Below are positions 1 to 64,000 of a DNA stretch of 64,000 nt, one piece after another. A program made the position numbers and the translations under genes. Positions within the stretch are counted from its first letter, which is position 1, and every line of letters starts with the position of its first letter. Source of the DNA: Candidatus Nanoarchaeia archaeon (GTDB taxonomy: Archaea > Nanobdellota > Nanobdellia > SCGC-AAA011-G17 > JAUYJU01). Under the pieces are notes generated by a model. It saw only the letters and a program-made list of their open reading frames with translations. It was not told the DNA's origin and made no database searches. The stretch is taken from NCBI GenBank assembly GCA_030700155.1, contig JAUYJU010000016.1, forward strand, positions 1,188 through 65,187. Reading direction: 5' to 3'.

Positions 1-372
1 ATGAACATGTGTATCTACAGGAATTGCATCTTTTTTAAAAGAGTATACTAAAACACAATTAGCAACTTTTCTTCCAACCCCTGGAAGTTTAATTAGTTCT
101 TCTAAAGTATCTGGAACTTTTCCTTTGAACTCTTTAATTAAGAGTTTAGAAGCATTTATTATATTTTTAGATTTATTATTATAAAAACCAATTTTTCTTA
201 TTATATTTATTACATCAGATTTTTTAGCATTCGCTAACTTCTGTGGAGTTGGGTATTTTTTTAATAGATTTTTTGAGATTATTTCTGTTACTTCGTCTTT
301 AGCTCTTGCAGACAAAATTGTTGAAATTAAAACTTTAAATGGCTTATATTTTTTTGATAAGCGGCTTAGCAT
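1..372 (-). CDS. nth: Endonuclease III (HhH-GPD base-excision glycosylase), N-terminal part; 3' end lies off the window. Start may be an upstream GTG near 447
   Basis: Manual minus-strand translation gives MLSRLSKKYKPFKVLISTILSARAKDEVT...LPGVGRKVANCVLVYSFKKDAIPVDTHVH, the canonical Nth HhH-GPD signature. In-frame upstream extension (..IDQTLRILLKEQGTST) continues to a TGA. Confidence 0.6.
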   Translation of the reverse strand, partial: MLSRLSKKYKPFKVLISTILSARAKDEVTEIISKNLLKKYPTPQKLANAKKSDVINIIRKIGFYNNKSKNIINASKLLIKEFKGKVPDTLEELIKLPGVGRKVANCVLVYSFKKDAIPVDTHVH

Positions 373-437
373 TGTGCTTGTGCCTTGTTCTTTTAGCAGA
401 ATTCTTAATGTCTGATCTATCTTTTTATGAGATGGTT

Positions 438-1043
438 TCACTTGAATATCTCTCCAGTCTCTTCGCTCCAGAATAATAAATCTAATTCGTCAATTGGAAT
501 TTTAATTTTTTTAGAGTAATCTAAGAATTTATTTTCAATTTCATAATATCTCTTAGGAGTTAGAGTTTTAGGAAGTTCTTCTATCACTTTTAGTTTTAGT
601 AAATTTTTCATGATATGCCTATCTAATATAGCTAAATTCTTATAACCTATATTCCTAAGTGCGTGAGAAGCCTCCTTTAAACCATAACCCTTAACGTTTT
701 TTACAAGGTACTCGCGCAATTCAAATGGATTTTTTATTGTTTTAATTGCATCCGAGTGTTTTTGATAATTTTTCTTAAATTCTTTCATATATTCCCCTTT
801 ATTTTTATGGAAACGAACGCCTGCTTTAACTAAATGTGTAGATGGTTCCAATTTGTTATTTTTAAAATCTGCTCCTATCAGAGACTTAATTGCAGAATCT
901 GATTTCTTAGCTGATGATTGAGGCGTACATATACAGAAACATAACTCATAAAAAATATCTGATTTTCCTGCTTTTTCAAAATCTTTTAATCTGGCCTTGA
1001 TAGCAGACTTACGCTTAGAATATTCCCCATGAAGATCTTGCAT
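438..1043 (-). CDS. ogg: Archaeal Ogg2-type N-glycosylase/DNA lyase (8-oxoguanine)
   Basis: 201 aa with ELCFCICT, GYGLKEASHALRNIGY, ILDRHI and ELPKTLTPKRYYEIE motifs, collinear with archaeal Ogg2 (HhH-GPD). Confidence 0.65.
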   Translation of the reverse strand: MQDLHGEYSKRKSAIKARLKDFEKAGKSDIFYELCFCICTPQSSAKKSDSAIKSLIGADFKNNKLEPSTHLVKAGVRFHKNKGEYMKEFKKNYQKHSDAIKTIKNPFELREYLVKNVKGYGLKEASHALRNIGYKNLAILDRHIMKNLLKLKVIEELPKTLTPKRYYEIENKFLDYSKKIKIPIDELDLLFWSEETGEIFK

Positions 1044-1114
1044 AGTTTTTTATTGATATTTTGACTTTTATAGATATCGGAATGTTTAAAAGGGCTTTTT
1101 CCTAAGATGGAATT

Positions 1115-1501
1115 ATGGAATTAGAAAGATTAATGGATTATGAAAAGACTATGGAAGTTGAGAACTTCAGAAGGGAAATTAAAACGAAGCTGAAATCTGT
1201 TAGAGAAAAACTAAACTATAGTTATACTGAGCTTGGACGTTACTTGGGTAAAATTTGGGATTCTGACCCTGTTTATGCGGCTCATTGGATAAATGATTTA
1301 GACCATGGGAATTTAATTAGCAGACTTAATAAAGGAAAGAAAACTGATATTGAGATTAATAAAAGAAAAATGGCTGATTATCTTTCTGCTATTGGGGCTT
1401 CAAAAATTTTTATAGAAGAAATATCAATAGATATTGCAAAGTTATACCCCGGATTTGAATTACCAAAATCAGAAATAAAAGCTTATGAGAAGAATAAATA
1501 A
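1115..1501 (+). CDS. Hypothetical protein, possible HTH region (YTELGRYLG)
   Basis: 128-aa ORF, no recognisable family. Confidence 0.35.
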   Translation: MELERLMDYEKTMEVENFRREIKTKLKSVREKLNYSYTELGRYLGKIWDSDPVYAAHWINDLDHGNLISRLNKGKKTDIEINKRKMADYLSAIGASKIFIEEISIDIAKLYPGFELPKSEIKAYEKNK

Positions 1502-1532
1502 GTTTTTAAATTCTTAAATACTATAAAAAAGT

Positions 1533-1721
1533 ATGAATAAACTAGTTTGGTTTATAATCATCTTTATAGTTGTGATGACTGTTGTAGCTTATGCAGTCAA
1601 TATAGACAGAAGTGATTTTTCTGTTAAAAATTCTGCTGCTATAGTCGATAGTGCTCCTGGAGAAGATTTCAATAAAGAGATAGAAGAATACATAAACGAC
1701 CAAATAGGAAGCTTTTCGTAA
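1533..1721 (+). CDS. Small membrane protein (one TM helix)
   Basis: 62 aa with hydrophobic stretch LVWFIIIFIVVMTVVAYAV. Confidence 0.3.
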   Translation: MNKLVWFIIIFIVVMTVVAYAVNIDRSDFSVKNSAAIVDSAPGEDFNKEIEEYINDQIGSFS

Positions 1722-1757
1722 GGCTTTTAAAGGGTGTTTTCTTGTGGAGTTTTATGG
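1702..1757 (+). repeat. 56-bp exact direct repeat, copy 1 (previous stop + TATA-like TTTTAAAG + ATGTGGAGTTTTATGG)
   Basis: aaataggaagcttttcgtaaggcttttaaagggtgttttcttgtggagttttatgg occurs again at 2017..2072. Confidence 0.85.
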
Positions 1758-2017
1758 AACTACAACACAGAATATTTTGGAGAAAGAAGGTGTCTGATGA
1801 AGAGTATCTTAAATTTGATTATTTTATCAAAAATAGTTGTGGTTACAGTTCTGAGAAGGGTTTAACAGGTCATAGGTATAATACCTGTTTAATAAATTAT
1901 AGTACTAAAGATGATCAGTTAACTTTAGAAATCAAAAGTCCTATTGAGACCTCTCCGAAAGATACTTTAGAAATTATTCTTAATGCTATGAAAAATGGAA
2001 AGTCCTTGTTAAGTTAA
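1742..2017 (+). CDS. Hypothetical small protein beginning MWSFM
   Basis: 91-aa ORF; its start lies inside direct-repeat copy 1. Confidence 0.35.
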   Translation: MWSFMELQHRIFWRKKVSDEEYLKFDYFIKNSCGYSSEKGLTGHRYNTCLINYSTKDDQLTLEIKSPIETSPKDTLEIILNAMKNGKSLLS

Positions 2018-2072
2018 ATAGGAAGCTTTTCGTAAGGCTTTTAAAGGGTGTTTTCTTGTGGAGTTTTATGGG
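2017..2072 (+). repeat. 56-bp exact direct repeat, copy 2
   Basis: Identical to 1702..1757. Confidence 0.85.
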
Positions 2073-2286
2073 ACAGAAATATAACTTATTTGGAAAGAAG
2101 ATAGCCCCATTACAGTACTCTGCAATAGTTGAGTATCTTGAGTTAAATGGTAACCTGGGGTATATTGTGAAATCACTAAAAAACGAGCCTAAAACTATTT
2201 ATTCAGAGCCTGGATTCGCCGGTCTAAATCCATTAACAACTATTAATTTACCTAATTTAAGGGAAACATTGGGAGGATATTTATAA
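2056..2286 (+). CDS. Hypothetical small protein beginning MWSFM
   Basis: 76-aa ORF; start inside direct-repeat copy 2. Shares first five codons with 1742..2017, then diverges. Confidence 0.35.
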   Translation: MWSFMGQKYNLFGKKIAPLQYSAIVEYLELNGNLGYIVKSLKNEPKTIYSEPGFAGLNPLTTINLPNLRETLGGYL

Positions 2287-2291
2287 AACCA

Positions 2292-3257
2292 ATGGAAAAC
2301 AACTCTTTCAAAAGAGATAAAAAAAGCTCAAGTATTAATCTAAATAATCTAGATTCTATTAAAGGTTTTGAAGTTAAAGGAGATATAAATCTAAAAGACT
2401 TGCCGGAATTATACTCAAGGATTGGATTTCAAGCTTCTAATGTTGGAAAGGCGCATAAAATTTTAAAAAAGATAAAAGAAGAGAAAATTGATTTATTTTT
2501 GGCTTGCACTTCTAATATGGTCAGTTCTGGTTTAAGAGAGATAATTGCACAATTAGTCAAAAATAAAGTTGTTAAAGCAATAATTACAAGCACTGGTGCG
2601 ATTGAGGAAGACATAATGAAATGCAAAGATAAATTCTTAGTTGGAGATTTTAACGTTGATGATTCTGAAGTTAAAGAAAATAAGATTAACAGAATAGGGA
2701 ATATTTTTGTGAAAGACGAAAGTTATTGTGACCTAGAAGAATGGCATAATAAATTTTTAGAGGAAGCCATTAAAGAAAAAAATATATGGACTCCTAGCGA
2801 ATATATTAAGAAGATGGGATTAAAATTAGATGATAAGCATTCAATATTATACTGGGCTGCTAAAAATAATATTCCAATTTTCTGTCCTGGTTTTGTTGAT
2901 GGGGCTTTAGGAGATCATTTTTATTTCTTTAATAAGAAAAACAAAAATAAAATTGTAATTGATCAAGCTGGAGATTTGGAGAATTTTTATGATATAATTA
3001 TTAAAGCTGATAAAACAGCTGGACTTATTTTAGGCGGTGGAATTGCTAAACATCATCTAATTGGAGCTGCTATCTTAAGGAACGGTTTAGATTATGCAGT
3101 TTATGTGCAAACTGGTACTGAAGGAGATGGTTCTTTATCGGGTGCTAAACCTAAAGAAGCTGTTTCATGGAATAAACTAAAAGAAGAGAAAAATTCTGTT
3201 TTAATAGAAGCTGATGCGACTTTAGTTTTTCCTTTGATTGCTGGTGCGCTTATCTAA
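2292..3257 (+). CDS. dys: Deoxyhypusine synthase
   Basis: 321 aa; LILGGGIAKHH motif and NAD-binding pattern typical of DHS. Confidence 0.75.
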   Translation: MENNSFKRDKKSSSINLNNLDSIKGFEVKGDINLKDLPELYSRIGFQASNVGKAHKILKKIKEEKIDLFLACTSNMVSSGLREIIAQLVKNKVVKAIITSTGAIEEDIMKCKDKFLVGDFNVDDSEVKENKINRIGNIFVKDESYCDLEEWHNKFLEEAIKEKNIWTPSEYIKKMGLKLDDKHSILYWAAKNNIPIFCPGFVDGALGDHFYFFNKKNKNKIVIDQAGDLENFYDIIIKADKTAGLILGGGIAKHHLIGAAILRNGLDYAVYVQTGTEGDGSLSGAKPKEAVSWNKLKEEKNSVLIEADATLVFPLIAGALI

Positions 3258-4103
3258 GTGCAATTCCACTATATCATCATCTGCTAAACTATGATCCATA
3301 CCTACTTTTTGTCCTTTAAATTTTGCTGAGTTTCCAAATATTCTTGCCCAAGTGCCACCTGAACCGTGTCTTCCTATTTTAGCTAGAAAATCTTTATGAA
3401 TTCTTTCTGCTACATCACGAACTGTTGAATTTTTATCCATAGCCATCGGCGGATAATCTGGTTTTTTTCCTGGTTGTTTTGTGTAGACCTTGATTATGTC
3501 TAATTTTTCCCAAATTATATCTCCGATGTTTTTTTGATTATTAAAAATTAAGAAAGGTAAATTTATTTCATATAACTCTTTATCTAACATTTTCTTTTCT
3601 TCTGGAGAATTAAAAAATAGAACAATCAAATCTGCATGTTTTATTATTGATAAAAAAGTTGGTCCCATCTCTGTTTTTTCAAAATTTTTTGTTATTGCTG
3701 GGACTTCTATCATCTGGATTTTAACTCCTTTGTAATCAAAAGTTCCTATTTCTGGTTTTTTAGTGGTAAATGGATATTCTGCCACTGCAATTTTAGTATT
3801 TGTCATTTGATTTAGGAAAGTTGACTTTCCAGTATTAGTTGTTCCAACTAAAACTACTTGTGCTGCTCCTTCTCTTTTAATTGATAGAGTAAAACCTCCT
3901 TTTTTAGAAGTTCTTTCTTTCTCCATTAATTTTTTAATTTTAGAAATTTTTGATTTAATCTCTGATAATAATCCTTCAGAACCCTTATGTTTAGGTGCTT
4001 CTTTAAGCATTTCTTGCAAGGCTTTAAGTTTTTCTTCATTAGTTCTAGCTAAGGCATGTTTCTGTTCTGCTGCATAATATAATCCAGATGCATTAATCGG
4101 CAT
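3222..4103 (-). CDS. Obg/DRG-family GTP-binding protein with C-terminal TGS domain
   Basis: G1 VLVGTTNTGKSTFLN, YPFTT switch, C-terminal TGS-like DDDIVELHL. Confidence 0.7.
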   Translation of the reverse strand: MPINASGLYYAAEQKHALARTNEEKLKALQEMLKEAPKHKGSEGLLSEIKSKISKIKKLMEKERTSKKGGFTLSIKREGAAQVVLVGTTNTGKSTFLNQMTNTKIAVAEYPFTTKKPEIGTFDYKGVKIQMIEVPAITKNFEKTEMGPTFLSIIKHADLIVLFFNSPEEKKMLDKELYEINLPFLIFNNQKNIGDIIWEKLDIIKVYTKQPGKKPDYPPMAMDKNSTVRDVAERIHKDFLAKIGRHGSGGTWARIFGNSAKFKGQKVGMDHSLADDDIVELHLDKRTSNQRKN

Positions 4104-4157
4104 AACTTAATACTCAAGAACTAAACTTAAAAATCTTTTGTTATTCGTATCTATTGG

Positions 4158-4700
4158 TTAATCCATAAGGTTTCCTATACTCAAATAAGGTGCTAATTTC
4201 CCATTAACAAATGGGAATTGAAGCTGACCTTGTTGAAGATGATTATAAGCATAGTAGCTAGCTAAGTCATAAACTTCAATTTCTAAACCAAATGATTTTA
4301 TTGTGTGCCTTAGCAGATTGGGTTGTGCTCTGAATCTTCTAGCTGCCCACTCAACTAGGGCATTATTTTCTTTTGCAATTCTGTCTCCAAAGCAATCTTT
4401 TGAAACCTTAACCCCATATAACGCATGAAGCACCTCATGGAATACGGTTTTATCTCTTTCATAACCCTTTAGGGATTCTCTTAAAATAATTACCCTACCT
4501 CCTAAAAGGTGTCCGTAACTTTCCAATTTCATACTCTCCAATCTCAATCCGTTTCTTATCAATTCATCAATAGATTGATTTGTTAACGGTTTTTTAGAAA
4601 TTAAACTAAACAATAATGGATTAACTTTGTTAGCGTGATTAAGAACATAGTTATCTAATTTTTCCCAATTATATCCACATGGCCAATCTTCCATCATCAA
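4158..4700 (-). CDS. Putative Zn-dependent peptidase (HExxH; ImmA/IrrE or DUF955-like)
   Basis: HEVLHALYG motif; 4-nt overlap with upstream peroxiredoxin gene. Confidence 0.35.
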   Translation of the reverse strand: MMMEDWPCGYNWEKLDNYVLNHANKVNPLLFSLISKKPLTNQSIDELIRNGLRLESMKLESYGHLLGGRVIILRESLKGYERDKTVFHEVLHALYGVKVSKDCFGDRIAKENNALVEWAARRFRAQPNLLRHTIKSFGLEIEVYDLASYYAYNHLQQGQLQFPFVNGKLAPYLSIGNLMD

Positions 4701-5221
4701 GCTTTGCCTAGTGTTTTAACACCCGGTTTCCACTCTATTGGACAAAGTTCTCCAGTTTGTAATGCTTTTAGAACTCTTAGTGTTTCGTCTACTGAACGAC
4801 CCACACCTAAATCTGAAATTACAATGTATCTTAAGATTCCTTGAGGATCAATAATAAAAGTTCCCCTATATGCAATTCCCTGATCTTCCTTAAGAACCCC
4901 AAATAATTTTGAAACATTATGAGTTGTATCTGCAATTACTGGAAATTTAACTTCTTTTAAATCTCTTTCAAACCAAGCCTTGTGAGAATGCTCAGAATCT
5001 GTTGAAGCTCCAACTACTTGAGCATTCAAAGCTTTGAATTCTTCCTCTTTTTGTCCGAAGCCTCTAATTTCCGTAGGACAAATAAATGTGAAATCTAAAG
5101 GGTAAAAGAATAAGACTACCCACTTTCCTTTGTAGGTTGAGAGTTTAAACTTTTCAAAATTTCCTGCATGATAAGACTCTGATGTAAAATCTGGAACTTG
5201 TTGGCCGATTTTTATTGTCAT
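4697..5221 (-). CDS. Peroxiredoxin (AhpC/TSA family)
   Basis: FYPLDFTFICPTEI peroxidatic-Cys motif, 174 aa. Confidence 0.8.
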   Translation of the reverse strand: MTIKIGQQVPDFTSESYHAGNFEKFKLSTYKGKWVVLFFYPLDFTFICPTEIRGFGQKEEEFKALNAQVVGASTDSEHSHKAWFERDLKEVKFPVIADTTHNVSKLFGVLKEDQGIAYRGTFIIDPQGILRYIVISDLGVGRSVDETLRVLKALQTGELCPIEWKPGVKTLGKA

Positions 5222-5311
5222 AAATAACTTTGAAGTTCGATTGTTATTAAAGATTTCTATGCTTGAATATATGGTAAGTTATTTAAATGGTCAATTTATG
5301 ATCTAGCTTAT

Positions 5312-5395
5312 GCGGGGATGCCGGAGCGGTCAAACGGGATGGACTCAAAATCCATTGGCTTAGTGCCTACGCAGGTTCGAACCCTGTTCCCCGCA
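5312..5395 (+). tRNA. tRNA-Leu(CAA)
   Basis: Acceptor gcgggga/tccccgc, anticodon stem atgga/tccat with loop ctCAAaa, long variable arm, T-loop ggttcgaaccc. Confidence 0.7.
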
Positions 5396-5445
5396 CTTTT
5401 TTAGAATTCTAACTAATACTTCCTTAATAATTAAAATAAAAGAAA

Positions 5446-5673
5446 TTAACCACCGGTGATTAATCTTGAGAAGATATCATGGTAGTCAATCCAAACTAAT
5501 AAGTAAATGAATACTGCCATTGACATTGTTGTAATAGCAACTTGGATTTGTTTCCATCTAATTAACTTGTTAAGACTTTTAATTTGCAATTGTTGCAAAT
5601 GAACCATCTTTTCTAAGTCATATAAAGAATAACCATACATCTTATTTCCACTATTATCTGTAATTGGTTTCAT
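5446..5673 (-). CDS. Hypothetical small membrane protein
   Basis: 75-aa ORF with hydrophobic C-terminal segment. Confidence 0.25.
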   Translation of the reverse strand: MKPITDNSGNKMYGYSLYDLEKMVHLQQLQIKSLNKLIRWKQIQVAITTMSMAVFIYLLVWIDYHDIFSRLITGG

Positions 5674-5777
5674 GGTGTTTCTTTACCCCCGTAATATTGT
5701 GTAGGTTATAATATACATTTATAAACTTTTGTGAAATACAATATATAGGAGTTTTAATAGTAATATAAATAGTAAAA

Positions 5778-6485
5778 ATGATAAAAAAAGTATTAATTAC
5801 GCCTGATGGAAGCAAACTTTACTGGAGTAAAGGGGACTTGCATACTAATTATGGCGTTGTGAAAGAAAATGACATTAAAAACGGATTAGTTAAATCTCAT
5901 TCTGGAAAAGAATTTTTAGTTTATGATGCACAATTTGTTGATAGATTAAACAAAATAAAAAGAGGACCTGCAGTAATATCGAACAAAGATGTTGGAATAA
6001 TCTTAACAAATACTGGAATTAATCCAAAGTCAAAAATTTTAGAAGCAGGTGCAGGTTCTGGAAGATTAACTGCATTTTTAGCAAATATTTCTTCTAATGT
6101 AACCTCTTATGAAAGGAAAGAAGAATTCTATAAGATTGCTGAAACTAATTTGAAAGAATTAGGATTAAAAGCCAAATTAAGATTAAAAGATATTTACGAA
6201 GGCATAACTGAGAAAAATTTAGATGTAATCATATTAGATTTACCTGAACCTTGGCAAGTTCTTAATTATGCGGTTAAAGCTTTAAAATGTGGTGGATTTT
6301 TAGTTGCTTATTTACCTCATATGACTCAAGTTATTGAATTCACAAAAGCTTTGAGTTCTCCTTTTGTTTTGGATAAAGTAGAAGAAGTTCTTGAAAGAGA
6401 ATGGATTTTAGAAGATAGAAAAGCAAGACCTGAAAATCAAATGTTGGGTCATACTGCATTCTTAGTTTTTGTTAGAAAGATTTGA
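5778..6485 (+). CDS. trmI: tRNA (adenine57/58-N1)-methyltransferase, TrmI/Gcd14 family
   Basis: SAM-binding ILEAGAGSGRLT; 235 aa fits archaeal TrmI. Confidence 0.65.
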   Translation: MIKKVLITPDGSKLYWSKGDLHTNYGVVKENDIKNGLVKSHSGKEFLVYDAQFVDRLNKIKRGPAVISNKDVGIILTNTGINPKSKILEAGAGSGRLTAFLANISSNVTSYERKEEFYKIAETNLKELGLKAKLRLKDIYEGITEKNLDVIILDLPEPWQVLNYAVKALKCGGFLVAYLPHMTQVIEFTKALSSPFVLDKVEEVLEREWILEDRKARPENQMLGHTAFLVFVRKI

Positions 6486-6789
6486 TAGGGTATTTGAATT
6501 CTGGATAAGATGTCCTTATATCCCCTATTAATGGGTCTGTTCTTTTAACTCCAAGTAAATTAAGATAAACTGCCATTCTTTTTAGATTGTGTTCACTCAC
6601 TTTTGGTTTAGTTTCATAAGAGGATGTACTTGTAATCTGGCCTGTTTCAAGATCTGAAATAAATTTGTTTGCTGTACTTTCATTAATACCTATTAATTTA
6701 CTGAATTTCTTTGCGATAGGAGTTCTTAATCTTTCGCCCCTTCTTAAAAGGATTTCAGAAGTTATTTTATCTTCAAGACCTTGGTGCAT
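6472..6789 (-). CDS. Hypothetical protein, possible winged-helix DNA-binding
   Basis: 105-aa ORF; no clear family. Confidence 0.3.
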   Translation of the reverse strand: MHQGLEDKITSEILLRRGERLRTPIAKKFSKLIGINESTANKFISDLETGQITSTSSYETKPKVSEHNLKRMAVYLNLLGVKRTDPLIGDIRTSYPEFKYPIKSF

Positions 6790-6855
6790 ACCTATTATTT
6801 AGAATAGCCCTTATAAATCAATTTTGAAAATCTTTTATATATTTTGAGAAATATA

Positions 6856-6939
6856 CGCCGAGGATGGGATTTGAACCCACAAGCCCTTTTGGGGCATAGC
6901 TTAGCAGGCTATTGCCCTACCAGGTTAGGCGACCTCGGC
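6856..6939 (-). tRNA. tRNA-Ser(GCU)
   Basis: Minus-strand read: acceptor gccgagg/cctcggc, anticodon stem atagc/gctat with loop ctGCTaa, long variable arm, T-loop ggttcaaatcc. Confidence 0.65.
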
Positions 6940-7010
6940 ATGACATATCTACATAGAACTTGTTTTAAAAAGGTTTCTAAAGAAAAAAAGAAAAAAGAAG
7001 AATAAAAATT

Positions 7011-7111
7011 TATTCTTCATCTTTAAAAGATTCGGAAGTTTCTTCAGCTGTTTGAAGTCCTTCAGCTTCTTCTATCTTATCTTGAACAACATTCTTTTTC
7101 TTTGCTGCCAT
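7011..7111 (-). CDS. Possible 33-aa micro-ORF (MAAKKKNVVQDKIEEAEGLQTAEETSESFKDEE)
   Basis: Manual translation; below ORF-track cutoff. Lys-rich N-terminus, acidic C-terminus. Speculative. Confidence 0.15.
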
Positions 7112-7295
7112 ACTATTCCCTCCACCCACCGCAGTTATACCGCATAATCAGGGCCAAACGGCCAAGAATAGGTCGGAACTGATAGAAGTTGTATTTAAGC
7201 TTATGTAATCAATTCCACAAGGCTCAGCGAATGATTTAATGATATTATTTTTTAGCCCAAACCTTTAAAAAGACACTAAAATTCACTTATTTCAT

Positions 7296-7370
7296 AGCGG
7301 GGTAGATCAGCACGGAGTGATCGCCGGGCTCATAACCCGGAGGTCGGTGGTTCAAATCCACTCCCCGCTA
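7296..7370 (+). tRNA. tRNA-Met(CAU), initiator-like
   Basis: A1:U72 acceptor ends, three consecutive G-C pairs in anticodon stem (ccggg CTCATAA cccgg), T-loop ggttcaaatcc. Confidence 0.7.
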
Positions 7371-7376
7371 TATTTT

Positions 7377-8558
7377 TTAGAAATTAATTATCTCAGCTTC
7401 TTTCACAACTTTATCTACTAATTTTGTGATATCAGATTCTTGTTTTTTAACGTTTTCTAACTTAGATCTTGTTTCTGGATGTTCTGCTATAAACATTGAG
7501 CAACAGTCTGAATAAGGCAATATTGAAGTTTCATAAGTACCTATCTTTTCGGATAGTTCTATAATCTCTTCTTTATCTGAACCTATCAAAGGACTTAATA
7601 CTGGATAGTTAGCAGCTTCCTGGATAACTTGAATATTCTCTAAAGTTTGTGAAGCTACCTGTGCTAAAGAATCTCCAGTAACAAAAGCTTTTGCGTTTTC
7701 TTTAATCAAGATTTTTTCTGCAATCTTGAACATAGCACGCCTGTAAACTATCATCCTACATCTTGGGTCTATTGTTTTAACTAATTCTTTTTGTATATCT
7801 CCAAATGGAATTAAATATAATTTAGTTTTTGGCTGAAATTGAGAAAGTATTTCAATTAATCTTTTAACTTTATCTTTTACAATGGCTTTTGCTGTTGTCA
7901 AATTATGGAAGTGAACAAATATAACTTCACATCCACGTTTCATTATCTGAAAAGAAGCTACTGGTGAATCTATGCCTCCTGAAATTAAAGAAATAACTTT
8001 TCCTGTTACTCCAACTGGAAGACCACCAAGACCATCAAACTTTTTATTGTAAATAAAAGCTCCTTTTTCTGTGATTTCAATAAAAATAGTAAAATCACTT
8101 TTTTCAAAATTTACTTCTAAATTTGTTTTTTCTTCTATGAATTTTCCAACTTCCCTGTTTATATCTGGAGATTGTAACGGGAAAGATTTGTTTGATCTTC
8201 TTGATTTAACATGGAAAGTTTTAGCATCTTTTTCAATAAATTCTAGGGATTTTTGTTTTATTTTTTCTATATCTAAATCCACTATTGAAGCTGGAGAAAA
8301 ATGAACTATTCCAAGAACCTTCTTTAATTTTTCTGATAATTTTTCAAAATCTGATTTTTCATTTAGTTTTATTATTACTCTGCCATATAATTTTTTAACT
8401 GAATTGTATTCAAGACCTTTTAGGGCGTGGATTATATTATCCATTAGTTGTTTCTCAAAAAAAGGCTTATTTTTGCCTTTTAGTGCTATTTCTCCATACT
8501 TTACAATTATGTGGTCCATAGGATAAGAGTAGAAACTGGCTTTAAAAGCCTTTTGCAA
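7377..8558 (-). CDS. thiI: tRNA 4-thiouridine synthase ThiI (THUMP + PP-loop)
   Basis: PP-loop LISGGIDSPVA, 393 aa. Confidence 0.8.
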   Translation of the reverse strand: MQKAFKASFYSYPMDHIIVKYGEIALKGKNKPFFEKQLMDNIIHALKGLEYNSVKKLYGRVIIKLNEKSDFEKLSEKLKKVLGIVHFSPASIVDLDIEKIKQKSLEFIEKDAKTFHVKSRRSNKSFPLQSPDINREVGKFIEEKTNLEVNFEKSDFTIFIEITEKGAFIYNKKFDGLGGLPVGVTGKVISLISGGIDSPVASFQIMKRGCEVIFVHFHNLTTAKAIVKDKVKRLIEILSQFQPKTKLYLIPFGDIQKELVKTIDPRCRMIVYRRAMFKIAEKILIKENAKAFVTGDSLAQVASQTLENIQVIQEAANYPVLSPLIGSDKEEIIELSEKIGTYETSILPYSDCCSMFIAEHPETRSKLENVKKQESDITKLVDKVVKEAEIINF

Positions 8559-8591
8559 AGCTTTAAATAATATAAAGCCGTAAGGTGAAAT

Positions 8592-9041
8592 ATGACCTTA
8601 AAATTTAAAGATGTACCTAAGATGCTGCCTTTGAATGAAGCATTCAAGCACATGGTTCGCTATGATCCTTATAGAATGGTGTCTAATAATTTTACTAGGG
8701 GGCAATACAACCAAATAGCAAAGACCCTAAAAAGAAGAAATGAAATAAGACGCGCAACCGCAGTGCCAGTTACCTTATTAGCTAAGGGTATTGATTATAA
8801 CCTGGTTTATAATGAAATGCTTAAACGTGGAGCCTTAAGAGAATTTTTGTTCTGCGCCTCTGTTGCAAGAAGTTTAGCAAGGGAATTTCACGATGAGTTA
8901 CCTGAAGGGCTTGAAAAATTAGCACAAAGTTATGATGGAGATCCTGGAGCGATGGCAGATTTAGCTCCGTATTATAAAGAAGAATTCAAACATTTTTATG
9001 GGGTGTATCGTAGATATGGCTCTAGAACCACTAGCGCATGA
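8592..9041 (+). CDS. Hypothetical protein; possible partner or antitoxin of the downstream nucleotidyltransferase
   Basis: 149-aa ORF overlapping next gene by 44 nt. Confidence 0.3.
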   Translation: MTLKFKDVPKMLPLNEAFKHMVRYDPYRMVSNNFTRGQYNQIAKTLKRRNEIRRATAVPVTLLAKGIDYNLVYNEMLKRGALREFLFCASVARSLAREFHDELPEGLEKLAQSYDGDPGAMADLAPYYKEEFKHFYGVYRRYGSRTTSA

Positions 9042-9543
9042 ATTTCTTTCTAGGTTAAATTCTGTGATTAAGAAAAAAGTTACTGTTGTTTTAATTGGAG
9101 GAAGTGCACTTTCTACTTTAGGTTTAAAATCTACTACGGAAGATGTTGATATAGTGTGTCGTTCTTCAGAACCGATTGTTGCTAATTTTTGCAGGGAATA
9201 TCTTAAACGTTATAAAGTAAAAGTTGAGTTCTTTGTTGATGGGTTATTTAAAAATATTAGAATAAAGGATTATTTAGAGAGCGCTTATCCTTATGTCCAA
9301 GATGAATTTCAAAATCTGGATATAAAACTTTTAAGTTTGCCTGATATAATCTTAACAAAAATAAGTCGCTCTTTGCCTCGTGATTTTGAGGATATTGCAA
9401 GAGTCTTACAGAAACAAGAAATTAGTGAAACAGAACTGGATAAGCGCTTTCTTTATTTATTAAAGAATACTATTGGAGACAAAACTGACTTCAAAGAAAA
9501 ATATGATAATTTTAAGAAACTATATGGAACTCTTTTAAAATAA
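8998..9543 (+). CDS. Nucleotidyltransferase-fold protein (GS motif; AbiEii/MNT-like)
   Basis: VLIGGSALSTLG...TEDVDIV pattern (GS..D.D of pol-beta NTase fold). Confidence 0.4.
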   Translation: MGCIVDMALEPLAHEFLSRLNSVIKKKVTVVLIGGSALSTLGLKSTTEDVDIVCRSSEPIVANFCREYLKRYKVKVEFFVDGLFKNIRIKDYLESAYPYVQDEFQNLDIKLLSLPDIILTKISRSLPRDFEDIARVLQKQEISETELDKRFLYLLKNTIGDKTDFKEKYDNFKKLYGTLLK

Positions 9544-9582
9544 ATGGATAAACTTATAAATTCCATATTTCTACCTTAAGTT

Positions 9583-10299
9583 ATGGATAAAAATGCACTT
9601 ATAGCGGTGTTGGTAATTGCTGGTGTTGTACTAGCTTTAGGGATAACTTTCTTTGATAGAACTTTACCTGATATTGGTAAAACTATAAGCGCTAATGGTG
9701 TAGCTACATTAAAAACTATGCCTGACCAAGCAAGTGTGAATGTAAGGATTGATTCTTTACAACCTACAGCTGAAGCTGCTAAAAATAAGAATGCAGAAAT
9801 AACTGATAAAGTTGAGAAGGCTTTGAAAAATATTGTTGATGAAAAAGATATACAGACTGAATATTTCAATATTTATGAAGAATTTGATTGGACAGATGGT
9901 AATCAAAAATCTAAAGGTTGGAGAGCATCACATACTTTAAAGATAATTGCTACTGATTTTGAGGATATTGGAAAGATAGTTGATGCAGCTGTTAACGGTG
10001 GAGCAACTGGAATTGATTATATCAATTTTGAGATATCTGAAGCTAGAAAATCTGAATTAAAAAAACAGGTTTTAGAGATGGCTTCTAAAGATGCAAGAGA
10101 AAAAGCTCAGGCTATTGCTTCTGGTTTGAATGCCAAAATTGGAGACATTGTTTCTGTAACAACTTCAGATTATGATTATATGCCTATACCAATTTACAGG
10201 GCTGATGCTGGAATGGCTTTGGAGAAAGCTGTTACTGATATAAGTCCTAAGGAATTAGAAGTAAGTGCTAATGTTCAGGTAACTTTTGAGTTAGAATAA
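9583..10299 (+). CDS. SIMPL/DUF541-domain protein (YggE-like), N-terminal TM anchor
   Basis: N-terminal TM helix; architecture resembles SIMPL periplasmic immunogenic protein family. Confidence 0.5.
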   Translation: MDKNALIAVLVIAGVVLALGITFFDRTLPDIGKTISANGVATLKTMPDQASVNVRIDSLQPTAEAAKNKNAEITDKVEKALKNIVDEKDIQTEYFNIYEEFDWTDGNQKSKGWRASHTLKIIATDFEDIGKIVDAAVNGGATGIDYINFEISEARKSELKKQVLEMASKDAREKAQAIASGLNAKIGDIVSVTTSDYDYMPIPIYRADAGMALEKAVTDISPKELEVSANVQVTFELE

Positions 10300-10330
10300 A
10301 TATTTAAAGGCTATTTCTTAAGGTTATACT

Positions 10331-10978
10331 ATGGATAAAATAATTGGTATTGATGAAGCTGGTCGTGGGCCGGTAATAGGACCTATGGTAATGGCTGGAG
10401 TTTTAATTAGTGAAGACAAGCAAGATGACCTTAGGAAAATAGGAGTTAAGGATTCTAAGTTATTAACTGCCAAAAAAAGAGAAGAACTTTATAACCAAAT
10501 TGTTAAGATGGCTGAAAAGATAGCTATTGTTATTATATCACCTAAAGAGATTGACGAAGCTGTTGAGTCTCAAACTTTAAACTTAAATTGGTTAGAAGCT
10601 ATTAAAACTGCTGAATTGATAAATGCTGCAGAGCCTGATAGGGCTTATATTGACTGCCCTTCTAATAATATTGAAGCTTATAGAAATTATTTGAAAAAAC
10701 TTTTGAGAAAAGATGTGAAATTGATTGTAGAGCACAAAGCTGATTTTAAATATTCAACTTCGGCTGCTGCTTCTATTATTGCTAAAGTAACTAGAGACAG
10801 GGAAATTACAAAGATTCAAAAAAGGTTTAAAGATCCAATGGGTTCTGGGTATCCTGCTGATCCTGTGACTGTAGAGTTCCTGAAAAAACACTGGAAAGAG
10901 GATCAGGGAATCTATAGAAAAAGCTGGGAAACGTATAAAGAGTTGGAACGTAATTCTAGCCAGAAGACTTTAATTTAA
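10331..10978 (+). CDS. rnhB: Ribonuclease HII
   Basis: N-terminal IIGIDEAGRGPVIGPMV catalytic motif. Confidence 0.85.
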   Translation: MDKIIGIDEAGRGPVIGPMVMAGVLISEDKQDDLRKIGVKDSKLLTAKKREELYNQIVKMAEKIAIVIISPKEIDEAVESQTLNLNWLEAIKTAELINAAEPDRAYIDCPSNNIEAYRNYLKKLLRKDVKLIVEHKADFKYSTSAAASIIAKVTRDREITKIQKRFKDPMGSGYPADPVTVEFLKKHWKEDQGIYRKSWETYKELERNSSQKTLI

Positions 10979-12022
10979 ATTTTTAAAAATTTCTTTTCTA
11001 AACTTATAAGTATTAGCTTGCATTGCATATCCAAACCATCCGTGCAAACTGTTGATAAAATTATCATAAGTCAACAGTCCTTCCTTAAATAAGTTTAATC
11101 TTTCATTAAAACTCTTTTCAAATTTCTTCTTATTGCTTCTTCTTAACAATTTATAGTGGTAAAATATCTTATAACCTAGAAAGCTTACGCCGTTTCTTAA
11201 AGACAGTATTTTAGACTTGTCAGGATGTAGTTTTAGTTTAAGCTTGTTAATCAAATAATTGTTTATTATCTCTTTATAATATTCAAGAATTTTCCTATTT
11301 TTATGTAAAATCACAAAATCATCAACGTATCTTATATAGTATTTCGCTTTAAGTTTGTGTTTTACAAAATAATCTAATTCATTCAAATAAACATTAGCAA
11401 AAAATTGAGAAGTGAGGTTGCCCAAAGGCATTCCTCTGCCATTAATTTTTGGACTAAAATTACCTAATATTTGTTTTATTATCCAGATTACTTTTTCGTC
11501 CTTTATCTTTTTATGAATAATTCCCAGCAAAACCTTATGAGAGACGGTTTCAAAATAATGCTTAATATCAGCTTTCAGTAAATAGCCTTGAACCAAGTTG
11601 TTATCAAAAACATTATTTACTAATCTACCATTGCTAGAAACTTTTCTTTTGAATTTATCAAATCTTAAAACTGCCTTACTTGTTCCTTTTTTAAGTCTGC
11701 TGGCGTAAGAATCGTGTATAAATCTTTTCTCAAATATATCGCCTATTACATTAATTATCGCGTGATAAACTACTCTGTCTCTGAAATCTGAAGCGTGTAT
11801 AATCCTTGTTTTTGGTTCTCTTATAATAAACTTTTTTAGTAGTCTAGGAATATATGTTTGAGACTCTAATTCTTCTTTTAATTTATTTAAATTATTTTTA
11901 AGATTTGCTTCAAACTTTTTGACATAAGGTCTCTTTGACTTTCTTTTTCTGGCTTTTCTGAAAGCCTTGCTTAGATTCTCTATTGAACAAAGTTCTTTGT
12001 ATAATTTGTTGTAAGTTTTCAT
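10970..12022 (-). CDS. DGR-type reverse transcriptase
   Basis: RT motifs including YIRYVDDFVILH (YxDD) and MPLGNLTSQFFANVYLNELD. The SQ in motif 4 is the DGR RT hallmark (group II intron RTs have SP). 350 aa, no maturase/endonuclease domains; adjacent TR. Confidence 0.85.
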   Translation of the reverse strand: MKTYNKLYKELCSIENLSKAFRKARKRKSKRPYVKKFEANLKNNLNKLKEELESQTYIPRLLKKFIIREPKTRIIHASDFRDRVVYHAIINVIGDIFEKRFIHDSYASRLKKGTSKAVLRFDKFKRKVSSNGRLVNNVFDNNLVQGYLLKADIKHYFETVSHKVLLGIIHKKIKDEKVIWIIKQILGNFSPKINGRGMPLGNLTSQFFANVYLNELDYFVKHKLKAKYYIRYVDDFVILHKNRKILEYYKEIINNYLINKLKLKLHPDKSKILSLRNGVSFLGYKIFYHYKLLRRSNKKKFEKSFNERLNLFKEGLLTYDNFINSLHGWFGYAMQANTYKFRKEIFKNLN

Positions 12023-12049
12023 TCTTAATCGCCTAGTAAATCTTGGGCT

Positions 12050-12160
12050 ATTCCAAGGTCGGAAGTCTCGTCTAATTTCTTAGATTTCGAGTTCTGCGGA
12101 TTCCTGTTGCAATTCAGGTTAACCCTATCGGAATTCGCATCGAACCTCGCGACAGCTGTA
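12050..12160 (-). repeat. DGR template repeat (TR); aligned core 12084..12156
   Basis: Aligns to VR1 and VR2; every difference is at a plus-strand T, i.e. a template adenine on the coding (minus) strand. Confidence 0.85.
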
Positions 12161-12400
12161 GCAGATTTATCAAGTTTCACCATAACTTTAGCTTTCACTT
12201 AAAACTTCCCCAAGGTCTTTCATCACTACTAACTATTGTTATTGTATTTCATGGCATTTAGACTTAAATTGTCCATGCACTATAAATCTGCGTGTAGCCC
12301 AAGACTGCCACTTTCCTAGATTTTTACTGGGATGCAAAAATCTCAAGAGGCAAATTTAGGCAATTCTTCAGAGAATTAAAGGCTATAATAATTTAACTAC

Positions 12401-13204
12401 TCAAATTTTTTCGCGCGCCTGACGTACCCCAAGGCCGGAATTCGAGTACTGCGGATTCCTGTCGCAATCCAGGCCAACCCTATCGGAATCCGCACCGAAC
12501 CCCGCGACATGTTGGTCTCTAGGGAACCAGTAGTGTAAGCTTCCATTATTTGCATTTGGTAAAGGCAATCCTTGAGAAGTTGCATTTTGCAACCAATCTT
12601 CCAAATCTATTCCTGGATCTCTATCTGTCATCAAACAATCTTCCAAAGGTTCTGAATATTTTGGCTGTAATGGTCCATTTACAATTCTATGTCCATAATC
12701 AACCATAAATTCGCTTACTCCTAAAATACCTTTAAAGCCTTTTTTGGATTGCTTTCTGAATTTGGCATCTAGCCACTCTGCCCTATAGGGACTTCTTACT
12801 TCAATGATTTCATTTAAAATTTGAGTTACTCCTTGAGGATTTACTTTCTTTCCTGTTCCGTCGTAAACTACTTTTCCTGATTTTAACAAATTAAGGAAAT
12901 CTACGTACTGCCTTATTGTAAGCATGAAGTTTCCTTCATCGTGTAAACTTTTATGAACTTGATTCCAAGTGTGGTTGTGATATTTTCTTTCTTTTGAAAC
13001 TAACAAATCAGGATATGAATAAGAACCGTGAGTTCTTCCTTCCAATATTAAATAAGCTTCAGGATTTGAAATATTTGAAGCTGGAATTATTATCTTAGGT
13101 TTTGGTTGAGGTTCTGGAGTTTCTTTCTTAGAGTCTAAACTAGCCAGAACTTTTTTCAAATTTTCTTTAGGATCTCTTCCAAAGAATCTTTTAGGTTTTG
13201 TCAT
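12401..13204 (-). CDS. DGR target protein 1 (variable C-terminus; FGE-sulfatase / C-type-lectin-like fold inferred)
   Basis: VR1 occupies the last ~30 codons before the stop. N-terminal 41 aa identical to target 2. C-terminus ..GVRQAREKI. Confidence 0.75.
   Translation of the reverse strand: MTKPKRFFGRDPKENLKKVLASLDSKKETPEPQPKPKIIIPASNISNPEAYLILEGRTHGSYSYPDLLVSKERKYHNHTWNQVHKSLHDEGNFMLTIRQYVDFLNLLKSGKVVYDGTGKKVNPQGVTQILNEIIEVRSPYRAEWLDAKFRKQSKKGFKGILGVSEFMVDYGHRIVNGPLQPKYSEPLEDCLMTDRDPGIDLEDWLQNATSQGLPLPNANNGSLHYWFPRDQHVAGFGADSDRVGLDCDRNPQYSNSGLGVRQAREKI
12419..12499 (-). repeat. DGR variable repeat VR1 (3' end of target 1)
   Basis: 71-nt alignment to TR with 9 mismatches, all TR-T(plus)/A(coding) to A or C. 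Followed by GC-rich ccaaggccgg..cgcgcgcc (IMH plus possible hairpin). Confidence 0.85.
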
Positions 13205-14911
13205 TGTTTCACAAACCTCTTGTAAGTATTTGTTGCTGTATTAACCATTAATTTTGAAAGTTCATCTCCTGAATTTACATAAAACACAGGTAACTCCATA
13301 TTCTCAAGATCTTGCGTGAATGCATTTGATCTTCCTATTTGAATATGTGCAAAATAATTGTCTTTAGTTAATCTTTCAAATTCAGATTTAGCTGAACTCC
13401 AATTTTCTATCTCTCCGTCTGAAATAGACAAAACAAAACTTTCTCTTCCATTTAAAGCATCAACTAAAGTTTTTGCGTCTAATCTTGTGTCTTCCCAATC
13501 TGGAGATAAAGCTAATTTTCTTAGTTTTTGAATATTCTTGAAATCTGATTCTTCATATCTTGTATTTGAAGAAAATAATGATAATCCATGTCCAATATAC
13601 TGAGCTATTCCCTGAGATTGTAAAAACTGTTCAATGCCATAAAAACCTAATAAAGCATAATGATATTTACTATTATCCCCCCAAGGAATAAAAGTCGTAT
13701 CTCCTTGATTTCCATTAATTCCTTCCTGCATAGATCCTGAATTATCCAAGACAACCATCTTGAAATCAGGGAAAGACCTTTTCTGGACTTTTGCTTTTTG
13801 AGTTATTGTCAAAGGTGTTCTTTGATATCCAAATGTAATTCCTTCGTCTGTTGCATATAATTTAGTATGTTTGACTTTTCTAATGTCGTCTGTCTCTGGG
13901 TCAAAAGGTCTGAAATTTAAAGGTGCTATTGCCAAGCCTTGCTCTCTAGTCATTGCTTCAACTTCAACTGGAATTGACCTAGCTAACCTTCTGTATAATA
14001 AATCTAACTGCTCATGAGATTCAAAATTGGGTGAAAGTCCTTCTCCAGATTTGTAGCGTCCATAAGCGACTTCTTCTTTGCCTTCTTTTGTTGAAGCTTT
14101 CTCTTCCAAACCATTTCCACTTGCATCTTGACCTTGAGAATCCTGCCATGCTGAAAGTCTTTCTGTTGGTGGTATTTCTAATAAAGGTTCTAAAGCTTTT
14201 GTAAACCTTGAAGCCATTTCAGGCCATCTTGATTTGTCAAATAGTTTATTTATATCTTTTTCATCCAGATTTAATTCTTTTATTGCTTTATTAACTGCTT
14301 TTTCAACTTCTTTTGTGTTTAAATTGTGCCTCTTTAATAAAGCTTTATCTGCATTGTCTCCCCATAAATGCATGTTTAATTTAACAAAAGCTTCATAAAA
14401 AGGAGTGTAACCTTCTTGCCCTTGTTTTCTGCTTTGAAATCCTTGGTCATCCCAGAATAAAACCTGTCCTGAAAAATTTCCAGTATAATCCCTACATCTT
14501 GCATTATTTATTAAATCTTCAAAAGCGTTTGCTACATAACCTGCCTGTCCTTGCTTGTCTTCTGGTAAGGATTCTTTTACTGCTTCTAAAACTAAATCGT
14601 GGTTATGCGTATCATAAGGGCATCCGAATCCTGAATTGAATGGAAGCTCCCAGTGCCCTAATTCATGGTGTAAAATATCAGTTAATAATTGTGTTTTTGC
14701 ATCTTCAATTTTCTTTTTTCTTGCGTAGGCTTTTTGCCTTCTGCCTGTTACTGGATTAAATCCTTTTTTAACATTCATTTCTATAGTCCAATCTTTTGGA
14801 TTTATGTGCGCAGAAACGTTTTCTTTTGCTTCATCATACTCATTTAATTTCAATGTTCCGCTAACTAGACCTATACTATTCTTTATCCGGTTTAATTCTT
14901 GAACTAAATTC
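13201..14911 (-). CDS. VWA-domain protein with N-terminal HExxH metallopeptidase-like motif (MoxR partner)
   Basis: MIDAS VVLDNSGSMQ in C-terminal half; LHHELGHWELP in N-terminal part. ORF-track start (14997) runs into VR2; real ATG (MNLVQELN) at 14911, 5 nt after target-2 stop. Confidence 0.65.
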
Positions 14912-14915
14912 ATTT

Positions 14916-15620
14916 TCAAATTTTTTCGCGCGCCTGACGTACCCCAAGGTCGGAACCCGAGCCCCGCGGATTCCAGCCGCAAAACAGGCCAACCCAATCG
15001 GAACCCGCATCGAACCCCGCGACAGCTTCATCTATTGGATGCCAGAAATAAACATTATCTCCCTGCTTGTACTTCTGCAATCTTGATTTTTTGGCAGGTA
15101 ATCCTTGTTTGTTTAAGCTTGATAAATCAGCATAACATTCTTCCATTACGCAGCTATCTAGAGATTCTGTATTCTGAGGTACTAATTTACCATTAATTAT
15201 TCTGTGATTGTAACTGATTTTTAATCCGTTATTGTTCGTGAAATAAGCATCAAGATGTTCTGCTCTCCAAGGATCTCTTTTTTCAGTGATTTCATTATAA
15301 ATATTTTTGAATTCATCATTTCCATTCTTTAGAGCTTCAAGAAAATCCAAGAATTCAGGAATTGTGAGCATTCTTGCATCTTCTTTGTGTAAAGATTCAT
15401 GTGATTGATACCAATTTTTATTAAAATGTGTTTTTTGTTTCGCTATGTATAAATTGCGTGAAGGCAAATAAATATAATCTTCTTTGTCAAGACCTTCTGG
15501 AATTATTATCTTAGGTTTTGGTTGAGGTTCTGGAGTTTCTTTCTTAGAGTCTAAACTAGCCAGAACTTTTTTCAAATTTTCTTTAGGATCTCTTCCAAAG
15601 AATCTTTTAGGTTTTGTCAT
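14916..15620 (-). CDS. DGR target protein 2 (paralog of target 1, variable C-terminus)
   Basis: VR2 at 3' end. First ~125 nt identical to target 1. C-terminus ..GVRQAREKI. Confidence 0.75.
   Translation of the reverse strand: MTKPKRFFGRDPKENLKKVLASLDSKKETPEPQPKPKIIIPEGLDKEDYIYLPSRNLYIAKQKTHFNKNWYQSHESLHKEDARMLTIPEFLDFLEALKNGNDEFKNIYNEITEKRDPWRAEHLDAYFTNNNGLKISYNHRIINGKLVPQNTESLDSCVMEECYADLSSLNKQGLPAKKSRLQKYKQGDNVYFWHPIDEAVAGFDAGSDWVGLFCGWNPRGSGSDLGVRQAREKI
14940..15023 (-). repeat. DGR variable repeat VR2 (3' end of target 2)
   Basis: Aligns to TR 12084..12157 with about 21 mismatches, all at TR T(plus)/A(coding). Same GC-rich 3' flank as VR1. Confidence 0.85.
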
Positions 15621-16809
15621 CAGCTAACCTCTCAAGCAAACTTTTCATGAAAGACCATCTGCCTGAAAATACACTAAGTAATCTCTCATTTTTCTTTCCC
15701 TTGTCTGCAAGTTCCAGTCCAGCAGCAATTTTATCTTTTCTGTCATCGCTAAATTCTGTTCTAGTTGCATTAATTACAGCATCCATTGCTTTATAATGGT
15801 CTTCTCCATAGGTTTGCCTTACTAAAGCTTCATTTAATATTCCAGAGTAAGCTGAAGTGAACTTGAAAGCCTGCATCATTGATTCTAGTGGATCAGGTGT
15901 TTCAGCGCCTTTTTCCTGAACAATTTGGTCTAAAGCTTGGCTTAATGTTATAATTGATTTTGCAGCTCTTGGTGATACTGGCAAAACCAAAGCAGCATCT
16001 GAACCAGCTTCATGATTTTCCAAAGCAGTTGGCCATGCAGACTTCATTTTAGTTTTGCTTTCTCCATTTTCTAAAGTATCAAGTCCATGGATCAAATACA
16101 AAGCTATTAATTTCTTTTCATCAGATACTTCAGCTTCATTTAGTTTTCTATGGGCTTCTCTGATTTCAGCGGTCTTATCTTCTGCTTTAGCATCAAAGTT
16201 AACTCTGGGGTTTCTGTCACCGGTCAGTATTTCAAAAGTGTCAATAGGCTGAGGTCTAAAATAATCTGTATCTATAACAAGATGCATTCTGTCTCTTAAA
16301 GCTCTTCCTAATTCATTTGATGATTCTGTAAATTGCTGCCCAATATTTCCAGTAGCAATACCTACTGAATATCCATCACCAATGGGATAAGCTTTTCCAT
16401 CTATTTCTATAAAACCATCAAATAAGTTAAATAACTGAGCACGAACAGCAGGAACACAATTAGGCAATTCATCAATAGTAATCAGATTATAATTAATCCT
16501 ATCAGTTAAATCCTTGAATTTAACTCCAGCTGCATCTCCTTGTTTCAATGCTTTCAGGAATTCAGGATTGACTTGCTGGAATAATTCTCTAGTATCCATA
16601 TCATTTCTTCCTAGAATAAATAATGATTTGTCTCCAAAATAATGAGCTACATCTCTTGCTAATTGAGTTTTACCAGAACCAGTATCACCCTGTAAGAAAA
16701 CGTTTAATCTTCCTCTTAGAGCGGCCTCTACCATGTCGTGCATGTAAATTGGAACTCCATTTAAGGTAGTTAATTCAGTACTATTTCTGTAATTCTTCGG
16801 TTTGAACAT
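15607..16809 (-). CDS. MoxR-family AAA+ ATPase (CbbQ/NorQ/GvpN-like)
   Basis: Walker A FLQGDTGSGKTQLARDV, Walker B ITIDELPN, MoxR lid VLPVSPRAAKSIITLSQA. 14-nt overlap with target 2. Confidence 0.8.
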   Translation of the reverse strand: MFKPKNYRNSTELTTLNGVPIYMHDMVEAALRGRLNVFLQGDTGSGKTQLARDVAHYFGDKSLFILGRNDMDTRELFQQVNPEFLKALKQGDAAGVKFKDLTDRINYNLITIDELPNCVPAVRAQLFNLFDGFIEIDGKAYPIGDGYSVGIATGNIGQQFTESSNELGRALRDRMHLVIDTDYFRPQPIDTFEILTGDRNPRVNFDAKAEDKTAEIREAHRKLNEAEVSDEKKLIALYLIHGLDTLENGESKTKMKSAWPTALENHEAGSDAALVLPVSPRAAKSIITLSQALDQIVQEKGAETPDPLESMMQAFKFTSAYSGILNEALVRQTYGEDHYKAMDAVINATRTEFSDDRKDKIAAGLELADKGKKNERLLSVFSGRWSFMKSLLERLADDKT

Positions 16810-17096
16810 CTTCTGCCTCCTTGACTACTTCTATTTTTACTTCTACTATAGTTTTAGGCTTTAAATCATTCTTTAAAAAACTAGGGATAACTATAACTGA
16901 TTGATTGCCGTGTTTTGCAATTTTCTTTGTAATTGTGTATGTTTTTGACATTTTTTATGTATAAACTATATATTTTTACTACTTTTTAGTAATTACAGTT
17001 ATATATAAAACTTTCTGTTTTTATATTGCTTTAAAATCGACTTAAATGGCTCTTTAAACCCAATTAACCTTATTAGCAAGTTTTATAAAGCAGAAA

Positions 17097-20000
17097 TTGA
17101 GTACTATTATCATGACCCATGTACAGCGACTTTATATGAAGGGGTTTAAGTCTTTTGCAAAACCTGTAGATTTGACTTTTGGGAAGAATTTTAATGTTTG
17201 CATAGGTCCAAATGGTTCTGGAAAGTCAAACATCATGGATGCTTTAACTTTTGTCTTAGGTAAAACTTCTGCAAAATCTATGAGGGCTGAAAAATCAGCT
17301 AACTTAATCTTTAATGGAGGTAAAAAAGGCAGTGCCATGAAAGAAGCCGAGGTTTCTATTTATTTCGATAATACTGATAAAGAATTTCCTGTTGATTCAA
17401 GAACTGTAAAATTAACAAGACTTGTAAGACCTAATGGAAACTCACTTTATAAAATAAATGATGAAGCAAGAACAAGGCAGCAAATTGTAGAATTGCTTGG
17501 TGCTGCTTCTATTGATCCTGATGGACACAATATAATCTTACAAGGAGATATAATCCATTTCATGAGTATGCATCCTGAAGAAAGAAGACAGGTAATTGAA
17601 GAGATTGCAGGAATTTCAATTTATGAAGACAGAAAACAAAAAGCTATGAATGAGCTTGGAAGAGTAGAACAAAGATTAAATGATGCTGAATTAATCCTTA
17701 ATGAAAGAGCTAATTATCTTAAGGAATTAAAAAAAGAAAGAGATCATGCTTTAAAATACAAAGACACTGAAGATAGAATTAAAAGCAACAAAGCAACTTA
17801 TTTGGATTTGCAGATTAGTGATAAAAAAGAAAAACTAGAAGATATTGAAAAGAAAGTTTCTGAACATCAAAATGGAATCAATAAAGTAAATGAGGTTATT
17901 AAAGAAGCAAGAGATAAAATAGAAGCTAAAAAGCAAGAATTACAGTCTATTGAAAAAGATATTGAACAAAAAAGTGAAGTTGAATCTGTAAGTTTACAGA
18001 AATCTATTGAAGATTTAAAAACTGATATTGTAAGGACTTCTGAAAGACTTAATACCTGTAAAAATGAAGTTCAAAAAGTAGAAGACAGGAAGAAACAACT
18101 TGCTGTAGGTCTTAAAGACATTGATAATAATATTTCAGGACTTGAGAAAAGCAACAAAGAGTTAAGTATTGAAGAACATGGTCTTATTAAACAAGAAAAT
18201 GACTTAGATATAAAAATTAAGAGGTTCAAAGAAGCCCATGGTTTAGGAAATCAAGAAGAACTAGTTAAATTAGAATCTGAAATTGAAAAGAAAGAAGAAT
18301 TTGTATTTAAATTACAGGATGAAAAGCAGGACTTCTTAAAAGAAAAGTACCAGATAGATGCTAAAATAAACAATATCGGGGAAAGAATTGAAGATCTGAA
18401 AAAAAATGAATCAAAGACTAATATTAAAGATTTGAAAAAAGAATTAAAAGTTTTAGATGAAGAATATAAAAAATTGCTTACTGAAAATTCTTCTTTGGAC
18501 AATCAATTACAAAAAGCAAGAAGAGAGATAGGTATTAAGAATGAGGATTTAAGCAGGTGGCAAGTAAGGCAAGCTGGAGTTAATGAAACATTAATGGGCG
18601 ATTTGGCTACAAGAAAAATTCTAGAATTAAATAAAAAAGGAGTTTATGGTTTGGTTTCAGAATTAGGAACCGTTAATAATAAATATGCTTTAGCTTTAGA
18701 GGTTGCTGCAGGCCCAAGGATAAAAAGTCTTGTTGTTGAGGATGATAAAATCGCTGCTGAATGCATTAAATACTTAAAACAATATAAACTTGGAACTGCT
18801 ACTTTCTTACCATTAAATACAATAAAAGCAAGAAAAGAAGTTAATCTTTCTGGAAAAGGAATCCATGGAAGTGCTATGGAATTAATAACCTTTGATAATA
18901 AATTCAAAAATATTTTTTCTTATGTATTTGGTGGAACGGTTGTAATTGATGATGTTGATATTGCAAGAAAAATGGGCGTTGGGAAAGCAAGAATGGTGAC
19001 GCTTGAAGGAGATTTATTTGAATTATCTGGAGCGATAATTGGTGGATTCAGAAAGAAATCAAGAGGTTTGAGCTTCCAGCAACAACAAGCTGATGATAGA
19101 TTAGGTATTTTAGATAAAGAAATATCTGAATTAAAAGATAAAATAATTACTTTTGATAAAAGAAAAGATGAAGTTGAAAGCAATTTAAGGGAACTAAGGA
19201 ATAGGAAATCTGAGATTGAGGGGGAGATTATAAAATCTGAGAAGAGCCTTGGCGGAGTTAATTTAGAACAATTACAAAAAGAATTGGAAAACTTAGAAAA
19301 AGAAGATATCTTCGAGGATGTTAAAAATATAGAATCAAGAATAGATGGAGAAAATAAAGAACTTGAAGAATTAAAACAAAGAAGACATAAATTAAGAGGG
19401 AATGCTGCAGGTTTAAGTGGAGAAAAAGAAAATAACTTTAATGATTTAGAAAATAAAAAACAAATAGTTCACGAAAGAGTAATCCAATTAAGAACTGAAC
19501 TTAAAAATATTGAAGCACAGATAAAAAATATTTATATTCCTGAAAGAGAAAAAACAGAACAGATATTGAAAGAACATGAAAAAGAATTGGAAAACTTCAA
19601 GAAAGAATCTATTGATTTAACTAATAAATTAAAAGAACAAAATTCTACATTAAGAGAAACAGAATCGCATGAAAAGAAATTTAAAAAAGAATATCAAGGA
19701 TTATTTGAAAAAAGAGGTAAATTTGGACAGGATATTCAGAAATTTGAGAGCTCAATCTCTGTTCAGGACATAAGGATTAGAGAACTACAAGACAGGATAA
19801 ATAATCTTGCAATAAATAAAGCTAAACTAACTGCTGAGTTTGAAGCGTTGAATAATGAATATGAAGAATACAAAGGAGCTAAATTAAGAAGAGGAGTTGC
19901 TGTCGAAGTATTAAAAGATGAAACAAGAAGATTAGAGCAGTCTATGAGGCAAATGGGTAATGTTAACTTGAGAGCTTTAGAAGTTTATGAAAATGTGCAG

Positions 20001-20543
20001 AAAGAATATGACGGATTACTAATGAAAAAAGACACTTTGAAATCTGAGCAAGAAGATATAATGGGTATGATTATGGAAATTGAGAAAAAGAAAAAAGGAA
20101 TATTCATGAAAACTTATAAAGGGGTTTCTGAGAATTTCAAGCAGATTTTCTTAAGCTTATCAAGGAAAGGAGAAGCTTTCTTAGAATTAGAGAATAAAGA
20201 AGAGCCATTACAGGGGGGTTTGGATATTAAAGTTAGGATTACCGGGAATAAATACATGGATATTAAATCTTTATCTGGTGGAGAAAAAACTTTAGTTTCA
20301 CTGGCATTTATCTTTGCAATACAGGAATACCAACCCGCTTCATTTTACCTATTAGACGAAGTTGATGCTGCTTTAGATAAGAAAAATGCTGAATTATTAT
20401 CTGGATTGATTAAAAAATACGCAGGAACTGCGCAATATATATTAATTTCACACAATGACTCTGTCATAACAGAAGCTGATCAAATCTATGGTGTTTCAAT
20501 GCAAGAGAATGGAATATCAAAAATTATTTCTCTTAAGATTTAG
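17097..20543 (+). CDS. smc: Chromosome segregation protein SMC
   Basis: N-terminal Walker A GPNGSGKSN, long coiled coils, hinge, C-terminal LSGGEKTLVSLAF signature and Walker B LLDEVDAALD. Confidence 0.9.
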   Translation: MSTIIMTHVQRLYMKGFKSFAKPVDLTFGKNFNVCIGPNGSGKSNIMDALTFVLGKTSAKSMRAEKSANLIFNGGKKGSAMKEAEVSIYFDNTDKEFPVDSRTVKLTRLVRPNGNSLYKINDEARTRQQIVELLGAASIDPDGHNIILQGDIIHFMSMHPEERRQVIEEIAGISIYEDRKQKAMNELGRVEQRLNDAELILNERANYLKELKKERDHALKYKDTEDRIKSNKATYLDLQISDKKEKLEDIEKKVSEHQNGINKVNEVIKEARDKIEAKKQELQSIEKDIEQKSEVESVSLQKSIEDLKTDIVRTSERLNTCKNEVQKVEDRKKQLAVGLKDIDNNISGLEKSNKELSIEEHGLIKQENDLDIKIKRFKEAHGLGNQEELVKLESEIEKKEEFVFKLQDEKQDFLKEKYQIDAKINNIGERIEDLKKNESKTNIKDLKKELKVLDEEYKKLLTENSSLDNQLQKARREIGIKNEDLSRWQVRQAGVNETLMGDLATRKILELNKKGVYGLVSELGTVNNKYALALEVAAGPRIKSLVVEDDKIAAECIKYLKQYKLGTATFLPLNTIKARKEVNLSGKGIHGSAMELITFDNKFKNIFSYVFGGTVVIDDVDIARKMGVGKARMVTLEGDLFELSGAIIGGFRKKSRGLSFQQQQADDRLGILDKEISELKDKIITFDKRKDEVESNLRELRNRKSEIEGEIIKSEKSLGGVNLEQLQKELENLEKEDIFEDVKNIESRIDGENKELEELKQRRHKLRGNAAGLSGEKENNFNDLENKKQIVHERVIQLRTELKNIEAQIKNIYIPEREKTEQILKEHEKELENFKKESIDLTNKLKEQNSTLRETESHEKKFKKEYQGLFEKRGKFGQDIQKFESSISVQDIRIRELQDRINNLAINKAKLTAEFEALNNEYEEYKGAKLRRGVAVEVLKDETRRLEQSMRQMGNVNLRALEVYENVQKEYDGLLMKKDTLKSEQEDIMGMIMEIEKKKKGIFMKTYKGVSENFKQIFLSLSRKGEAFLELENKEEPLQGGLDIKVRITGNKYMDIKSLSGGEKTLVSLAFIFAIQEYQPASFYLLDEVDAALDKKNAELLSGLIKKYAGTAQYILISHNDSVITEADQIYGVSMQENGISKIISLKI

Positions 20544-21354
20544 TATCTAAAATATGCTTCTTAAATAACCCAAAATTAATTACTGCTAATAGTAAAAGTA
20601 AAAGGACAATTACTGACTCTACATAATACCTCGCCAAATCAACCTCTTTTGCAGGTAGTTCTGTCTTTGGTTCTTGAATTTTTCCTGGTGCTTGACTTGA
20701 GAGAATTTCTTTGAATACTTCCAAATGGAAAACAACTCTTCTTGTTAAAATATCTTCTAAAGTAAAGAATAAATCAAGTTTTCCATCTTTGTCTAAATCT
20801 ATGGGTTTAGTTTGACCTAATAAAAAGTTTACATAGGAAATTTCGCCTTCTGGATCTGTAATACTAACTTTTGCTGAGCTTTCATCAAAGGTAGTTATTC
20901 TAACATAATAATTTTCTTTTTTAAAGATAATTATTATAACCCTTACAGTTGTAGCTGCAAAATCGTAAGTTGGGTAGATATCTGCATTATAAACTAAACT
21001 TCCAATAGTTCCGCCACCTCTTATCTGCTGTGTTCCAGTTAGAATTACTTCTTCTGCTTCTGTTACATTTGTACACAAACTAGTGTCAAACCCTGAACAA
21101 TCTGAAAGGCAAGACAAAGTACCGCCGTCAAAACCTTGAGTGACACAAGTTCTTCCAGTTAAATTTGTGCCATCACAATTTTCTCCAGAGGTTACTAAAT
21201 TGTCGCCACATATAGGGGCAATAATGACAGAAACTTGAGCTTGCTGCTGACCTGCTAAACCTGTTAGGTTACTAATAAAATTAAATGTACTGAATATAAT
21301 AAAAATACTAAAAACTAATAAAAAAATAGCTGTTGTTCTGTTAGATAAACCCAT
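20533..21354 (-). CDS. Putative surface/secreted protein (N-terminal signal anchor, Cys-rich region, C-terminal TM)
   Basis: Hydrophobic N- and C-termini, multiple N-x-S/T sequons. Confidence 0.35.
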   Translation of the reverse strand: MGLSNRTTAIFLLVFSIFIIFSTFNFISNLTGLAGQQQAQVSVIIAPICGDNLVTSGENCDGTNLTGRTCVTQGFDGGTLSCLSDCSGFDTSLCTNVTEAEEVILTGTQQIRGGGTIGSLVYNADIYPTYDFAATTVRVIIIIFKKENYYVRITTFDESSAKVSITDPEGEISYVNFLLGQTKPIDLDKDGKLDLFFTLEDILTRRVVFHLEVFKEILSSQAPGKIQEPKTELPAKEVDLARYYVESVIVLLLLLLAVINFGLFKKHILDTKS

Positions 21355-21385
21355 ACAGATTAAACTTTTTTAAAGATTTATATAT

Positions 21386-21811
21386 TTATGCTCTTTTAAA
21401 AATTATTCTGACCTTTCCCGTGTAATTTCCTTTAGGATAATCATTTGGTGGTCTTGCTGTAAATTGAACTAATACTTCATTTCCAGGTTCTAAAATAAAA
21501 CTATTTTTATTGGGGTATATAAAATCGTGACCTATTACATTTATAAGAATTTTTGCTCTTTTTTCTGTTGTTAGTTCAATCTCTCTAACACCTGCACTGC
21601 CAGGAGCAATTATACCAAAATGTAATGCGTCTGTTCCTGCATTAAAACCTAGTGTTTTTTGTTCTTTAATCTTAAAATCATAAGCTATATATTTTATTTG
21701 TATAATCTTAAAGTTTAAGTAAGTTATAATTAATATACAAAAGATTATAAAAAAGATGGTAACTGAGAATAAAATACTCTTTTTAAATTTAAACTTTTTT
21801 AATTTTGACAT
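21386..21811 (-). CDS. Hypothetical membrane-anchored exported protein
   Basis: N-terminal TM segment; 141 aa. Confidence 0.3.
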   Translation of the reverse strand: MSKLKKFKFKKSILFSVTIFFIIFCILIITYLNFKIIQIKYIAYDFKIKEQKTLGFNAGTDALHFGIIAPGSAGVREIELTTEKRAKILINVIGHDFIYPNKNSFILEPGNEVLVQFTARPPNDYPKGNYTGKVRIIFKRA

Positions 21812-22979
21812 TTTTCTTCTTCTTTTTTGAGATCCATATCAACCAGATTAGGTCTAATATAACAATAATTGCTATGATTATCAACAATAACATTTGCGAA
21901 CTGATATTTTGTAGTAGAGGTATACGTAAATCAAATTTATTTCGTGGTTTAGTTATTTTTATTTTAACTTGATTTTCTGATACTTCATCCTTATAATAAA
22001 AATTTATCTTTGCATCATAATTTCCTAATGCTAAACCTGAGGTGTCCCAATAAGCAACAAGTCTTGTGCTTTCCCATGAACCTAAACTTATTGTAGGGGT
22101 TTTTGCTGAGATATCAATTTCATTTCCATCTTGAATCAATTTCGCTTCTGCGTAGAAACTTTCAATAGGTTGGTTCCATCTACTCTGCACATAAATATCC
22201 CAACGATTTATTTTATCAACTACAAATTCCTTAGTGTAATTAGTTAGGTTAACAAATAAGTAACCTACCCTCCAAATTTCTTTATCTGTGGCTTTTAATC
22301 CATCATAATCTATTATTGCAGTAACCCCATATTCACCACCCTCCATATCGGAGGTTTTAATTTTTATCGGAATTGTTGAAGATTCTTTACTAGCTAAACT
22401 AATCGAATCTGTTTTTAATTCTTTGACGAGAGTATTTGATTCTTCTATAACTATTGTTCCTTGTGCATTTGATATGGCCTGTTCTCCTAAGTTAGCTATA
22501 TTAATCTTAAAATTTGCGTACTCGCCTAAACCTACATCTTCAACGATCAGATCAGCTTCTGCATATTTTCCAGGGTATGGAACTTTAATTTCAATTATAG
22601 CTTCAACACTTGTATAAGCTGCAATAACTCCTGAACCTAAATCTTCAATTGGTATCTCTGATACTCCGAAATAAGTTTTAACAATTCCAGGTGTTGTTAA
22701 AGCACTGGGTAAACTTACTGAGACCTTAAACTCCGCAAAGCCTTTAGGAGAAACTTTAACTGGTTCTGGGTTTTCTATTTTCATATACTTTTCCAATTCA
22801 CCTCCAATAAAAGGTTGCATAATTATCTCATGGTCCCTATTATTCATGCCATAAAATATCAAGGTTCCTCTATATTCTGGTTCAAAATTCATAGTTACCT
22901 TAGAAGGCGTTATACCTATAGACTGTACAGTGGGTATCAAGATTAAAGAGATTAATAAAAAAATTAAACTTTTTTTCAT
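21789..22979 (-). CDS. Putative cell-surface protein (signal peptide, C-terminal TM anchor + basic tail)
   Basis: N-terminal signal-like segment, C-terminal LLIIIAIIVILDLIWLIWISKKKKK anchor. Confidence 0.4.
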   Translation of the reverse strand: MKKSLIFLLISLILIPTVQSIGITPSKVTMNFEPEYRGTLIFYGMNNRDHEIIMQPFIGGELEKYMKIENPEPVKVSPKGFAEFKVSVSLPSALTTPGIVKTYFGVSEIPIEDLGSGVIAAYTSVEAIIEIKVPYPGKYAEADLIVEDVGLGEYANFKINIANLGEQAISNAQGTIVIEESNTLVKELKTDSISLASKESSTIPIKIKTSDMEGGEYGVTAIIDYDGLKATDKEIWRVGYLFVNLTNYTKEFVVDKINRWDIYVQSRWNQPIESFYAEAKLIQDGNEIDISAKTPTISLGSWESTRLVAYWDTSGLALGNYDAKINFYYKDEVSENQVKIKITKPRNKFDLRIPLLQNISSQMLLLIIIAIIVILDLIWLIWISKKKKKNVKIKKV

Positions 22980-22987
22980 ATTAAAAA

Positions 22988-23677
22988 CTATACCTGCACT
23001 GCCATAAAAAATATTCTTGTATCTGTATAATTTCCCGGTTCTGTATCTGTCGGCAAGAATAAACGTATGGTAACATTTACTGTGTCATTAACATCTACAA
23101 AAGTTAAATTACTGCATATGGAATGATTAGCTGCACCTACGCCAAATGGAATTTGAGAGGAATTTACTTTACCATTTGTGTATGTAGTTGCAGCAGCGCT
23201 TACATTGAAACACCCATTATCTCCAGCTACACTGTGATTTTGTCCTGAGAAATTATATAACGGACTGGTTCCTGTAGTTATGAAATTTGCTGCTGCTGAA
23301 CCATTGACTGTCAAATTAACATCCACATTACCATCATTTTCAATTGCAAAATCACTTGCACCGGCAGTAGTTGGATCATTAAATGTATTAGGGTTATTAA
23401 AACCAGAGGCCGTGCTTAATGAAACTCCACCAAATGCAGATCCATTTCCAAAAGAAACATTTCCTGCATGGTTTAACACTATTGAAGTTGTAGCAGCGAC
23501 ACGAACATTTACTTGCGCATTTTGAAATGGCGCTGCACCTGTCAAAGGTGAAAAAGTATCTACTCCAAGTTTATTTAGCACAGTTACTGTACCAAATAAC
23601 ATAAAAAATATTGCAATTGCAATTAAAAAAATTAAGGTCCTGTTTGAAACATCATACATCTTTTTCACTGTCCTCAT
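22988..23677 (-). CDS. Putative secreted, heavily N-glycosylated surface protein
   Basis: N-terminal TM/signal, more than 15 N-x-S/T sequons, Gly/Asn/Thr-rich. Confidence 0.4.
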   Translation of the reverse strand: MRTVKKMYDVSNRTLIFLIAIAIFFMLFGTVTVLNKLGVDTFSPLTGAAPFQNAQVNVRVAATTSIVLNHAGNVSFGNGSAFGGVSLSTASGFNNPNTFNDPTTAGASDFAIENDGNVDVNLTVNGSAAANFITTGTSPLYNFSGQNHSVAGDNGCFNVSAAATTYTNGKVNSSQIPFGVGAANHSICSNLTFVDVNDTVNVTIRLFLPTDTEPGNYTDTRIFFMAVQV

Positions 23678-23894
23678 TTTTATTTTTTTCTGCTAAAGGT
23701 AATTGATTAACAGGGTGATTAGGATTAGGTGCCACAGTAACTGAAACATAACCGGTAGATAATGGAACACTTTCATCAACTAAAGTTATAGAATTTATTG
23801 CTCCTAAAATTGTCCAGGCACTTAGAATCGAAGTTAGTATTGCAAAAATCAGCATAACAACAACGAAATTTCTAGACGCATCCTCTTTTTCCAT
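23652..23894 (-). CDS. Small membrane protein
   Basis: 80 aa with one TM helix; overlaps start of previous gene. Confidence 0.25.
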   Translation of the reverse strand: MEKEDASRNFVVVMLIFAILTSILSAWTILGAINSITLVDESVPLSTGYVSVTVAPNPNHPVNQLPLAEKNKNEDSEKDV

Positions 23895-24044
23895 TGACTT
23901 AACAAAGAGTCTACTTATTTATAAAGGTTTTCTTGATTCAAAAATGCAAAAAATAACTCCATAAGTTCTAGAAATGAGTTATAATTAAGTTTTTAATTTT
24001 AATATTTTTTAGAAAAAAAATAAGAAAAAGTGCAAGTGTGAGCT

Positions 24045-27275
<3,231 letters not shown>

Positions 27276-27390
27276 AATGGTATTAACCAGTGATTTCTCA
27301 CACCTATGCACGATTCTCATAAAAATGAAAATCCTTCACCCAAGTCTTTGCGAAAGAACAGGAGCTGCATCGAATTTTTTACTTCTTAAG

Positions 27391-27496
27391 TGGACCCGTC
27401 GGGATTCGAACCCGAGGCCCCTCGCTTTTTTGATTTTCAAAAATCTTTTGAAAACATTTGCAAAGCGAGTGCTCTACCGGACTGAGCTACGGGCCC
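27391..27496 (-). tRNA. tRNA-Ala(UGC) with ~32-nt intron, in 16S-23S spacer
   Basis: gggcccgtagctcagtccggtagagcactcgcttTGCa[intron]agcgaggggcctcgggttcgaatcccgacgggtcca; G3:U70 Ala identity pair; intron after anticodon-loop position 37. Confidence 0.75.
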
Positions 27497-27549
27497 ATTA
27501 CTAAAGAGTAAAATGAGCATTTGGTAACGCCGATGATAATAAAATAAAT

Positions 27550-29020
<1,471 letters not shown>

Positions 29021-29194
29021 ATTAAAATTGCAAGACTATATAATTGGAACGCTACCAAATTTTGCTCTTACTCATACTTTTCACTTAAGATAAAGTACTC
29101 ACAAACAAACACGTTTTCACGATTCTAACGTGTTTTTCCATAGATAATGAACTCGCTTAAATCCCCTGAATTCAGCTATCTTAGGGATTAAAAA

Positions 29195-29225
29195 AGAGAA
29201 AACCTGCGTATATAAATCTTACTAT
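29195..29225 (-). promoter_or_regulatory. Candidate rRNA operon promoter (TATA box TTTATATA on minus strand)
   Basis: gatttatatatacgcagg in rRNA orientation, about 190 nt upstream of the 16S 5' end; archaeal TATA consensus. Not verified. Confidence 0.25.
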
Positions 29226-29273
29226 AATTTTGATGAGGAAGTTTTAAAAAGTGTATTTATTAGAAGTAATTTT

Positions 29274-29624
29274 ATGGAAGCTCAATTTACTTATTTAACT
29301 TTTGATGAGGAAAGTAGAAGGAAAAGATTGAATATAGGAGTTTATATTTTTCCTACTAATTTAGATATTGGAGTTTATACTAGGGTAAGTTTAATTACTT
29401 TGAATAAACTCTTGGAAAGTGTGAAACTTACTTTTGATGTCAATAAATCTGAAAATGATTTAGATTATGGCTTATTGAGATTAACTGATGAACCCACAGT
29501 TAAACAAAGAAAAGTTGATGGTATACATATTTTAGGTTTTAGGTATCATTTTGAATATGCAATTGAAACTTCTGATTTAGAAACTAGATTAGAAAGTGTT
29601 GGTTTTAAAAAAATATTAAGATAA
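29274..29624 (+). CDS. Hypothetical protein
   Basis: 116-aa ORF convergent with aEF-2. Confidence 0.3.
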   Translation: MEAQFTYLTFDEESRRKRLNIGVYIFPTNLDIGVYTRVSLITLNKLLESVKLTFDVNKSENDLDYGLLRLTDEPTVKQRKVDGIHILGFRYHFEYAIETSDLETRLESVGFKKILR

Positions 29625-32600
29625 ATTTAATTCGTCTCTCAAACCTTTTCTGTTTCTTATTCCTGAAACTATTTTAGCTTGCAAATCTCTTGGGATCTTA
29701 TTAAATTCCTGATCAAGAATAAAGAAGTTACCTTTACCTTCTGTTGCTGATCTTAACTCTGCTGCAAAACCAAACATTTCCCCTACTGGCATTTTTGCCT
29801 TAACTAATAAATTATCTTCTTCATGATTAACATCTAAAAGTTGACCACGTTTATTTTGAACTAATCTTGTAACTGCCCCCATGTACTCTGAGGTAGCATC
29901 AATCTGCAAAACTTGATATGGCTCGAACATTGTAAGTTCTGCATCTACCATTGCTTGTTTTATTCCTTCTCTAACTGCAGGATAAACTTGAGCTGGACCA
30001 CGATGAATTGCATCTTCGTGTAATTTACAATCTGTAATTTCTATAAAAATACTTGTGCAAGGCTCTTTTGCAATTGGACCTTCTTTCATAACTTGCTCAA
30101 ACGCGTCGTTAATTAATTCTTGGACTTCTCCAATATGAACAATACCACGAGTCTCATCCATCAAAATATTTCCATTGTAAATTGCTCTTATTTTTCTTGC
30201 TTCTTTAACTGGAATTCCGTGCTTTTCTAATTCTTGATAAATTCTTGAATCGTTTTTCTTAACTCTTCCGTCTCTTAAAATTGCTTCTTTTATTAAATGT
30301 GACCAAACTGCATCTTGAGGTTTAACTTTTACATAGAATTTATTGTGTTTATTTGGTGATTTACCCTCTACTTCTTGGGATTGTTTTGCAATTGATTCCC
30401 TATAAACAACAATAGGTGGACTTGTCTTAATCTGGAAATTTCTTTCTGTTATAATCCTGTTTTCAATAATTTCTAAGTGTAATTCTCCCATACCTGAAAT
30501 TAAGTTTTCGCCTGTTTCCTGGTTGATTTCTACTTTAATTGAAGGATCTTCTTTAGCTACCTTTCTTAAAATTTCAACTAATTTTGGCAAATCTTGAGGT
30601 TTAGAAGGCTCAATAGATTTTGTGATAACTGGTTCAAAGATATGTTTAAGCTCTTCAAATGGATGATCAGGTTCTTCTGTGATAGTTTCTCCTGCATATC
30701 CTGAAACTCCACCCAAAGCAATAATATTTCCTGCTGGAACCTCATCTAAAGCTTCTGGCTTTACACCTAAGTAAGTATATACCTGAGAAACTCTTTGACT
30801 GACTTTAGCATTATTTAAATAAACTGTTGCTCCTTCTTTTACTGTACCTGAATATAAACGACCTGCTGAAATTTCTCTTCCAAATTTAGGATCTATTGTA
30901 ATCCTGGTTATAACAAAGCCTACTTTTCCTTTTGGATCACAATTCATCAAAGATTTACCAAATGGGGATTCTAAATCTCCTTTCCAGATATGAGGAACTC
31001 TATATGCCTGGGCTTCTTTTGGATTGGGCATATGTTTAATTACCATGTCTAATACAACTTCATTTAGTGGGGCATTTTCCCAAATCCATTTCTGCTGATC
31101 TTCTTCAGAGATACTTTTATCATAAATTTTAAGAATATCTTTGAAACCAATATTTTTTTTCTTCATGAAAGGGAATGACATTGCCCAGTTTTCTCTTGCT
31201 GAACCGAAAGCAACTGACCCATCTGTAATTGAAACCTGCCATTTTGATTTGTACTCTGGTTCTGCAATTCTTTCTATTAGTCTATTAAAAGCAAGAATTA
31301 TTTTCATTATTCTTTCTTGAATTTGTTCTGGAGTTAATTTTAATTCCATAATTAATCTGTCGCATTTATTTATAAAAAGAACTGGTTTTACTCTTTCTCT
31401 TAATGCTTGACGGATAACTGTTTCAGTTTGTGGCATTATTCCTTCCACAGCACAAACCATTGCAATTGTACCATCAATAGCCCTCATCGCTCTTGTAACA
31501 TTTCCACCGAAGTCAACGTGTCCTGGTGTATCAATCATATTAATTAAATATTCTTGGCCATTAAATTCGTGAACCATTGAAAGGTTAGCTGCGTCTACTG
31601 TCATTAATCTTTCTTGCTCATCTAAATGTAACCAAGTAGCCATTCCAGCTTCTAAAGAACCTGCTGCTTTTTTACTCATAAAACCAGAAGAAGCTAATAA
31701 ATTATCAGTTAATGCTGTATTATGAATGACCATTCCCTCTGCAATAAAATTATGGTTATCTGGAATTGTAAAATCGTAAACTTCTTCTTCATAACCTTCT
31801 TCTATTGAGCTTACCTGTAAATAAACTAGATCTTCATTAAAGCATTTGGACATAGTCTGTTCTTGTGCACCCAATTGAATCAGTTTTTGAGTATCATTTG
31901 GGCTTACTCTTGTTGAAGTTTCTATGTTTACCCAATCTGTAACATAACTGCCTACACTTGCATTTGCTAATTTGATTGCTTTATTTTGTTTTTCTTCTAA
32001 GAAAAATCCTATATTTTTTATGAATTCTTTTGCAGAAAAGCCGCTAATATATAATGTATCTCCATTAACTATTGGAACTATATTAAATCTTAAAAGTAAA
32101 AGTGATAGGTCTTTAATCATTTGTGAACTTACAGAAGTTATTGAAATTGCGGATCTTGCTCTTTCTACAGTACCATCGCAATCGAAATATCCTTTTAGAA
32201 GTTTTGCTACTAAATTATTTGGGCTTTTGAAAACAAAATTTGATACTTTAATGTTGTGACTTTTCTTTTTTAATGGATAATCAAATAAGGAATTTAAAAT
32301 ATGTATCAAGGTTTTATTTGTTTCAAATGCTGGTGTTTTTCCTGGATCGTTTTTTGGTCTTGCTTGGAAACCTAAATTGTTGCATATCCTTAAGAATTCT
32401 TTTCCCAAGCTTTCTTTGCCGACTATGAATCTTTTATTGCTTCCGTCTCCAATGAATAACCCTGCTAAATAAAATAACTCTTCAAAATTTTGAGGAAGTT
32501 TAATTGGATTTGAATTACCTCCTCTTTGTTTACCTGTCCTGAATACTAAAGTGCTGATATTATCGTAAACATCGTTTATATTAAACAATTCTGCTATGTT

Positions 32601-33284
32601 TAATAAATCGCTAAGTTGGTATCGATTTTGCCAAACGCCGTGATAAAATGATTTTGTTTTTAGATTAGTTCTTATTTTTAGACATAGTTCTTTTATTCCG
32701 AAGTTTAATATTTTGGTTTTTAATTCTTCTCCAAAGTTTTTATCTGGACAAACATAGAAATTCTTTTCTCTTAATCTATTCAATATTTCATTTTTAATAT
32801 CCAAGTTATTTTCTGTTTTTGTTGATCTTGCGCATACAATATTATCACCTAACTTTAATTCATGAGCTTGCTTTTCTGCGAAATCCATATTTTCTAATAC
32901 AATGTACTTGTGTTCTGGTGTGGTTGTTATTTCAAAACCATTTCTTAATCTAATTTTTATTGTTTTGCCACCTTTTAATTTCCAAGCCAATTCTATCTTT
33001 TTCTTTTCTAATTTTCCTGTTTCCTTATTTAGAGAAAATATTTGGATATCCTTTTTTGATAAATCATAGATTGTGTGCTCTTCCTTTTCTTCAAATTTAG
33101 AACCCTCATTTTTAGCTCTATCGTATATCTCTTTTGCAGTTACTATCTGGCCATCTGCCAATATAATTCTAGAATCTTTAGAAATGCATTTACCGTGATG
33201 AATATGTGCAGAAGTACATATATTCCTTATCTGTTCTGGCTTACTCATAAGCCTTTTTGCTCTATCTAGATATTCGTCAGCCAT
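29616..33284 (-). CDS. fusA: Translation elongation factor 2 (aEF-2) precursor containing a 490-aa intein
   Basis: N-terminal IRNICTSAHIHHGK then Cys-initiated insert, resuming ..HN/TALTDNLLASSG; downstream EF-2 domains (G', II-V). Without the intein, ~732 aa. Confidence 0.9.
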   Translation of the reverse strand: MADEYLDRAKRLMSKPEQIRNICTSAHIHHGKCISKDSRIILADGQIVTAKEIYDRAKNEGSKFEEKEEHTIYDLSKKDIQIFSLNKETGKLEKKKIELAWKLKGGKTIKIRLRNGFEITTTPEHKYIVLENMDFAEKQAHELKLGDNIVCARSTKTENNLDIKNEILNRLREKNFYVCPDKNFGEELKTKILNFGIKELCLKIRTNLKTKSFYHGVWQNRYQLSDLLNIAELFNINDVYDNISTLVFRTGKQRGGNSNPIKLPQNFEELFYLAGLFIGDGSNKRFIVGKESLGKEFLRICNNLGFQARPKNDPGKTPAFETNKTLIHILNSLFDYPLKKKSHNIKVSNFVFKSPNNLVAKLLKGYFDCDGTVERARSAISITSVSSQMIKDLSLLLLRFNIVPIVNGDTLYISGFSAKEFIKNIGFFLEEKQNKAIKLANASVGSYVTDWVNIETSTRVSPNDTQKLIQLGAQEQTMSKCFNEDLVYLQVSSIEEGYEEEVYDFTIPDNHNFIAEGMVIHNTALTDNLLASSGFMSKKAAGSLEAGMATWLHLDEQERLMTVDAANLSMVHEFNGQEYLINMIDTPGHVDFGGNVTRAMRAIDGTIAMVCAVEGIMPQTETVIRQALRERVKPVLFINKCDRLIMELKLTPEQIQERIMKIILAFNRLIERIAEPEYKSKWQVSITDGSVAFGSARENWAMSFPFMKKKNIGFKDILKIYDKSISEEDQQKWIWENAPLNEVVLDMVIKHMPNPKEAQAYRVPHIWKGDLESPFGKSLMNCDPKGKVGFVITRITIDPKFGREISAGRLYSGTVKEGATVYLNNAKVSQRVSQVYTYLGVKPEALDEVPAGNIIALGGVSGYAGETITEEPDHPFEELKHIFEPVITKSIEPSKPQDLPKLVEILRKVAKEDPSIKVEINQETGENLISGMGELHLEIIENRIITERNFQIKTSPPIVVYRESIAKQSQEVEGKSPNKHNKFYVKVKPQDAVWSHLIKEAILRDGRVKKNDSRIYQELEKHGIPVKEARKIRAIYNGNILMDETRGIVHIGEVQELINDAFEQVMKEGPIAKEPCTSIFIEITDCKLHEDAIHRGPAQVYPAVREGIKQAMVDAELTMFEPYQVLQIDATSEYMGAVTRLVQNKRGQLLDVNHEEDNLLVKAKMPVGEMFGFAAELRSATEGKGNFFILDQEFNKIPRDLQAKIVSGIRNRKGLRDELNLS
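31719..33188 (-). mobile_element. Intein with LAGLIDADG homing-endonuclease domain, inserted in the aEF-2 P-loop (GK|T)
   Basis: Begins CISKDSRI.. directly after AHIHHGK; contains ELFYLAGLFIGDGSNK and LLKGYFDCDGTV (two LAGLIDADG motifs); ends ..GMVIHN followed by extein Thr. Confidence 0.8.
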
Positions 33285-33351
33285 TAATTATCCCTAAGAT
33301 ATTTTTTCTTGCTAGTTTATATATAAAGGTTTTGATTGGTTACTATTACTT

Positions 33352-33849
33352 CTAACTTATAAGAATTAGGTCCTTTTCGTCCTCAAACTCACGTAAATTG
33401 AAATTTGATTTTAATAGGTTTTTAATATTTTCAAAATTATTTGCTTTTTTTAGAATTGTAAAAGAGTATTTTGTGCTGGATTTTGAAACTCTTTTAATTT
33501 CAAGTATTGCTTTCTCTAAGTTGAAATGATGTATAGCTGAAACTGAGATTATTATGTCAAAAGTACTGTCACTAAAGGGAAGATTTTCTGCTGACCCTAA
33601 AACTTTTATTGCAGGAGATTGTTTTAATAGTTCTTCTGAAGGATCTAGGGAAAAACAAGTTGCTTTTTTTAAAAAAGGTTTTGTTGAAATTCCTGTCCCT
33701 GCGCCTATATCCAATAAACTTCCAGAAACTTCTAAATTTTCTTCTATAATCCTTATTTTCTTTAATTGTTCTTCTTCATGAAGTTCGTTATATCCTTTTG
33801 CTGTTTGGTTGTAGTAGTTCATCTTTTCAGTAATTCGCATACTTTGCAA
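33352..33849 (-). CDS. Class I SAM-dependent methyltransferase
   Basis: LLDIGAGTGIST motif I. Confidence 0.5.
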   Translation of the reverse strand: MQSMRITEKMNYYNQTAKGYNELHEEEQLKKIRIIEENLEVSGSLLDIGAGTGISTKPFLKKATCFSLDPSEELLKQSPAIKVLGSAENLPFSDSTFDIIISVSAIHHFNLEKAILEIKRVSKSSTKYSFTILKKANNFENIKNLLKSNFNLREFEDEKDLILIS

Positions 33850-34715
33850 AGATCTTTTGCTGCTGGTTCTTTACATTTTTTGCAAGTTCCTATCTTTTGG
33901 CCTTTGAATTGTTTCGCTAAACTTGGTAAAACTTGTAATAGAGAGTTAACTACAGATTGTTTAGTTCCTGGATATTTTGCTTCTAGATTACTAAGCATTT
34001 TTCCTACTTCGTCTCTGAATGAATCTTTGTGATTAGGGCATTCTATAAAGGTTACTGGAAGGTTTTTTAATTTTGAAAATGTAGTTGTTTCTTTTTCTGT
34101 CAAAAAATAGAGTGGTTTTATTCTTGGAATAAATTGGTCATGAGTTAAGACGCCTGTTTTTGGGCCTAATTTTGCTGAAAATGCCATATTACCTTTTAAT
34201 TGATTCATTAAAATTGATTGAGCTTCATCATCTAGATTATGTCCTGTTGCAATTTTTGTAGCTCCGTACTTTCTTGCGTATTTATTAATTAAATATCTTC
34301 TTAGAACGCCGCATAAAGCGCATGCGTTAATTTTCTTCTGTTTAAGCATTTCATCTAAAGTATTTCCAAATTCTTTTTTGTAAGAAATAATTTTTAATTC
34401 AATTCCATTTTCCTTGCAGAATTTCTTTGCGTCTTCTATAGTTATATTTCTATAACCTTTAATTCCTTCGTCAATTAGTAATCCAAAGAACTTTGTCTTT
34501 TGAGGGGTTAGTACTTTATTTAGAAGGTATAATAAAGTTAAGGAATCTTTTCCACCTGATACACCTACTGCTATAATATCTTTTTTATCAATTAAATTAT
34601 ATTGTCTAATTGTCCAGAAAACTTTCTTTTCAAAATACTTCATGAAACAGCCTTTACATAAGGGTTTGTTTCCTTGAATGATAATTACTGGATTTTCTTT
34701 ACAAGTTTTACACAT
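33819..34715 (-). CDS. ncsA: tRNA 2-thiolation PP-loop ATPase (NcsA/TtuA/Ctu1 family)
   Basis: N- and C-terminal CxxC zinc fingers flanking PP-loop AVGVSGGKDS and central CALCGVLRR. Confidence 0.7.
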   Translation of the reverse strand: MCKTCKENPVIIIQGNKPLCKGCFMKYFEKKVFWTIRQYNLIDKKDIIAVGVSGGKDSLTLLYLLNKVLTPQKTKFFGLLIDEGIKGYRNITIEDAKKFCKENGIELKIISYKKEFGNTLDEMLKQKKINACALCGVLRRYLINKYARKYGATKIATGHNLDDEAQSILMNQLKGNMAFSAKLGPKTGVLTHDQFIPRIKPLYFLTEKETTTFSKLKNLPVTFIECPNHKDSFRDEVGKMLSNLEAKYPGTKQSVVNSLLQVLPSLAKQFKGQKIGTCKKCKEPAAKDLCKVCELLKR

Positions 34716-34716
34716 T

Positions 34717-34923
34717 TTATCCGCCTGAAACCACTGATAGTAATTCTATCTTGTCCTTGTCTTTTATTTTAGCTATCTCTGCCACAACTTCTCCGTTTTT
34801 TGATATTACAACAGTAACAGGATTTATTTTTAATTTAGTAAGAAGATCTTTTAGAGTTGATCCTTCTGGTAGTTCGACTTTTTCTTTTTTATTTTCCCTT
34901 TCAATAAAAACATCTAATTTCAT
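34717..34923 (-). CDS. samp: Ubiquitin-like small archaeal modifier protein (SAMP; MoaD/ThiS fold, C-terminal Gly-Gly)
   Basis: Ends ..LLSVVSGG. ORF track starts at 34965; MKLDVFIE (34923) gives a typical ~68-aa beta-grasp protein. Confidence 0.55.
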   Translation of the reverse strand: MKLDVFIERENKKEKVELPEGSTLKDLLTKLKINPVTVVISKNGEVVAEIAKIKDKDKIELLSVVSGG

Positions 34924-34933
34924 GTTTTGAACC

Positions 34934-35893
34934 ATGGAAGATACATTTAAAAAGGTTATTATCAAGGATCTAATTATGAGATATAACAGACAAGCCCTCT
35001 ACCTTGAAAATGATGCGCTTTTGAGGGGTAAGAAAGTAGCTATTGTTGGTATTGGAGCTCTAGGTAGTGTAGCTGCTGAACTATTAGTTAGGGCAGGCAT
35101 TGGATGGATTATACTAATAGATAGAGATTCTGTTGAATTAAGTAATTTACAAAGACAGTCTTTATTTGATGAAAATGATGTTGGAAAAATGAAAGCTATT
35201 CAGGCTAAGGAACATTTAGATAAAATAAATTCTGATGTAACTGTAGAAGCATTTTCTGAAGATTTAGATTATGAAAATATTGATTTAATTAATGCTGATT
35301 TAGTTTTAGATTGTACTGATAATTTAGAAACTAGACATTTGATTAATGAATATTGTAATAAGAAAAAAATAAAATGGATTTATTCTGGAGCAATACAAAA
35401 TAGAGGATTTATATTTAATGTGATTCCTGATAATGCTTGTTTTAATTGCATTGTAAAAGCTAAACATGGTGTTGAAACATGTGATACTGTTGGAGTTTTG
35501 AATTCTATTACGCATACAATTGGAAGTTTACAAGTTAATGAGGCTGTTAAACTATTATTAAATAAGGATTATGAAAAAGATTTGATGCATATTAATCTAG
35601 AAAATAATGAAATTAAGAAATTAAAAGTAAATAAAGATAGTGAATGTGAAGTCTGCAACGGAAATTATGAATATTTATCTGGCAAGCAGGAAAATAAGCT
35701 TATTAAATTGTGTGGTACTGGTAAATATCAGATAAAGGGGGATTTTGATTTTGAGGGTTTAAAGAAAAGATTTGGAAAAGAAGGTGATGTGATTATTTTA
35801 GATAATTTAACTATCTTTAAAAATAGAGTATTAGTGAAAGCTAAAGATGAAGCAGAAGCAAAATCTTTATATTCTAAATTCATTGGTGCTTAG
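34934..35893 (+). CDS. ubaA: E1-like SAMP-activating enzyme (UbaA; MoeB/ThiF family)
   Basis: RYNRQ motif, nucleotide-binding VAIVGIGALGSVAAELLVRAGIG, catalytic Cys ETCDTVGV, C-terminal CxxC. Confidence 0.75.
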   Translation: MEDTFKKVIIKDLIMRYNRQALYLENDALLRGKKVAIVGIGALGSVAAELLVRAGIGWIILIDRDSVELSNLQRQSLFDENDVGKMKAIQAKEHLDKINSDVTVEAFSEDLDYENIDLINADLVLDCTDNLETRHLINEYCNKKKIKWIYSGAIQNRGFIFNVIPDNACFNCIVKAKHGVETCDTVGVLNSITHTIGSLQVNEAVKLLLNKDYEKDLMHINLENNEIKKLKVNKDSECEVCNGNYEYLSGKQENKLIKLCGTGKYQIKGDFDFEGLKKRFGKEGDVIILDNLTIFKNRVLVKAKDEAEAKSLYSKFIGA

Positions 35894-35894
35894 T

Positions 35895-36845
35895 ATGGCT
35901 AAATTATTTATCTTATTATGCTTAATTATTATAGTTGGTGGTTGTGCAGAACAATCATTTAACATAATTAGCAGATCAAATTCTGCATGGGAAAGAAAAA
36001 CTGATTTACTAACTGCGAGAGATGAGATTGATGCTGTTGCTTTAAATGGAAAAATCTATGCAATAGGTGGTTTTGAGAAAACTGGTTCTGTAACTAAATT
36101 TGTTGAAGAATATAATCTTGAAAAAAATGAATGGAAATTTGAAACTATAACTCCAATAGCCCTACATCATCCTGGAGCTGCGGCTGTAAACGGAAAAATC
36201 TATGTGATTGGTGGATTTTCAAAGGGTTGGACTCCTGTTGCAGAAGTTTATGAATACGATCCCATCTCTGATAAGTGGACTAAAAAAACTTCCATGAATT
36301 TTGCTAGAGGCGCTTTGACTGTTGCGGCGGTAAATGGAAGAATATATGCGATAGGGGGAATGGATCAAAATGTTTTAGATATTTTGGAAGTTTATAATCC
36401 AAATTATGATAGTTGGGAAGTAATAGCAAATATGCCAACTGCGAGAGCTTATGCCGCATCTTCTTCTGTGGATGGAAAAATCTATGTTATCGGTGGAAGA
36501 CAGAGTGAAAATGGAAACGGTGTTAATGTGAATGAGGTTTATGATCCTTTGACAAATACTTGGGAAACAAAAAAAGCTATGCCTACAATTAGAAGTGGGT
36601 TGGCTGCTGCTTCAATTGGAAATAAAATCTACGTTATTGGTGGAGAAAATGTTATAAAAACTTATGATCTAAATGAAGTTTATGATACTAAAACTGATTC
36701 CTGGAGTTTTGCACAAAACATGCCAACTGCGAGACATGGACTTGGTGCTGTAAGTTTAAATGGAAAGGTATATACTATTGCTGGTGGTTTAAGTCCTGGT
36801 GCAAGTTATAGTAATTTATTAGAAGTTTTCACGCCTTCAAATTAA
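35895..36845 (+). CDS. Kelch-repeat beta-propeller protein, exported (N-terminal signal/lipobox-like)
   Basis: Six repeats of NGKIYxIGG...W pattern; signal MAKLFILLCLIIIVGGCAE. Start chosen at Met-17 of the track ORF, directly after the ubaA stop. Confidence 0.6.
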   Translation: MAKLFILLCLIIIVGGCAEQSFNIISRSNSAWERKTDLLTARDEIDAVALNGKIYAIGGFEKTGSVTKFVEEYNLEKNEWKFETITPIALHHPGAAAVNGKIYVIGGFSKGWTPVAEVYEYDPISDKWTKKTSMNFARGALTVAAVNGRIYAIGGMDQNVLDILEVYNPNYDSWEVIANMPTARAYAASSSVDGKIYVIGGRQSENGNGVNVNEVYDPLTNTWETKKAMPTIRSGLAAASIGNKIYVIGGENVIKTYDLNEVYDTKTDSWSFAQNMPTARHGLGAVSLNGKVYTIAGGLSPGASYSNLLEVFTPSN

Positions 36846-39005
36846 TTTTTTATTTTTAATTCTTAAACTATTTCCAACTACACTTACACTGGAGAATGCC
36901 ATTGCACCTGCTGCAATCATTGGATTTAACAGACCTAAAGCAGCTAAGGGAATTGCTGCAAGATTATAAAAAAATGCCCAGAATAAATTTTGTTTTATTG
37001 TTTTGAAAGTTAATTTAGATAATACAATCGCTTCTACAACTTTTATTGGGTTGCCTTTAACTAAAACTATGTTTCCAGATTCTATTGCTATATCTGTTCC
37101 TGTACCGATTGCAATGCCTAAATCTGATTGTGCAAGAGCTGGTGCATCATTAATACCGTCTCCAACAAATGCAACTTTATTGCCTAACTTTTGAAGTTCT
37201 TTTACTTTTTTTGATTTGTCTTGAGGCAATACTTCTGCAAGAACATTCTTTATACCTAACTCTGTTGCAATTGCATTAGCTGTTCTTTGATTGTCTCCTG
37301 TAAGCATGTAAATATTAATTCCCATCTTATTAAGTCTAGAAACTGCTTCACCTGCATCTTCTTTTAGAGTATCTGCGATTGCAATTAAACCTGCAACTTT
37401 ATTATTACTTGTCATAACTACGACTGTTTTTGCTTCTTTTTCAAGCTTTTCTATTTTTGATTGACATTCTGTTATTGAAATTTTTAATTCCTTTGCTAAT
37501 CTTGGATTTCCTAGGACTAATCTATTTGTTCCAATCTTTCCTTTTACGCCTTTTCCTGCCAGGTTTTCAAATCCAGTTATTTTCTTAAGAACTATCTTTT
37601 TTTCTTTTGCAGTATCTACTATTGCTTGAGCTAATGGATGTTCAGAAAGTTTTTCTAAACTTGCTGCTAAAATTAAAACTTCTTCTTCAGAATAATTGTT
37701 ATATGGAACTATGTTTGTGACTTTTGGCTTTCCTTCTGTTAATGTTCCTGTCTTATCAAAGATTACAACATCAATTTTATTACTTTTTTCTAATGATTCT
37801 CCGTTTTTAATTATTATTCCGCGTCTTGCGCCTAAACCTGTGCCAACCATTATTGCTGTTGGTGTAGCTAAGCCTAAAGCACATGGACAAGCTATAATTA
37901 AAACAGCAACTGCTGGAATAACACTCCGAGTTATATCTCCAGTAATTAAATACCAAGAAACTGCAGTTATAACTGCAATTACTAAAACTATTGGAACAAA
38001 AATTCCTGAAATGGTATCTACTAGTTTTTGAATAGGGGCTTTTTTTGACTGAGCTTCTGCAACCATCTTTACAATCTGCGCTAAAACTGTATCTTCACCT
38101 ACTTTGGTTGCTTTAATATAGATTGCTCCGCTTAGATTTATTGTTGCGCCGAAAACATCATCGTTGATATTTTTATTAACAGGCATACTTTCTCCTGTTA
38201 ACATGGATTCATTAATATTAGTTGAACCTTCTGTAACTTTGCCGTCAACTGGGATTTTTTCTCCTGGTTTAACTAACAAAATATCGCCTACTTTAACCTG
38301 TTCAATAGGAATGTTTATTTCTTTATTATTTCTAATTACGCGAGCGGTTTTTGCTCCAAGTTGTAATAATTTTTCTATTGCTTCTGAAGCTTGACCACGG
38401 CTTTTTGCTTCAAAATATCTTCCTAATAAGATAAATGCTGTAATTATTGCACCAATCTCATAATAAACTTCAGCGCTATACAACATTGCCCATAAACTAT
38501 AGATTAAAGCTGTCAGAGTACCTAGAGAAACTAATGTGTCCATGTTTGCTGAGAACGTCCTTAGCTGTTTTAACATTCCTTGATGAAATTCAAAACCGTA
38601 GTAAAGTATTACAATAGTACTTAGTATAGCTTGAATCCAAGTGCTTAAATTATAATTTAAAAAGCTATAAGGTAATTCTATAGAAAGCATTGAAATTAAA
38701 ACTGCAGGTGCTGCCAGAATTAAAGAGATAAAAGCGCGATTTCTTGACGCTAATAACTCTTTTTTTGATTTTTCTTTGTGGACGTGTCCTGCTTCATGCT
38801 GCAAAACCTTATAACCATTTTTTATTATTACTTCATGTAAACTCATTTCATTTGTAAGATTTTCATCATATTCTACCGTAGCAGAATGAGTTGCAAAATT
38901 AACTGATGCTGATTCAACTCCTTTTATCTTCTTTAGAACCTTCTCATTCTTTATAGCACAAGAAGCACAATGCATTCCTCCAATTTGAAATGTTGTTTTT
39001 TTCAT
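36837..39005 (-). CDS. copA: Copper-translocating P1B-type ATPase CopA
   Basis: N-terminal HMA GMHCASCA, membrane CPC, phosphorylation DKTGTLT, GDGINDAP hinge. Confidence 0.9.
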   Translation of the reverse strand: MKKTTFQIGGMHCASCAIKNEKVLKKIKGVESASVNFATHSATVEYDENLTNEMSLHEVIIKNGYKVLQHEAGHVHKEKSKKELLASRNRAFISLILAAPAVLISMLSIELPYSFLNYNLSTWIQAILSTIVILYYGFEFHQGMLKQLRTFSANMDTLVSLGTLTALIYSLWAMLYSAEVYYEIGAIITAFILLGRYFEAKSRGQASEAIEKLLQLGAKTARVIRNNKEINIPIEQVKVGDILLVKPGEKIPVDGKVTEGSTNINESMLTGESMPVNKNINDDVFGATINLSGAIYIKATKVGEDTVLAQIVKMVAEAQSKKAPIQKLVDTISGIFVPIVLVIAVITAVSWYLITGDITRSVIPAVAVLIIACPCALGLATPTAIMVGTGLGARRGIIIKNGESLEKSNKIDVVIFDKTGTLTEGKPKVTNIVPYNNYSEEEVLILAASLEKLSEHPLAQAIVDTAKEKKIVLKKITGFENLAGKGVKGKIGTNRLVLGNPRLAKELKISITECQSKIEKLEKEAKTVVVMTSNNKVAGLIAIADTLKEDAGEAVSRLNKMGINIYMLTGDNQRTANAIATELGIKNVLAEVLPQDKSKKVKELQKLGNKVAFVGDGINDAPALAQSDLGIAIGTGTDIAIESGNIVLVKGNPIKVVEAIVLSKLTFKTIKQNLFWAFFYNLAAIPLAALGLLNPMIAAGAMAFSSVSVVGNSLRIKNKKLI

Positions 39006-39895
39006 AGGATTTTAGCCCAGCTAGAGCCTCCGTCTAAACTTTTGTAAATTAAATTCTTCTTTGTTAAAACGTAAACTGTTTCTGAATTTATCTTAGAATA
39101 AGCTATATAAAAAACAAAATCGTTTTCGAAAGTTTCTTCTATTTTATTCCAGGTTGCACCTGAATCTGTGCTTTTTGCAAGACCTCTTGGTGTAAAAGAC
39201 AACATCTCTAATGGATTACCTGGATTTATTGCAAATGAAATTATAGCTACATCTTTTAATTTTTCTGATGTTAAAATCCATGATTCTCCTTTATCTCCGC
39301 TGCTGAAAAGTCCTACACCTGTTGCAGCATAAACTTTATTTTCATCTTTTGGATCTGCAATTAAACTGTAAACTCCAGAACCTTTAGCAAGCGTTAGTAA
39401 ATTAGTTGGAATTAGTTTCCAAGTTTCGCCTCTGTCTAAACTTCTTTGCAAAGAATTAGCAAACCACCCGTAAATTATATTTGGATTTGCATGACTAACT
39501 GCCATTGCATGAAAATCTACAGGTCCATTTAGTCCATTTGAGATTTTTTTCCATGTGAAACCAGCATTTTCTGAAATTTGGAAACCTAAATTGCCTCCTA
39601 ATTCAGGATGACCGCTGCTGAAAAACATTTTAGAATTGGTTGGATGTATAGAAAATCCCATATAATCATCTTCGCGTTTTCCTATTCTGTATAGCTCCTT
39701 GTCATTAAGCATCATCATTAAACCATGATGAGTTGCGATGTATAACTTAGATGGATCTTCAATATCAACTGCCAAACCATGCCCATGAGTCACTAATTCA
39801 GCCGGATAAAGTTTATTATTTGGTTTTAATAAAAATATTGAAAAAACTATCACTAATAAAATTGCGATGATCCAATAAGTTTTTGTTTTTTTCAT
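39002..39895 (-). CDS. Hypothetical exported protein (probable beta-propeller) in the cop operon
   Basis: N-terminal TM/signal; Gly/Ser/Thr/Trp-rich repeats; translationally coupled to copA and upstream gene. Confidence 0.3.
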   Translation of the reverse strand: MKKTKTYWIIAILLVIVFSIFLLKPNNKLYPAELVTHGHGLAVDIEDPSKLYIATHHGLMMMLNDKELYRIGKREDDYMGFSIHPTNSKMFFSSGHPELGGNLGFQISENAGFTWKKISNGLNGPVDFHAMAVSHANPNIIYGWFANSLQRSLDRGETWKLIPTNLLTLAKGSGVYSLIADPKDENKVYAATGVGLFSSGDKGESWILTSEKLKDVAIISFAINPGNPLEMLSFTPRGLAKSTDSGATWNKIEETFENDFVFYIAYSKINSETVYVLTKKNLIYKSLDGGSSWAKIL

Positions 39896-41229
39896 ATTAC
39901 TTCAAATGCTGCTCCTCTTGTTGTCATACCCATTGAACAACTAAACGGTATTAAACCTTTTTCTTTTGGTACGAAACTTATCACTTTTTTACCTTGACTA
40001 GGAAGGAATTCAATTATATTAAGTTTAGGTATTGTTATGACGTGTGCGCATCCTGCCGCTCTTGATGCATCAATTACAAATTCAACTGGAACTCCTTGTT
40101 TGACTTTAAATCTTGATGGGGAATACTCATAACCACTTATCACCATTTCAACTACTTGTTTTCCATCTATTATATTTGTATCTGCAGCAACGTTTCCAAT
40201 TGAATTAGATGGTAAGACAACTGCTGCACCAGTTAGACTTAAACCACTGCTTATATTAATAAATCCAATAAGTATGATTAAAACTGCAGAAACCTTTATT
40301 GCATATTTTTGGAAACTTCCTTTTGCAAAACTTGATAGAGCGCCTACTGAAACTAAACCAGGCAAAGTACCTAAAGAAAATGCTAACATGGTTAATGCTC
40401 CAACTATGAAACTGCCCTGACTTAAAACGTAAAGCTGTAATGCTTGTGTAAATCCACAAGGAAAGAAAAAAGTTGATGCTCCAAACATAAAAGGTGCTGA
40501 TTTGCTTTGTGATTTGCTGTAAATATTATGCGCGATAAATTTGGGCATTTTAAATTGCAAGAAATGTAAAAATGGAAATAAATTAAGCATTTGTGTTCCG
40601 ATCAAAATCATAATTAAACTTGCAGCAATAAGCAAAAATCCTCCAATCTTGGTGGATAAAATTAAAACAGAACCTAAAGATCCTATCAAACCACCTAAAA
40701 GTGTATATGAGATAATACGACCAAGATTAAAATAAATATGCGGCTTAAATTTCTGATAACTTGTAAGGTTTTTATTATTCTCGTTATATTTTTGTGAAAT
40801 TGCTAGAATTAATCCTCCTGTAACTGCCATGCAGGTTGAAACTGCTGCAACTAAACCGATGATAAATACTAATCCATAACTTAAATTATCTGAAATTCCA
40901 ATCTCTGGTAAAATTTGAAATTGTTTTAAGATTATATAGAGACTAACTAAGATTAAAAAAATAAACCCTATGTTAAGGTAATCATCAAATGAATTTTTAA
41001 TTATTGTTTCATTGTTTTCGTGTATTATATATCCATCTGCTTTTATTGATGATTGTAATTCTTCAATAGAAGGTTCTTTGGTGTAGAATATTTCTGCTTC
41101 TCCTTTAGAATGACTGACCTTAACTTTGTTTACGCCTGGAACTGCTTTGAATTTTCTTTCTATTAAAACTTCGCAGCTTGAGCAGTGCATTCCTCTTATT
41201 TTTAGGGTTTTTTTATTTAGTGTGCTCAC
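39892..41229 (-). CDS. HMA-domain membrane protein with C-terminal cupredoxin-like domain (copper handling)
   Basis: N-terminal IRGMHCSSCE metal-binding motif, about 6 TM helices, C-terminal AAGCAHV..FSCSMGM Cys/His/Met cluster. Confidence 0.5.
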   Translation of the reverse strand: MSTLNKKTLKIRGMHCSSCEVLIERKFKAVPGVNKVKVSHSKGEAEIFYTKEPSIEELQSSIKADGYIIHENNETIIKNSFDDYLNIGFIFLILVSLYIILKQFQILPEIGISDNLSYGLVFIIGLVAAVSTCMAVTGGLILAISQKYNENNKNLTSYQKFKPHIYFNLGRIISYTLLGGLIGSLGSVLILSTKIGGFLLIAASLIMILIGTQMLNLFPFLHFLQFKMPKFIAHNIYSKSQSKSAPFMFGASTFFFPCGFTQALQLYVLSQGSFIVGALTMLAFSLGTLPGLVSVGALSSFAKGSFQKYAIKVSAVLIILIGFINISSGLSLTGAAVVLPSNSIGNVAADTNIIDGKQVVEMVISGYEYSPSRFKVKQGVPVEFVIDASRAAGCAHVITIPKLNIIEFLPSQGKKVISFVPKEKGLIPFSCSMGMTTRGAAFEVI

Positions 41230-41236
41230 TTTAATC

Positions 41237-41374
41237 TTATCTCTTTCTGTTTATGTCTTTCCATATCTTGTATATCCACAAGTAAACTAAGACCACTAAT
41301 CCAATCGCTAAAAGATTAAATAAAGCCATTCCACCGTAAAATCCACCCATCATATTTCCGTCCATCATACACAT
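41237..41374 (-). CDS. Met-rich 45-aa membrane micro-protein (MCMMDGNMMGGFYGGMALFNLLAIGLVVLVYLWIYKIWKDINRKR)
   Basis: Manual translation; below ORF-track cutoff. Seven Met + Cys in the first 16 residues, then one TM helix. Sits at the head of the cop gene string. Confidence 0.3.
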   Translation of the reverse strand: MCMMDGNMMGGFYGGMALFNLLAIGLVVLVYLWIYKIWKDINRKR

Positions 41375-41505
41375 AACCTCCAACCTCCATCGACTTGAAT
41401 TAAATTTGTAAGAAACAGTTTATATAGGTACTTATGAAACTAGTTTCTTAATAGGTTAACATACGTTAAGCCAATCTATATAAACTATTTCGCTTAATTA
41501 ACTTT

Positions 41506-41877
41506 ATGAAAATTTCAAAGGCAGAATTAATATTAAGGATTGGTATTTTTGGAACTTTTTTGGGGCATGGTATTTTTGCTATTGGTGTAAAAGAAGCATG
41601 GTTGAAATATCTTAATTTTGTTGGCTTTACAGAATCAGCACCATTAATCCTTCAATTAATAGGTTATATAGATGTAATAGTTGCATTATTTGCTTTGTTT
41701 TTGCCATTGAATATGATTTTGATTTGGGCAACAATATGGGCTTTTGCAACTGCTTTAATAAGACCATTAACTGGCGAACCAATCTGGGATTTTGTAGAGA
41801 GAACTTCTAATTGGGCTGCGCCTTTGGCTCTTTACTTATTAAGAAATTTTAAGAATAAAGCTATTTTAAGAAAATAG
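41506..41877 (+). CDS. DoxX-family membrane protein
   Basis: 123 aa, 3-4 TM helices, N-terminal pattern similar to the 57153..57524 paralog. Confidence 0.4.
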   Translation: MKISKAELILRIGIFGTFLGHGIFAIGVKEAWLKYLNFVGFTESAPLILQLIGYIDVIVALFALFLPLNMILIWATIWAFATALIRPLTGEPIWDFVERTSNWAAPLALYLLRNFKNKAILRK

Positions 41878-42331
41878 CATTAGTCATTCCGCGTCTTCTT
41901 CTTTCTATTATTCCTTTTGACTCTAATTTGTCTAAAATCCTTGTTATTTTTACTTTACTAAAACCAGTTTCTTTTATTAAGTCGCTTTGATAAATACCAT
42001 TTTTATCTTTTAATAAGTTGTAAACATTTTTTTCTTCAGAATTTAATTTTGAGGTGTCCACTTTTATGGCTGCTTGTACAAGCTTTTTAGGTAATATCAT
42101 TGAAATGCCTGCGCCTAATCCCAAAACTACCACTATAATTGCTCCAATTAATAACCATGAAGATTTGCTTTCGTGAGCTGGACAATTATCTAAACTTAAA
42201 TTAGGGTCTGCTTCAACTAATTTACATAAATAAGCGCCTTGCTCATCCATGTCTGCTTTGACAAATAATAGTATAACTAACAATATCAAAGAAACTGCAA
42301 TCAATGAGTATCCTAAATTTTTGTTTGCCAT
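41861..42331 (-). CDS. Membrane-anchored winged-helix transcriptional regulator
   Basis: N-terminal TM helices + C-terminal YQSDLIKETGFSKVKITRILDKLESKGIIER (MarR/TrmB-like wHTH). Confidence 0.4.
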   Translation of the reverse strand: MANKNLGYSLIAVSLILLVILLFVKADMDEQGAYLCKLVEADPNLSLDNCPAHESKSSWLLIGAIIVVVLGLGAGISMILPKKLVQAAIKVDTSKLNSEEKNVYNLLKDKNGIYQSDLIKETGFSKVKITRILDKLESKGIIERRRRGMTNAIFLK

Positions 42332-42353
42332 ATTTAAAAAATAGTTTTGTGGT

Positions 42354-43010
42354 TTATATTACTTTCTTTTTAAACTTCTTATATGTTCTAGGCAGTAATA
42401 AAATACGCATTAAGAACAAAGCGACTAACAGTAATACTGCAAGAATAAATTTTATTGAAAAAATATTTGTTAAAGAACTACCTAAGTAAACATAAGCAAA
42501 TGTACCAGGTATAATTCCTATTGCTGTTCCTATGAAAAAATCTTTGAATTTGACTTTTGATAAACCAAATGTAAAATTAAGTAAGTTAAATGGGAATATT
42601 GGTATTAGTCTAAAAAACAATATTATTCCAAGACCTTTTTCTTCCAATTTTATATCTACTTCTTGTAATCTTTTTCCTAGAAGGCTTCTAATAAAATCAC
42701 GACCCATAATTCTTGCAATCCAAAAGGCTAAAGATGCGCCAATAGTTGCTCCAATTAGGGTATATATAGTACCTAACAAAGCACCAAAAGCAAGACCCCC
42801 TGTCAAAGAAAGTATGGAACCTGGAAAACCCAATACTGAACCGAATATATAAACTAATAAATAGATAATTGGAGCAATTGAACCGAAAGAAGTAATATAA
42901 TCACGCAATAATTGTGGTTTTGCATATTCACCGAAGCCCTTTGTTGTAAAAAACAGAGTAAATAATATAACTAAAATTATGAAAATTATGAATTTTGTTT
43001 TTGATTTCAT
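42354..43010 (-). CDS. DedA/TVP38 (SNARE-associated) family membrane protein
   Basis: GFPGSILSLTGG, FFRLIPIFPFNLLNFTFGLS family motifs. Confidence 0.7.
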   Translation of the reverse strand: MKSKTKFIIFIILVILFTLFFTTKGFGEYAKPQLLRDYITSFGSIAPIIYLLVYIFGSVLGFPGSILSLTGGLAFGALLGTIYTLIGATIGASLAFWIARIMGRDFIRSLLGKRLQEVDIKLEEKGLGIILFFRLIPIFPFNLLNFTFGLSKVKFKDFFIGTAIGIIPGTFAYVYLGSSLTNIFSIKFILAVLLLVALFLMRILLLPRTYKKFKKKVI

Positions 43011-43843
43011 CTTAATGACTCGTCGATTTGTTCCATCATGTTTTTAACTGCTGAGGGTTGATTAGGATTTAATCCTGTTTTGTAATAAGCATATTCCTCT
43101 GCAAAACCTTCTTCTTCACTAGTGTATGCATATTGTGAAGATAATAATTGATTCTCTTTTAATTGTTTGTACAAATCGCTCCAAATCTTTTTATTATTTT
43201 GATTATTCTGGAAAAGTACTTTGTAAATTGTATGTGCTATCTCATGATAAATTGTTTTGACATTTGTTGTATCTGAGTAAATAAATATTGTATCAAATAA
43301 CCCATTATATTGTCCAAGTACTACATTTTCTTCATATTTCTTTGATTCATCTCTGAAATAAATAAAGGCTATACCTAATTTGGTATAATCCTCTTCGTCA
43401 TCTTCAACTTGTTTCCATAATGGTCTGAATAATTCAAATATCTTGGAGTTATCATATAATATTAAAGTTTCTCCATAATTTTCTGAAATTAGATTTCCTG
43501 TTTTGTCTAAATCTGAAAGAACATCTCTTAATCTGCTGATGCTTTCTTCCTGAGACTTAGTGACTTCAGTTAATTCCTCTATCTTATTTTCAGATTCTTT
43601 TATTTCTCTTTCTTTATCTGCTATCTCAAACTGATAACCTACAATCTGGGATTTAAGATCCTTTATATTTGAGTTTAAATTAAGAATTTCTGATTCTTTT
43701 TGAGATAAATTGTTTTGAGTAGAAAGAAGCTCTGTTACGGTCTGATTAAGTTCAATTTTTGTTTGATATAGACCATTACCTAAGAAACCTGCGCTAGCAA
43801 TAAGCACTACAATAAAAAAGGTTGTTAGGTGTTTCATTTTCAC
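43007..43843 (-). CDS. Membrane-anchored coiled-coil protein with C-terminal HExxH (putative zincin-like metallopeptidase)
   Basis: TM, ~100-aa coiled coil, then IYHEIAHTIY ...EEGFAEEYA. Confidence 0.3.
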   Translation of the reverse strand: MKMKHLTTFFIVVLIASAGFLGNGLYQTKIELNQTVTELLSTQNNLSQKESEILNLNSNIKDLKSQIVGYQFEIADKEREIKESENKIEELTEVTKSQEESISRLRDVLSDLDKTGNLISENYGETLILYDNSKIFELFRPLWKQVEDDEEDYTKLGIAFIYFRDESKKYEENVVLGQYNGLFDTIFIYSDTTNVKTIYHEIAHTIYKVLFQNNQNNKKIWSDLYKQLKENQLLSSQYAYTSEEEGFAEEYAYYKTGLNPNQPSAVKNMMEQIDESLR

Positions 43844-43904
43844 TTATATTTACACGAAAGTTATTTAAATGCTTTATCTTTAAGGTTTATCAAGGAGAGG
43901 TGAA

Positions 43905-45050
43905 ATGGTACATATTTCTGAGAGAGAACAGGATTTGCCTGAGGCATTAATAGCTGAATTATTAGATATAGCTGCTGAAAGAAAAGATGTTATTTCTTTA
44001 GGTCCTGGTGAACCTGATTTTATTACTCCAAAACCCATACTGGATTATGCTTCTAAGATACTTAACAAATCCACACATTATAGCGCTAGTCCTGGAAAAA
44101 CTGAATTAAGAGAAGCTATTGCTAAAAAATTAAGGAAAGAAAATAAGATTAAATGCGATATTGATAATATTGTGGTAGGTGCAGGAAGCCAGGAAGTTTT
44201 ATTTTCTGCTTTTTTAGCTACTTTAGATGTAAGTGAACAAGTTATTGTTCCGACTCCAGGTTATTTGGGGTATATTCCGGCAATTGAATTAGTAAATGCT
44301 GTTCCTGTTTCGGTTCCTTTATTTGAAGAAAATGATTTTGAATTGAATCCAGATGACTTGAAGAAAATTATTGATAAGAAAAAAACAAAAGTAATCTTAA
44401 TAAATACTCCATCTAATCCTACTGGAACTGTTTTCAGTAAAAAAGTTTTAGAGGAAGTTGCTGATATTGCAATTGAGAATGACTGCTACATCTTTGCTGA
44501 TGAAGCTTATGAGAAAATTGTTTATGATAAAAAACATATTTCTGTAGGTTCTTTAGAAGGGATGGAAGATCATGTTGTAACTTTCCAAAGTTTTTCAAAA
44601 ACTTATGCTATGACTGGATTCAGAGTAGGATATGCATGCGGTCCTGAAGCTGTTATTAGAGCAATAACTAAATCAAAACATTATGTTTCTTTAGCGCCTC
44701 CGCATGTTTCACAATTTTTAGCTATGAAAGCCTTGACTATTCCAAATTCTTATATTAATAAAATGGTATCTGAGTATAGGGAAAGAAGAAATTTTTTAGT
44801 TAAAAGATTAAATAAGCTTGGCTTAACCACTCCAATGCCACAAGGAGCTTTCTATGCTTTTTCAAATGTAAAGCATTTAACTTCAAGTAGTTTAGAGTTT
44901 GCTAAGAAAATATTAAAAGAAGCTAAAGTTGCTGTTGTTCCAGGAACAGATTTTGGAAGAGATGGCGAAGGTTATATAAGGTTTAGTTATGCTACTAAAT
45001 TACCATTGATTAAAAGAGCTATGGATAGAATTGAGAGGTTTTTGAAATGA
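43905..45050 (+). CDS. Class I/II pyridoxal-phosphate aminotransferase (aspartate aminotransferase-like)
   Basis: PLP-lysine region SFSKTYAMTGFRVGY; ILINTPSNPTG. Confidence 0.8.
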   Translation: MVHISEREQDLPEALIAELLDIAAERKDVISLGPGEPDFITPKPILDYASKILNKSTHYSASPGKTELREAIAKKLRKENKIKCDIDNIVVGAGSQEVLFSAFLATLDVSEQVIVPTPGYLGYIPAIELVNAVPVSVPLFEENDFELNPDDLKKIIDKKKTKVILINTPSNPTGTVFSKKVLEEVADIAIENDCYIFADEAYEKIVYDKKHISVGSLEGMEDHVVTFQSFSKTYAMTGFRVGYACGPEAVIRAITKSKHYVSLAPPHVSQFLAMKALTIPNSYINKMVSEYRERRNFLVKRLNKLGLTTPMPQGAFYAFSNVKHLTSSSLEFAKKILKEAKVAVVPGTDFGRDGEGYIRFSYATKLPLIKRAMDRIERFLK

Positions 45051-45343
45051 AAGTTGAAACAAGAGAAGGGAAATTAGTAACTTTTGATCAGACAAGGATA
45101 ACTTTAACTGTTGAAAGGGCTTTAGAGTTCATGAAAGTTCCTGACTATAAAAAAATAGCCAAAAAGTTAAGTGATCAGGTTACTAAAGAGATAAAAATAA
45201 AATTTCAAGATAAATCTCCGCATGTTGAAAAAATACAGGATATGATTGAGAAAACTTTGATAAAAGAAGGGCATGCCAAGATAGCTAAAGTTTATGTTGT
45301 ATATAGGGAAAGGCATGAGAATAACAACAAGAAAAAACGTTGA
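45047..45343 (+). CDS. Small ATP-cone-like domain protein (tentative)
   Basis: KVETREGKLVTFDQTRITLTVERAL resembles ATP-cone N-terminal pattern. Weak. Confidence 0.25.
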   Translation: MKVETREGKLVTFDQTRITLTVERALEFMKVPDYKKIAKKLSDQVTKEIKIKFQDKSPHVEKIQDMIEKTLIKEGHAKIAKVYVVYRERHENNNKKKR

Positions 45344-45388
45344 ATTCTTCAACAAAACTTATTTAAATGCTAATAAATTATATAGCTT

Positions 45389-46333
45389 ATGCCAAAAAAA
45401 GAGATTTATGATGTAATCATCATAGGTAGTGGAATTGCTGCACATTCTGCAGCAGTTTATCTTTCTAGAGCTGCTTTAAAACCTCTAATTATAGGCGCTC
45501 CTGAACCAGATCAATTGAGCTTGACAACTGTTGTTGAAAATTATCCTGGATTTCCTAATGGAATAATGGGGCCTGAACTTATTGAAAATTGCAAGAAACA
45601 AGCACAAAAATTTGGAGCTGAATATAAAACTGCATGGGTAACTTCTTTTAAAAAATCTGGGAAAAATTATGAAGTTGGAACTGATAAAGAAAGGTTTGTT
45701 ACAAGAACTGTAATAATTTCTACTGGTGCCTCTGCAAGATGGCTTGGTGTTAAAGGTGAAGATAAATACAAAGGAAAGGGTATAAGCACTTGTGCGGTAT
45801 GTGATGCTGCTCTTTTCAGAGATAAAGAAGTTATAGTTATTGGTGGCGGTGATTCTGCTATGGAAGAAACCCTTGCTTTATATAAATTTGCCAAAAAAAT
45901 AACCATAATCCATAGGAGAGATAGTTTTAGAGCAAGTAAAATAATGCAAGCTAGAGTTTTAAAATTAAATGATAAAATAAAAATTATTTGGGATTCTGAA
46001 ATAGTTGAGATTACTGGAAATAAATTTGTTGAGGGTGCTAAAATCAAGAATATTAAAACAAATAAAAAAAGTGAAATTAAATGTCAAGGAGTATTTTTAG
46101 CTATAGGACACACCCCAAATACGAAAATCTTTGAAAAATTAATTAAATTGGATAAATTAGGTTATGTTGTAACTGATAAAAGAATTAATACTAATCTACC
46201 AGGGGTTTTTGCTGCTGGTGATGTTCAGGATTTTATCTATAAACAAGCTGTTACTTCTGCAGGAACTGGATGTATGGCTGCTTTAGAGGCTGAAAAATAC
46301 ATTGAAAATTTGAAGGCTATTGGTGAATATTAA
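45389..46333 (+). CDS. trxB: Thioredoxin-disulfide reductase
   Basis: FAD motif IIIGSGIAAHSAA, redox CAVCD, NAD(P) motif VIGGGDSA. Confidence 0.8.
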   Translation: MPKKEIYDVIIIGSGIAAHSAAVYLSRAALKPLIIGAPEPDQLSLTTVVENYPGFPNGIMGPELIENCKKQAQKFGAEYKTAWVTSFKKSGKNYEVGTDKERFVTRTVIISTGASARWLGVKGEDKYKGKGISTCAVCDAALFRDKEVIVIGGGDSAMEETLALYKFAKKITIIHRRDSFRASKIMQARVLKLNDKIKIIWDSEIVEITGNKFVEGAKIKNIKTNKKSEIKCQGVFLAIGHTPNTKIFEKLIKLDKLGYVVTDKRINTNLPGVFAAGDVQDFIYKQAVTSAGTGCMAALEAEKYIENLKAIGEY

Positions 46334-47439
46334 TGGATGAAATGTACGATGCATTTGGGCCTGAAAAAATATTAGAAGTATATCATCCTCGCTTAGGAAT
46401 GAAAGGTTTTGTAGTTATTGATTCAACTGCTAGAGGTCCTGGAAAAGGTGGGATAAGGATGACTCCTACAGTTTCTAAAGAAGAAGTTTTCAGATTAGCT
46501 AGGACAATGACTTGGAAGAATGCTATGGCTGATTTGCCTTTTGGTGGAGCTAAAGGAGGAATAATTGCTGACAATAGGGGATTAACAACTAAACAAAAAG
46601 ATGGACTTGTAAAATCATTTGGAGAAGCAATGAGAATTGTTAGTCCTGATTTATGGGTTGCTGCTCCTGATATGAATATGGCTGAGCATGAAATGGAAGT
46701 TTTCTCTAAAGCTGTGGGTTCTAGGAAAGCTTGTACTGGAAAACCTAAGAGACTTGGTGGAATTCCTCATGAATTGGGAAGTACTGGTTTTGGAATTTAT
46801 CATGCCGTTGTTGTTGCATTGAAACATATGAAAAAAGATATTAAGAAAATTACTTTTGCTGTTGAAGGTTTTGGAAATGTTGGATTTTTTGTTACTAAAT
46901 TTATGTGCGAAGCTGGTGCTAAATTAGTTGGAGTTTCAGATTCACGCGGATTGTTAGTGGATAAAGAAGGAATTAATTTCAATAAATTAGCTAATATAAA
47001 GAAAAAACAAGGTAGTGTAACTAAATATCCTGGAAAAGTTTTACCTGGACATGAAATATTAAAATTAGATGTTGATGTTATCATTACTGCTGCAGTTCCT
47101 GATCTTATAAAACCTGGGGATGTTGATAATATTAAAGCTAAATTAATTGTTTGTGGCTCTAATATTGCAATGACAAATGAAACTGAAGAAAGTTTGTATA
47201 AACATAAAATTTTAGTAGTTCCTGATTTTGTAGCTAATGCTGGGGGGGTTATATCTTCTTATGTGGAATATATAGGTGGTAGTGTTAATAAGATGTGGAA
47301 ACTAGTTGAAAGCAAGATTAAGAATAATACTGCTTTAGTTTTAAAAAATTCTGTTAGTAAAAAAATATCTCCAAGAGAAGCTGCAATGAGGATAGTTAAG
47401 GAAAGAGTTTTAAAAAAGTGTAAGATTTGTAAAATATAA
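46333..47439 (+). CDS. Glu/Leu/Phe/Val-family amino-acid dehydrogenase (short form)
   Basis: GPGKGGIRM and FGGAKGGI catalytic glycine-rich motifs; Rossmann GFGNVG. Confidence 0.75.
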   Translation: MDEMYDAFGPEKILEVYHPRLGMKGFVVIDSTARGPGKGGIRMTPTVSKEEVFRLARTMTWKNAMADLPFGGAKGGIIADNRGLTTKQKDGLVKSFGEAMRIVSPDLWVAAPDMNMAEHEMEVFSKAVGSRKACTGKPKRLGGIPHELGSTGFGIYHAVVVALKHMKKDIKKITFAVEGFGNVGFFVTKFMCEAGAKLVGVSDSRGLLVDKEGINFNKLANIKKKQGSVTKYPGKVLPGHEILKLDVDVIITAAVPDLIKPGDVDNIKAKLIVCGSNIAMTNETEESLYKHKILVVPDFVANAGGVISSYVEYIGGSVNKMWKLVESKIKNNTALVLKNSVSKKISPREAAMRIVKERVLKKCKICKI

Positions 47440-47753
47440 TGGCAAAGGTTATTATCGAGCATTTCTATTGGGCAGGTAAATGGGGTCTTTTTAAGATTAA
47501 AACGCACTGTAATGAATGTGATTTAACTAATTCCATTCTTGATAGTTTAATGAAGAAAGAATTTAAAGGTAAATCTGTTGAGCTTGTTGTGAAACCTTGG
47601 TTAGATAATTGGATTTATTGTCTATTTAGATCTACTTGGCATCCACCAATAATTATTGTGAATGGAAAACGGTTTTTTAATCATAGCCATAAGAATCCTT
47701 TAGTTAATAGGAATAAATTAAGAAATTACGTTCTTAATTTGATTAAAGCTTAG
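47439..47753 (+). CDS. Hypothetical protein
   Basis: 104-aa ORF, no family recognised. Confidence 0.25.
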   Translation: MAKVIIEHFYWAGKWGLFKIKTHCNECDLTNSILDSLMKKEFKGKSVELVVKPWLDNWIYCLFRSTWHPPIIIVNGKRFFNHSHKNPLVNRNKLRNYVLNLIKA

Positions 47754-49002
47754 CATTAATCTTTTTTGGATCGCCTAGTAATTCTATCAGCCTATTAGCG
47801 AACCTTGCTGCTTCTGCACCATCTAAAATTCTATGATCAAAAGTTAATGAGAATGGCATTAGTTTTCTTATTTCTAAAGCTCCGTGAACTACAACAGGTT
47901 CTTCTTGTATTTTTCCTAAAGCTAATATTGCGGCTTCTGGATAATTAATTATCGGGGTTGCAAATAAACCCCCTAAAGAACCAACATTAGTAATTGTAAA
48001 TGTACTTCCTTTAAGATCTTGTAAATCAATCTTTCTTGTTCTTGCTTTGTCTGCTAATTCTGAAATTTCTTTTGCTATCTGCAACATGTTTTTTTGATCT
48101 GCACCTTTAACAACTGGAACCATTAATCCGTCTTCTGTGTCAACTGCAATTCCTAAATTATAATATTTTTTAATTATTATTTCAGAAGTTTCTTCATCTA
48201 TAGAAGAATTTAAGGTTGGATGTTCTTTTAGGGTTTGAATTAATGCTTTAATAATATAAGGCATAAAAGTAATTTTTATATTTTTCTTTTCAGCTTGAAG
48301 TTTATCTGATTTTCTTATTTCCCATAATTTTGTAACATCTGCTTTATCCATATGAGTTACATGAGGAATCTTTGTTGCAGAAGTAACCATATTATTTGCA
48401 ATTGTTCTTCTTATTCCTTTTAATTGGATTCTGTCAACGTAACCGTACATATCATATTTCTTAACTTTTTTAGGACCTTCTTCTTGTGATTTTATGTAAG
48501 AAGCAATAGCAGCATCTTGTGCAGTTATTCCTGAAGAACCTTTAGCAACATCTGCCATTGTAATAATTCCATTAGGACCTGAACCCTTAATTTTGGATAA
48601 ATCAATTCCGTGCTGAGATGCATAAACACGAACTGCTGGAAGTGCTCTTACACCTACTATTTTAGATATAGACTTAGATTGTACTGGTGCAGGCAAAACT
48701 GCTCCTGCTTCTGCAAATTCTCCTATAACTGAAACTGATTTTTTCTCTTTTTTAATTTCTCCTTTAACTTCAAATGTAACTAAAGTTGAACCAACTTTTA
48801 TCACTTGACCTTGTTTAGCTCCTAAAGATTTAACTTTTCCAGAAACAGGTGATGGGATTTCAACTACTGCTTTATCAGTTTCAATTTCAGCAATAACTTG
48901 GTTTTCTTTTACTGATTGTCCAGGTTTTATTTTCCATTTTACTATTTCTCCTTCTGTTATTCCTTCTCCAACATCAGGAAACTTAAATTCATAAATACCC
49001 AT
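47743..49002 (-). CDS. 2-oxoacid dehydrogenase E2 (dihydrolipoamide acyltransferase; lipoyl + catalytic domains)
   Basis: Lipoyl-lysine region IAEIETDKAVVEIPSP; catalytic SLTFDHRILDGAEAARF. Confidence 0.85.
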   Translation of the reverse strand: MGIYEFKFPDVGEGITEGEIVKWKIKPGQSVKENQVIAEIETDKAVVEIPSPVSGKVKSLGAKQGQVIKVGSTLVTFEVKGEIKKEKKSVSVIGEFAEAGAVLPAPVQSKSISKIVGVRALPAVRVYASQHGIDLSKIKGSGPNGIITMADVAKGSSGITAQDAAIASYIKSQEEGPKKVKKYDMYGYVDRIQLKGIRRTIANNMVTSATKIPHVTHMDKADVTKLWEIRKSDKLQAEKKNIKITFMPYIIKALIQTLKEHPTLNSSIDEETSEIIIKKYYNLGIAVDTEDGLMVPVVKGADQKNMLQIAKEISELADKARTRKIDLQDLKGSTFTITNVGSLGGLFATPIINYPEAAILALGKIQEEPVVVHGALEIRKLMPFSLTFDHRILDGAEAARFANRLIELLGDPKKINAKL

Positions 49003-49970
49003 TAATAACTCACCACTTTTTGAACTGCTTTTTCTATTCTTTTAATATTAGGCAGATAATAATTCTCCATCTTTGCCAAAGGAAATACTGTATCAAAACC
49101 TGTTACTCTTTCTATTGGAGCTTCTAAACTAAATAAAGCTTTCTCATTTATTTGTGAAACAATCTCTGCTCCAAAACCTCCAGTTCTTGCTGCTTCATGA
49201 ACTATAATTACTCGACCTGTTTTTTGAACTGAATTTATAATTGTTTGAATATCAAAAGGAACTATTGTTCTTAAATCAATAACTTCTATTGATATATCTT
49301 TAGATCTTGCTGCTGCTGATAAAGATGGAACTGTCATTGAACCCCAAGTGATTATTGTTACATCTGAACCTTCTTTTCTTACTTCTGCTTTTCCTAATGG
49401 AACTGTGAATTCTTTATTTGGAACTTCTTGTTTTATTGATCTGTAAATCTTTTTTGGTTCTAAAAAAATAACGGGGTCTGGATCTCTTATTGATGAAATT
49501 AATAATCCTTTAGCATCATAAGGTGTTGAAGGTATTACCACTTTTAATCCTGGAGTGTGAGCTAAAATTGCTTCTGTTGATTCTGCATGATGTTCTAAAG
49601 CTCTTATTCCCCCGCCATACGGTACACGAACTACCATTTGACAGTTATATTCTCCTCTTGTTCTGTTTCTGTATCTTGAAGCATGTGAAATTAATTGATC
49701 AAATCCTGGATAAAGAAAACCCATAAATTGTATTTCTGCTACTGGTTTTAAACCTGATAAAGCTAAACCAACTGAAGACCCTATAATCCCTGATTCAGCT
49801 AATGGTGTATCTATAACTCTGTCTTTGAATTTTTTATATAATCCATCAGTTACTCTAAAAACCCCTCCGTCTTTGCCAACGTCTTCTCCTAGAACTACAA
49901 CTTTCTTGTCTTTTTTCATCTCCTCGTGGAAAGCTTTGTTTAATGCTTCCACCATATTCATTGCTGGCAT
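49002..49970 (-). CDS. 2-oxoacid dehydrogenase E1 beta subunit
   Basis: Transketolase-like pyrimidine-binding and C-terminal domains. Start placed at internal Met (MPAMNMVEAL), adjacent to lplA stop; track ORF extends to 50063. Confidence 0.8.
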   Translation of the reverse strand: MPAMNMVEALNKAFHEEMKKDKKVVVLGEDVGKDGGVFRVTDGLYKKFKDRVIDTPLAESGIIGSSVGLALSGLKPVAEIQFMGFLYPGFDQLISHASRYRNRTRGEYNCQMVVRVPYGGGIRALEHHAESTEAILAHTPGLKVVIPSTPYDAKGLLISSIRDPDPVIFLEPKKIYRSIKQEVPNKEFTVPLGKAEVRKEGSDVTIITWGSMTVPSLSAAARSKDISIEVIDLRTIVPFDIQTIINSVQKTGRVIIVHEAARTGGFGAEIVSQINEKALFSLEAPIERVTGFDTVFPLAKMENYYLPNIKRIEKAVQKVVSY

Positions 49971-49971
49971 T

Positions 49972-50775
49972 TTAAAGACCCCTAAGAGAACCTCTTGGCT
50001 CCCCTTTGGATAGCCAACACAATCCTCTTTTTGAAGTTCCTTCATACCAATTTGGATTATCATATTTTTGTTTTAAAAATAGAATCTCTAATTTTTCTTC
50101 TGGAGTTAAACTTCCTATGTCATAATTTCCTTTGGTTAATGTTTTTGTTAAAGTTTTAGTTATATCCTCCATTCTAATTTTAGGATTTAACTCTTTTACA
50201 GAAGTTAATCTTTCTCTTAATTGAGCAATATCTGCTTGGTTATACATATTAGGATCCATAATCCCCACCATAATCTCTGGGGGATGAGAATCATAGATTA
50301 TAATCCCATGTTGAGTTAATCCACCTTTATCAAGACGTAACGCATTTCCAGAAATTTTTTTATCTCCAATGAAAAAATCATTTTTATTATCTATTTTTAC
50401 TTCCATACCTAATTCTTTTAATGCTTCAGCAATATATCCACAGAATCTTTCGTAAACCTGAGTGGTGTTTAATCCATTTGATGGGGAAAATAAACTATAT
50501 GAGACATCTTTCTCTCCAAGATGAAGCACTGCCCTTCCTCCGCCGTTGGTTCTTACTACTTTTAATCCATGACGTTTGCATGCTTCAAGGTTTAAATCAG
50601 AAATAGCTTGAGGTTTACCTATAGATACTGAAGGTTTCCAGTGATAAAACATTAATGTCGGAGGACTTTGTCCTTGTGCAACCCTATTATGCAGAACTTC
50701 TTCAATAGCCACAATCTCTGCAGCATCTCTTATTTCCGGCAAGATAACGCGCCACATCATTTCATCCAAACTCAT
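49972..50775 (-). CDS. lplA: Lipoate-protein ligase A
   Basis: BPL/LPL catalytic domain with KISGNALR lipoyl-AMP lysine motif. Confidence 0.6.
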   Translation of the reverse strand: MSLDEMMWRVILPEIRDAAEIVAIEEVLHNRVAQGQSPPTLMFYHWKPSVSIGKPQAISDLNLEACKRHGLKVVRTNGGGRAVLHLGEKDVSYSLFSPSNGLNTTQVYERFCGYIAEALKELGMEVKIDNKNDFFIGDKKISGNALRLDKGGLTQHGIIIYDSHPPEIMVGIMDPNMYNQADIAQLRERLTSVKELNPKIRMEDITKTLTKTLTKGNYDIGSLTPEEKLEILFLKQKYDNPNWYEGTSKRGLCWLSKGEPRGSLRGL

Positions 50776-51845
50776 TCACCCTCACCTAAAGATTCTTTAA
50801 GGTCTTGTAATTGTTCCTGTAAATTCCATGGCATTTCCTTGTACATATATTGGAACATGTCCTCTGGTTTCATTGTAGAGACTGATTCGAATTTTTTAAC
50901 TGCTTTTTCAACTTTTATTTCTGCATCTTTCAATATTTTTTTATTTTCTTTTTCTGTCAAGAAATTATTTTTAAGCATATAATTCTTTAGCCTTAGAACA
51001 GGGTCTTTTTTTGACCAAGCATCAACTTCTTTTTTTGTTCTGTAGCGTGTCCAATCATCAGCTGTAGTGTGATGAGATAACCTGTAGGTTACGCATTCTA
51101 TAAAATAAGGGCCTTTTCCAGATTTAACGTGTTTCATTGCTTCCTGTGTTGCCTTGTAAACTGCAAATATGTCGTTGCCGTCAACTTGTATTCCTGGGAA
51201 ACCATAAGCTATTGCTTTTTGGGCTAAAGTTTTTGATGCTGTCTGTTGTTCTCTTGGAATTGAAATAGCATATTGATTATTCTGGCAAATAAAAATAACT
51301 GGAAGATTGAAAACCCCTGCAAAGTTCATAGATTCATGAAAATCTCCTTCTGAAGTTCCTCCGTCACCAAAATAAGTAACTACAGTAGCTTTTTTCTTTT
51401 GTATTTTATTTCCCCATGCAAAACCGACGGCATGTAAGTTATGCGTTGAAACTGGAACAGAGGTTGGAAAACATTTTTGTTTTGCTGAAACATTACCACG
51501 TTCGTCTCCTGCATAATATAAGTATAATTTTTCCATTGGAACTCCACGAAGAATTAATGCTGCGTGTTCTCTAAATGAAGGAAATATCCAAGTAGATTTA
51601 TCAAAAGCGTAAGCGCTTCCAACTTGAGAAGCTTCTTGTCCTAAAATTGAAGGATAAGTTGCAATTCTTCCTTGCCTTTGTAAATTTAAAGCACGATTAT
51701 CAAATTGTCTTCCAAGTATCATGGCTTTGTATAAATCTTTAATCTGTTTTTTAGAAAGTTTTGGCATTAAGTTTTTATCACAATTTCCTTTTTCATCAAG
51801 AACTTGTAAATACTCTACTTTGAACTCTCCCACCACTTTTTTCAT
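50772..51845 (-). CDS. 2-oxoacid dehydrogenase E1 alpha subunit (TPP-dependent)
   Basis: TPP-binding YFGDGGTSEGDFHESMNFAG. Confidence 0.8.
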   Translation of the reverse strand: MKKVVGEFKVEYLQVLDEKGNCDKNLMPKLSKKQIKDLYKAMILGRQFDNRALNLQRQGRIATYPSILGQEASQVGSAYAFDKSTWIFPSFREHAALILRGVPMEKLYLYYAGDERGNVSAKQKCFPTSVPVSTHNLHAVGFAWGNKIQKKKATVVTYFGDGGTSEGDFHESMNFAGVFNLPVIFICQNNQYAISIPREQQTASKTLAQKAIAYGFPGIQVDGNDIFAVYKATQEAMKHVKSGKGPYFIECVTYRLSHHTTADDWTRYRTKKEVDAWSKKDPVLRLKNYMLKNNFLTEKENKKILKDAEIKVEKAVKKFESVSTMKPEDMFQYMYKEMPWNLQEQLQDLKESLGEGE

Positions 51846-51855
51846 TATCTAAAAC

Positions 51856-52119
51856 TTATTTAGCCCAAGCTTTTAATTTTGAATATGGAACTGCTCCACA
51901 AATCCATTTGTCATTATTTTCATTATAGAAAAATGGTACTCCGCCACAATAACCTTTATCTAAATCTTTTAGTAATTTGGCATTTTTAGAATTGTGCCAT
52001 ACTTCTAATTTTGTAACTTTAACTTTTAGTTCTTTTTCTAGTTTAGTTATCAATGGTTCCATCTCATGACAATGCGGACATTCACGTCCTGTAAAAAAAA
52101 GTAACCTCTTTTTTGCCAT
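51856..52119 (-). CDS. Thioredoxin/glutaredoxin-like small redox protein
   Basis: CPHC active site, 87 aa. Confidence 0.5.
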   Translation of the reverse strand: MAKKRLLFFTGRECPHCHEMEPLITKLEKELKVKVTKLEVWHNSKNAKLLKDLDKGYCGGVPFFYNENNDKWICGAVPYSKLKAWAK

Positions 52120-52175
52120 TTTATCACCTAAAATAGTATATTTTTATTATCTTTATATAGTTTTTGTTAAAGAAT

Positions 52176-53534
52176 TCAATGTAAATAATAGTCACACATA
52201 GCTTTTATCGCCTTTACTGCACTATCTGGATAAGTGAAACAGGGAATCCCCCTTAATTCTAAATTTCTTTTGTGTAATTCTGTAAAATCTCCTCCTGTTG
52301 TAACTACAATAATTGGTTTCTTTTGTTGAGCATTTAATTCTGAGATGACTCCAACTATATCAGAACCTATCAAAGGGGTTTGCATAAGAACTATTAACAA
52401 AATAATATCTATATTTTTATCATATAAGCATTCTCTTATAACCACATCGTAAGTTTTTGTGGTTACATCACCTGCTAAATCTATTGGATTTTTAATGGTG
52501 CTTATTGTAGAGGTATTTCTTTTAATTTTCTTTCTAGTTTCTGTTGACATAACTGCTAATTTAAGATTATTTTCTGAAACTGAATCTGTAGCTAAAATAC
52601 CATAACCTCCCCCATTAGTAATAATCTGTATTTTATTACCTTTAGGTTTCATTGATTTATCTAATATTCTTGCAAAAGTAAATAATTCTTCAAGATTTTT
52701 TGCATGAATTATATTTGTTTGTTTGAACAGTCCTTTGTAGATTTCAAAAGAACCTGCTAAAGAAGCTGTGTGTGATAATACTGCTTCAGAACCTTCTTCA
52801 GTTATACCGCCTTTAATTGCAATAATTGGTTTTTTCTTAGAAACTCTTTTTGCAACTTCTAAAAATCTTTTACCGTCTTTTACACCTTCTAAATATAAAC
52901 AGATTACTTTAGTTTTTGGATCTTTTCCAAGATATTCAAGAAAATCACATTCATTTAAGTCTAATGCATTACCATAACTTATAAATTTTGAGAAACCATA
53001 ACCTTGAGTTGCAACTAAATCCATTGTTGCTGAACCAACAGCTCCCGATTGACATATAAAAGATATACCTCCTGCATGTGGCCTTGTAAGCCTTAATCTT
53101 GGAATGAATATTGTATCTAAATTTGTGTGAGCATCTAAAATGCCTAAAATATTAGGGCCTATCATTCTTATTCCATATCTTTTTAATATTTCTTTGATTT
53201 CTTCATCTGCGTCTTCATTTCCAATCTCTGAGAAACCTGCACTTATCATTGAAACTGCTTCAATCTCTTTTTTACCACATTGTTCGAGAACTTTTATTGC
53301 AAATTCTGCAGGTACTGCAATGATTGCTAAATCTATTTCTTCTCTAATATCTAGAACTGATTTATAAGATTTGAGATTAAGAATTTCTTCAGCTTTTGGA
53401 TTTATTGGATAAATTTTACCTTTATAACCTGCATCTAAAATATTCTTCAGAATAACGTGACCTATCTTATTTGGATCACGTGATGCTCCGATAACCGCTA
53501 TAGATTTCGGTTTAAAGAATTTGTCAAGGGTCAA
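52176..53534 (-). CDS. ADP-forming acetyl-CoA synthetase alpha-type subunit (CoA-binding + succinyl-CoA-synthetase-like flavodoxin domain)
   Basis: N-terminal KSIAVIGASRDPNKIGH CoA-binding motif; 452 aa. No ATP-grasp beta subunit in window. Confidence 0.55.
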   Translation of the reverse strand: MTLDKFFKPKSIAVIGASRDPNKIGHVILKNILDAGYKGKIYPINPKAEEILNLKSYKSVLDIREEIDLAIIAVPAEFAIKVLEQCGKKEIEAVSMISAGFSEIGNEDADEEIKEILKRYGIRMIGPNILGILDAHTNLDTIFIPRLRLTRPHAGGISFICQSGAVGSATMDLVATQGYGFSKFISYGNALDLNECDFLEYLGKDPKTKVICLYLEGVKDGKRFLEVAKRVSKKKPIIAIKGGITEEGSEAVLSHTASLAGSFEIYKGLFKQTNIIHAKNLEELFTFARILDKSMKPKGNKIQIITNGGGYGILATDSVSENNLKLAVMSTETRKKIKRNTSTISTIKNPIDLAGDVTTKTYDVVIRECLYDKNIDIILLIVLMQTPLIGSDIVGVISELNAQQKKPIIVVTTGGDFTELHKRNLELRGIPCFTYPDSAVKAIKAMCDYYLH

Positions 53535-53535
53535 T

Positions 53536-55239
53536 TTACTTCCTATGGTAATTGTAAGCGAATTGGTCTCTGCGTGAGCCTAAATCTCTATTTGAGAAAC
53601 TAACTCCTCTTCCACGAGATCCTTTTTGTCTTAGCTTAATATAAGAATATATTATCAAAAGAACTATGAAAATTATGATTAAGGTTATTAATAAAGAACT
53701 AACTCCTTCTTTTGTTAGAGGTAATATTCCAGAGGGTTTTGGTGCTACTGGTTCTGTAGTTTCTGGTTGTGTTGAAGCTTGTGTTGAAACTCTTTTGAAA
53801 GTTAAATCTGCTCTATTGCTTGTTGCAACATTTTCGAAAGTAACCTCAACGTCGTTTGTTCCGTCTTTATCAATATCAACTGACATTGATTGTCCTTGAC
53901 TTACTTCAACATTTATTGGATCTGATCTAAATTCTATTGTAACTTTATCTCCTTTTATTAATTTTAAAGTAGCTTGATGATTTTCTTCGTCTATACTAAA
54001 TGAGAATATTCCACCAACTGCCATTCTAGTTGGTATTCCTTGTGCATTTAATTCTCCGAAATCACGTTTTGAACCTGAACTGATTGGGTTTCTGTAATCT
54101 GCCCTTAATGGAGCTGGATTTCTACTTACTGATGTAGAGTGTATTGTAAATGTCTTATTAGTACTGTTGAAGTTTCCTGAACCGTCTCTGTAGATACAAC
54201 GTACTAAATAGCTACCTAAGTCGCTTGTATCAGTGAATTCTACTTCACCAATACCCGAAGTATCATTCTTTATTATTTTGAATGAACTTACATCAGGTAA
54301 TCTAATATCTATTGTAGCATTTGAGTTGAAGTAATCAACATTTTCTGTACCATTACAATTGCTTATTGTAACAGGTTTACCATAATCAAATTCAGTACCT
54401 ATAATATTAGGAGCACCATTTCTAGTACCTTTGAAACTTAATGTAGTTACTTCATAAGGTGCAACAGTATCTGTTATAGTTACAGTACCTGATGTGGTTC
54501 CTGTACTATTGTCATTTCCAACGTAATCTGAACATGTTACTTGCCAAGTGTTAGTTAACAAGGAATTAAATCCAGTTACTGAAGTAGTAAAGTTAGCTGA
54601 GTTATTAGATACTCCAATAACATTTGTAGCTCTTACAATACTGTTAACAGTTACATTACATAATGAATTTGTCATTAATGCATCTGCTACTTTCCACACA
54701 ACAGTTACTGAACCATTTGTGAATTGTGCTGCAGCAATAGTATCTCCTGATCTGTTAGGGAATACTAATGTGATATTACTTGGAGCAACTGTATCTACTG
54801 TGATTGTGCTGTTTGACATCTGGTTTGTAGCACCAACTCTTGAAAAGTTGGCTCCAACAGTAGTATTACCATTTGGAGCAGCATCAATGAAGTTAGTACC
54901 ATTGTTTATCATTATCGCACTAGAGTTTGCTGCCAAACAATTCCAGAAGTATCTTCCATCCGGAATATTTAGTACTGTGAATGTTGTTGAGTTTGATATT
55001 GGTGTAGTATTTGTATCATTAATAGTGATATCTGCACTAAAATTCAAACCTATGGATATGTTTTGTATTGCTTCATCTCCATCTGGAGTAGCACTACATG
55101 TAAATGTTACATCATTGCTAGAACTGTTTGCACCGGTTGTCGGCGAATCTAAAGTTACTGCTGCAATACCAGCAAAAACGTAATAAGAGGCAATAATCAC
55201 TAAGACAAATAATAAAAGATTTAGCCATTTACCTCTCAT
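53536..55239 (-). CDS. Large secreted surface protein (signal anchor, Asn/Thr-rich with many N-glycosylation sequons, C-terminal TM + basic tail)
   Basis: N-terminal TM/signal, C-terminal LLITLIIIFIVLLIIYSYIKLRQKGSRGRG. Confidence 0.4.
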   Translation of the reverse strand: MRGKWLNLLLFVLVIIASYYVFAGIAAVTLDSPTTGANSSSNDVTFTCSATPDGDEAIQNISIGLNFSADITINDTNTTPISNSTTFTVLNIPDGRYFWNCLAANSSAIMINNGTNFIDAAPNGNTTVGANFSRVGATNQMSNSTITVDTVAPSNITLVFPNRSGDTIAAAQFTNGSVTVVWKVADALMTNSLCNVTVNSIVRATNVIGVSNNSANFTTSVTGFNSLLTNTWQVTCSDYVGNDNSTGTTSGTVTITDTVAPYEVTTLSFKGTRNGAPNIIGTEFDYGKPVTISNCNGTENVDYFNSNATIDIRLPDVSSFKIIKNDTSGIGEVEFTDTSDLGSYLVRCIYRDGSGNFNSTNKTFTIHSTSVSRNPAPLRADYRNPISSGSKRDFGELNAQGIPTRMAVGGIFSFSIDEENHQATLKLIKGDKVTIEFRSDPINVEVSQGQSMSVDIDKDGTNDVEVTFENVATSNRADLTFKRVSTQASTQPETTEPVAPKPSGILPLTKEGVSSLLITLIIIFIVLLIIYSYIKLRQKGSRGRGVSFSNRDLGSRRDQFAYNYHRK

Positions 55240-55345
55240 TCATTCACCCCTTGTAATGTATTTATAAATCCAATACTAGTATTTAAAGCTTTTGCAGAGA
55301 AAGGTTTTTATAGAAGTTGGATTTAAATAAGAGCATAGGGGTGAA

Positions 55346-55798
55346 TTGATGGCTCAAAGTTATGAAAATGTTTTAAGATTGGTTTTGATAATTTTATTAC
55401 TGTTCTTTATTGTAAGCGCTGTTCGTGTAAAGGAAGATTATGCTTTAAGCGGTAATTTTATGGGTTTAGGAACGTCTCCATACTCTCAAGATAAAATAGG
55501 TGAAGTTGACATCGGAGCTACACTTGCTCAAAGGAATGGTTGTTATGATAGTGATGGTGGAGATAATGTAAGGGAAGTTGGAATTGTTACTTACAGGGTT
55601 GGAAAAGAGGTATACAAAGTTATTGATATATGTCAAGATTCTAAAAATTTAATTGAGATGGTATGCCTTGGTGGTGGAAAAACCAGTAGTATAGGAACTC
55701 AAGAATCAAGTTATGTAAGAGAATGTACTTATAGTTGTGAAAATGGAATCTGTGTTGAAGAAACTTTCCAAGAAGGACAACTGAGATATATTAAATAA
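55346..55798 (+). CDS. Small secreted Cys-rich protein
   Basis: Signal peptide-like N-terminus, 8 Cys. Confidence 0.3.
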   Translation: MMAQSYENVLRLVLIILLLFFIVSAVRVKEDYALSGNFMGLGTSPYSQDKIGEVDIGATLAQRNGCYDSDGGDNVREVGIVTYRVGKEVYKVIDICQDSKNLIEMVCLGGGKTSSIGTQESSYVRECTYSCENGICVEETFQEGQLRYIK

Positions 55799-57116
55799 AT
55801 TTTTTATTTTTTAGAATTGTTTTTAAATTAATTCCTACTTCTTCTGATTCGTAACTTACGTTAGCAACTGGTTTTTTTATTTTTAGTAGTTTAAATAAAT
55901 CAAATGGGCTGCCATCAATAACAGAATCACAAGGAATCTTTTCTATTGTTTTCTTGAAATCTGAAATCTGTTTTCTTCCGTAACCGATAGCGGGAAGAAT
56001 TTTATCAAGATGAGGATATTTTTTGTAAATTTCTTTCAAACTTCCAACCGCATATTTTTTAGGGTCGACTATTCTTGCTTTTAATTTTCTAGCCATTACT
56101 GTTCCTGCTCCAGTAGACATTCCGCCATGAGTTAGTGTGGGTCCGTCTTCAACAACTAGAACTTTTTTATTTTTTATCAATTCAGGTTTATCAACTGTGA
56201 TGATTGATTTTGTTTTTATTATTGTTATTTTTTTACCAGTCTCTTTTTCAAGAATTTTAATATTATTTAGAATTTTATTAACTCCGGATTTTGGAGCGTC
56301 ATTTATTTTATTAATTACAACTACATCTGCTAACCTAAAATTCTCTTCACCTGGGTGGTATAAATATTCATGATTTGCACGGAATGGATCAGTAACTACT
56401 ATGTGTAAATCTGATTTATAGAAAGGAACGTCATTATTTCCGCCGTCCCACAAAATTATATCAGCTTCTTTTTCTGCTCTCTTTAATATCTCTTTATAAT
56501 CAACTCCGGCATAAACTACAGATCCCATCTTTATATGGGGTTCGTAATCTTCGCGTTCCTCAATAGTGCAATTTGCCTTATCTAAATCTTTCATAGATGC
56601 AAATCTTTGAACTCTTTGTTTTACTAAATTGCCGTAAGGCATAGGATGTCTTACAACGACTACTTTTTTTCCTGCTCTCTTTAATAGGGTAGCAATTCTT
56701 CTTGAAATTTGAGATTTTCCGCAACCTGTTCTTACTGCGCACACAGAAATTATTTTCTTCTTTGATTTCAAACTTGTCTTTTTATAGCTTAATAATTTGA
56801 AATTTGCACCTGCTGCTAAAACCATTGAAGCTTTGTGCATCACATCCTCATGTTTTAAATCTGAATAAGAAAGAATTACTTCATCTACATTTAATTCTTT
56901 AATCAACTTCGGAAGAATCCTTTCTGGATATATTGGAATTCCTTTTTTGTATCTTTTTCCTGCAAGTTGTTTTGGAAATCTTCTTTTTTCTATTCCCGGA
57001 ATCTGCTCTGCTGTGAAGGCAACTACTTCATATTCTTTGTTATCTTTGAAGATTGTAAGAAAGTCGTGGAAATCTCTTCCTGCAGCTCCCATGATAATAA
57101 CTTTTTTCACATTCAC
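55791..57116 (-). CDS. Cyclic 2,3-diphosphoglycerate synthetase-like protein (tentative)
   Basis: N-terminal IIMGAAGRDFHDF and internal P-loop-like TGCGKSQ recalled from cPGS family. Not verified. Confidence 0.35.
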   Translation of the reverse strand: MNVKKVIIMGAAGRDFHDFLTIFKDNKEYEVVAFTAEQIPGIEKRRFPKQLAGKRYKKGIPIYPERILPKLIKELNVDEVILSYSDLKHEDVMHKASMVLAAGANFKLLSYKKTSLKSKKKIISVCAVRTGCGKSQISRRIATLLKRAGKKVVVVRHPMPYGNLVKQRVQRFASMKDLDKANCTIEEREDYEPHIKMGSVVYAGVDYKEILKRAEKEADIILWDGGNNDVPFYKSDLHIVVTDPFRANHEYLYHPGEENFRLADVVVINKINDAPKSGVNKILNNIKILEKETGKKITIIKTKSIITVDKPELIKNKKVLVVEDGPTLTHGGMSTGAGTVMARKLKARIVDPKKYAVGSLKEIYKKYPHLDKILPAIGYGRKQISDFKKTIEKIPCDSVIDGSPFDLFKLLKIKKPVANVSYESEEVGINLKTILKNKKFI

Positions 57117-57152
57117 CTCTAAAAGAAATAAAGGATGTAGAATTATTTAAGT

Positions 57153-57524
57153 TTATCTATTAAAAAATTTGTCTAATGACCATTTATCTGAACCGACTTT
57201 AGACAAGTGCCATGCTGCAGCTAAAAGTACAAAATCTTTTGCTATCACTTTAAGCATTCCTAAATAAACTCCACTTATAATTATTATAAGCATCAAAACT
57301 GCTGTAAGTTTTGCTGAAGTTTTTGTGAATAAACCCACTAAAACTAATGAACCTAAAATAAATTCTACTAAACCTAGAATAATTAAAGTGGTATCTGCTG
57401 GAAGAAAAGTAATTATCTGTTCAACAGGTGGTCTTGAATCAAAGAATAATTTTCCTATTCCTGCGTTAAGGAATATTCCTCCTAAAGCGATACGCATTAA
57501 TAATTCTGCCCAGCTTGTTTTCAT
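57153..57524 (-). CDS. DoxX-family membrane protein
   Basis: 123 aa, 4 TM; paralogous pattern to 41506..41877. Confidence 0.45.
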   Translation of the reverse strand: MKTSWAELLMRIALGGIFLNAGIGKLFFDSRPPVEQIITFLPADTTLIILGLVEFILGSLVLVGLFTKTSAKLTAVLMLIIIISGVYLGMLKVIAKDFVLLAAAWHLSKVGSDKWSLDKFFNR

Positions 57525-57607
57525 AGTTTTTAACTAATAGTAATCTATTTATAAGTATTACTGTAATAAAGCAATAGTTTTTTAAATGCCAATTCTAAGA
57601 TGATTTT

Positions 57608-58327
57608 ATGGTTCAGAAATATAAAACTAAAGTTATAGAAATAAGGGAAGACACACATAATACTAGGGTGTTTAAGGTAGTTTTTGATGGTATTGAAAAC
57701 TTTAATTTTATAGCTGGACAATTTGTTATGATGTGGAAAGAGGATTTTAAGAATGAGCAAGGTTATGAGATTAAAAGAGCATATTCGATAGCTTCAAGCC
57801 CTGATCAAAAAGGATATTTGGAATTTTGTATAAAAAAAGAAAGAGTTTTCTCCTCAATGATTATGAATATGGAAGTTGGAACTGAGTTGTGGATTGAAGG
57901 TCCGCATGGTAAATTTATTTTAGATAATAAACATAGGGATAAAGATATTGTATTTTTTGCTGGAGGCTCTGGAATATCTTCTGTTATGTCATTAATGAGG
58001 GCTTTGAAATATGAAAAATCAAAACAGAACATATATCTATTTTATGGATTTAGAGAAGCTAAAGATTTTATTTTTAAAAATGAATTAATAACTTACCCTA
58101 ATAAATTTGAGAATTTCAATTTTGTACCTTGTGTAACTTCTGGTCAAGATCCTGGTTTGCCCTTTGAATCTAAACGAGTAAACTTAGAATTAATTAAAAA
58201 ATATTTAGTTAGTCCTGAAAATAAAAAGGTATTCATTGTTGGTTCTGGACCTTATGTTGTGGATGTCAGAAAGATGTGTAAAGAATTCGGTTTTAAATCT
58301 GAAGATATCCATGTAGAAGTTTATTAG
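57608..58327 (+). CDS. FNR-like FAD/NAD(P)-binding oxidoreductase (PyrK / sulfhydrogenase-gamma-like, no Fe-S tail)
   Basis: RAYSIASSP FAD motif; FFAGGSGISSVMSL NAD motif. Confidence 0.6.
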   Translation: MVQKYKTKVIEIREDTHNTRVFKVVFDGIENFNFIAGQFVMMWKEDFKNEQGYEIKRAYSIASSPDQKGYLEFCIKKERVFSSMIMNMEVGTELWIEGPHGKFILDNKHRDKDIVFFAGGSGISSVMSLMRALKYEKSKQNIYLFYGFREAKDFIFKNELITYPNKFENFNFVPCVTSGQDPGLPFESKRVNLELIKKYLVSPENKKVFIVGSGPYVVDVRKMCKEFGFKSEDIHVEVY

Positions 58328-59343
58328 ATTATGCATGCTTGCGGTGGATTTTTTAATAAAGTTTCTAAAATAGTAATTGTTTGTTCAATATCTTTCCTAT
58401 TTGCTATTCCAATACTTGTGTGTAAGTTTCTAACTGCAACTCCAATTACAGAAGTAGGAATTCCTCCCTTAGATAGGGATATTCTTAAAGCATCTGTTGT
58501 ACCTAAATCGCTTACTTCCAATTGATAAGGTATTTTCTTCTTTTTTGCGCAACCCATAAGCCAATCGTTAATGCATTTATTTCCAAGCATGTCTGCATCC
58601 TTTATTGTGATTGTTGGACCTGCACCTAAGGTTAAAGTCGGATGAGCAGATCTATCATCTGCTGCTGTAACGTCTACTGCTACGGCCCAGGCAGGATCGA
58701 TATTATAAACTGCTGTTTTTGCGCCATATAATCCCAATTCTTCCTGAACTGAAAATACAAAGTAAAGATCTCCTTTTGTTTTCTTTAATTTTTTAGCTAA
58801 CTCCATCAAAATAAAACAACCTATCCTATCATCTAAAGCTTTTCCACATATTATTTCATTGCTTCCTAAAGTATCATTATCAGAATGAAGGTGTAAGTAA
58901 GATCCAATTTCTATTCCTAATTTTATTAATTCTCCTCTAGATAACCCTGTATCTACAAATAAATCTTCCAATTTTGGAGAATTTTCAGGATCTTCAAAAC
59001 CAGAACTAATTTCTGATAAGGTAATAACTCCTTCAATTGGTTTTTTATTTGTATAAATTTTAACTCTTTGTCCCACTAAAGATAAAGGTTCTACACCCCC
59101 AATTGGTGAAAATTTTATTAGACCGGCGGAATCAATATGGTGTATCATCAAACCTACTTCATCCATGTGGGCAATTAACATAACTTTAGCGCCTTGACCT
59201 TTCTTATGTGCGATTAGATTTCCAAACTTATCTATTTTAATTTCAGAAACATAAGGTTTTATTGTTTTTTGAATTAGAGAGCGAACTTCCTGTTCTGCTC
59301 CTGAAGGACCAAATGTGTCCATCAACTGTCTTAATAGATCCAT
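58324..59343 (-). CDS. M42-family (TET/FrvX) aminopeptidase
   Basis: MDLLRQLMDTFGPSGAEQEVR start; HMDEVG; metal-binding Asp/Glu pattern. Start trimmed to internal Met at 59343. Confidence 0.7.
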   Translation of the reverse strand: MDLLRQLMDTFGPSGAEQEVRSLIQKTIKPYVSEIKIDKFGNLIAHKKGQGAKVMLIAHMDEVGLMIHHIDSAGLIKFSPIGGVEPLSLVGQRVKIYTNKKPIEGVITLSEISSGFEDPENSPKLEDLFVDTGLSRGELIKLGIEIGSYLHLHSDNDTLGSNEIICGKALDDRIGCFILMELAKKLKKTKGDLYFVFSVQEELGLYGAKTAVYNIDPAWAVAVDVTAADDRSAHPTLTLGAGPTITIKDADMLGNKCINDWLMGCAKKKKIPYQLEVSDLGTTDALRISLSKGGIPTSVIGVAVRNLHTSIGIANRKDIEQTITILETLLKNPPQACII

Positions 59344-59439
59344 TTTCACCTCTTTTGACCTGCTTGTTGAAACGAAAATATATTCGTTTAATAAACTGAT
59401 TAATTGCAAGCAGGCATTTTTTAGCCAATTTAACATGAT

Positions 59440-59676
59440 TTATTTTATCTTTAATAATTTTTTAATTTTTTCTTCATCAAAACCTATAACTATTTCTCCA
59501 TCAATCTCTGTTACAGGGACGCCTTGTTGTCCTGATTTTTCTATCATTTCCTGAGCAGCTTCATGGTCCTCTCCTACATTGATGTCCTTAAATTGGATTT
59601 TATGTTCTTTTAGGAAATCTTTTACTTTATGACACCAAGGGCATGATTCTGTGCTGTAAACTTTAACTTCTACCAT
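59440..59676 (-). CDS. Glutaredoxin-like protein
   Basis: CPWCHKVK active site, 78 aa. Confidence 0.6.
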   Translation of the reverse strand: MVEVKVYSTESCPWCHKVKDFLKEHKIQFKDINVGEDHEAAQEMIEKSGQQGVPVTEIDGEIVIGFDEEKIKKLLKIK

Positions 59677-59749
59677 AGATTCTAACCAGGAATGAGATTA
59701 TATAAATCTTATGATATAATTTATAAGTAATAAGGTTATATTTAAATTC

Positions 59750-60973
59750 ATGATTAAAGTGGTGATTTTAGGTGGTGGTTTTGGAGGATTCTATACTGTA
59801 AGAAGTTTATGCAAATATAAATCAGAGCTTGAAATTACTTTAATCGATAGGGATAATTATTTTACATTTACGCCTTTATTGCATGAAGTTGCTACTGCAG
59901 GTATAAGGGAAAATAATGTAGTTTACAAATTAAAAGAGCATTTAAACAATGGAAGAGTTAAGACAGTAAAAGCTGAAATTAAAAATGTAGATCTTAAGAA
60001 AAAAACTGTAAAAACTTCTGAAGGTAATTATGATTATGACTATTTAGTTATAGCTTTAGGAGCAAAAACAAATTATTATGATATTCCTGGTTTAGAAGAC
60101 TATGCTTATCCATTGAAAACAATACAAGATGCGCATACTATAAGGAAAGCTGTTGTTGAAGCTTTCAAAAAAGCAAATAAAACTAAAAATTTGAAAGAAA
60201 GAAAGAAACTTTTGACTTTTGTAGTTGTTGGTGCAGGTGCAACTGGTATAGAATTAGTTGCTGAATTAAGAGAGTTTGGAGATTTATTGATTGAGAGGCA
60301 GTTTAAAAATTTAAATAAAAAAGACTTTAGAGTGATAATATTACAAAAAAGCGCCCATATGGTGCATGAATTACCTAGTGGGCTTGTCAGTAAAGTTGAA
60401 AATAAACTTAAAAAAATGAGTGTTGAGTTAAGGTATAATAGTCCTGTTAAAAAAGTTACTAAAGAAGGGGTTTATGTTGATGGAGAATTTATTCCATGTA
60501 ATGTGAAGATTGCTGCCACCGGTGTAGAGGCTAATGTTGTAAAAACTACGCCTAATATTTATCATGGTAAAAATGGGATACCTGTTAAGAGAACTCTGCA
60601 GATAAATAAATTTAGAAATGTTTTTGCTTTAGGCGATATTGCAATACATGAAAATAAAAATGGAGAGATAACCCCCAAATTAGCACAAGTTGCAACAAGA
60701 GAAGCTAAAATTGTTGCGAATAATATTATTAATTCTATTTATGGTAACTTTTTGGAAGAATTTGAATTCAGAAGCCAGGGATTTTTGCTATCTGTTGGTC
60801 AAAGATTTGCTGTCGCTGAGATTTTTGGAATTTTCTTAAAAGGATTTATTGCCTGGTGGTTGTGGAGAACTGTTTACTTGATGAAGATTGTTGGTTTGAA
60901 GAATAAATTATATTTAGCTTATGATTGGACTATAGGCTTATTTAGGAAGAGGTTTGTAAAGAGAAGTGTTTAA
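59750..60973 (+). CDS. FAD-dependent pyridine-nucleotide-disulfide-family oxidoreductase (type II NADH dehydrogenase / SQR-like)
   Basis: VVILGGGFGG and VVVGAGATGIELVAEL dinucleotide motifs; C-terminal amphipathic/membrane segment. Confidence 0.6.
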   Translation: MIKVVILGGGFGGFYTVRSLCKYKSELEITLIDRDNYFTFTPLLHEVATAGIRENNVVYKLKEHLNNGRVKTVKAEIKNVDLKKKTVKTSEGNYDYDYLVIALGAKTNYYDIPGLEDYAYPLKTIQDAHTIRKAVVEAFKKANKTKNLKERKKLLTFVVVGAGATGIELVAELREFGDLLIERQFKNLNKKDFRVIILQKSAHMVHELPSGLVSKVENKLKKMSVELRYNSPVKKVTKEGVYVDGEFIPCNVKIAATGVEANVVKTTPNIYHGKNGIPVKRTLQINKFRNVFALGDIAIHENKNGEITPKLAQVATREAKIVANNIINSIYGNFLEEFEFRSQGFLLSVGQRFAVAEIFGIFLKGFIAWWLWRTVYLMKIVGLKNKLYLAYDWTIGLFRKRFVKRSV

Positions 60974-61571
60974 GAGTAAACCCAAATATACCTAATATCA
61001 AGGAAAAACCTGCAGAATATAATAAAACCCTAATAACAGCATCAAAGAAAAAAGGTTCTGGGAACATAACTATCATTTTGTCGTATTCAGGATTTAATTG
61101 CCACAGATCATTATTGAAAAAAACTTCATGGAATATTGTAAATGAACTTGTAAAGAATAATGAGAAAAGTATGACCAAGCTTATAATTACTCCTAAGGTT
61201 GCTATTCCTCCGTAAAATAATGAAATAAAAATTTCTTTATATTGTTTTGAGTAAAGTAAACTTAGAATTAAAATTGAGACTAATATTACTGAAATATAGA
61301 AGAGATAAGAAAATAGCTTATTTGTATTATAAACATCTTCCATATGGGCTATCTCCCCTTCATTAAAAAATCCTAACTCTAATGGAGTTTTATTTTTCAT
61401 ATAACTTATTAAATTTTGAGCTTCTTTATTGACAGTTTCTTTTGGTAACTCATTATAAACTCCATGCTTTTCAAATTCGTGTTTATAGAAATCAATATTG
61501 TAAGCTACTAAATTATAACTTAATAATAAAATAAGAAATGGAAATAAAATAATAATTAATTTAGTTTTCAT
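60942..61571 (-). CDS. Integral membrane protein (no Cys), function unknown
   Basis: 4-5 TM helices. Confidence 0.3.
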   Translation of the reverse strand: MKTKLIIILFPFLILLLSYNLVAYNIDFYKHEFEKHGVYNELPKETVNKEAQNLISYMKNKTPLELGFFNEGEIAHMEDVYNTNKLFSYLFYISVILVSILILSLLYSKQYKEIFISLFYGGIATLGVIISLVILFSLFFTSSFTIFHEVFFNNDLWQLNPEYDKMIVMFPEPFFFDAVIRVLLYSAGFSLILGIFGFTLKHFSLQTSS

Positions 61572-62067
61572 CTTTTAGTAATTCTTCTATAACTGCCCTG
61601 AATTCTGCTTCCTCAGCTTTTAAGTTATTTTGAGCTTCGTAACCGTTTCCAACTCTCTTGTATTTGCAACCAAATACAAAGGTAGGTATTGAACCTGAAG
61701 GATTATATTTTTTATGTAAGCCTATTTCTTTTGGAGGTATAACCGATTCTTGTATTCCATCAGTTAATTCATTATCTCCATTATCAAGAACCCAATGGTA
61801 AGCTGCAATCTTTCCGTCTCTTTCGTATTCTTTTACAACTTTATTGAAAGTTCCCCTTATCCAATTGCAGTGTGGACACCATGTTGTTGAGAATAATCTT
61901 ATAATCGGTTTATTATCTTCATAACAAATAGGATCTCCTGTTTCTTCAAAAGTTGTAATCTGTCCTTCATTTACACGTTGATCTATATTAACAACGCCCG
62001 AAGGTTCTGATTTAGAACAACCTATTAATAAAATAAAAATAAATAAAAGAAAAAATGTTTTTTTCAT
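61561..62067 (-). CDS. Thioredoxin-fold lipoprotein (TlpA/ResA-like thiol-disulfide oxidoreductase)
   Basis: Lipobox-like LIGCSK; WCPHC active site. Confidence 0.5.
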   Translation of the reverse strand: MKKTFFLLFIFILLIGCSKSEPSGVVNIDQRVNEGQITTFEETGDPICYEDNKPIIRLFSTTWCPHCNWIRGTFNKVVKEYERDGKIAAYHWVLDNGDNELTDGIQESVIPPKEIGLHKKYNPSGSIPTFVFGCKYKRVGNGYEAQNNLKAEEAEFRAVIEELLKDEN

Positions 62068-62076
62068 TTTTTCTCC

Positions 62077-62811
62077 TTATAATGCATCCTCTATTATTTG
62101 CTGGAATGCTACAAATGGTTGTGCACCAACTAATACTTTATAACCATCTTTATCGTTTCCGATTAAGAAAGTTGGAGTACCGCTAACGATTGATCCAGCT
62201 TCTGCCATATCATCGTCAACTTCTTTAGCATATTTTCCAGTATCTAAGCAAGTATCGAACTTCTTAGTATCTAATCCAAGATCAGATGCAAATTGTTTGA
62301 ACTTAGGAACACTAACTCCTGGTCCTAAATTACCCCATTCAGTTTGTTTACCGAATAGAATATCATGGAATTCCCAGAATTTACCTTGTTCTTTTGCACA
62401 CTCAGATGCTTCAGCAGATAGGTGAGCACTTGGGTGAAATGGTAATGGGAAATCTTTATAGATTAATTTAACTTTACCAGTATCAATATAATTCTTAGTA
62501 ATACTTGGTAGGGTATCTGTAAAGAATCTTCCACAGAAAGGACATTCAAAGTCACTAAATTCTATAATAGTAAGTTTAGCGTCTTCGTCACCTTTTATTG
62601 TTCCTTCGTCAGCAAATTTCTGTTTAACAACTTGCGGAGCTTGTGGTGCTTGTTGTTGAGGAATCACTGTTGGAACAGCAACGTCATCATCTCCAATACC
62701 AAAGCCTCCTGTAAACAATGAAATTACAAATAGAACTGCGAACAAGAAAGTTGCGAATTTCCACACTGTTGACTTGTTGATAGTTATGGTTTCTTCTCTT
62801 TTTTCTGCCAT
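62077..62811 (-). CDS. DsbA-like thiol:disulfide interchange protein, membrane-anchored
   Basis: N-terminal TM; CPFC active site; DsbA-length thioredoxin fold with inserted helical region. Confidence 0.6.
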   Translation of the reverse strand: MAEKREETITINKSTVWKFATFLFAVLFVISLFTGGFGIGDDDVAVPTVIPQQQAPQAPQVVKQKFADEGTIKGDEDAKLTIIEFSDFECPFCGRFFTDTLPSITKNYIDTGKVKLIYKDFPLPFHPSAHLSAEASECAKEQGKFWEFHDILFGKQTEWGNLGPGVSVPKFKQFASDLGLDTKKFDTCLDTGKYAKEVDDDMAEAGSIVSGTPTFLIGNDKDGYKVLVGAQPFVAFQQIIEDAL

Positions 62812-62866
62812 TTAATAACCCCCATTTTGTTTATTAAAGATAAAAGATAGTATATAAAATTTATGA

Positions 62867-63466
62867 TTAACGAGATGATTCTGCCTGTCTTTCCATCTCT
62901 ACTTTCTTTGAAACTGCAGCCGATTTTACATCATTATTTGAAGCTGCTACAATTTCGTCTGCTAAACATTCATGGAACTTTATTTTTTTATTAAAAGATC
63001 TTTGGAAGGAACCTTGTACCATTATTCTTAATGCAACGTCAACTCTTCTTTGAGGTGAACATTCAACAGATTGTGGATAACGAGCCCCACCATATTCAAT
63101 AGTGGTGATTTCTTCACGAGGAGCTGCATGCTCTATGGCATGTACTAAAACTTCAACTGGATTTTTACTTGTCTTTTTTTCTATTAGTTCAAAGGTTTTT
63201 AAAATTTGAGTATAGGCTGTTGCACCTTTTCCTGTGCATTGTCCAGAGAAGATTAAATGTTTCTTACCCCTATGACCAGGAACCATAACTTTATTTATTA
63301 ATCTTTCAACAATATTATATTTTGTTTTCCAGAAAGCTACGTTAACATTTCTTCCGCATGTCTTTGGAACAACAACAGGTGTTAAGTTTATATAATCTTT
63401 TAAACCAGGATCTTTTATTTCGATTCCAGTTGTTTCCCATTTGTTGAATAATTTTAAGTTGCTCAT
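62867..63466 (-). CDS. rps7: 30S ribosomal protein S7 (uS7)
   Basis: Archaeal S7 N-terminus and conserved core; in S12-S7 order. Confidence 0.85.
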
Positions 63467-63900
63467 TTTCTAGCTTTATCCAATCTTTTTAAAACTAAAT
63501 CTCTTAAACTTTGATCGTTAACTTTGATAACTTGCCATCTGATTCCTGATAAATCGCCTTTAGCTTTTCCTTGACGACCACCCATACATTCAATTATAAC
63601 TTCATCATGTTCATCAATAAAAGTAATAGCTTTGTCACCAGGCGCAAAAGCTGTAACCTGTTGGCCGTTTTTAATCAGTTGAACTCTAACACATTTTCTC
63701 ATTGCTGAGTTAGGCTGCTTAGCTTCAACTTGACGCTTTTCTAAAACAAGGCCTTTAGCTTGTGAAGAACCTTTCAAAGGATCATATTTTTTCTTTAGAC
63801 CAAGGGCTTTCTTAACAAAACTCTTCTTATTCCATCTAAACTGGGTCCTTCTATTCTTTAGCTTCTTACCTGCTCCTAAGCCTCTAGATTTACTCCCCAT
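63463..63900 (-). CDS. rps12: 30S ribosomal protein S12 (uS12)
   Basis: [25 protein letters not shown] conserved S12 core. Confidence 0.9.
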
Positions 63901-64000
63901 GTGTAATTTTTACTTTATTGAGCGTTTATAAAGGTTTTGCTGACTTGTTTTAAAGCCTCAAAGCCCTTCTTAGCCCGAATATACGTATTCTAAAGAAGAA

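Follow-up and report, generated by a model that had tools for sequence, protein, structure and literature searches.

The closest described relatives of the element reported here are the diversity-generating retroelements (DGRs) of the DUSEL4 Nanoarchaeota (SCGC AAA011-G17/-L22), together with the DPANN DGR clade; for the nanoarchaeal DGRs an IMH/IMH* pair, TGGGGT/TGGAAT, has been described (Paul et al. 2015, PMC4372165). In the DGR of Bordetella phage BPP-1, which consists of bRT-Avd, a template repeat (TR) and the Sp RNA, a 'cPRT Stop duplex' joins the sequences upstream and downstream of the TR (bioRxiv 10.1101/2023.10.23.563531). A third point of comparison is provided by the bulge-helix-bulge (BHB) introns of archaeal tRNA, rRNA and Cbf5 pre-mRNA, which are cut by the tRNA-splicing endonuclease EndA: the BHB motif has two 3-nt bulges with a 4-bp helix between them, and relaxed HBh'/BHL forms are known (PMC6379350).

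The window, that is, the whole 64,000-nucleotide stretch of DNA analysed here (Candidatus Nanoarchaeia archaeon, GCA_030700155.1 JAUYJU010000016.1:1188-65187), had been proposed in a sequence-only reading to hold a complete DGR with a reverse transcriptase (RT), a TR and two variable repeats (VRs), and every one of these parts was located on the minus strand. The results support a real, intact DGR in a DPANN (Nanoarchaeia) genome, with the features by which a DGR is defined at the sequence level; apart from a candidate mini-intron in its TR, it is an ordinary DGR for its clade and of a kind already known. With a probability that we put at about 0.7, it is an Avd-less DPANN DGR in which an RT-16 RNA and the TR would form one closed domain, the TR mini-intron would be spliced out and the spliced RNA would be copied into two target genes. 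The coding and repeat features are as follows.

10970-12022, minus strand: DGR reverse transcriptase, 350 aa (ORF list, Pfam RVT_1 and PDB match)
12053-12064, minus strand: TR exon 2 (UUCCGACCUUGG), where homology resumes and VR1 has an A>G change
12065-12085, minus strand: candidate 21-nt BHB-type mini-intron in the TR (AUCUAAGAAAUUAGACGAGAC), absent from both VRs
12086-12157, minus strand: TR exon 1, 72 nt, 21 adenines
12429-12509, minus strand: VR1, matching the spliced TR except for 9 substitutions at adenine sites, of which one lies beyond the predicted splice junction
14944-15027, minus strand: VR2, matching the spliced TR, with 16 adenine-site substitutions

The TR core had previously been placed at 12084-12156 and the VRs given slightly short ranges; the places hold, and the bounds are corrected to those listed above. 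Within a 69-nt core, VR1 differs from the TR at 8 positions (7 A>G and 1 A>T) and VR2 at 16 (12 A>G and 4 A>T), and all 24 differences fall at the 20 TR adenines of that core (hypergeometric P = 1.5e-5 for VR1 and 2.5e-12 for VR2), in agreement with the adenine-only pattern claimed earlier (8/8 and 16/16 on recount). The nine differences counted earlier for VR1 are recovered as the 8 in the core plus 1 in the 12 nt past the insertion. The figure of about 21 for VR2 has to be lowered to 16, also when those 12 nt are counted, and becomes 18 only if the fixed IMH*/IMH AA>GG difference is included. At the 5' edge of VR1, homology ends 3 nt earlier (12155-12157), and the differences there are at non-A positions.

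An insertion of about 21 nt in the TR, missing from the VRs, had likewise been noticed; it lies at 12065-12085, neither VR has it, and TR/VR homology resumes after it as TTCCGACCTTGG for 12 nt (12053-12064). In the predicted fold, CUCG (12088-12091) pairs with CGAG (12067-12070) to form helix H, and minimum-energy folding gives a stable hairpin. Related insertions of 16-42 nt with the layout CUCG-AAA-stem-loop-stem-CGAG-NN were found in 20 of 161 related loci. The 4-bp helix CUCG:CGAG and the AAA bulge occur in 20/20 of these loci, a uniformity partly imposed by the search pattern, which fixed helix H and so makes its invariance a matter of construction; helix H is present in the minimum-energy fold of 15-16 of the 20. 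The inner stem h' has a mean length of 4.55 bp compared with 0.67 bp in shuffles (0/2000), and it covaries, with compensatory changes (UCU/AGA, UUU/AAA, UCA/UGA and UAU/AUA) in 3 of the 4 pairs tested (0/500 shuffles). One of the 20 loci is L001, the published AAA011-G17 element, which has an 18-nt TR insertion that is unmentioned in Paul et al. 2015 (PMC4372165); a further locus, L004, has a TR without the intron and an identical exon junction, CTCGAA|TTCC.

Twelve of the loci with an insertion have VRs, 18 in all, and in each of the 18 the insertion is absent, with the junctions lying exactly 2 nt 3' of each helix H strand. The order is CTCG, then exactly 2 variable nt, which are the first two bulge adenines in mutagenised form, and then exon 2, which begins exactly 2 nt past CGAG. 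The junction nucleotides cannot derive from the NN after CGAG because NN is C/T in several loci and the VRs have G/A. Moreover, the junction is the same in 18/18 VRs despite insertion lengths of 16-42 nt. Adenine substitutions occur in exon 2 in VR1 of the window and in L012, L062, L083 and L001, in VRs whose exon 1 is substituted too, and the cDNA must therefore span the junction. The insertion is thus absent, exactly and invariantly, from VRs that bear adenine substitutions on both of its sides.

Archaeal BHB introns share this geometry: their central helix has 4 bp, the 5' bulge has 3 nt, each junction lies 2 nt 3' of a helix strand, and a loop closes h'. The TR insertions differ from canonical BHB introns in being very short (16-42 nt) and in having no conserved outer helix: mean h was 4.0, compared with 3.8 for permuted partners (373/2000), exon 1 and exon 2 showed no excess complementarity, and a contiguous h of at least 3 bp was found in only 4/20 loci. 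The 3' cut site would thus lie in a loop and not in a defined 3-nt bulge, so that the canonical hBHBh' form, with a second 3-nt bulge and an outer helix h, does not describe the insertions and only the relaxed HBh'/BHL class fits. Cleavage of relaxed BHB motifs is reported to be confined to endonucleases of the (alpha-beta)2 and epsilon2 types (PMC5829648). In the host genome, tRNA-Ala(UGC) is interrupted at the canonical site by a 32-nt intron of the same geometry as the TR insertion, and the splicing machinery must therefore exist in the organism; the 20 window ORFs scanned included no EndA or RtcB gene. Overall, the 21-nt insertion appears to be a tRNA-type BHB intron and was likely removed before the mutagenic DNA copy was made. 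It would differ from other archaeal BHB introns in that its host RNA is the template of a retroelement and in that excision is read from DNA copies of the product. Our literature search found no report of such a TR intron; an earlier description in Paul et al. 2017 (Nat Microbiol) is possible.

The same junctions could arise in a real DGR whose insertion is never spliced if the RT, having reached the first nucleotide of exon 2, jumped to the second bulge adenine, which we regard as unlikely. Template switching is a known property of group II-like RTs, and the insertion does fold into a stable hairpin; in addition, RT slippage has been named as the source of the TR/VR length differences seen in ~7% of DGRs (Wu et al. 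2018). A jump at the base of the hairpin should, however, leave out the closing helix's 5' strand as well, whereas the copies always contain CUCG and two bulge adenines and always lack CGAG plus NN, which is the offset of a staggered BHB cleavage. The junction is also constant in 18/18 VRs across the range of insertion lengths, and the slippage indels seen in related loci of this family are just 3-6 nt and lie at AAC runs.

It is also conceivable, if quite improbable, that EndA cuts both sites and no ligation follows, with the RT copying exon 2 up to its new 5' end and then switching to the 3' end of exon 1. This would predict the same junction as splicing, and priming in the Bordetella phage DGR involves processing of its RNA (PMC5703328). 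With no conserved helix h, however, nothing is known that would keep the exons together. EndA cleavage also gives exon 1 a 2',3'-cyclic phosphate end, which speaks against such a switch, and end-to-end switching often adds extra non-templated nucleotides, whereas 18/18 junctions are clean, without any.

That the hairpin inactivated the TR, leaving a dead DGR whose VRs are relics of past diversification, seems very improbable, although it would fit the finding of just one exon 2 substitution in the window (in VR1). Loci with 51-68% RT identity and differing exons keep the insertion site, helix H and a covarying h', and on either side of the insertion the VRs agree with the exons of their own locus at all non-A positions, which indicates that retrohoming went on with the insertion in place. 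Further, the present locus has kept its RT, its two targets and every RNA element intact. Splicing of the TR RNA is our preferred reading; the DGR is active-looking and may be active at present.

The 350-aa RT had been reported to contain PLGNLTSQ and YVDDF, and both motifs are present in the ORF at 10970-12022(-), whose translation carries the (I/L)GxxxSQ and YVDD motifs. In a PDB search its top match was the Bordetella phage DGR RT (bRT, 8ub7; E = 3.4e-37, full length), ahead of retron and group II RTs (1e-19) by 17 orders of magnitude, which bears on the question of DGR versus group II or retron affinity raised by the sequence-only reading. With the RT of the AAA011-G17 DGR published from Nanoarchaeota it shares 68% identity, and a Candidatus Nanoarchaeia MAG protein at NCBI (P0001) matches it at 100% identity; among the 7987 homologues of the RT, those with names are from Nanoarchaeota and Woesearchaeota. 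By these comparisons the RT can be assigned to the DGR clade. That a retron, Abi or group II RT merely lies beside chance repeats is scarcely credible: Pfam yields only the generic RVT_1, the best NCBIfam model is a group II maturase far under its cutoff (139 vs 300 bits) and JGI labels some homologues 'retron-type', but the lead of bRT, the adenine-only differences (P = 2.5e-12), the recurrence of the VR-TR-RT layout with adenine-biased differences in most of 80 related genome loci examined and an Rfam search without any group II intron RNA all oppose it.

The remaining elements of the predicted DGR RNA and its integration sites are as follows.

12027-12035, minus strand: 3' strand of helix X2 (UAGGCGAUU), 5 nt ahead of the RT start codon
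12041-12052, minus strand: IMH* (AAUA) and 3' strand of helix X (UAGCCCAAGA)
12153-12347, minus strand: RT-16 RNA (Rfam RF03019), a structured leader ending at the TR 5' edge
12295-12304, minus strand: 5' strand of helix X (UCUUGGGCUA, overlapping the conserved CUACACGC), pairing with 12041-12050
12357-12365, minus strand: 5' strand of helix X2 (AAUUGCCUA), pairing with 12027-12035
12381-12394, minus strand: candidate archaeal TATA box for the DGR RNA (AAATTATTATAGCC), an A/T-rich box across loci
12401-12430, minus strand: IMH and GC-rich element after VR1
14916-14945, minus strand: IMH and GC-rich element after VR2 (GGGGTACGTCAGGCGCGCGAAAAAATTTGA, stop codon included)

The GC-rich element described earlier as common to both VRs is indeed identical over 30 nt (GGGGTACGTCAGGCGCGCGAAAAAATTTGA; 12401-12430 and 14916-14945). 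The hairpin suggested to follow the IMH gained nothing over shuffles in DNA folding (z = +0.6 and +1.0), and the GRA-loop hairpin reported after the IMH in DUSEL4 does not appear to form here. Comparison of IMH with IMH* (CTTGGGGTA vs CTTGGAATA) gives the TGGGGT/TGGAAT pair known from nanoarchaeal DGRs (Paul et al. 2015), and the AA of IMH* is GG in the VRs of essentially all related loci.

The 245-nt spacer between VR1 and the TR appears to consist of a structured RT-16 RNA standing in place of Avd. The match to RF03019 scored 91.9 bits (gathering score, 50) over model positions 1-158 of 158, and RT-16 holds the same position, always ending at the TR edge, in 16/16 related loci tested. In its original description the family is an RT-associated motif, and only RT-10 was linked to a DGR (Weinberg et al. 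2017, PMC5737381); here, by comparison, RT-16 is always a leader abutting a DGR TR. With the tail that follows the TR, the 3' strand of the first RT-16 stem forms a better, covarying pairing than with its Rfam partner. This helix X is paired in 83.6% of cells, has 91 double-change cells compared with 35.7 in shuffles (0/500; partner-permutation test, 0/5000) and appears in the minimum-energy fold of 37/61 full RNAs. For helix X2, the mean longest complement across loci was 9.66, compared with 7.56 +/- 0.16 for permuted partners. Both long-range helices thus covary, and because they would join the post-TR tail to the 5' part of the RNA, one closed domain is predicted to enclose both the TR and the RT-16 core, with TR/VR homology stopping at most 2 nt from the base of helix X. 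In an alignment of 47 loci, the 5' strand of X2 is preceded at a distance of 22-30 nt by an A/T-rich box, which would be the promoter of the DGR RNA.

Most DGRs, though not all, have the accessory protein Avd. Consistent with the earlier statement that the spacer holds no Avd-like ORF, neither the spacer ORF nor the small ORFs of the window matched an Avd Pfam family, and in the archaeal loci the region up to 2.5 kb from the RT held no conserved small ORF, whereas the identical screen recovers bAvd in the bacterial outgroup. The locus therefore has no recognizable Avd gene nearby, and a distant or unrecognizable one elsewhere in the genome is possible. The element has in common with the BPP-1 DGR a homologous RT (8ub7), adenine mutagenesis and IMH/IMH* directionality; it differs from it in being without Avd and in having its large structured RNA 5' of the TR (RT-16, ~190 nt) and not 3' (Sp, 140 nt). 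Helices X and X2 are likely the counterpart of the 'cPRT Stop duplex', and the TR intron would be natural, of the protein-cut BHB type and dependent on host enzymes, whereas BPP-1 offers an engineered equivalent. Retron msr-msd RNAs are closed by a1/a2 inverted repeats, and the present RNA resembles them in its working only, with a terminal helix of the RNA ends bracketing a template that ends at most 2 nt from the base of helix X; unlike retrons, it has a DGR-clade RT and cDNA integrated into target genes, so that neither branched msDNA nor membership is implied.

Under the splicing model, a dedicated promoter right behind target gene 1 would give a minus-strand RNA of ~340 nt (from about 12366 to about 12025), in which the structured RT-16 leader is followed by the TR and a short tail and helices X and X2 tie the 5' part to the tail. 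The 21-nt relaxed HBh' mini-intron, which interrupts the TR 12 nt short of its 3' end, would be cleaved by the host EndA 2 nt 3' of each CUCG:CGAG strand, and the exons would be ligated, presumably by RtcB. The RT would then copy the spliced RNA, misincorporating at 22 adenines, and the cDNA would replace the final ~81-84 nt ahead of the IMH in two paralogous C-type-lectin-fold genes. Within this model the transcription start is inferred, and EndA cleavage and exon ligation are inferred from DNA comparison.

The two targets lie in an operon together with two further genes.

12401-13204, minus strand: target gene 1, 267 aa, C-type-lectin-fold variable protein
13201-14913, minus strand: 570-aa gene between the targets (ORF translation)
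14916-15620, minus strand: target gene 2, 234 aa, paralogue of target 1 (ORF list)
15607-16809, minus strand: AAA+ ATPase gene, 400 aa, first in the operon (Pfam AAA_5, E = 3.6e-10)

Both VRs form the 3' ends of target ORFs with a C-type lectin fold similar to TaqVP, TvpA and AvpA. The target proteins are 46% identical (P0214), and the first 124 nt of target 2 are identical to the start of target 1 (D2). Compared with the DUSEL4 DGRs, the present element has two targets, set in an AAA+/570-aa operon; the same AAA/target/570-aa/target module is found in L002, L003, L060, L095 and L143. The 570-aa protein is kept with the module in L002, L003, L060 and L143 at 54-62% identity and has no match in Pfam or NCBIfam; HExxH and DxSxS motifs were spotted by eye in its translation.

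The window is archaeal and contains an archaeal SSU-LSU rRNA operon; the RT (P0001) and the two variable target proteins (P0121 and P0214) are 100% identical to NCBI proteins of a 'Candidatus Nanoarchaeia archaeon' MAG. The components of the diversity-generating retroelement (DGR) are arranged as follows.

15607-16809 (-), AAA+ ATPase
14916-15620 (-), target 2, the variable-protein gene bearing VR2
13201-14913 (-), 570-aa ORF
12401-13204 (-), target 1, the paralogous gene bearing VR1
about 12366-12025 (-), non-coding RNA with the template repeat (TR)
10970-12022 (-), RT

The target genes, the AAA+ ATPase and the 570-aa ORF look like a single operon, followed by the RNA gene and then by the RT. 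A 57-aa ORF at 12025-12198 has no family match and, because of its overlap with the TR, was treated as spurious.

The sequence-only reading had interpreted this locus as a DGR, and the RT relationship, the TR/VR differences and the anatomy of related loci all support that interpretation. In the 69-nt core of the repeat (TR 12154 to 12086), alignment and a scripted tally gave 8 differences between the TR and VR1 and 16 between the TR and VR2, all of them, as had been claimed, at the 20 TR adenines (hypergeometric P = 1.5e-5 and 2.5e-12, respectively); A>G accounted for 19 of the 24 changes. The earlier count of 9 for VR1 is reached once the 12 nt past the insertion are included, and that of about 21 for VR2 came down to 16. 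The 30 nt following each VR, which take in the GC-rich element, are identical in the two target genes through the stop codon; they start with TGGGGT (IMH), in place of which the TR has TGGAAT (IMH*), a pair reported for nanoarchaeal DGRs by Paul et al. 2015 (PMC4372165). The hairpin suggested to follow the IMH is unsupported in the window and was rejected for this locus, though relatives such as L001, a locus of Nanoarchaeota SCGC AAA011-G17, possess one.

The best solved relative of the RT, matched over the whole length, is the Bordetella phage DGR RT 8ub7 (E = 3.4e-37), compared with 1e-19 for retron-type and group II RTs. Homologues number in the thousands, the named ones being Nanoarchaeota and Woesearchaeota. 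Among 160 related loci drawn from GTDB genomes and JGI metagenomes, the best match was the RT of SCGC AAA011-G17 (68% identity), which is among the genomes of the first archaeal DGR description (Paul et al. 2015, PMC4372165); a 70% identical homologue, P0003, has no encoding contig on record. Most of the 80 genome loci share one anatomy: the TR adjoins the RT, a VR lies 300-500 nt upstream of the TR, and the differences between the repeats are adenine-biased. The window DGR adds one further member to a DPANN clade that is already known and very large.

The spacer between VR1 and the TR is filled by the Rfam RNA RF03019 (RT-16; 12153-12347 (-), 91.9 bits), which stops at the TR 5' edge. All 16 related loci tested contained RT-16, whether or not the TR carried an insertion, and its end was never more than about 3 nt away from the start of the TR. 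RT-1 to RT-19 were described as motifs near RT genes, of which only RT-10 was tied to a DGR (Weinberg et al. 2017, PMC5737381). At 12315-12344 (-), the Rfam-aligned 5' strand of the first RT-16 stem folds as its own local hairpin (GAGAUUUUUGC...GUAAAAAUCUAGG; minimum-energy fold), which leaves the 3' strand free for the post-TR tail; alternative conformations of this region are a possibility. No Avd was detectable in the window; the sequence-only reading had noted its absence from the TR-VR1 spacer. Clustering of all 70-200-aa ORFs ≤2.5 kb from the RT in 161 loci revealed no small protein that recurs near the RT among the archaeal members. For the bacterial outgroup, this screen does recover the accessory protein bAvd (PF22296, E = 9.7e-24): in contrast to the archaeal loci, five loci, bacterial L074 included, carry a bAvd-family small ORF that lies some 320 nt before the start of the RT. 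L074, L078 and L079, whose RTs are the most distant of the relatives collected (37-44% identity), are from bacterial MAGs (Omnitrophota, Planctomycetia, Anaerolineae).

Two long-range helices close this RNA. In helix X, the 10-nt stretch 12295-12304 (UCUUGGGCUA) runs up to and includes the CUA of the conserved RT-16 segment CUACACGC and is perfectly complementary to the post-TR tail at 12041-12050 (UAGCCCAAGA). Covariation supports the helix across 59 loci: 6.71 of 9 variable positions pair, compared with 5.14 +/- 0.15 for permuted partners (0/5000); in a 58-row alignment without gaps, pairing holds in 83.6% of cells, against ≤46% in slid registers, and double-change cells number 91 compared with 35.7 in shuffles (0/500). 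Minimum-energy folds of the whole RNA contain helix X in 37 of 61 loci and the first stem of the Rfam model in only 2 of 61. Further, helix X2 pairs 12357-12365 with 12027-12035, taking the form (U)GUCCUAG... with ...CUAGGAC(A) in relatives (9.66 compared with 7.56 +/- 0.16 for permuted partners). In 47 loci, the 5' strand of X2 is preceded at a distance of 22-30 nt by an A/T-rich, TATA-like box (12381-12394 in the window), which suggests that the RNA is transcribed from its own promoter. Because an analogous duplex, joining sequence upstream with sequence downstream of the TR, was described for the Bordetella phage RNP and 207 other DGRs (Handa et al., bioRxiv 10.1101/2023.10.23.563531), helices X and X2 are best read, by analogy, as this clade's form of a known DGR feature; here the upstream strand is about 190 nt off, beyond RT-16. 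TR/VR homology stops ≤2 nt from the base of helix X. Together, the RT-16 assignment and the closing helices provide a concrete RNA model for Avd-less archaeal DGRs and mark the boundaries needed for reconstituting one.

The 21-nt TR insertion and the homology that resumes beyond it were as previously claimed. The insertion folds as CUCG-AAA-UCUAA-GAAA-UUAGA-CGAG, and scanning the 170 nt before each RT with a pattern that fixed helix H (CUCG:CGAG) recovered this layout from 20 of 161 loci; lengths range from 16 to 42 nt and are mostly not divisible by three. Besides this CUCG-AAA class, roughly 50 TR/VR-bearing loci contained only 3-6-nt indels and no large TR insertion with another central helix. 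In the 12 insertion loci with a VR on the same contig, all 18 VRs (18/18) consist of exon 1 through CTCG, exactly two variable nt (AA, GA, TA, AG, GG, TT, CT or GT) and then exon 2, which always starts exactly 2 nt past CGAG. The two variable nt behave as mutagenised adenines and cannot come from the two nt past CGAG, which are often C or T. One junction thus lies past the second nt of a 3-nt bulge, the bulge coming directly after the 5' strand of the 4-bp helix, and the other lies 2 nt past the 3' strand of this helix. The archaeal bulge-helix-bulge (BHB) motif has a 4-bp helix between two 3-nt bulges, with relaxed HBh'/BHL forms (PMC6379350), and the two-fold staggered junction geometry of the TR insertion is, at the level of sequence, that of this motif. 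All 20 loci have the inner stem h' (mean 4.55 bp compared with 0.67 in shuffles; 0/2000), which covaries at three of four pairs tested (0/500), and helix H is within the minimum-energy fold in 16 of 20.

Adenine substitutions occur in VRs on either side of the junction, so the cDNA template must have been contiguous across it. The main rival, in which the RT instead jumps over the insertion hairpin during copying, seems to us improbable, because a jump would not account for a closing helix whose 5' strand is always copied and whose 3' strand is always skipped. We favor, with a probability of roughly 0.6, an obligatory BHB mini-intron in the template of one DPANN DGR sub-lineage, removed by the tRNA-splicing machinery of the host before mutagenic copying, with X/X2-closed RT-16 as a scaffold replacing Avd and Sp. 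Under the splicing model, the RNA would be transcribed from the TATA box and fold as a domain that X and X2 close; the tRNA-splicing endonuclease EndA would cleave it and the exons would be ligated; priming would occur near the base of helix X; and adenine-mutagenic copying of the spliced TR (84 nt with 22 adenines) would be followed by exchange of VR1 or VR2 as far as the IMH. The outer helix h of a canonical BHB gave no signal above permuted partners, so the TR motif would be of the relaxed class, for which (alpha-beta)2 and epsilon2 endonucleases are the only known cutters (PMC5829648). Neither EndA nor RtcB was found among the 20 window ORFs scanned.

AACTCGAA occurs at the insertion site in 24 TRs, 20 of which contain the insertion; L004, a related locus with an intronless TR, has the same junction, CTCGAA/TTCC (slash, junction). 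In an NJ tree of the RTs, intron-bearing loci fall mainly in two clusters with intronless loci interleaved, which points to intron gain or loss. An 18-nt TR insertion of the same BHB type is present in L001 (AQRL01000028.1, Nanoarchaeota SCGC AAA011-G17, 1714-1731), and the same contig has a second RT locus, L049, with a TR lacking it. In viral contigs, the pattern AACTCGAAAT-N(6-36)-ACGAGA gave 120 matches, none followed by an IMH*-like motif, and these were discarded as chance matches. The window's tRNA-Ala(UGC) (27391-27496 (-), in the 16S-23S spacer), which default ARAGORN missed, carries 32 nt of intron in the anticodon loop, at the canonical position (Rfam, ARAGORN -i); by our own reading, its geometry is that of the TR insertion, with H UUUG:CAAA and bulges CA/A and AA/A.

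Documented BHB introns are those of tRNA, rRNA and a few pre-mRNAs (PMC6379350). The literature searched, coverage of which is incomplete, yielded no paper combining BHB motifs or splicing endonucleases with DGRs; Paul et al. 2015 (PMC4372165) says nothing of a TR insertion, and TR/VR length differences have been ascribed to slippage (Wu et al. 2018). Therefore, both the BHB-intron reading of the insertion and the assignment of RT-16 to DGRs appear to be new. It is the intron, rather than DGR membership, that would make the locus important: a BHB intron in a hypermutation template would tie archaeal RNA splicing to targeted protein diversification, and archaeal EndA would have a new substrate class, the template of a retroelement. 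In the Bordetella phage, proof of an RNA intermediate came from insertion of the td intron (PMC5703328); here the VRs in the genome would serve as a natural 'intron-tag' record of information flow via spliced RNA, giving this classic proof, experiment-free, for unculturable organisms. If real, the intron may also lock the TR DNA against being a homing target or couple diversification to RNA processing.

Target 1 had no Pfam, NCBIfam or PDB sequence match, and its AlphaFold model is confident (pLDDT 92; 37 homologues). The first 124 nt of both target genes (13081-13204 and 15497-15620; 41 codons, MTKPKRFFGRDPKENLKKVLASLDSKKETPEPQPKPKIIIP) are 100% identical in DNA, compared with about 46% identity in the remainder of the two proteins, which suggests either that gene conversion took place recently or that the genes have a functional 5' segment in common. 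The 570-aa ORF has no family match, even at E ≤ 5; by eye, HHELGHW in its protein is an HExxH motif and DNSGSM a MIDAS-like DxSxS motif. The four-gene module of AAA+ ATPase, 570-aa protein and two variable proteins is kept in five related loci (L002, L003, L060, L095 and L143), and in relatives it is sometimes on the strand opposite the RT.

RNase HII (10331-10978 (+)) and the RT are convergent genes, with a 9-nt overlap at the 3' end of the RT; this adjacency is missing in all 160 related loci and is thus probably coincidental, and RNase HII was rejected as a functional partner of the RT. A few kb from the DGR, at 8592-9543 (+), an overlapping pair comprising a 149-aa ORF (no family match) and then a DUF6036/AbiEii-like nucleotidyltransferase looks like a type IV toxin-antitoxin. 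The LSU rRNA (24045-27286), whose match exceeds the model length by about 255 nt, contains a group I catalytic intron at 25061-25348 (-) (Rfam, 53.9 bits).

Follow-up and report, generated by a model that had tools for sequence, protein, structure and literature searches.

Two neighbouring DGR target genes of a nanoarchaeal contig begin with the same DNA and then part ways, which raises the question of what keeps their 5′ ends alike and what the encoded N-terminus does. In the window (the whole 64,000-nt, or 64-kb, stretch analysed), a repeat search and a DNA search revealed an exact 124-nt direct repeat on the minus strand, with 0 mismatches, which occurs in no more than two copies even when up to three mismatches are allowed (0 expected in shuffled sequences). 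The repeat starts at the A of the ATG in both ORFs and spans codons 1–41 plus one base, encoding MTKPKRFFGRDPKENLKKVLASLDSKKETPEPQPKPKIIIP (Table 1). The preliminary description had reported this identity of the two target 5′ ends; it is exact over 124 nt, with the second copy bounded at 15497 and not at 15496, because positions 13080 and 15496 differ. Codons 1–25 (about 13130–13204 in copy 1) encode the head motif, an FFG turn plus an amphipathic helix, and codons 26–41 of head copy 1 a K/P/E-rich spacer. The DNA upstream of the two copies is unrelated, being the 3′ end of a VWA-type gene for target 1 and that of an AAA gene for target 2, and the stop codon of the AAA gene falls within head copy 2. 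When the two targets were codon-aligned, their DNA was identical at 123/123 positions of the head, whereas identity was 0.55 over the body and 0.80 over the final 45 codons (the VR), confirming the earlier account of middles that diverge before the VR-encoded C-termini converge again. The tract of 124 nt with 0 differences thus stands against 45% difference in the body, and the probability of 124/124 matches given the body's identity is ~6e-33. No further head copies or VRs were found in the rest of the 64-kb window.

Table 1. Features of the cassette, with positions counted from the first letter of the window
Feature	Position	Strand	Details
s56, conserved 56-aa ORF opening the cassette	16781..16951	-	overlaps the start of the AAA gene
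AAA+ ATPase, 400 aa, AAA_5 (MoxR/dynein-like) type	15607..16809	-	Pfam AAA_5 3.6e-10
DGR target 2, 234 aa, 'DYIYLPSRNLYIAKQ' body subfamily, C-terminal VR	14916..15620	-	ORF
Head copy 2	15497..15620	-	codons 1–41 (+1 nt) of DGR target 2; same as copy 1
VR2, variable repeat of target 2	14953..15024	-	76% identical to TR
570-aa protein between the two targets	13201..14913	-	N-terminal helical HExxH domain, C-terminal VWA fold
DGR target 1, 267 aa, 'YLILEGRTHGSYSYPDLLVS' body subfamily, C-terminal VR	12401..13204	-	ORF
Head copy 1	13081..13204	-	codons 1–41 (+1 nt) of DGR target 1; exact 124-nt repeat
VR1, variable repeat of target 1	12438..12509	-	88% identical to TR
Template repeat (TR) core, interval between target 1 and the RT gene	12083..12154	-	TR/VR alignment
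DGR reverse transcriptase (RT), 350 aa	10970..12022	-	Pfam RVT_1 2.9e-19, PADLOC RT 5.9e-52

Both genes are true DGR targets: all mismatches in the 72-nt TR/VR core lie at adenines of the TR, 9/9 for VR1 and 17/17 for VR2. A GC-rich 3′ flank, CCTTGGGGTACGTCAGGCGCGCG, was common to the repeats in the TR/VR comparison. The RT ORF also matched a group-II RT-like model at 1.4e-40, below the cutoff of that model. The two targets show 46% identity over their full length and 44% over the body alone, and the 173 homologues of target 1 are all Nanoarchaeota-type. The AF2 model of target 1 had a pLDDT of 92, and its best PDB matches (TaqVP, FGE and C-type lectins) were weak, with E values of at least 0.18. 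A helix was predicted at residues 12–25, and the first 40 residues had a pLDDT of 58–81; some of the head may accordingly lie against its own body instead of extending freely. A viral origin was rejected, as no IMG/VR relatives were found and the window cassette sits among housekeeping genes.

Neither the targets nor the 570-aa protein encoded between them matched any family in Pfam, NCBIfam, PADLOC or a PDB sequence search. The 570-aa VWA protein has at least 348 homologues. In 21 of its homologues, H83/E84/H87, D390/S392/G393, T451 and D499 were invariant and S394 nearly so, the MIDAS residues of its VWA fold being DxSxS/T/D. Its AF2 model had a pLDDT of 84, and Foldseek matched the VWA domain to the integrin alpha-M I domain, TFIIH p44 and the NorD VWA domain (probability 1.0, TMt 0.43–0.65). 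The ATPase gene lies directly upstream of target 2, with an overlap; its product matched AAA_5 over residues 36–174 with 40.4 bits against a cutoff of 22, and also weakly matched GvpN and ClpB-type models. By tblastn, 15 related loci have the small ORF s56 ahead of their ATPase gene, at 61–74% identity, and profile searches matched it to no family.

About 75–76 related Nanoarchaeota (Woese-/Pacearchaeota) loci were compared. At least 22/76 of them contain a conserved cassette that runs from a small ORF through an AAA_5 ATPase, one or more targets, an HExxH+VWA protein and a further target to the TR and RT, its targets being interspersed with the AAA and VWA genes. Every target of one cassette begins with the same head of ~20–25 residues, in which a hydrophobic-x-F/W-hydrophobic-G turn leads into an amphipathic helix that keeps an acidic–basic pair, and continues with a Pro/Lys/Glu-rich spacer of 15–25 aa (41–52 aa in all before the body); the bodies behind it, of a putative lectin fold, span at least four old subfamilies. 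A few non-lectin ORFs in such cassettes also bear the head: in L022, eight ORFs with the head surround the AAA and VWA genes, and one of these, of 173 aa, is without a VR, and L001 encodes three proteins with a common head, two without a VR. Where a locus had 4 kb or more of sequence upstream but no AAA/VWA genes, its targets were headless, bore a different 'MAPIIEVS' head or carried other domains. The association of head class with AAA–VWA clade is confounded by the common ancestry of whole cassettes. A second cassette in the same MAG (P0002, P0122) encodes a VWA protein 82% identical to that of the window, with a head only about 40% identical. When heads were locally aligned with the AAA, VWA and s56 proteins encoded beside them, no recurrent head-like segment emerged (a single isolated match, in L056), implying that any docking would be heterotypic.

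Comparison of heads with bodies showed that the two evolve differently. By the first 25 aa, the nearest neighbour of a target was in the same locus for 45/58 targets, against 10/58 by body; the nearest body was in another locus for the other 48. Head identity was 0.77 for the best within-locus match and 0.55 for the best match elsewhere, the within-locus match being higher in 40/50 (Wilcoxon p = 2.7e-7; 16/19 loci), whereas the corresponding body identities were 0.34 and 0.53. At identical residues the codons were also identical in 74% for heads and 55% for bodies, and the ratio of non-synonymous to synonymous codon differences was 1.1 in heads and 4.2 in bodies. The similarity sets in exactly at the ATG and extends for 60–135 nt, with the 45 nt upstream at chance in all loci. 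Between loci the peptide motif is kept but the nucleotide sequence is not; the window head is identical at 19/41 residues to the T1-type relative P0002 and equally at 19/41 to the T2-type relative P0067, a balance that favours neither direction of conversion in the window. Heads thus show concerted evolution: they change together inside one locus and drift apart from one locus to another, so that paralogs of a locus resemble each other more closely than orthologs of different loci do, over a tract of limited length and at synonymous sites too.

The codons indicate two processes. Heads are codon-identical in the window (24/24 in the first 25 codons, 41/41 overall), L021 (22/22) and L027 (20/20), and nearly so in L012 (21/23). 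In other loci the residues are kept and the codons have drifted, as in L002 (16/22 aa with 4/15 codons) and L018 (14/24 aa with 2/12 codons). The identity of the window pair at all synonymous sites needs a recent non-reciprocal exchange, and the loci in which head residues are kept with codons at or below background need selection at the protein level. Recent gene conversion and strong constraint, originally offered as alternatives, are therefore both borne out and act together. The heads are kept matched first by gene conversion over short tracts, anchored where the homology sets in, at the start codon, which accounts for the synonymous-site identity in the window, and second by purifying selection on the peptide.

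Our joint reading, which we consider probable, is that a cassette-wide head is the rule, that conversion and selection keep it matched, and that it acts as a locus-specific address tag. The head is best read as an adaptor, specific to its locus, that would link each variable protein to the same ATPase/VWA machinery. We infer that the ATPase is most probably its constant partner, with the HExxH-VWA protein a putative co-factor or processing enzyme. The machinery would recognize the tag and hold the target on a flexible tether, and the tagged hypervariable proteins, with occasional non-lectin cargo, would be remodelled, assembled or processed by it; the DGR rewrites the C-terminal VR of the putative lectin-fold body, and body plus VR would give variable ligand specificity. 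The preliminary description had suggested a docking or tether peptide, which agrees with the anatomy (head helix, P/K/E-rich spacer, lectin-fold body) and with the comparison, as the head type is on all targets of AAA/VWA cassettes, absent from targets elsewhere and present on a few non-lectin ORFs of such cassettes; the identity of the partner is the part that we infer. The more specific idea of a ligand for the VWA MIDAS site was weakened. Although extended peptides are among the ligands of vWA MIDAS sites, and MoxR-vWA pairs have client proteins on which they act (PMC7159879), the L016 and L056 cassettes keep their heads and ATPase with no VWA gene within 8 kb, arguing against the MIDAS as an obligatory receptor.

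A further step, which we advance tentatively and hold at somewhat less than even, is that the heads form a fast-evolving, cassette-specific address code by which the MoxR-like ATPase and HExxH-VWA protein load, remodel or proteolytically arm the DGR repertoire and the odd non-lectin cargo, with cassettes orthogonal to one another. If so, different heads would keep cassettes in the same cell apart, as for the cassette pair of the same MAG. Such a code would parallel Death-like/EAD adaptor wiring, in archaea and at the size of a peptide, and would give a first mechanistic handle on the role of DGR targets in DPANN archaea.

It is unlikely, in our judgement, that the N-terminus instead assembles paralogous targets of one locus into mixed oligomers, such as fibre or receptor bundles. 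Homotypic contacts would require a head to match its siblings, not an ATPase or a VWA receptor, and the within-locus matching is as predicted, the core proteins are without a head-like segment, and EAD adaptors, whose adjacent copies are closest relatives, are inferred to pair homotypically (Kaur et al., PMC7159879). However, L016 is a single-target cassette and yet has the head, the head type goes together with the ATPase, and a turn plus one helix of 20–25 aa is small for a specific oligomerization domain. A removable leader or propeptide, in which head plus spacer are recognized and cleaved by the HExxH domain of the 570-aa protein, seems less probable still. All targets would have to keep the same recognition and cleavage sequence. 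The HExxH is invariant in a protein encoded between the targets, the spacer is extended and low in complexity, and proteolytic release has been proposed for bacterial MoxR-vWA ternary systems (PMC10907252); against this, heads are kept in cassettes without the HExxH-VWA gene, the spacer/body junction has no visible conserved cleavage motif, and the protease activity is putative, since the HExxH domain matches no known peptidase family.

The complete synonymous-site identity in the window, between tandem paralogs 2.4 kb apart that suit conversion, might also be the trace of a single recent partial duplication or conversion tract without function. This is very improbable, because 5′-restricted matching recurs in 16/19 independent multi-target loci, persists where codons have diverged, and involves body subfamilies otherwise too diverged for recombination. 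Hardly credible, finally, is a nucleic-acid element (5′ structure, regulatory or recombination site) or an artefact of repeat handling by the assembler: the identity in the window as assembled is exact, and L019 has an N run right after the shared head, a sign that assemblers and scaffolders struggle at such repeats, but similarity begins at the ATG, the peptide motif and not the nucleotide sequence is conserved between loci, and copies that are 84–99% identical and non-exact occur in assemblies from different projects and assemblers, the recurrence in about 16 independent loci making an assembly artefact very unlikely. RNA structure in the 124 nt was rejected (fold z = -1.25, with 26/200 shuffles folding as well), as was an upstream promoter or RBS element, given the chance identity of the 45 nt upstream in all loci.

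DGRs are unusually abundant in DPANN archaea. The handle found here is present on every target of a cassette, specific to the locus and tied to an interleaved pair of AAA_5 ATPase and HExxH-VWA protein, so that an anonymous cluster of 'hypothetical proteins' becomes a concrete and testable model of constant tag, tether and variable binding head served by one ATP-driven machine. The MoxR-vWA/DGR association of multicellular bacteria thereby reaches ultra-small archaea, and, being short, the head is a candidate for a portable tag in engineering. The cassette and its shared N-termini are absent from Wu 2018, Roux 2021, Handa 2016, Kaur 2020 and Doré 2024, a set of papers that does not cover the DPANN DGR survey of Paul et al. 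2017.

The archaeal head is best read as a variation on the adaptor principle of the known MoxR-vWA conflict systems in bacteria. Like the EADs of bacterial MoxR-vWA/GTPase systems, heads are small, non-enzymatic terminal modules near a MoxR-type ATPase/vWA core, with adjacent gene copies the closest relatives of each other, and are joined to variable 'business' domains, which for EADs include DGR-diversified FGS/lectin-fold domains (Kaur, Burroughs, Iyer & Aravind 2020, PMC7159879). Heads likewise occur as a terminal module on several proteins per locus, a likeness to EAD1–EAD10 that concerns architecture. EADs, however, are whole, mostly helical domains, whereas the module here is about 20–25 aa plus spacer; and one EAD copy sits on a core component, with which pairing is thought to be homotypic, whereas none was found here on AAA, VWA or s56, so that EAD-style wiring through such a copy was rejected. 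EAD systems are also bacterial, unlike these DPANN cassettes, which are without VMAP, iSTAND or effector enzyme.

In the DGR-coupled MoxR-vWA 'ternary' loci of multicellular bacteria (Doré et al. 2024, PMC10907252), a DGR likewise diversifies protein C-termini, there lectin-fold domains, beside a MoxR-like ATPase and a vWA domain, often with two targets, some of which have N-terminal extensions of unknown function. The bacterial loci mostly have target and vWA in one fused protein and include peptidase or TIR effectors (PMC10907252), whereas the archaeal VWA belongs to an HExxH protein of its own, whose gene lies between those of free-standing targets. An AAA_5-type ATPase gene with a VWA/MIDAS protein is also found in the MoxR-VWA chaperone pairs NorQ–NorD, CbbQ–CbbO, RavA–ViaA and midasin, and the VWA domain as modelled here superposes on that of NorD in the NorQD complex. 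The VWA domain of such pairs holds the client and the ATPase remodels it (PMC7159879; PMC13036017). Chaperone pairs serve one metalloenzyme client, whereas the clients here would be a hypervariable repertoire with a common tag, and the VWA protein here has an extra HExxH domain and matches no family model.

In multigene families, segmental gene conversion keeps constant 5′ regions evolving in concert. As in those families, a short terminal tract is homogenized while the rest diverges, and identity within a genome exceeds that between genomes; no evidence of silent cassettes or programmed switching was found here. What differs is that the other gene end, the VR, is homogenized as well, by DGR retrohoming from one TR. 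The two ends of a target gene are thus homogenized differently, the 5′ end by conversion and selection and the 3′ end by retrohoming, with the middle free to diverge.

A complete DGR lies on the minus strand of the window, and its components are listed in the table below. All differences between the cores of the TR (template repeat) and the VRs (variable repeats) fall on TR adenines, 9 of 9 in target 1 and 17 of 17 in target 2, showing that both genes are real DGR targets. The preliminary description had reported that the two targets share an exact 5′ repeat. A repeat search and a DNA search confirmed this, with the start of the second copy corrected from 15496 to 15497: 13081–13204 and 15497–15620 are identical across 124 nt, with no third copy in the window and none expected by chance. 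In both genes the first base of the repeat is the A of the ATG, and its last is the first base of codon 42. The genes abutting the two copies upstream are unrelated to each other; the end of the 570-aa gene and the start of copy 1 form an ATGA overlap, and copy 2 contains the stop codon of the AAA gene. For the codon-aligned DNA of the two targets, identity was 100% over the head, 55% over the body and 80% over the final 45 codons, which bear the VR, and the probability of 124 matches at the identity rate of the body is ~6e-33. On the 3′ side of the TR core (12030–12100, minus strand), the TR has ~19–21 nt (TAAGAAATTAGACGAGACT) that both VRs lack; they follow the adenine-mutagenised stretch and precede the common TCCGACCTTGG. 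With a possible CTTGG/CCAAG hairpin after the extra stretch, this 3′ architecture is unusual.

Components of the DGR cassette in the window
Feature	Position	Strand	Remark
RT	10970–12022	minus	part of window DGR
TR core	12083–12154	minus	part of window DGR
Target 1, 267 aa	12401–13204	minus	DGR target
570-aa protein (HExxH and VWA)	13201–14913	minus	between targets 1 and 2
Target 2, 234 aa	14916–15620	minus	DGR target
AAA_5 ATPase	15607–16809	minus	Pfam match
56-aa ORF s56	16781–16951	minus	overlaps AAA gene start

The 173 homologues of target 1 all came from Nanoarchaeia, Woesearchaeota or Pacearchaeota, and a scan of species-representative genomes gave 75 related loci (designated by L numbers). 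Using the window proteins as tblastn and HMM queries, we found a recurring cassette order (s56, AAA, one to several targets, HExxH-VWA, target, TR and RT) in at least 22 loci, including the strongly diverged versions L011, L014, L041, L020 and L065. Comparison of each locus with itself revealed a repeated pattern, in which paralogous targets share a short stretch of high identity at their 5′ ends while their bodies are too diverged for blastn (80 nt at 98.8% in L012, 136 nt at 96% in L021, 64 nt at 97% in L029, 55 nt at 100% in L019, 48 nt at 100% in L009, and 65–76 nt at 89–92% in L003, L005, L006, L034, L056 and L073). The similarity extended over 60–75 nt in most loci and ~125–135 nt in the window and L021. 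In a start-codon-anchored comparison, identity rose from chance (~4 of 15 nt) to 12–15 of 15 nt exactly at the ATG, excluding an upstream regulatory repeat. An RNA element was unsupported, as the fold z score was −1.25, the pattern was codon-phased and the peptide, but not the nucleotides, was conserved across loci. An assembly artefact, raised in the preliminary description, cannot account for the recurrence of this pattern, at 84–100% identity, across assemblies from many projects and assemblers, although the exact 100% identity of the window copies is that of the assembled sequence. In L019 (4907–5341), a scaffold gap, seen as a run of N (translated X), directly follows the 55-nt common head of the second target, which suggests that such repeats break or confuse assemblies.

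Protein comparison showed that the first ~20–25 residues, the head, are common to all targets of one locus (e.g. MKIQIPDNFMGKPIKGSIEKVLAGA in L012 and MAKIIGDKGKSxFDPDLAREINEKF in L022). The bodies belong to at least four old subfamilies, typified by 'YIILEGRTHGSYSYPDLLVS', 'DYIYLPSxNLYIAKQ', 'DYIQIPG..IIAK' and 'DYWxVSGVNYRNG'. The fourth type, in L018, L020 and L037, was overlooked by tblastn with the window targets; its members (e.g. L018 8775–9572) have the locus head and a VR-like C-terminus. Recent whole-gene target duplicates with 89–99.6% nucleotide identity flank the VWA gene on both sides in L018 (8769–9540 and 11331–12102), L066 (7985–8636 and 10431–11082) and L033 (572–1403 and 3113–3930), and the number of targets therefore turns over fast. 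Two typical Nanoarchaeota-type cassettes, L048 (CAYZBC010000410.1) and L073 (CAWKGG010000031.1, with several cassette genes in fragments), came from bins labelled Maribellus sp. and Methanosarcinaceae respectively, and are probably binning contaminants.

Among 58 targets of multi-target loci, the nearest neighbour lay within the same locus for 45 when judged by the head (first 25 residues), and for only 10 when judged by the body. Most of the 13 head exceptions came from closely related loci (L011/L014/L041 and L012/L018) with corresponding bodies 73–100% identical; the others were in L046 and L060. For the 50 targets, from 19 loci, with a diverged paralog in their own locus, the best head identity was 0.77 within the locus and 0.55 elsewhere (40 higher and 7 lower, Wilcoxon p = 2.7e-7; 16/19 loci). 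Body identity was 0.34 within and 0.53 elsewhere, the former being lower in 48/50.

The preliminary description had offered recent gene conversion or strong constraint, and both are supported and can be generalised. At identical residues of within-locus paralogs, codon identity was 74% in heads and 55% in bodies, the latter being the background due to codon bias. Codon-identical heads (24/24 in the window, 22/22 in L021, 20/20 in L027, 21/23 in L012 and 18/19 in L029) require recent non-reciprocal exchange. Other loci kept the peptide with codons at or below background (16/22 residues and 4/15 codons in L002, 14/24 and 2/12 in L018, 16/20 and 7/16 in L011), which requires selection on the amino-acid sequence. 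The loci thus form a spectrum from codon-identical heads to peptide-only conservation, and the ratio of non-synonymous to synonymous codon differences was 1.1 in heads compared with 4.2 in bodies. We read the 124-nt identity in the window as the product of a recent conversion event, covering a segment that would be kept matched by selection in any case. The tract would be anchored at the ATG because homology stops there; the head was as close to a target 1-type relative as to a target 2-type relative (19/41 identical for each), and either gene may have been the donor.

The window ATPase matched AAA_5 (MoxR/dynein-type) in Pfam with 40 bits (cutoff 22). The 570-aa protein had no match in Pfam, NCBIfam, PADLOC or PDB sequences, yet conservation is strong, with 57–82% identity to more than 120 homologues; the protein represents an undescribed family. 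Across 21 aligned homologues, the HExxH residues His83, Glu84 and His87 were invariant, as were the MIDAS-type residues Asp390, Ser392, Thr451 and Asp499, with Ser394 near-invariant. The HExxH, a putative metallopeptidase-like motif, sits in a ~310-aa helical N-terminal domain. The AF2 model (pLDDT 84) had a helical N-terminal half, and its C-terminal half superposed on integrin I domains, TFIIH p44 and the VWA domain of NorD (NorQD complex) with probability 1.0. The earlier labels 'MoxR' and 'VWA MIDAS' are therefore reasonable. s56 had no family match; tblastn placed it 5′ of the ATPase gene in 15 related loci (61–74% identity), and it could be an additional subunit or act as a small regulator. 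In the confident target 1 model (pLDDT 92), a short N-terminal helix (residues 12–25) is followed by an extended spacer and then by a globular body. The closest PDB matches of the body, all weak (E ≥ 0.18), were TaqVP (a DGR variable protein), FGE and C-type lectins.

Three lines of comparative evidence link the head to the cassette machinery. First, all 58 targets of AAA/VWA cassettes had a 41–52-aa pre-body segment composed of the head and a P/K/E-rich spacer. Targets of loci without AAA/VWA (at least 4 kb of upstream sequence) either lacked an extension or had larger domains or an unrelated 'MAPIIEVS...' head, and the near-identical bodies of L027_4 and L076 (79% identity) carried unrelated N-termini according to context. 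Secondly, broad head classes followed AAA/VWA clades, a correspondence confounded by common descent: 'xIPDxFMGK..GAxExxL' with AAA 47–73% identical to that of the window, the class typified by 'LDPAEIKRILEEEQ' and 'ITGNRTAEDII' with AAA of ~30% identity, and 'RPLLPVNPxGLDDIA' with a P-loop ATPase so diverged that tblastn misses it. Thirdly, the head is modular, as judged from non-VR proteins that carry it in L022 and L001. L022 (3845–12646) has eight head-bearing ORFs of two head sub-types around one AAA and one VWA gene, one of which (11374–11895, 173 aa) is without a VR or lectin-like C-terminus. L001 (9408–13573), a different cassette in which no AAA/VWA homologue was detectable, encodes three proteins sharing the head MA(K/D)xIY+xLxxKYxL(D/E)EL, two without a VR and only one a DGR-type target. 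In a second cassette of the same genome bin, the VWA protein was 82% identical to that of the window and the target head only ~40%, which fits locus-specific matching; local gene conversion alone would give the same.

A docking or tether peptide, as proposed earlier, is plausible, with comparative support. The MIDAS-specific version was weakened, since in L016 and L056 the ATPase and heads are present while the 8-kb flanks contain no VWA gene; the ATPase is therefore a better candidate than the MIDAS site for a constant receptor, should a single one exist. Two rivals to docking are live: homotypic pairing, head to head, and a leader that the HExxH domain would recognise and that would be cleaved off.

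It is known that DPANN archaea carry DGRs and that the targets of these have a lectin fold (PMC4372165, PMC5006420). Common target N-termini are not mentioned in the literature covered (Wu 2018, Roux 2021, Handa 2016, Kaur 2020 and Doré 2024), and an earlier description of the cassette elsewhere is possible. For multicellular bacteria, MoxR-vWA systems coupled to lectin (FGS) domains that DGRs diversify have been described, as have small effector-associated adaptor domains (EADs), of which adjacent copies are most alike (PMC7159879, PMC10907252). By analogy, the head may work as an EAD-type adaptor. One defining feature of an EAD is, however, a copy on a core component, and alignment of the heads with the AAA, VWA and s56 proteins of their own locus gave no recurrent similarity, with a single isolated hit in L056. 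The head also differs from EADs in being peptide-sized and archaeal, and in its cassette the targets are free-standing and interleaved, alongside an HExxH-VWA protein of no described family.

Follow-up and report, generated by a model that had tools for sequence, protein, structure and literature searches.

The aEF-2 gene in the window (the whole 64,000-nucleotide stretch of archaeal DNA analyzed here) very probably harbors a canonical class-1 intein with a nested, double-motif LAGLIDADG homing endonuclease; the insertion is in frame and separates Lys32 from Thr523 in the Walker-A/G1 loop. We document the anatomy of the element, the conservation of its catalytic residues, its fold, an orthologue with an empty site, and a patchy distribution among related genes. 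Nothing in the analysis contradicts the identification of an intein, but the proposal of active homing has weaknesses.

Host gene and insertion site

The precursor gene, intein included, occupies 29616..33284 on the minus strand, as an open reading frame of 1222 codons plus a stop with an ATG start. A TATA-box-like element, TTTATATATAA (33317..33327, minus strand), was read directly from the sequence; it ends 33 nt upstream of the ATG and is probably the archaeal promoter of the EF-2 gene. A scan for sigma-70 promoters and terminators, which is not meaningful for an archaeon, returned counts below the shuffled expectation.

EF-2 is an essential translation factor, and the identity of the host protein is clear both with and without the insert. 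The precursor matches the aEF-2 model TIGR00490 with 916.6 bits in two stretches (cut-off 738.45); the 732-aa protein spliced in silico scores 942 bits in a single stretch (aa 6-728, model positions 6-720 of 720). All of the Pfam domains GTP_EFTU, GTP_EFTU_D2, EFG_III, EFG_IV, and EFG_C are found in the host protein, and the translation of the spliced EF-2 contains G1 (AHIHHGKT), G3 (DTPGH), G4 (NKCD), and HEDAIHRGP. The host gene is a single-copy-type aEF-2 of a DPANN ('Nanoarchaeia'/Woesearchaeota-like) archaeon. A first-pass annotation, made from the letters of the sequence, had given the lengths before and after splicing correctly and had warned that the apparent 1222 aa could lead to misannotation. 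This warning holds only for relatives, whose deposited fragments carry the labels 'GTP-binding protein, partial' or 'hypothetical protein'; the identical 1222-aa protein in NCBI nr (P0036) is correctly named 'elongation factor EF-2'.

The N-extein (aa 1-32; 33189..33284, minus strand; translation MADEYLDRAKRLMSKPEQIRNICTSAHIHHGK) ends in the middle of the G1 P-loop at SAHIHHGK, its C-terminal end reading ...NICTSAHIHHGK. The intein comprises 490 aa (precursor aa 33-522; 31719..33188, minus strand), supported by Pfam, the AF2 model, and Foldseek; its translation begins with CISKD and ends with MVIHN. The C-extein (aa 523-1222 plus the stop; 29616..31718, minus strand), assigned from Pfam domains and direct reading, begins with TALTDNLLA and carries the remaining GTPase domain (DTPGH, NKCD), domains II-V, and the diphthamide-site motif HEDAIHRG. 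The insertion point in the G1 motif reads SAHIHHGK|C...HN|TALTD, with the +1 nucleophile Thr of the C-extein at 31716..31718 (minus strand).

Domain architecture and conservation

Profile searches recover the 490-aa LAGLIDADG intein far beyond chance where the first-pass annotation had placed it, between the Lys and Thr of G1. Pfam Intein_splicing (PF14890) matches intein aa 8-490 over model positions 1-155 of 155 (E 4e-30, 105 bits, cut-off 35.8), and TIGR01445 (intein_Nterm) matches precursor aa 33-126 with 61 bits (cut-off 24.5). The N-terminal splicing lobe (intein aa 1-125; 32814..33188, minus strand) is defined by TIGR01445, conserved residues, and structure-linked sequence matches, which include the CDC21-1, KlbA, and PolII intein structures. 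It contains block A Cys1 (precursor Cys33; 33186..33188, minus strand), a Cys in 73 of 73 same-site relatives, and block B TTPEH (T90-P-E-H93; 32910..32924, minus strand), whose H93 is present in all 73 and T90 in 72 of them. The C-terminal lobe (intein aa 453-490; 31719..31832, minus strand), verified in translation, contains block F, VYDFTIPDNHNF, and block G, MVIHN; in block F (VYD472FT...HNF) and block G (MVIH489N490), D472 and N490 are found in 73/73 same-site inteins and H489 in 69/73. The +1 residue is Thr at every one of the 73 GTDB loci and of the 75 resolved metagenome loci. The Cys1, terminal His-Asn, and +1 Thr reported earlier are thus all in the translation, and the residues of blocks A, B, F, and G, the +1 Thr, the HINT profile, and the in-frame host site are those of a class-1 intein.

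The AF2 model of the intein (pLDDT 89.7, pTM 0.90) superimposes on mini-inteins with an rmsd of 1.8-2.4 A over about 120 residues, and its best Foldseek matches are PI-PkoII (2cw7, E 5e-24), TliVMA (7qss), and PI-PfuI (1dq3), with PhoVMA and PI-SceI also recovered. Between the splicing lobes, the model places a pseudo-dimeric alpha-beta-beta-alpha-beta-beta-alpha fold, seen as two helix-strand repeats (aa 235-302 and 324-392), with structural matches to 2cw7, 7qss, 1dq3, 1vde, and the free-standing I-DmoI. These repeats belong to the LAGLIDADG homing-endonuclease domain (intein aa 232-412; 31953..32495, minus strand), supported by structure matches and by Pfam LAGLIDADG_3 (PF14528; E 3.5e-14, 53 bits, cut-off 22.5). 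Both LAGLIDADG blocks quoted in the first-pass annotation are present: motif 1, LAGLFIGDG, with catalytic D248, at 32442..32468, and motif 2, LKGYFDCDG, with catalytic D338, at 32172..32198 (both on the minus strand). D248 is found in 73/73 and D338 in 71/73 same-site relatives, a conservation of the two motifs to which the search patterns themselves partly contributed.

A mainly helical middle domain (intein aa 131-230; 32499..32798, minus strand) lies between the N-terminal splicing lobe and the endonuclease in the AF2 model, with helices at 131-140, 150-163, 165-172, 178-186, and 192-201 and a strand at 144-148. It is the least conserved of the structured domains (44% mean pairwise identity) and is deleted in mini-inteins; possibly it acts in DNA recognition or as a 'stirrup'-type domain. 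The variable region that follows the endonuclease (aa 413-452) is intermediate in length among same-site EF-2 inteins.

Distribution among archaeal EF-2 genes

The intein is widespread. Among GTDB species representatives, 167 matches were confirmed by tblastn, and in the best 80 GTDB matches, all 73 resolvable loci hold an intein at the same site, with the pattern AHI[HD]HGK|C...N|T[AT]. The same-site intein is therefore present in at least 73 GTDB species representatives, spread across Woese-, Pace-, Nano-, Iain-, and Micrarchaeota. Counts from the word-index search are lower bounds, as the intein-only query missed even the identical nr protein. The window simply holds another copy of an element common in DPANN archaea, and nothing unusual about it is implied. 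Within the window, an HMM from A1 run over six-frame ORFs of at least 80 aa found no second intein of the family, only the EF-2 gene. When IMG/VR was searched with the intein alignment, it yielded no EF-2 intein, only distant inteins (mostly 21-34% identical, with one short segment at 58%), and so gave no evidence of a virus-borne copy.

Presence at the site is patchy even among close relatives. The 120 nearest EF-2 proteins include 108 without an intein (the intein-free variants that the first-pass annotation had suggested looking for), 8 with mini-inteins of ~198 aa, and 4 with full-length inteins; the neighbor-joining tree of their exteins requires at least 9 gains or losses, and intein-free and occupied alleles lie as near as 0.06 distance from one another. 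Mini-inteins account for 8 of the 12 occupied alleles among these relatives and for 30 of 74 EF-2 loci in metagenomes. The closest extein relative (P0037; 734 aa, 82% identical) has no intein, and its junction reads uninterrupted as ...SAHIHHGKTALTDNLLA...; its neighborhood of PP-loop ATPase, methyltransferase, and EF-2 matches that of the window, and the junction DNA is identical at 71 of 90 positions. This syntenic empty site is designated L081. The earlier expectation that precise excision would restore the motif stands insofar as the spliced sequence is contiguous as in the 108 intein-free orthologues, but that motif reads AHIHHGKTA rather than GHxDHGKTT. His stands where Asp is usual in the G1 of this EF-2 clade. 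We considered whether the AHIHHGK-TA loop might be an adaptation to the intein and rejected this, the loop being common to all 108 intein-free close orthologues.

The nearest intein (L053) is 69% identical to that of the window, and the corresponding exteins are likewise ~69% identical. Intein and extein identities are correlated (Spearman 0.58), and much of the pattern can therefore be accounted for by vertical descent combined with repeated precise loss. The intein also resembles its host gene in composition (GC3 20.6% vs 19.2% for the extein), which indicates long residence in such genomes.

Proposed mechanism and alternative explanations

We infer that the window intein splices and that it cleaves DNA. 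Autocatalytic excision and ligation would be expected because EF-2 is essential and the catalytic residues are intact. The 1222-aa precursor would be translated with a split P-loop and so could not bind GTP. Cys1 would then undergo an N-S acyl shift, aided by Thr90 and His93 of block B; the +1 Thr would attack the thioester; Asn490 would cyclize with the help of His489 and block F Asp472; and a final O-N shift would yield the 732-aa EF-2, with its AHIHHGK-TALTD loop, and a free 490-aa protein. Either the freed intein or the precursor would be expected to cut an intein-less EF-2 allele at ~20-40 bp spanning ...CATATTCATCACGGTAAA|ACAGCATTAACTGAT..., for which the L081 empty site is a candidate substrate, and repair from an intein-bearing copy would copy the element in (homing). 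Across DPANN lineages, the element would cycle between empty site, full-length intein, and endonuclease-less mini-intein. The pattern of gains and losses fits a homing cycle of this kind.

An alternative is that the element is a stranded relic, in which splicing is kept because EF-2 is essential while the endonuclease is inert and the intein is transmitted vertically, to be lost only by a rare precise deletion. We judge this unlikely, although several observations are in its favor. Near-identical inteins in divergent hosts are absent, the best identity being about that of the exteins; intein and extein identities correlate; and the frequency of mini-inteins at the site, both in close relatives and in metagenomes, shows frequent endonuclease decay. 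However, both catalytic Asp residues and their surrounding motifs are intact in the window intein, and over 73 species-level lineages the endonuclease domain is conserved like the splicing lobe (55.5% vs 51%), where neutral decay would have erased it. Lost endonucleases, moreover, have been deleted rather than slowly decayed. The claim in the first-pass annotation of active selfish-element traffic is upheld in part: polymorphism among close alleles and conserved endonuclease residues speak for it, but with the nearest intein at 69% and intein identity tracking that of the extein, no recent transfer into the window lineage is demonstrated.

Considerably less probable is a domesticated regulatory intein, in which conditional splicing in response to redox, temperature, or substrate would gate EF-2 and so explain both the P-loop site and the retention of the insert. 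In P-loop NTPases, an insert between the Walker A Lys and Thr precludes GTP binding. The precursor would thus necessarily be inactive, as a switch would need; the intein is also widespread, and it is conserved to about the same degree as EF-2, one of the most conserved proteins known. Lennon et al. reportedly proposed conditional splicing of P-loop inteins in 2016. Such splicing is likewise proposed by Novikova et al. (2016; PMC4760082). Yet 90% of the closest EF-2 orthologues lack the intein, its presence or absence flips between near-identical alleles, and the conserved catalytic residues of the endonuclease suit the needs of a mobile element rather than those of a switch; no regulatory feature was identified in our analysis. 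That the insert is instead a lineage-specific domain or assembly chimera retained in the mature protein has a negligible probability and no supporting point: blocks A, B, F, and G, whose absence the first-pass annotation had named as the contrary case, are all present and invariant, the HINT and LAGLIDADG folds are recovered, the same EF-2 arrangement recurs in independent assemblies from many studies, and 490 aa between the Walker A Lys and Thr are incompatible with GTP binding.

EF-2 serves as a standard phylogenetic marker and as a single-copy gene for judging completeness. With 1.47 kb inserted in frame into its P-loop, marker alignments and the boundaries of HMM domains can be disrupted for DPANN genomes, and length filters can fail. 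For studies of the homing cycle and of transfer between P-loops, the locus could also serve as a naturally replicated series, with empty, mini-intein, and full-length alleles of one translation gene that is essential and highly conserved.

Relationship to known inteins

The window intein shares its general plan with PI-PkoII (Tko Pol-2, 2cw7), PI-PfuI (Pfu RIR1-1, 1dq3), and TliVMA/PhoVMA (7qss, 7qst): a double-motif LAGLIDADG endonuclease interrupts the HINT domain, and a further domain lies between the two. These inteins are its best structural matches (E 5e-24 to 3e-18, TM at most 0.77 on the target), and 2cw7 is also the best sequence match (E 2e-14). They differ in their hosts (DNA polymerase, ribonucleotide reductase, V-ATPase) and target sites, and their identity to the window intein is only 17-18%. 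The other DPANN EF-2 inteins at the same site (among them L053, L003, L001, P0045, and P0051) share host, site, and domain order at 41-69% identity; the window copy differs from them in sequence only, and in nothing essential.

The P-loop inteins of aIF5B ('IF2') in Thermococcales, Methanococcales, and their relatives are comparable Cys1 LAGLIDADG inteins in a paralogous translational GTPase. They lie at GHVDHGK|C, and five (P0178, P0199, P0232, P0240, and P0247) begin directly after GK, where the window reads AHIHHGK|C. NCBIfam PRK14845, a model of intein-containing IF-2, spans the N-extein/intein junction of the window (aa 22-439) at 190 bits (cut-off 756). Unlike these, the window intein resides in aEF-2, and it is only ~26-31% identical to them; it therefore represents a separate intein allele and lineage. 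In Novikova et al. (2016; PMC4760082), 15 aIF2 (COG0532) inteins are listed, inteins are said to be few in translation genes, and the terms EF-2, EF2, and 'elongation factor' are absent from the main text. No description of an EF-2 intein was found in the searchable literature; a prior listing in the supplementary tables of that study is possible.

In one aIF5B lineage, the corresponding P-loop position is occupied by a mini-intein of the EF-2 type. Compared with EF-2 mini-inteins, it shows 74% protein and 76% DNA identity, with flanks identical at only 27 of 54 nt, and it has their deletion scar. This mini-intein was followed by metagenome scan, and the word-index search, which missed the query's own protein, gave 10 fragments. 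We suggest tentatively, and with slightly less than even confidence, that the EF-2 P-loop intein is an allele and host uncatalogued in the literature, abundant and polymorphic in DPANN, that has jumped at least once into aIF5B as an endonuclease-less mini-intein. If so, this would represent archaeal transfer between paralogues at the P-loop, with the element mobilized in trans or through illegitimate recombination and not by an endonuclease of its own.

An exhaustive search recovers as next-best relatives the wider group of 'GK|C' P-loop inteins, found in SRP54/FtsY-type GTPases, the MCM Walker A, the V/A-ATPase A subunit, and VirB11-like ATPases. These too follow the Walker-A GK and begin with C[VI]xxx[TS], but are only 26-36% identical to the window intein, in host families that are unrelated or distantly related. 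Related inteins are also described from the P-loops of unrelated proteins in Anaeramoeba (PMC10710043).

The EF-2 gene and its intein

The EF-2 precursor ORF (1222 codons, 29616..33284, minus strand) comprises an N-extein (33189..33284) whose translation starts MADEYLDRAKRLMSKPEQIRNICTSAHIHHGK, a 490-residue insert with CISKD at its start and MVIHN at its end (31719..33188), and a C-extein with stop codon (29616..31718) that begins TALTDNLLASSG..., all on the same strand. The first-pass annotation had described this ORF, its junctions, the 490-aa insert and two LAGLIDADG blocks from the sequence alone; all of the features it quoted are present in the translation, and that observation is therefore correct to the residue. 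Its interpretation is likewise supported. The precursor matches the Pfam families GTP_EFTU, GTP_EFTU_D2, EFG_III, EFG_IV and EFG_C, and the NCBIfam aEF-2 equivalog TIGR00490 aligns to it in two separate stretches. When residues 33-522 are removed in silico, the 732-aa product is recovered as one TIGR00490 stretch (residues 6-728 on model positions 6-720 of 720), scoring 942 bits where the curated cut-off is 738.45. The G3 (DTPGH) and G4 (NKCD) motifs and the diphthamide-site loop (HEDAIHRGP) can be read directly in the C-extein.

A 16S-tRNA-23S operon closely follows the gene, and genes for a small methyltransferase and a PP-loop ATPase precede it. The window is AT-rich (33% GC) and clearly archaeal. 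The ATG is preceded by a TATA-like archaeal element, TTTATATATAA, whose end lies 33 nt away and which is a candidate EF-2 promoter. On the opposite strand, within the AT-rich DNA that separates EF-2 from the 16S rRNA gene, a 116-aa ORF (29274..29624, plus) overlaps the stop codon of EF-2; it has no Pfam match and is probably not a gene.

Sequence profiles firmly identify the insert as an intein. Searched alone, the 490 residues match Pfam Intein_splicing at 105 bits over the entire model, the endonuclease appearing as an insertion within it, and LAGLIDADG_3 at 53 bits; TIGR01445 (intein N-terminal region) matches precursor residues 33-126, and the best PDB sequence matches are PI-PkoII, the CDC21-1, KlbA, PolII, VMA, RadA and DnaB inteins, and PI-PfuI. 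An AlphaFold2 model built with nine homologues (mean pLDDT 89.7, pTM 0.90) places the N-terminal splicing lobe at intein residues 1-125, a mainly helical middle domain at 131-230 that may serve in DNA recognition, a pseudo-dimeric endonuclease at 232-412, and the C-terminal splicing lobe at 453-490, preceded by a low-confidence variable stretch. The two endonuclease motifs are LAGLFIGDG (32442..32468, minus strand) and LKGYFDCDG (32172..32198, minus strand). The top Foldseek matches in the PDB are all intein-endonucleases—PI-PkoII (E 5e-24), TliVMA, PI-PfuI, PhoVMA and PI-SceI—followed by mini-inteins at 1.8-2.4 A across the splicing domain; the free-standing LAGLIDADG enzyme I-DmoI is likewise matched. 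PI-PkoII, PI-PfuI and TliVMA share the architecture of the window intein at 17-18% identity.

Catalytic residues and proposed splicing

To assess conservation, the window intein was aligned with 72 inteins that occupy the same site in GTDB species representatives. Cys1, His93 (block B TTPEH), Asp248 (motif 1), Asp472 (block F) and Asn490 are present in 73/73, Thr90 in 72, Asp338 (motif 2) in 71 and His489 in 69. Conservation of the LAGLIDADG motifs is partly by construction, since the loci were fetched with peptide patterns drawn from both motifs. However, mean pairwise identity is 55.5% across the endonuclease domain versus 51% in the N-terminal splicing lobe; the whole domain is as well conserved as that lobe, which is not expected of a decaying endonuclease. 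In four same-site EF-2 inteins the penultimate block G His is replaced by Ser or Asn (L009, L034 and L058, …FISN|T; L074, …VINN|T), and these variants may draw on another form of assistance for Asn cyclisation. The EF-2 intein reading frame of a Woesearchaeota MAG (L012, JBDRFS010000059.1) contains an in-frame stop, which may reflect pseudogenisation, sequencing error or recoding.

The family matches suggest a class 1 intein. Splicing would begin with an N-S acyl shift at Cys1, followed by trans-esterification to Thr+1, cyclisation of Asn490 and an O-N shift, and the ligated product is predicted to read ...HHGK followed by TALTDNLLASSGFMSK. Because the intein splits the Walker-A loop, the precursor cannot be an active GTPase, and EF-2 activity thus hangs on splicing. 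The freed LAGLIDADG protein would be expected to cut across the ...CATCACGGTAAA|ACAGCATTA... junction in EF-2 alleles that lack the intein, and repair of the cut allele would then copy the intein in.

Empty sites, distribution and history

An extein search of NCBI nr recovered an identical 1222-aa protein (P0036, on a 66,044-bp contig) deposited as 'MAG: elongation factor EF-2 [Candidatus Nanoarchaeia archaeon]'; an earlier warning that the intein invites mis-annotation is softened by this correct name. The next closest EF-2 (P0037; 82% identical, 734 aa) lacks an intein and reads ...NICTSAHIHHGKTALTDNLLAAAG.... Its contig (L081, read set SRR29054608) carries the same upstream genes as the window (ThiF, ThiS, PP-loop ATPase and methyltransferase), and its empty-site DNA, CAGATTAGAAATATTTGTACTTCTGCGCATATTCATCACGGAAAA|ACGGCGTTAACTGACAATCTT..., is identical to the spliced junction of the window at 71 of 90 bases. 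The intein is missing from 108 of the 120 best extein relatives, and all 108 read contiguously through AHIHHGK-TA; precise excision, as first proposed, thus recreates the natural intein-less sequence exactly.

A scan of GTDB (one genome per species) yielded 167 tblastn-confirmed relatives. Both junctions could be resolved in 73 of the best 80 loci, and in 73/73 the intein occupies the same place in EF-2, AHI[HD]HGK|C...N|T[AT]; these loci come from Woese-, Pace-, Nano-, Iain-, Micr- and Parvarchaeota MAGs. A metagenome scan added 203 relatives, of which 75 were resolved: 44 full-length EF-2 inteins, 30 EF-2 mini-inteins of ~198 aa, and one in aIF5B. When 1.84 billion representatives were searched exhaustively with phmmer, 34 clusters reached E<=1e-30 and 422 reached E<=1e-10. 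The window intein belongs to a common DPANN EF-2 intein allele that is absent from the searchable literature: we found no paper describing an EF-2 intein in a search of open-access main texts, and the main text of Novikova et al. 2016 (PMC4760082), which lists aIF2 inteins, uses neither 'EF-2' nor 'elongation factor'. Seven contigs with a DPANN-type EF-2 (AHIHHGK-TA) and the same-site intein carry other labels in GTDB or GenBank records—'uncultured Methanosarcinales archaeon' for L014, L026, L045, L051, L052 and L059, and 'Candidatus Dojkabacteria bacterium' for L017—and it looks as though these bins are mislabelled or the contigs are contaminants.

A neighbor-joining tree was built from the 120 nearest exteins; explaining its 12 occupied alleles takes at least nine presence/absence changes, and the distance between an occupied and an empty allele can be as small as 0.06. 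Such patchiness, together with deletion-derived mini-inteins, is the classical signature of a homing cycle, and makes plausible the suggestion in the first-pass annotation of active traffic. No recent invasion of this particular lineage is seen, however: the nearest intein (L053) is only 69% identical to that of the window, with the corresponding exteins at about the same identity. Intein and extein identity are correlated (Spearman 0.58) and GC3 is the same for both; taken with the 69% nearest intein, much of the pattern is accounted for by long residence and by vertical inheritance in which the element was lost repeatedly. No copy of the intein was found in the viral contigs scanned. A regulatory role through conditional splicing is a less likely reading and finds no support, since the element is missing from 90% of close orthologues.

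The spliced G1 motif (33189..33209 joined to 31710..31718, minus strand) reads AHIHHGKTA, where AHxDHGKT[TS] is near-universal. The 108 intein-free and 12 intein-bearing close relatives have this form in common. In other DPANN groups the usual Asp is retained at 17 of the 73 GTDB loci (16 with AHIDHGK-TT, one with AHTDHGK-TT). The substitutions of His for Asp and of Ala for Thr are thus a clade trait; that they are an adaptation to the intein is ruled out by their presence in every intein-free relative.

Related inteins at other P-loops

The nearest conceptual relatives are the aIF5B ('IF2') inteins of Thermococcales and Methanococcales, which in aIF5B representatives sit directly after GHVDHGK; the profile for intein-containing IF-2 (PRK14845) aligned over the EF-2/intein junction of the window at 190 bits. 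These inteins differ in host gene and are only about 26-31% identical to that of the window. The next-nearest phmmer relatives (P0178-P0263, 26-36% identity) all have their insertion point immediately behind the Walker-A GK in other NTPases: aIF5B (GHVDHGK|C), SRP54/FtsY-type GTPases (G[FL]NGxGK|C), MCM (GDPGVAK|C), a V-ATPase-like protein (GGFGTGK|C) and VirB11-like ATPases (GGTASGK|C). In agreement with previous reports of related inteins in P-loops (PMC4760082, PMC10710043), these sites point to a broad guild of P-loop-targeting inteins.

One aIF5B lineage (protein P0026, assembly GCA_964548525.1) has a 198-aa mini-intein at VAGHVDHGK|C...VHN|TTLLD (aIF5B P-loop DNA, GGGCATGTTGACCATGGCAAA|ACAACCCTACTTGAC). 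The gene (L082 5824-8163; also L083-L085 and L098) is found on six contigs from independent assemblies, with a 99% identity copy in L098. Its mini-intein is 71-74% identical to EF-2 mini-inteins in protein and 76% in DNA and has their deletion linker, whereas flanking DNA is identical at only 27/54 positions; EF-2 hosts all but one (74) of the 75 nearest relatives that could be resolved. These features have the look of a single hop from EF-2 to aIF5B, between paralogues, by an element without an endonuclease of its own. Intein transfer from paralogue to paralogue was said to be 'not formally described before' a 2023 Anaeramoeba study (PMC10710043).

Other elements in the window

A group I intron match (RF00028, 25061..25348, minus strand) scores 53.9 bits against a gathering score of 50 and lies inside the 23S rRNA gene (24045..27286), which spans 3242 nt versus a 2987-nt model; if real, it would be a second self-splicing element, less than 5 kb from the EF-2 intein. 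The 16S-23S spacer holds a 106-nt Rfam tRNA (27391..27496, minus strand, 58 bits) without an ARAGORN call, presumably an intron-containing tRNA of archaeal type. An RT-16 RNA motif (RF03019, 12153..12347, minus strand, 91.9 bits) immediately precedes the gene for a 350-aa reverse transcriptase (10970..12022, minus strand; RVT_1, 70 bits), and together they are an RT-associated ncRNA system in a DPANN genome; two further ORFs upstream (12401..13204 and 13201..14997) match no Pfam family. Kelch is an uncommon domain family among archaea, and the window encodes a 332-aa protein (35847..36845, plus strand; Kelch_1, 225 bits) with five or more Kelch repeats.
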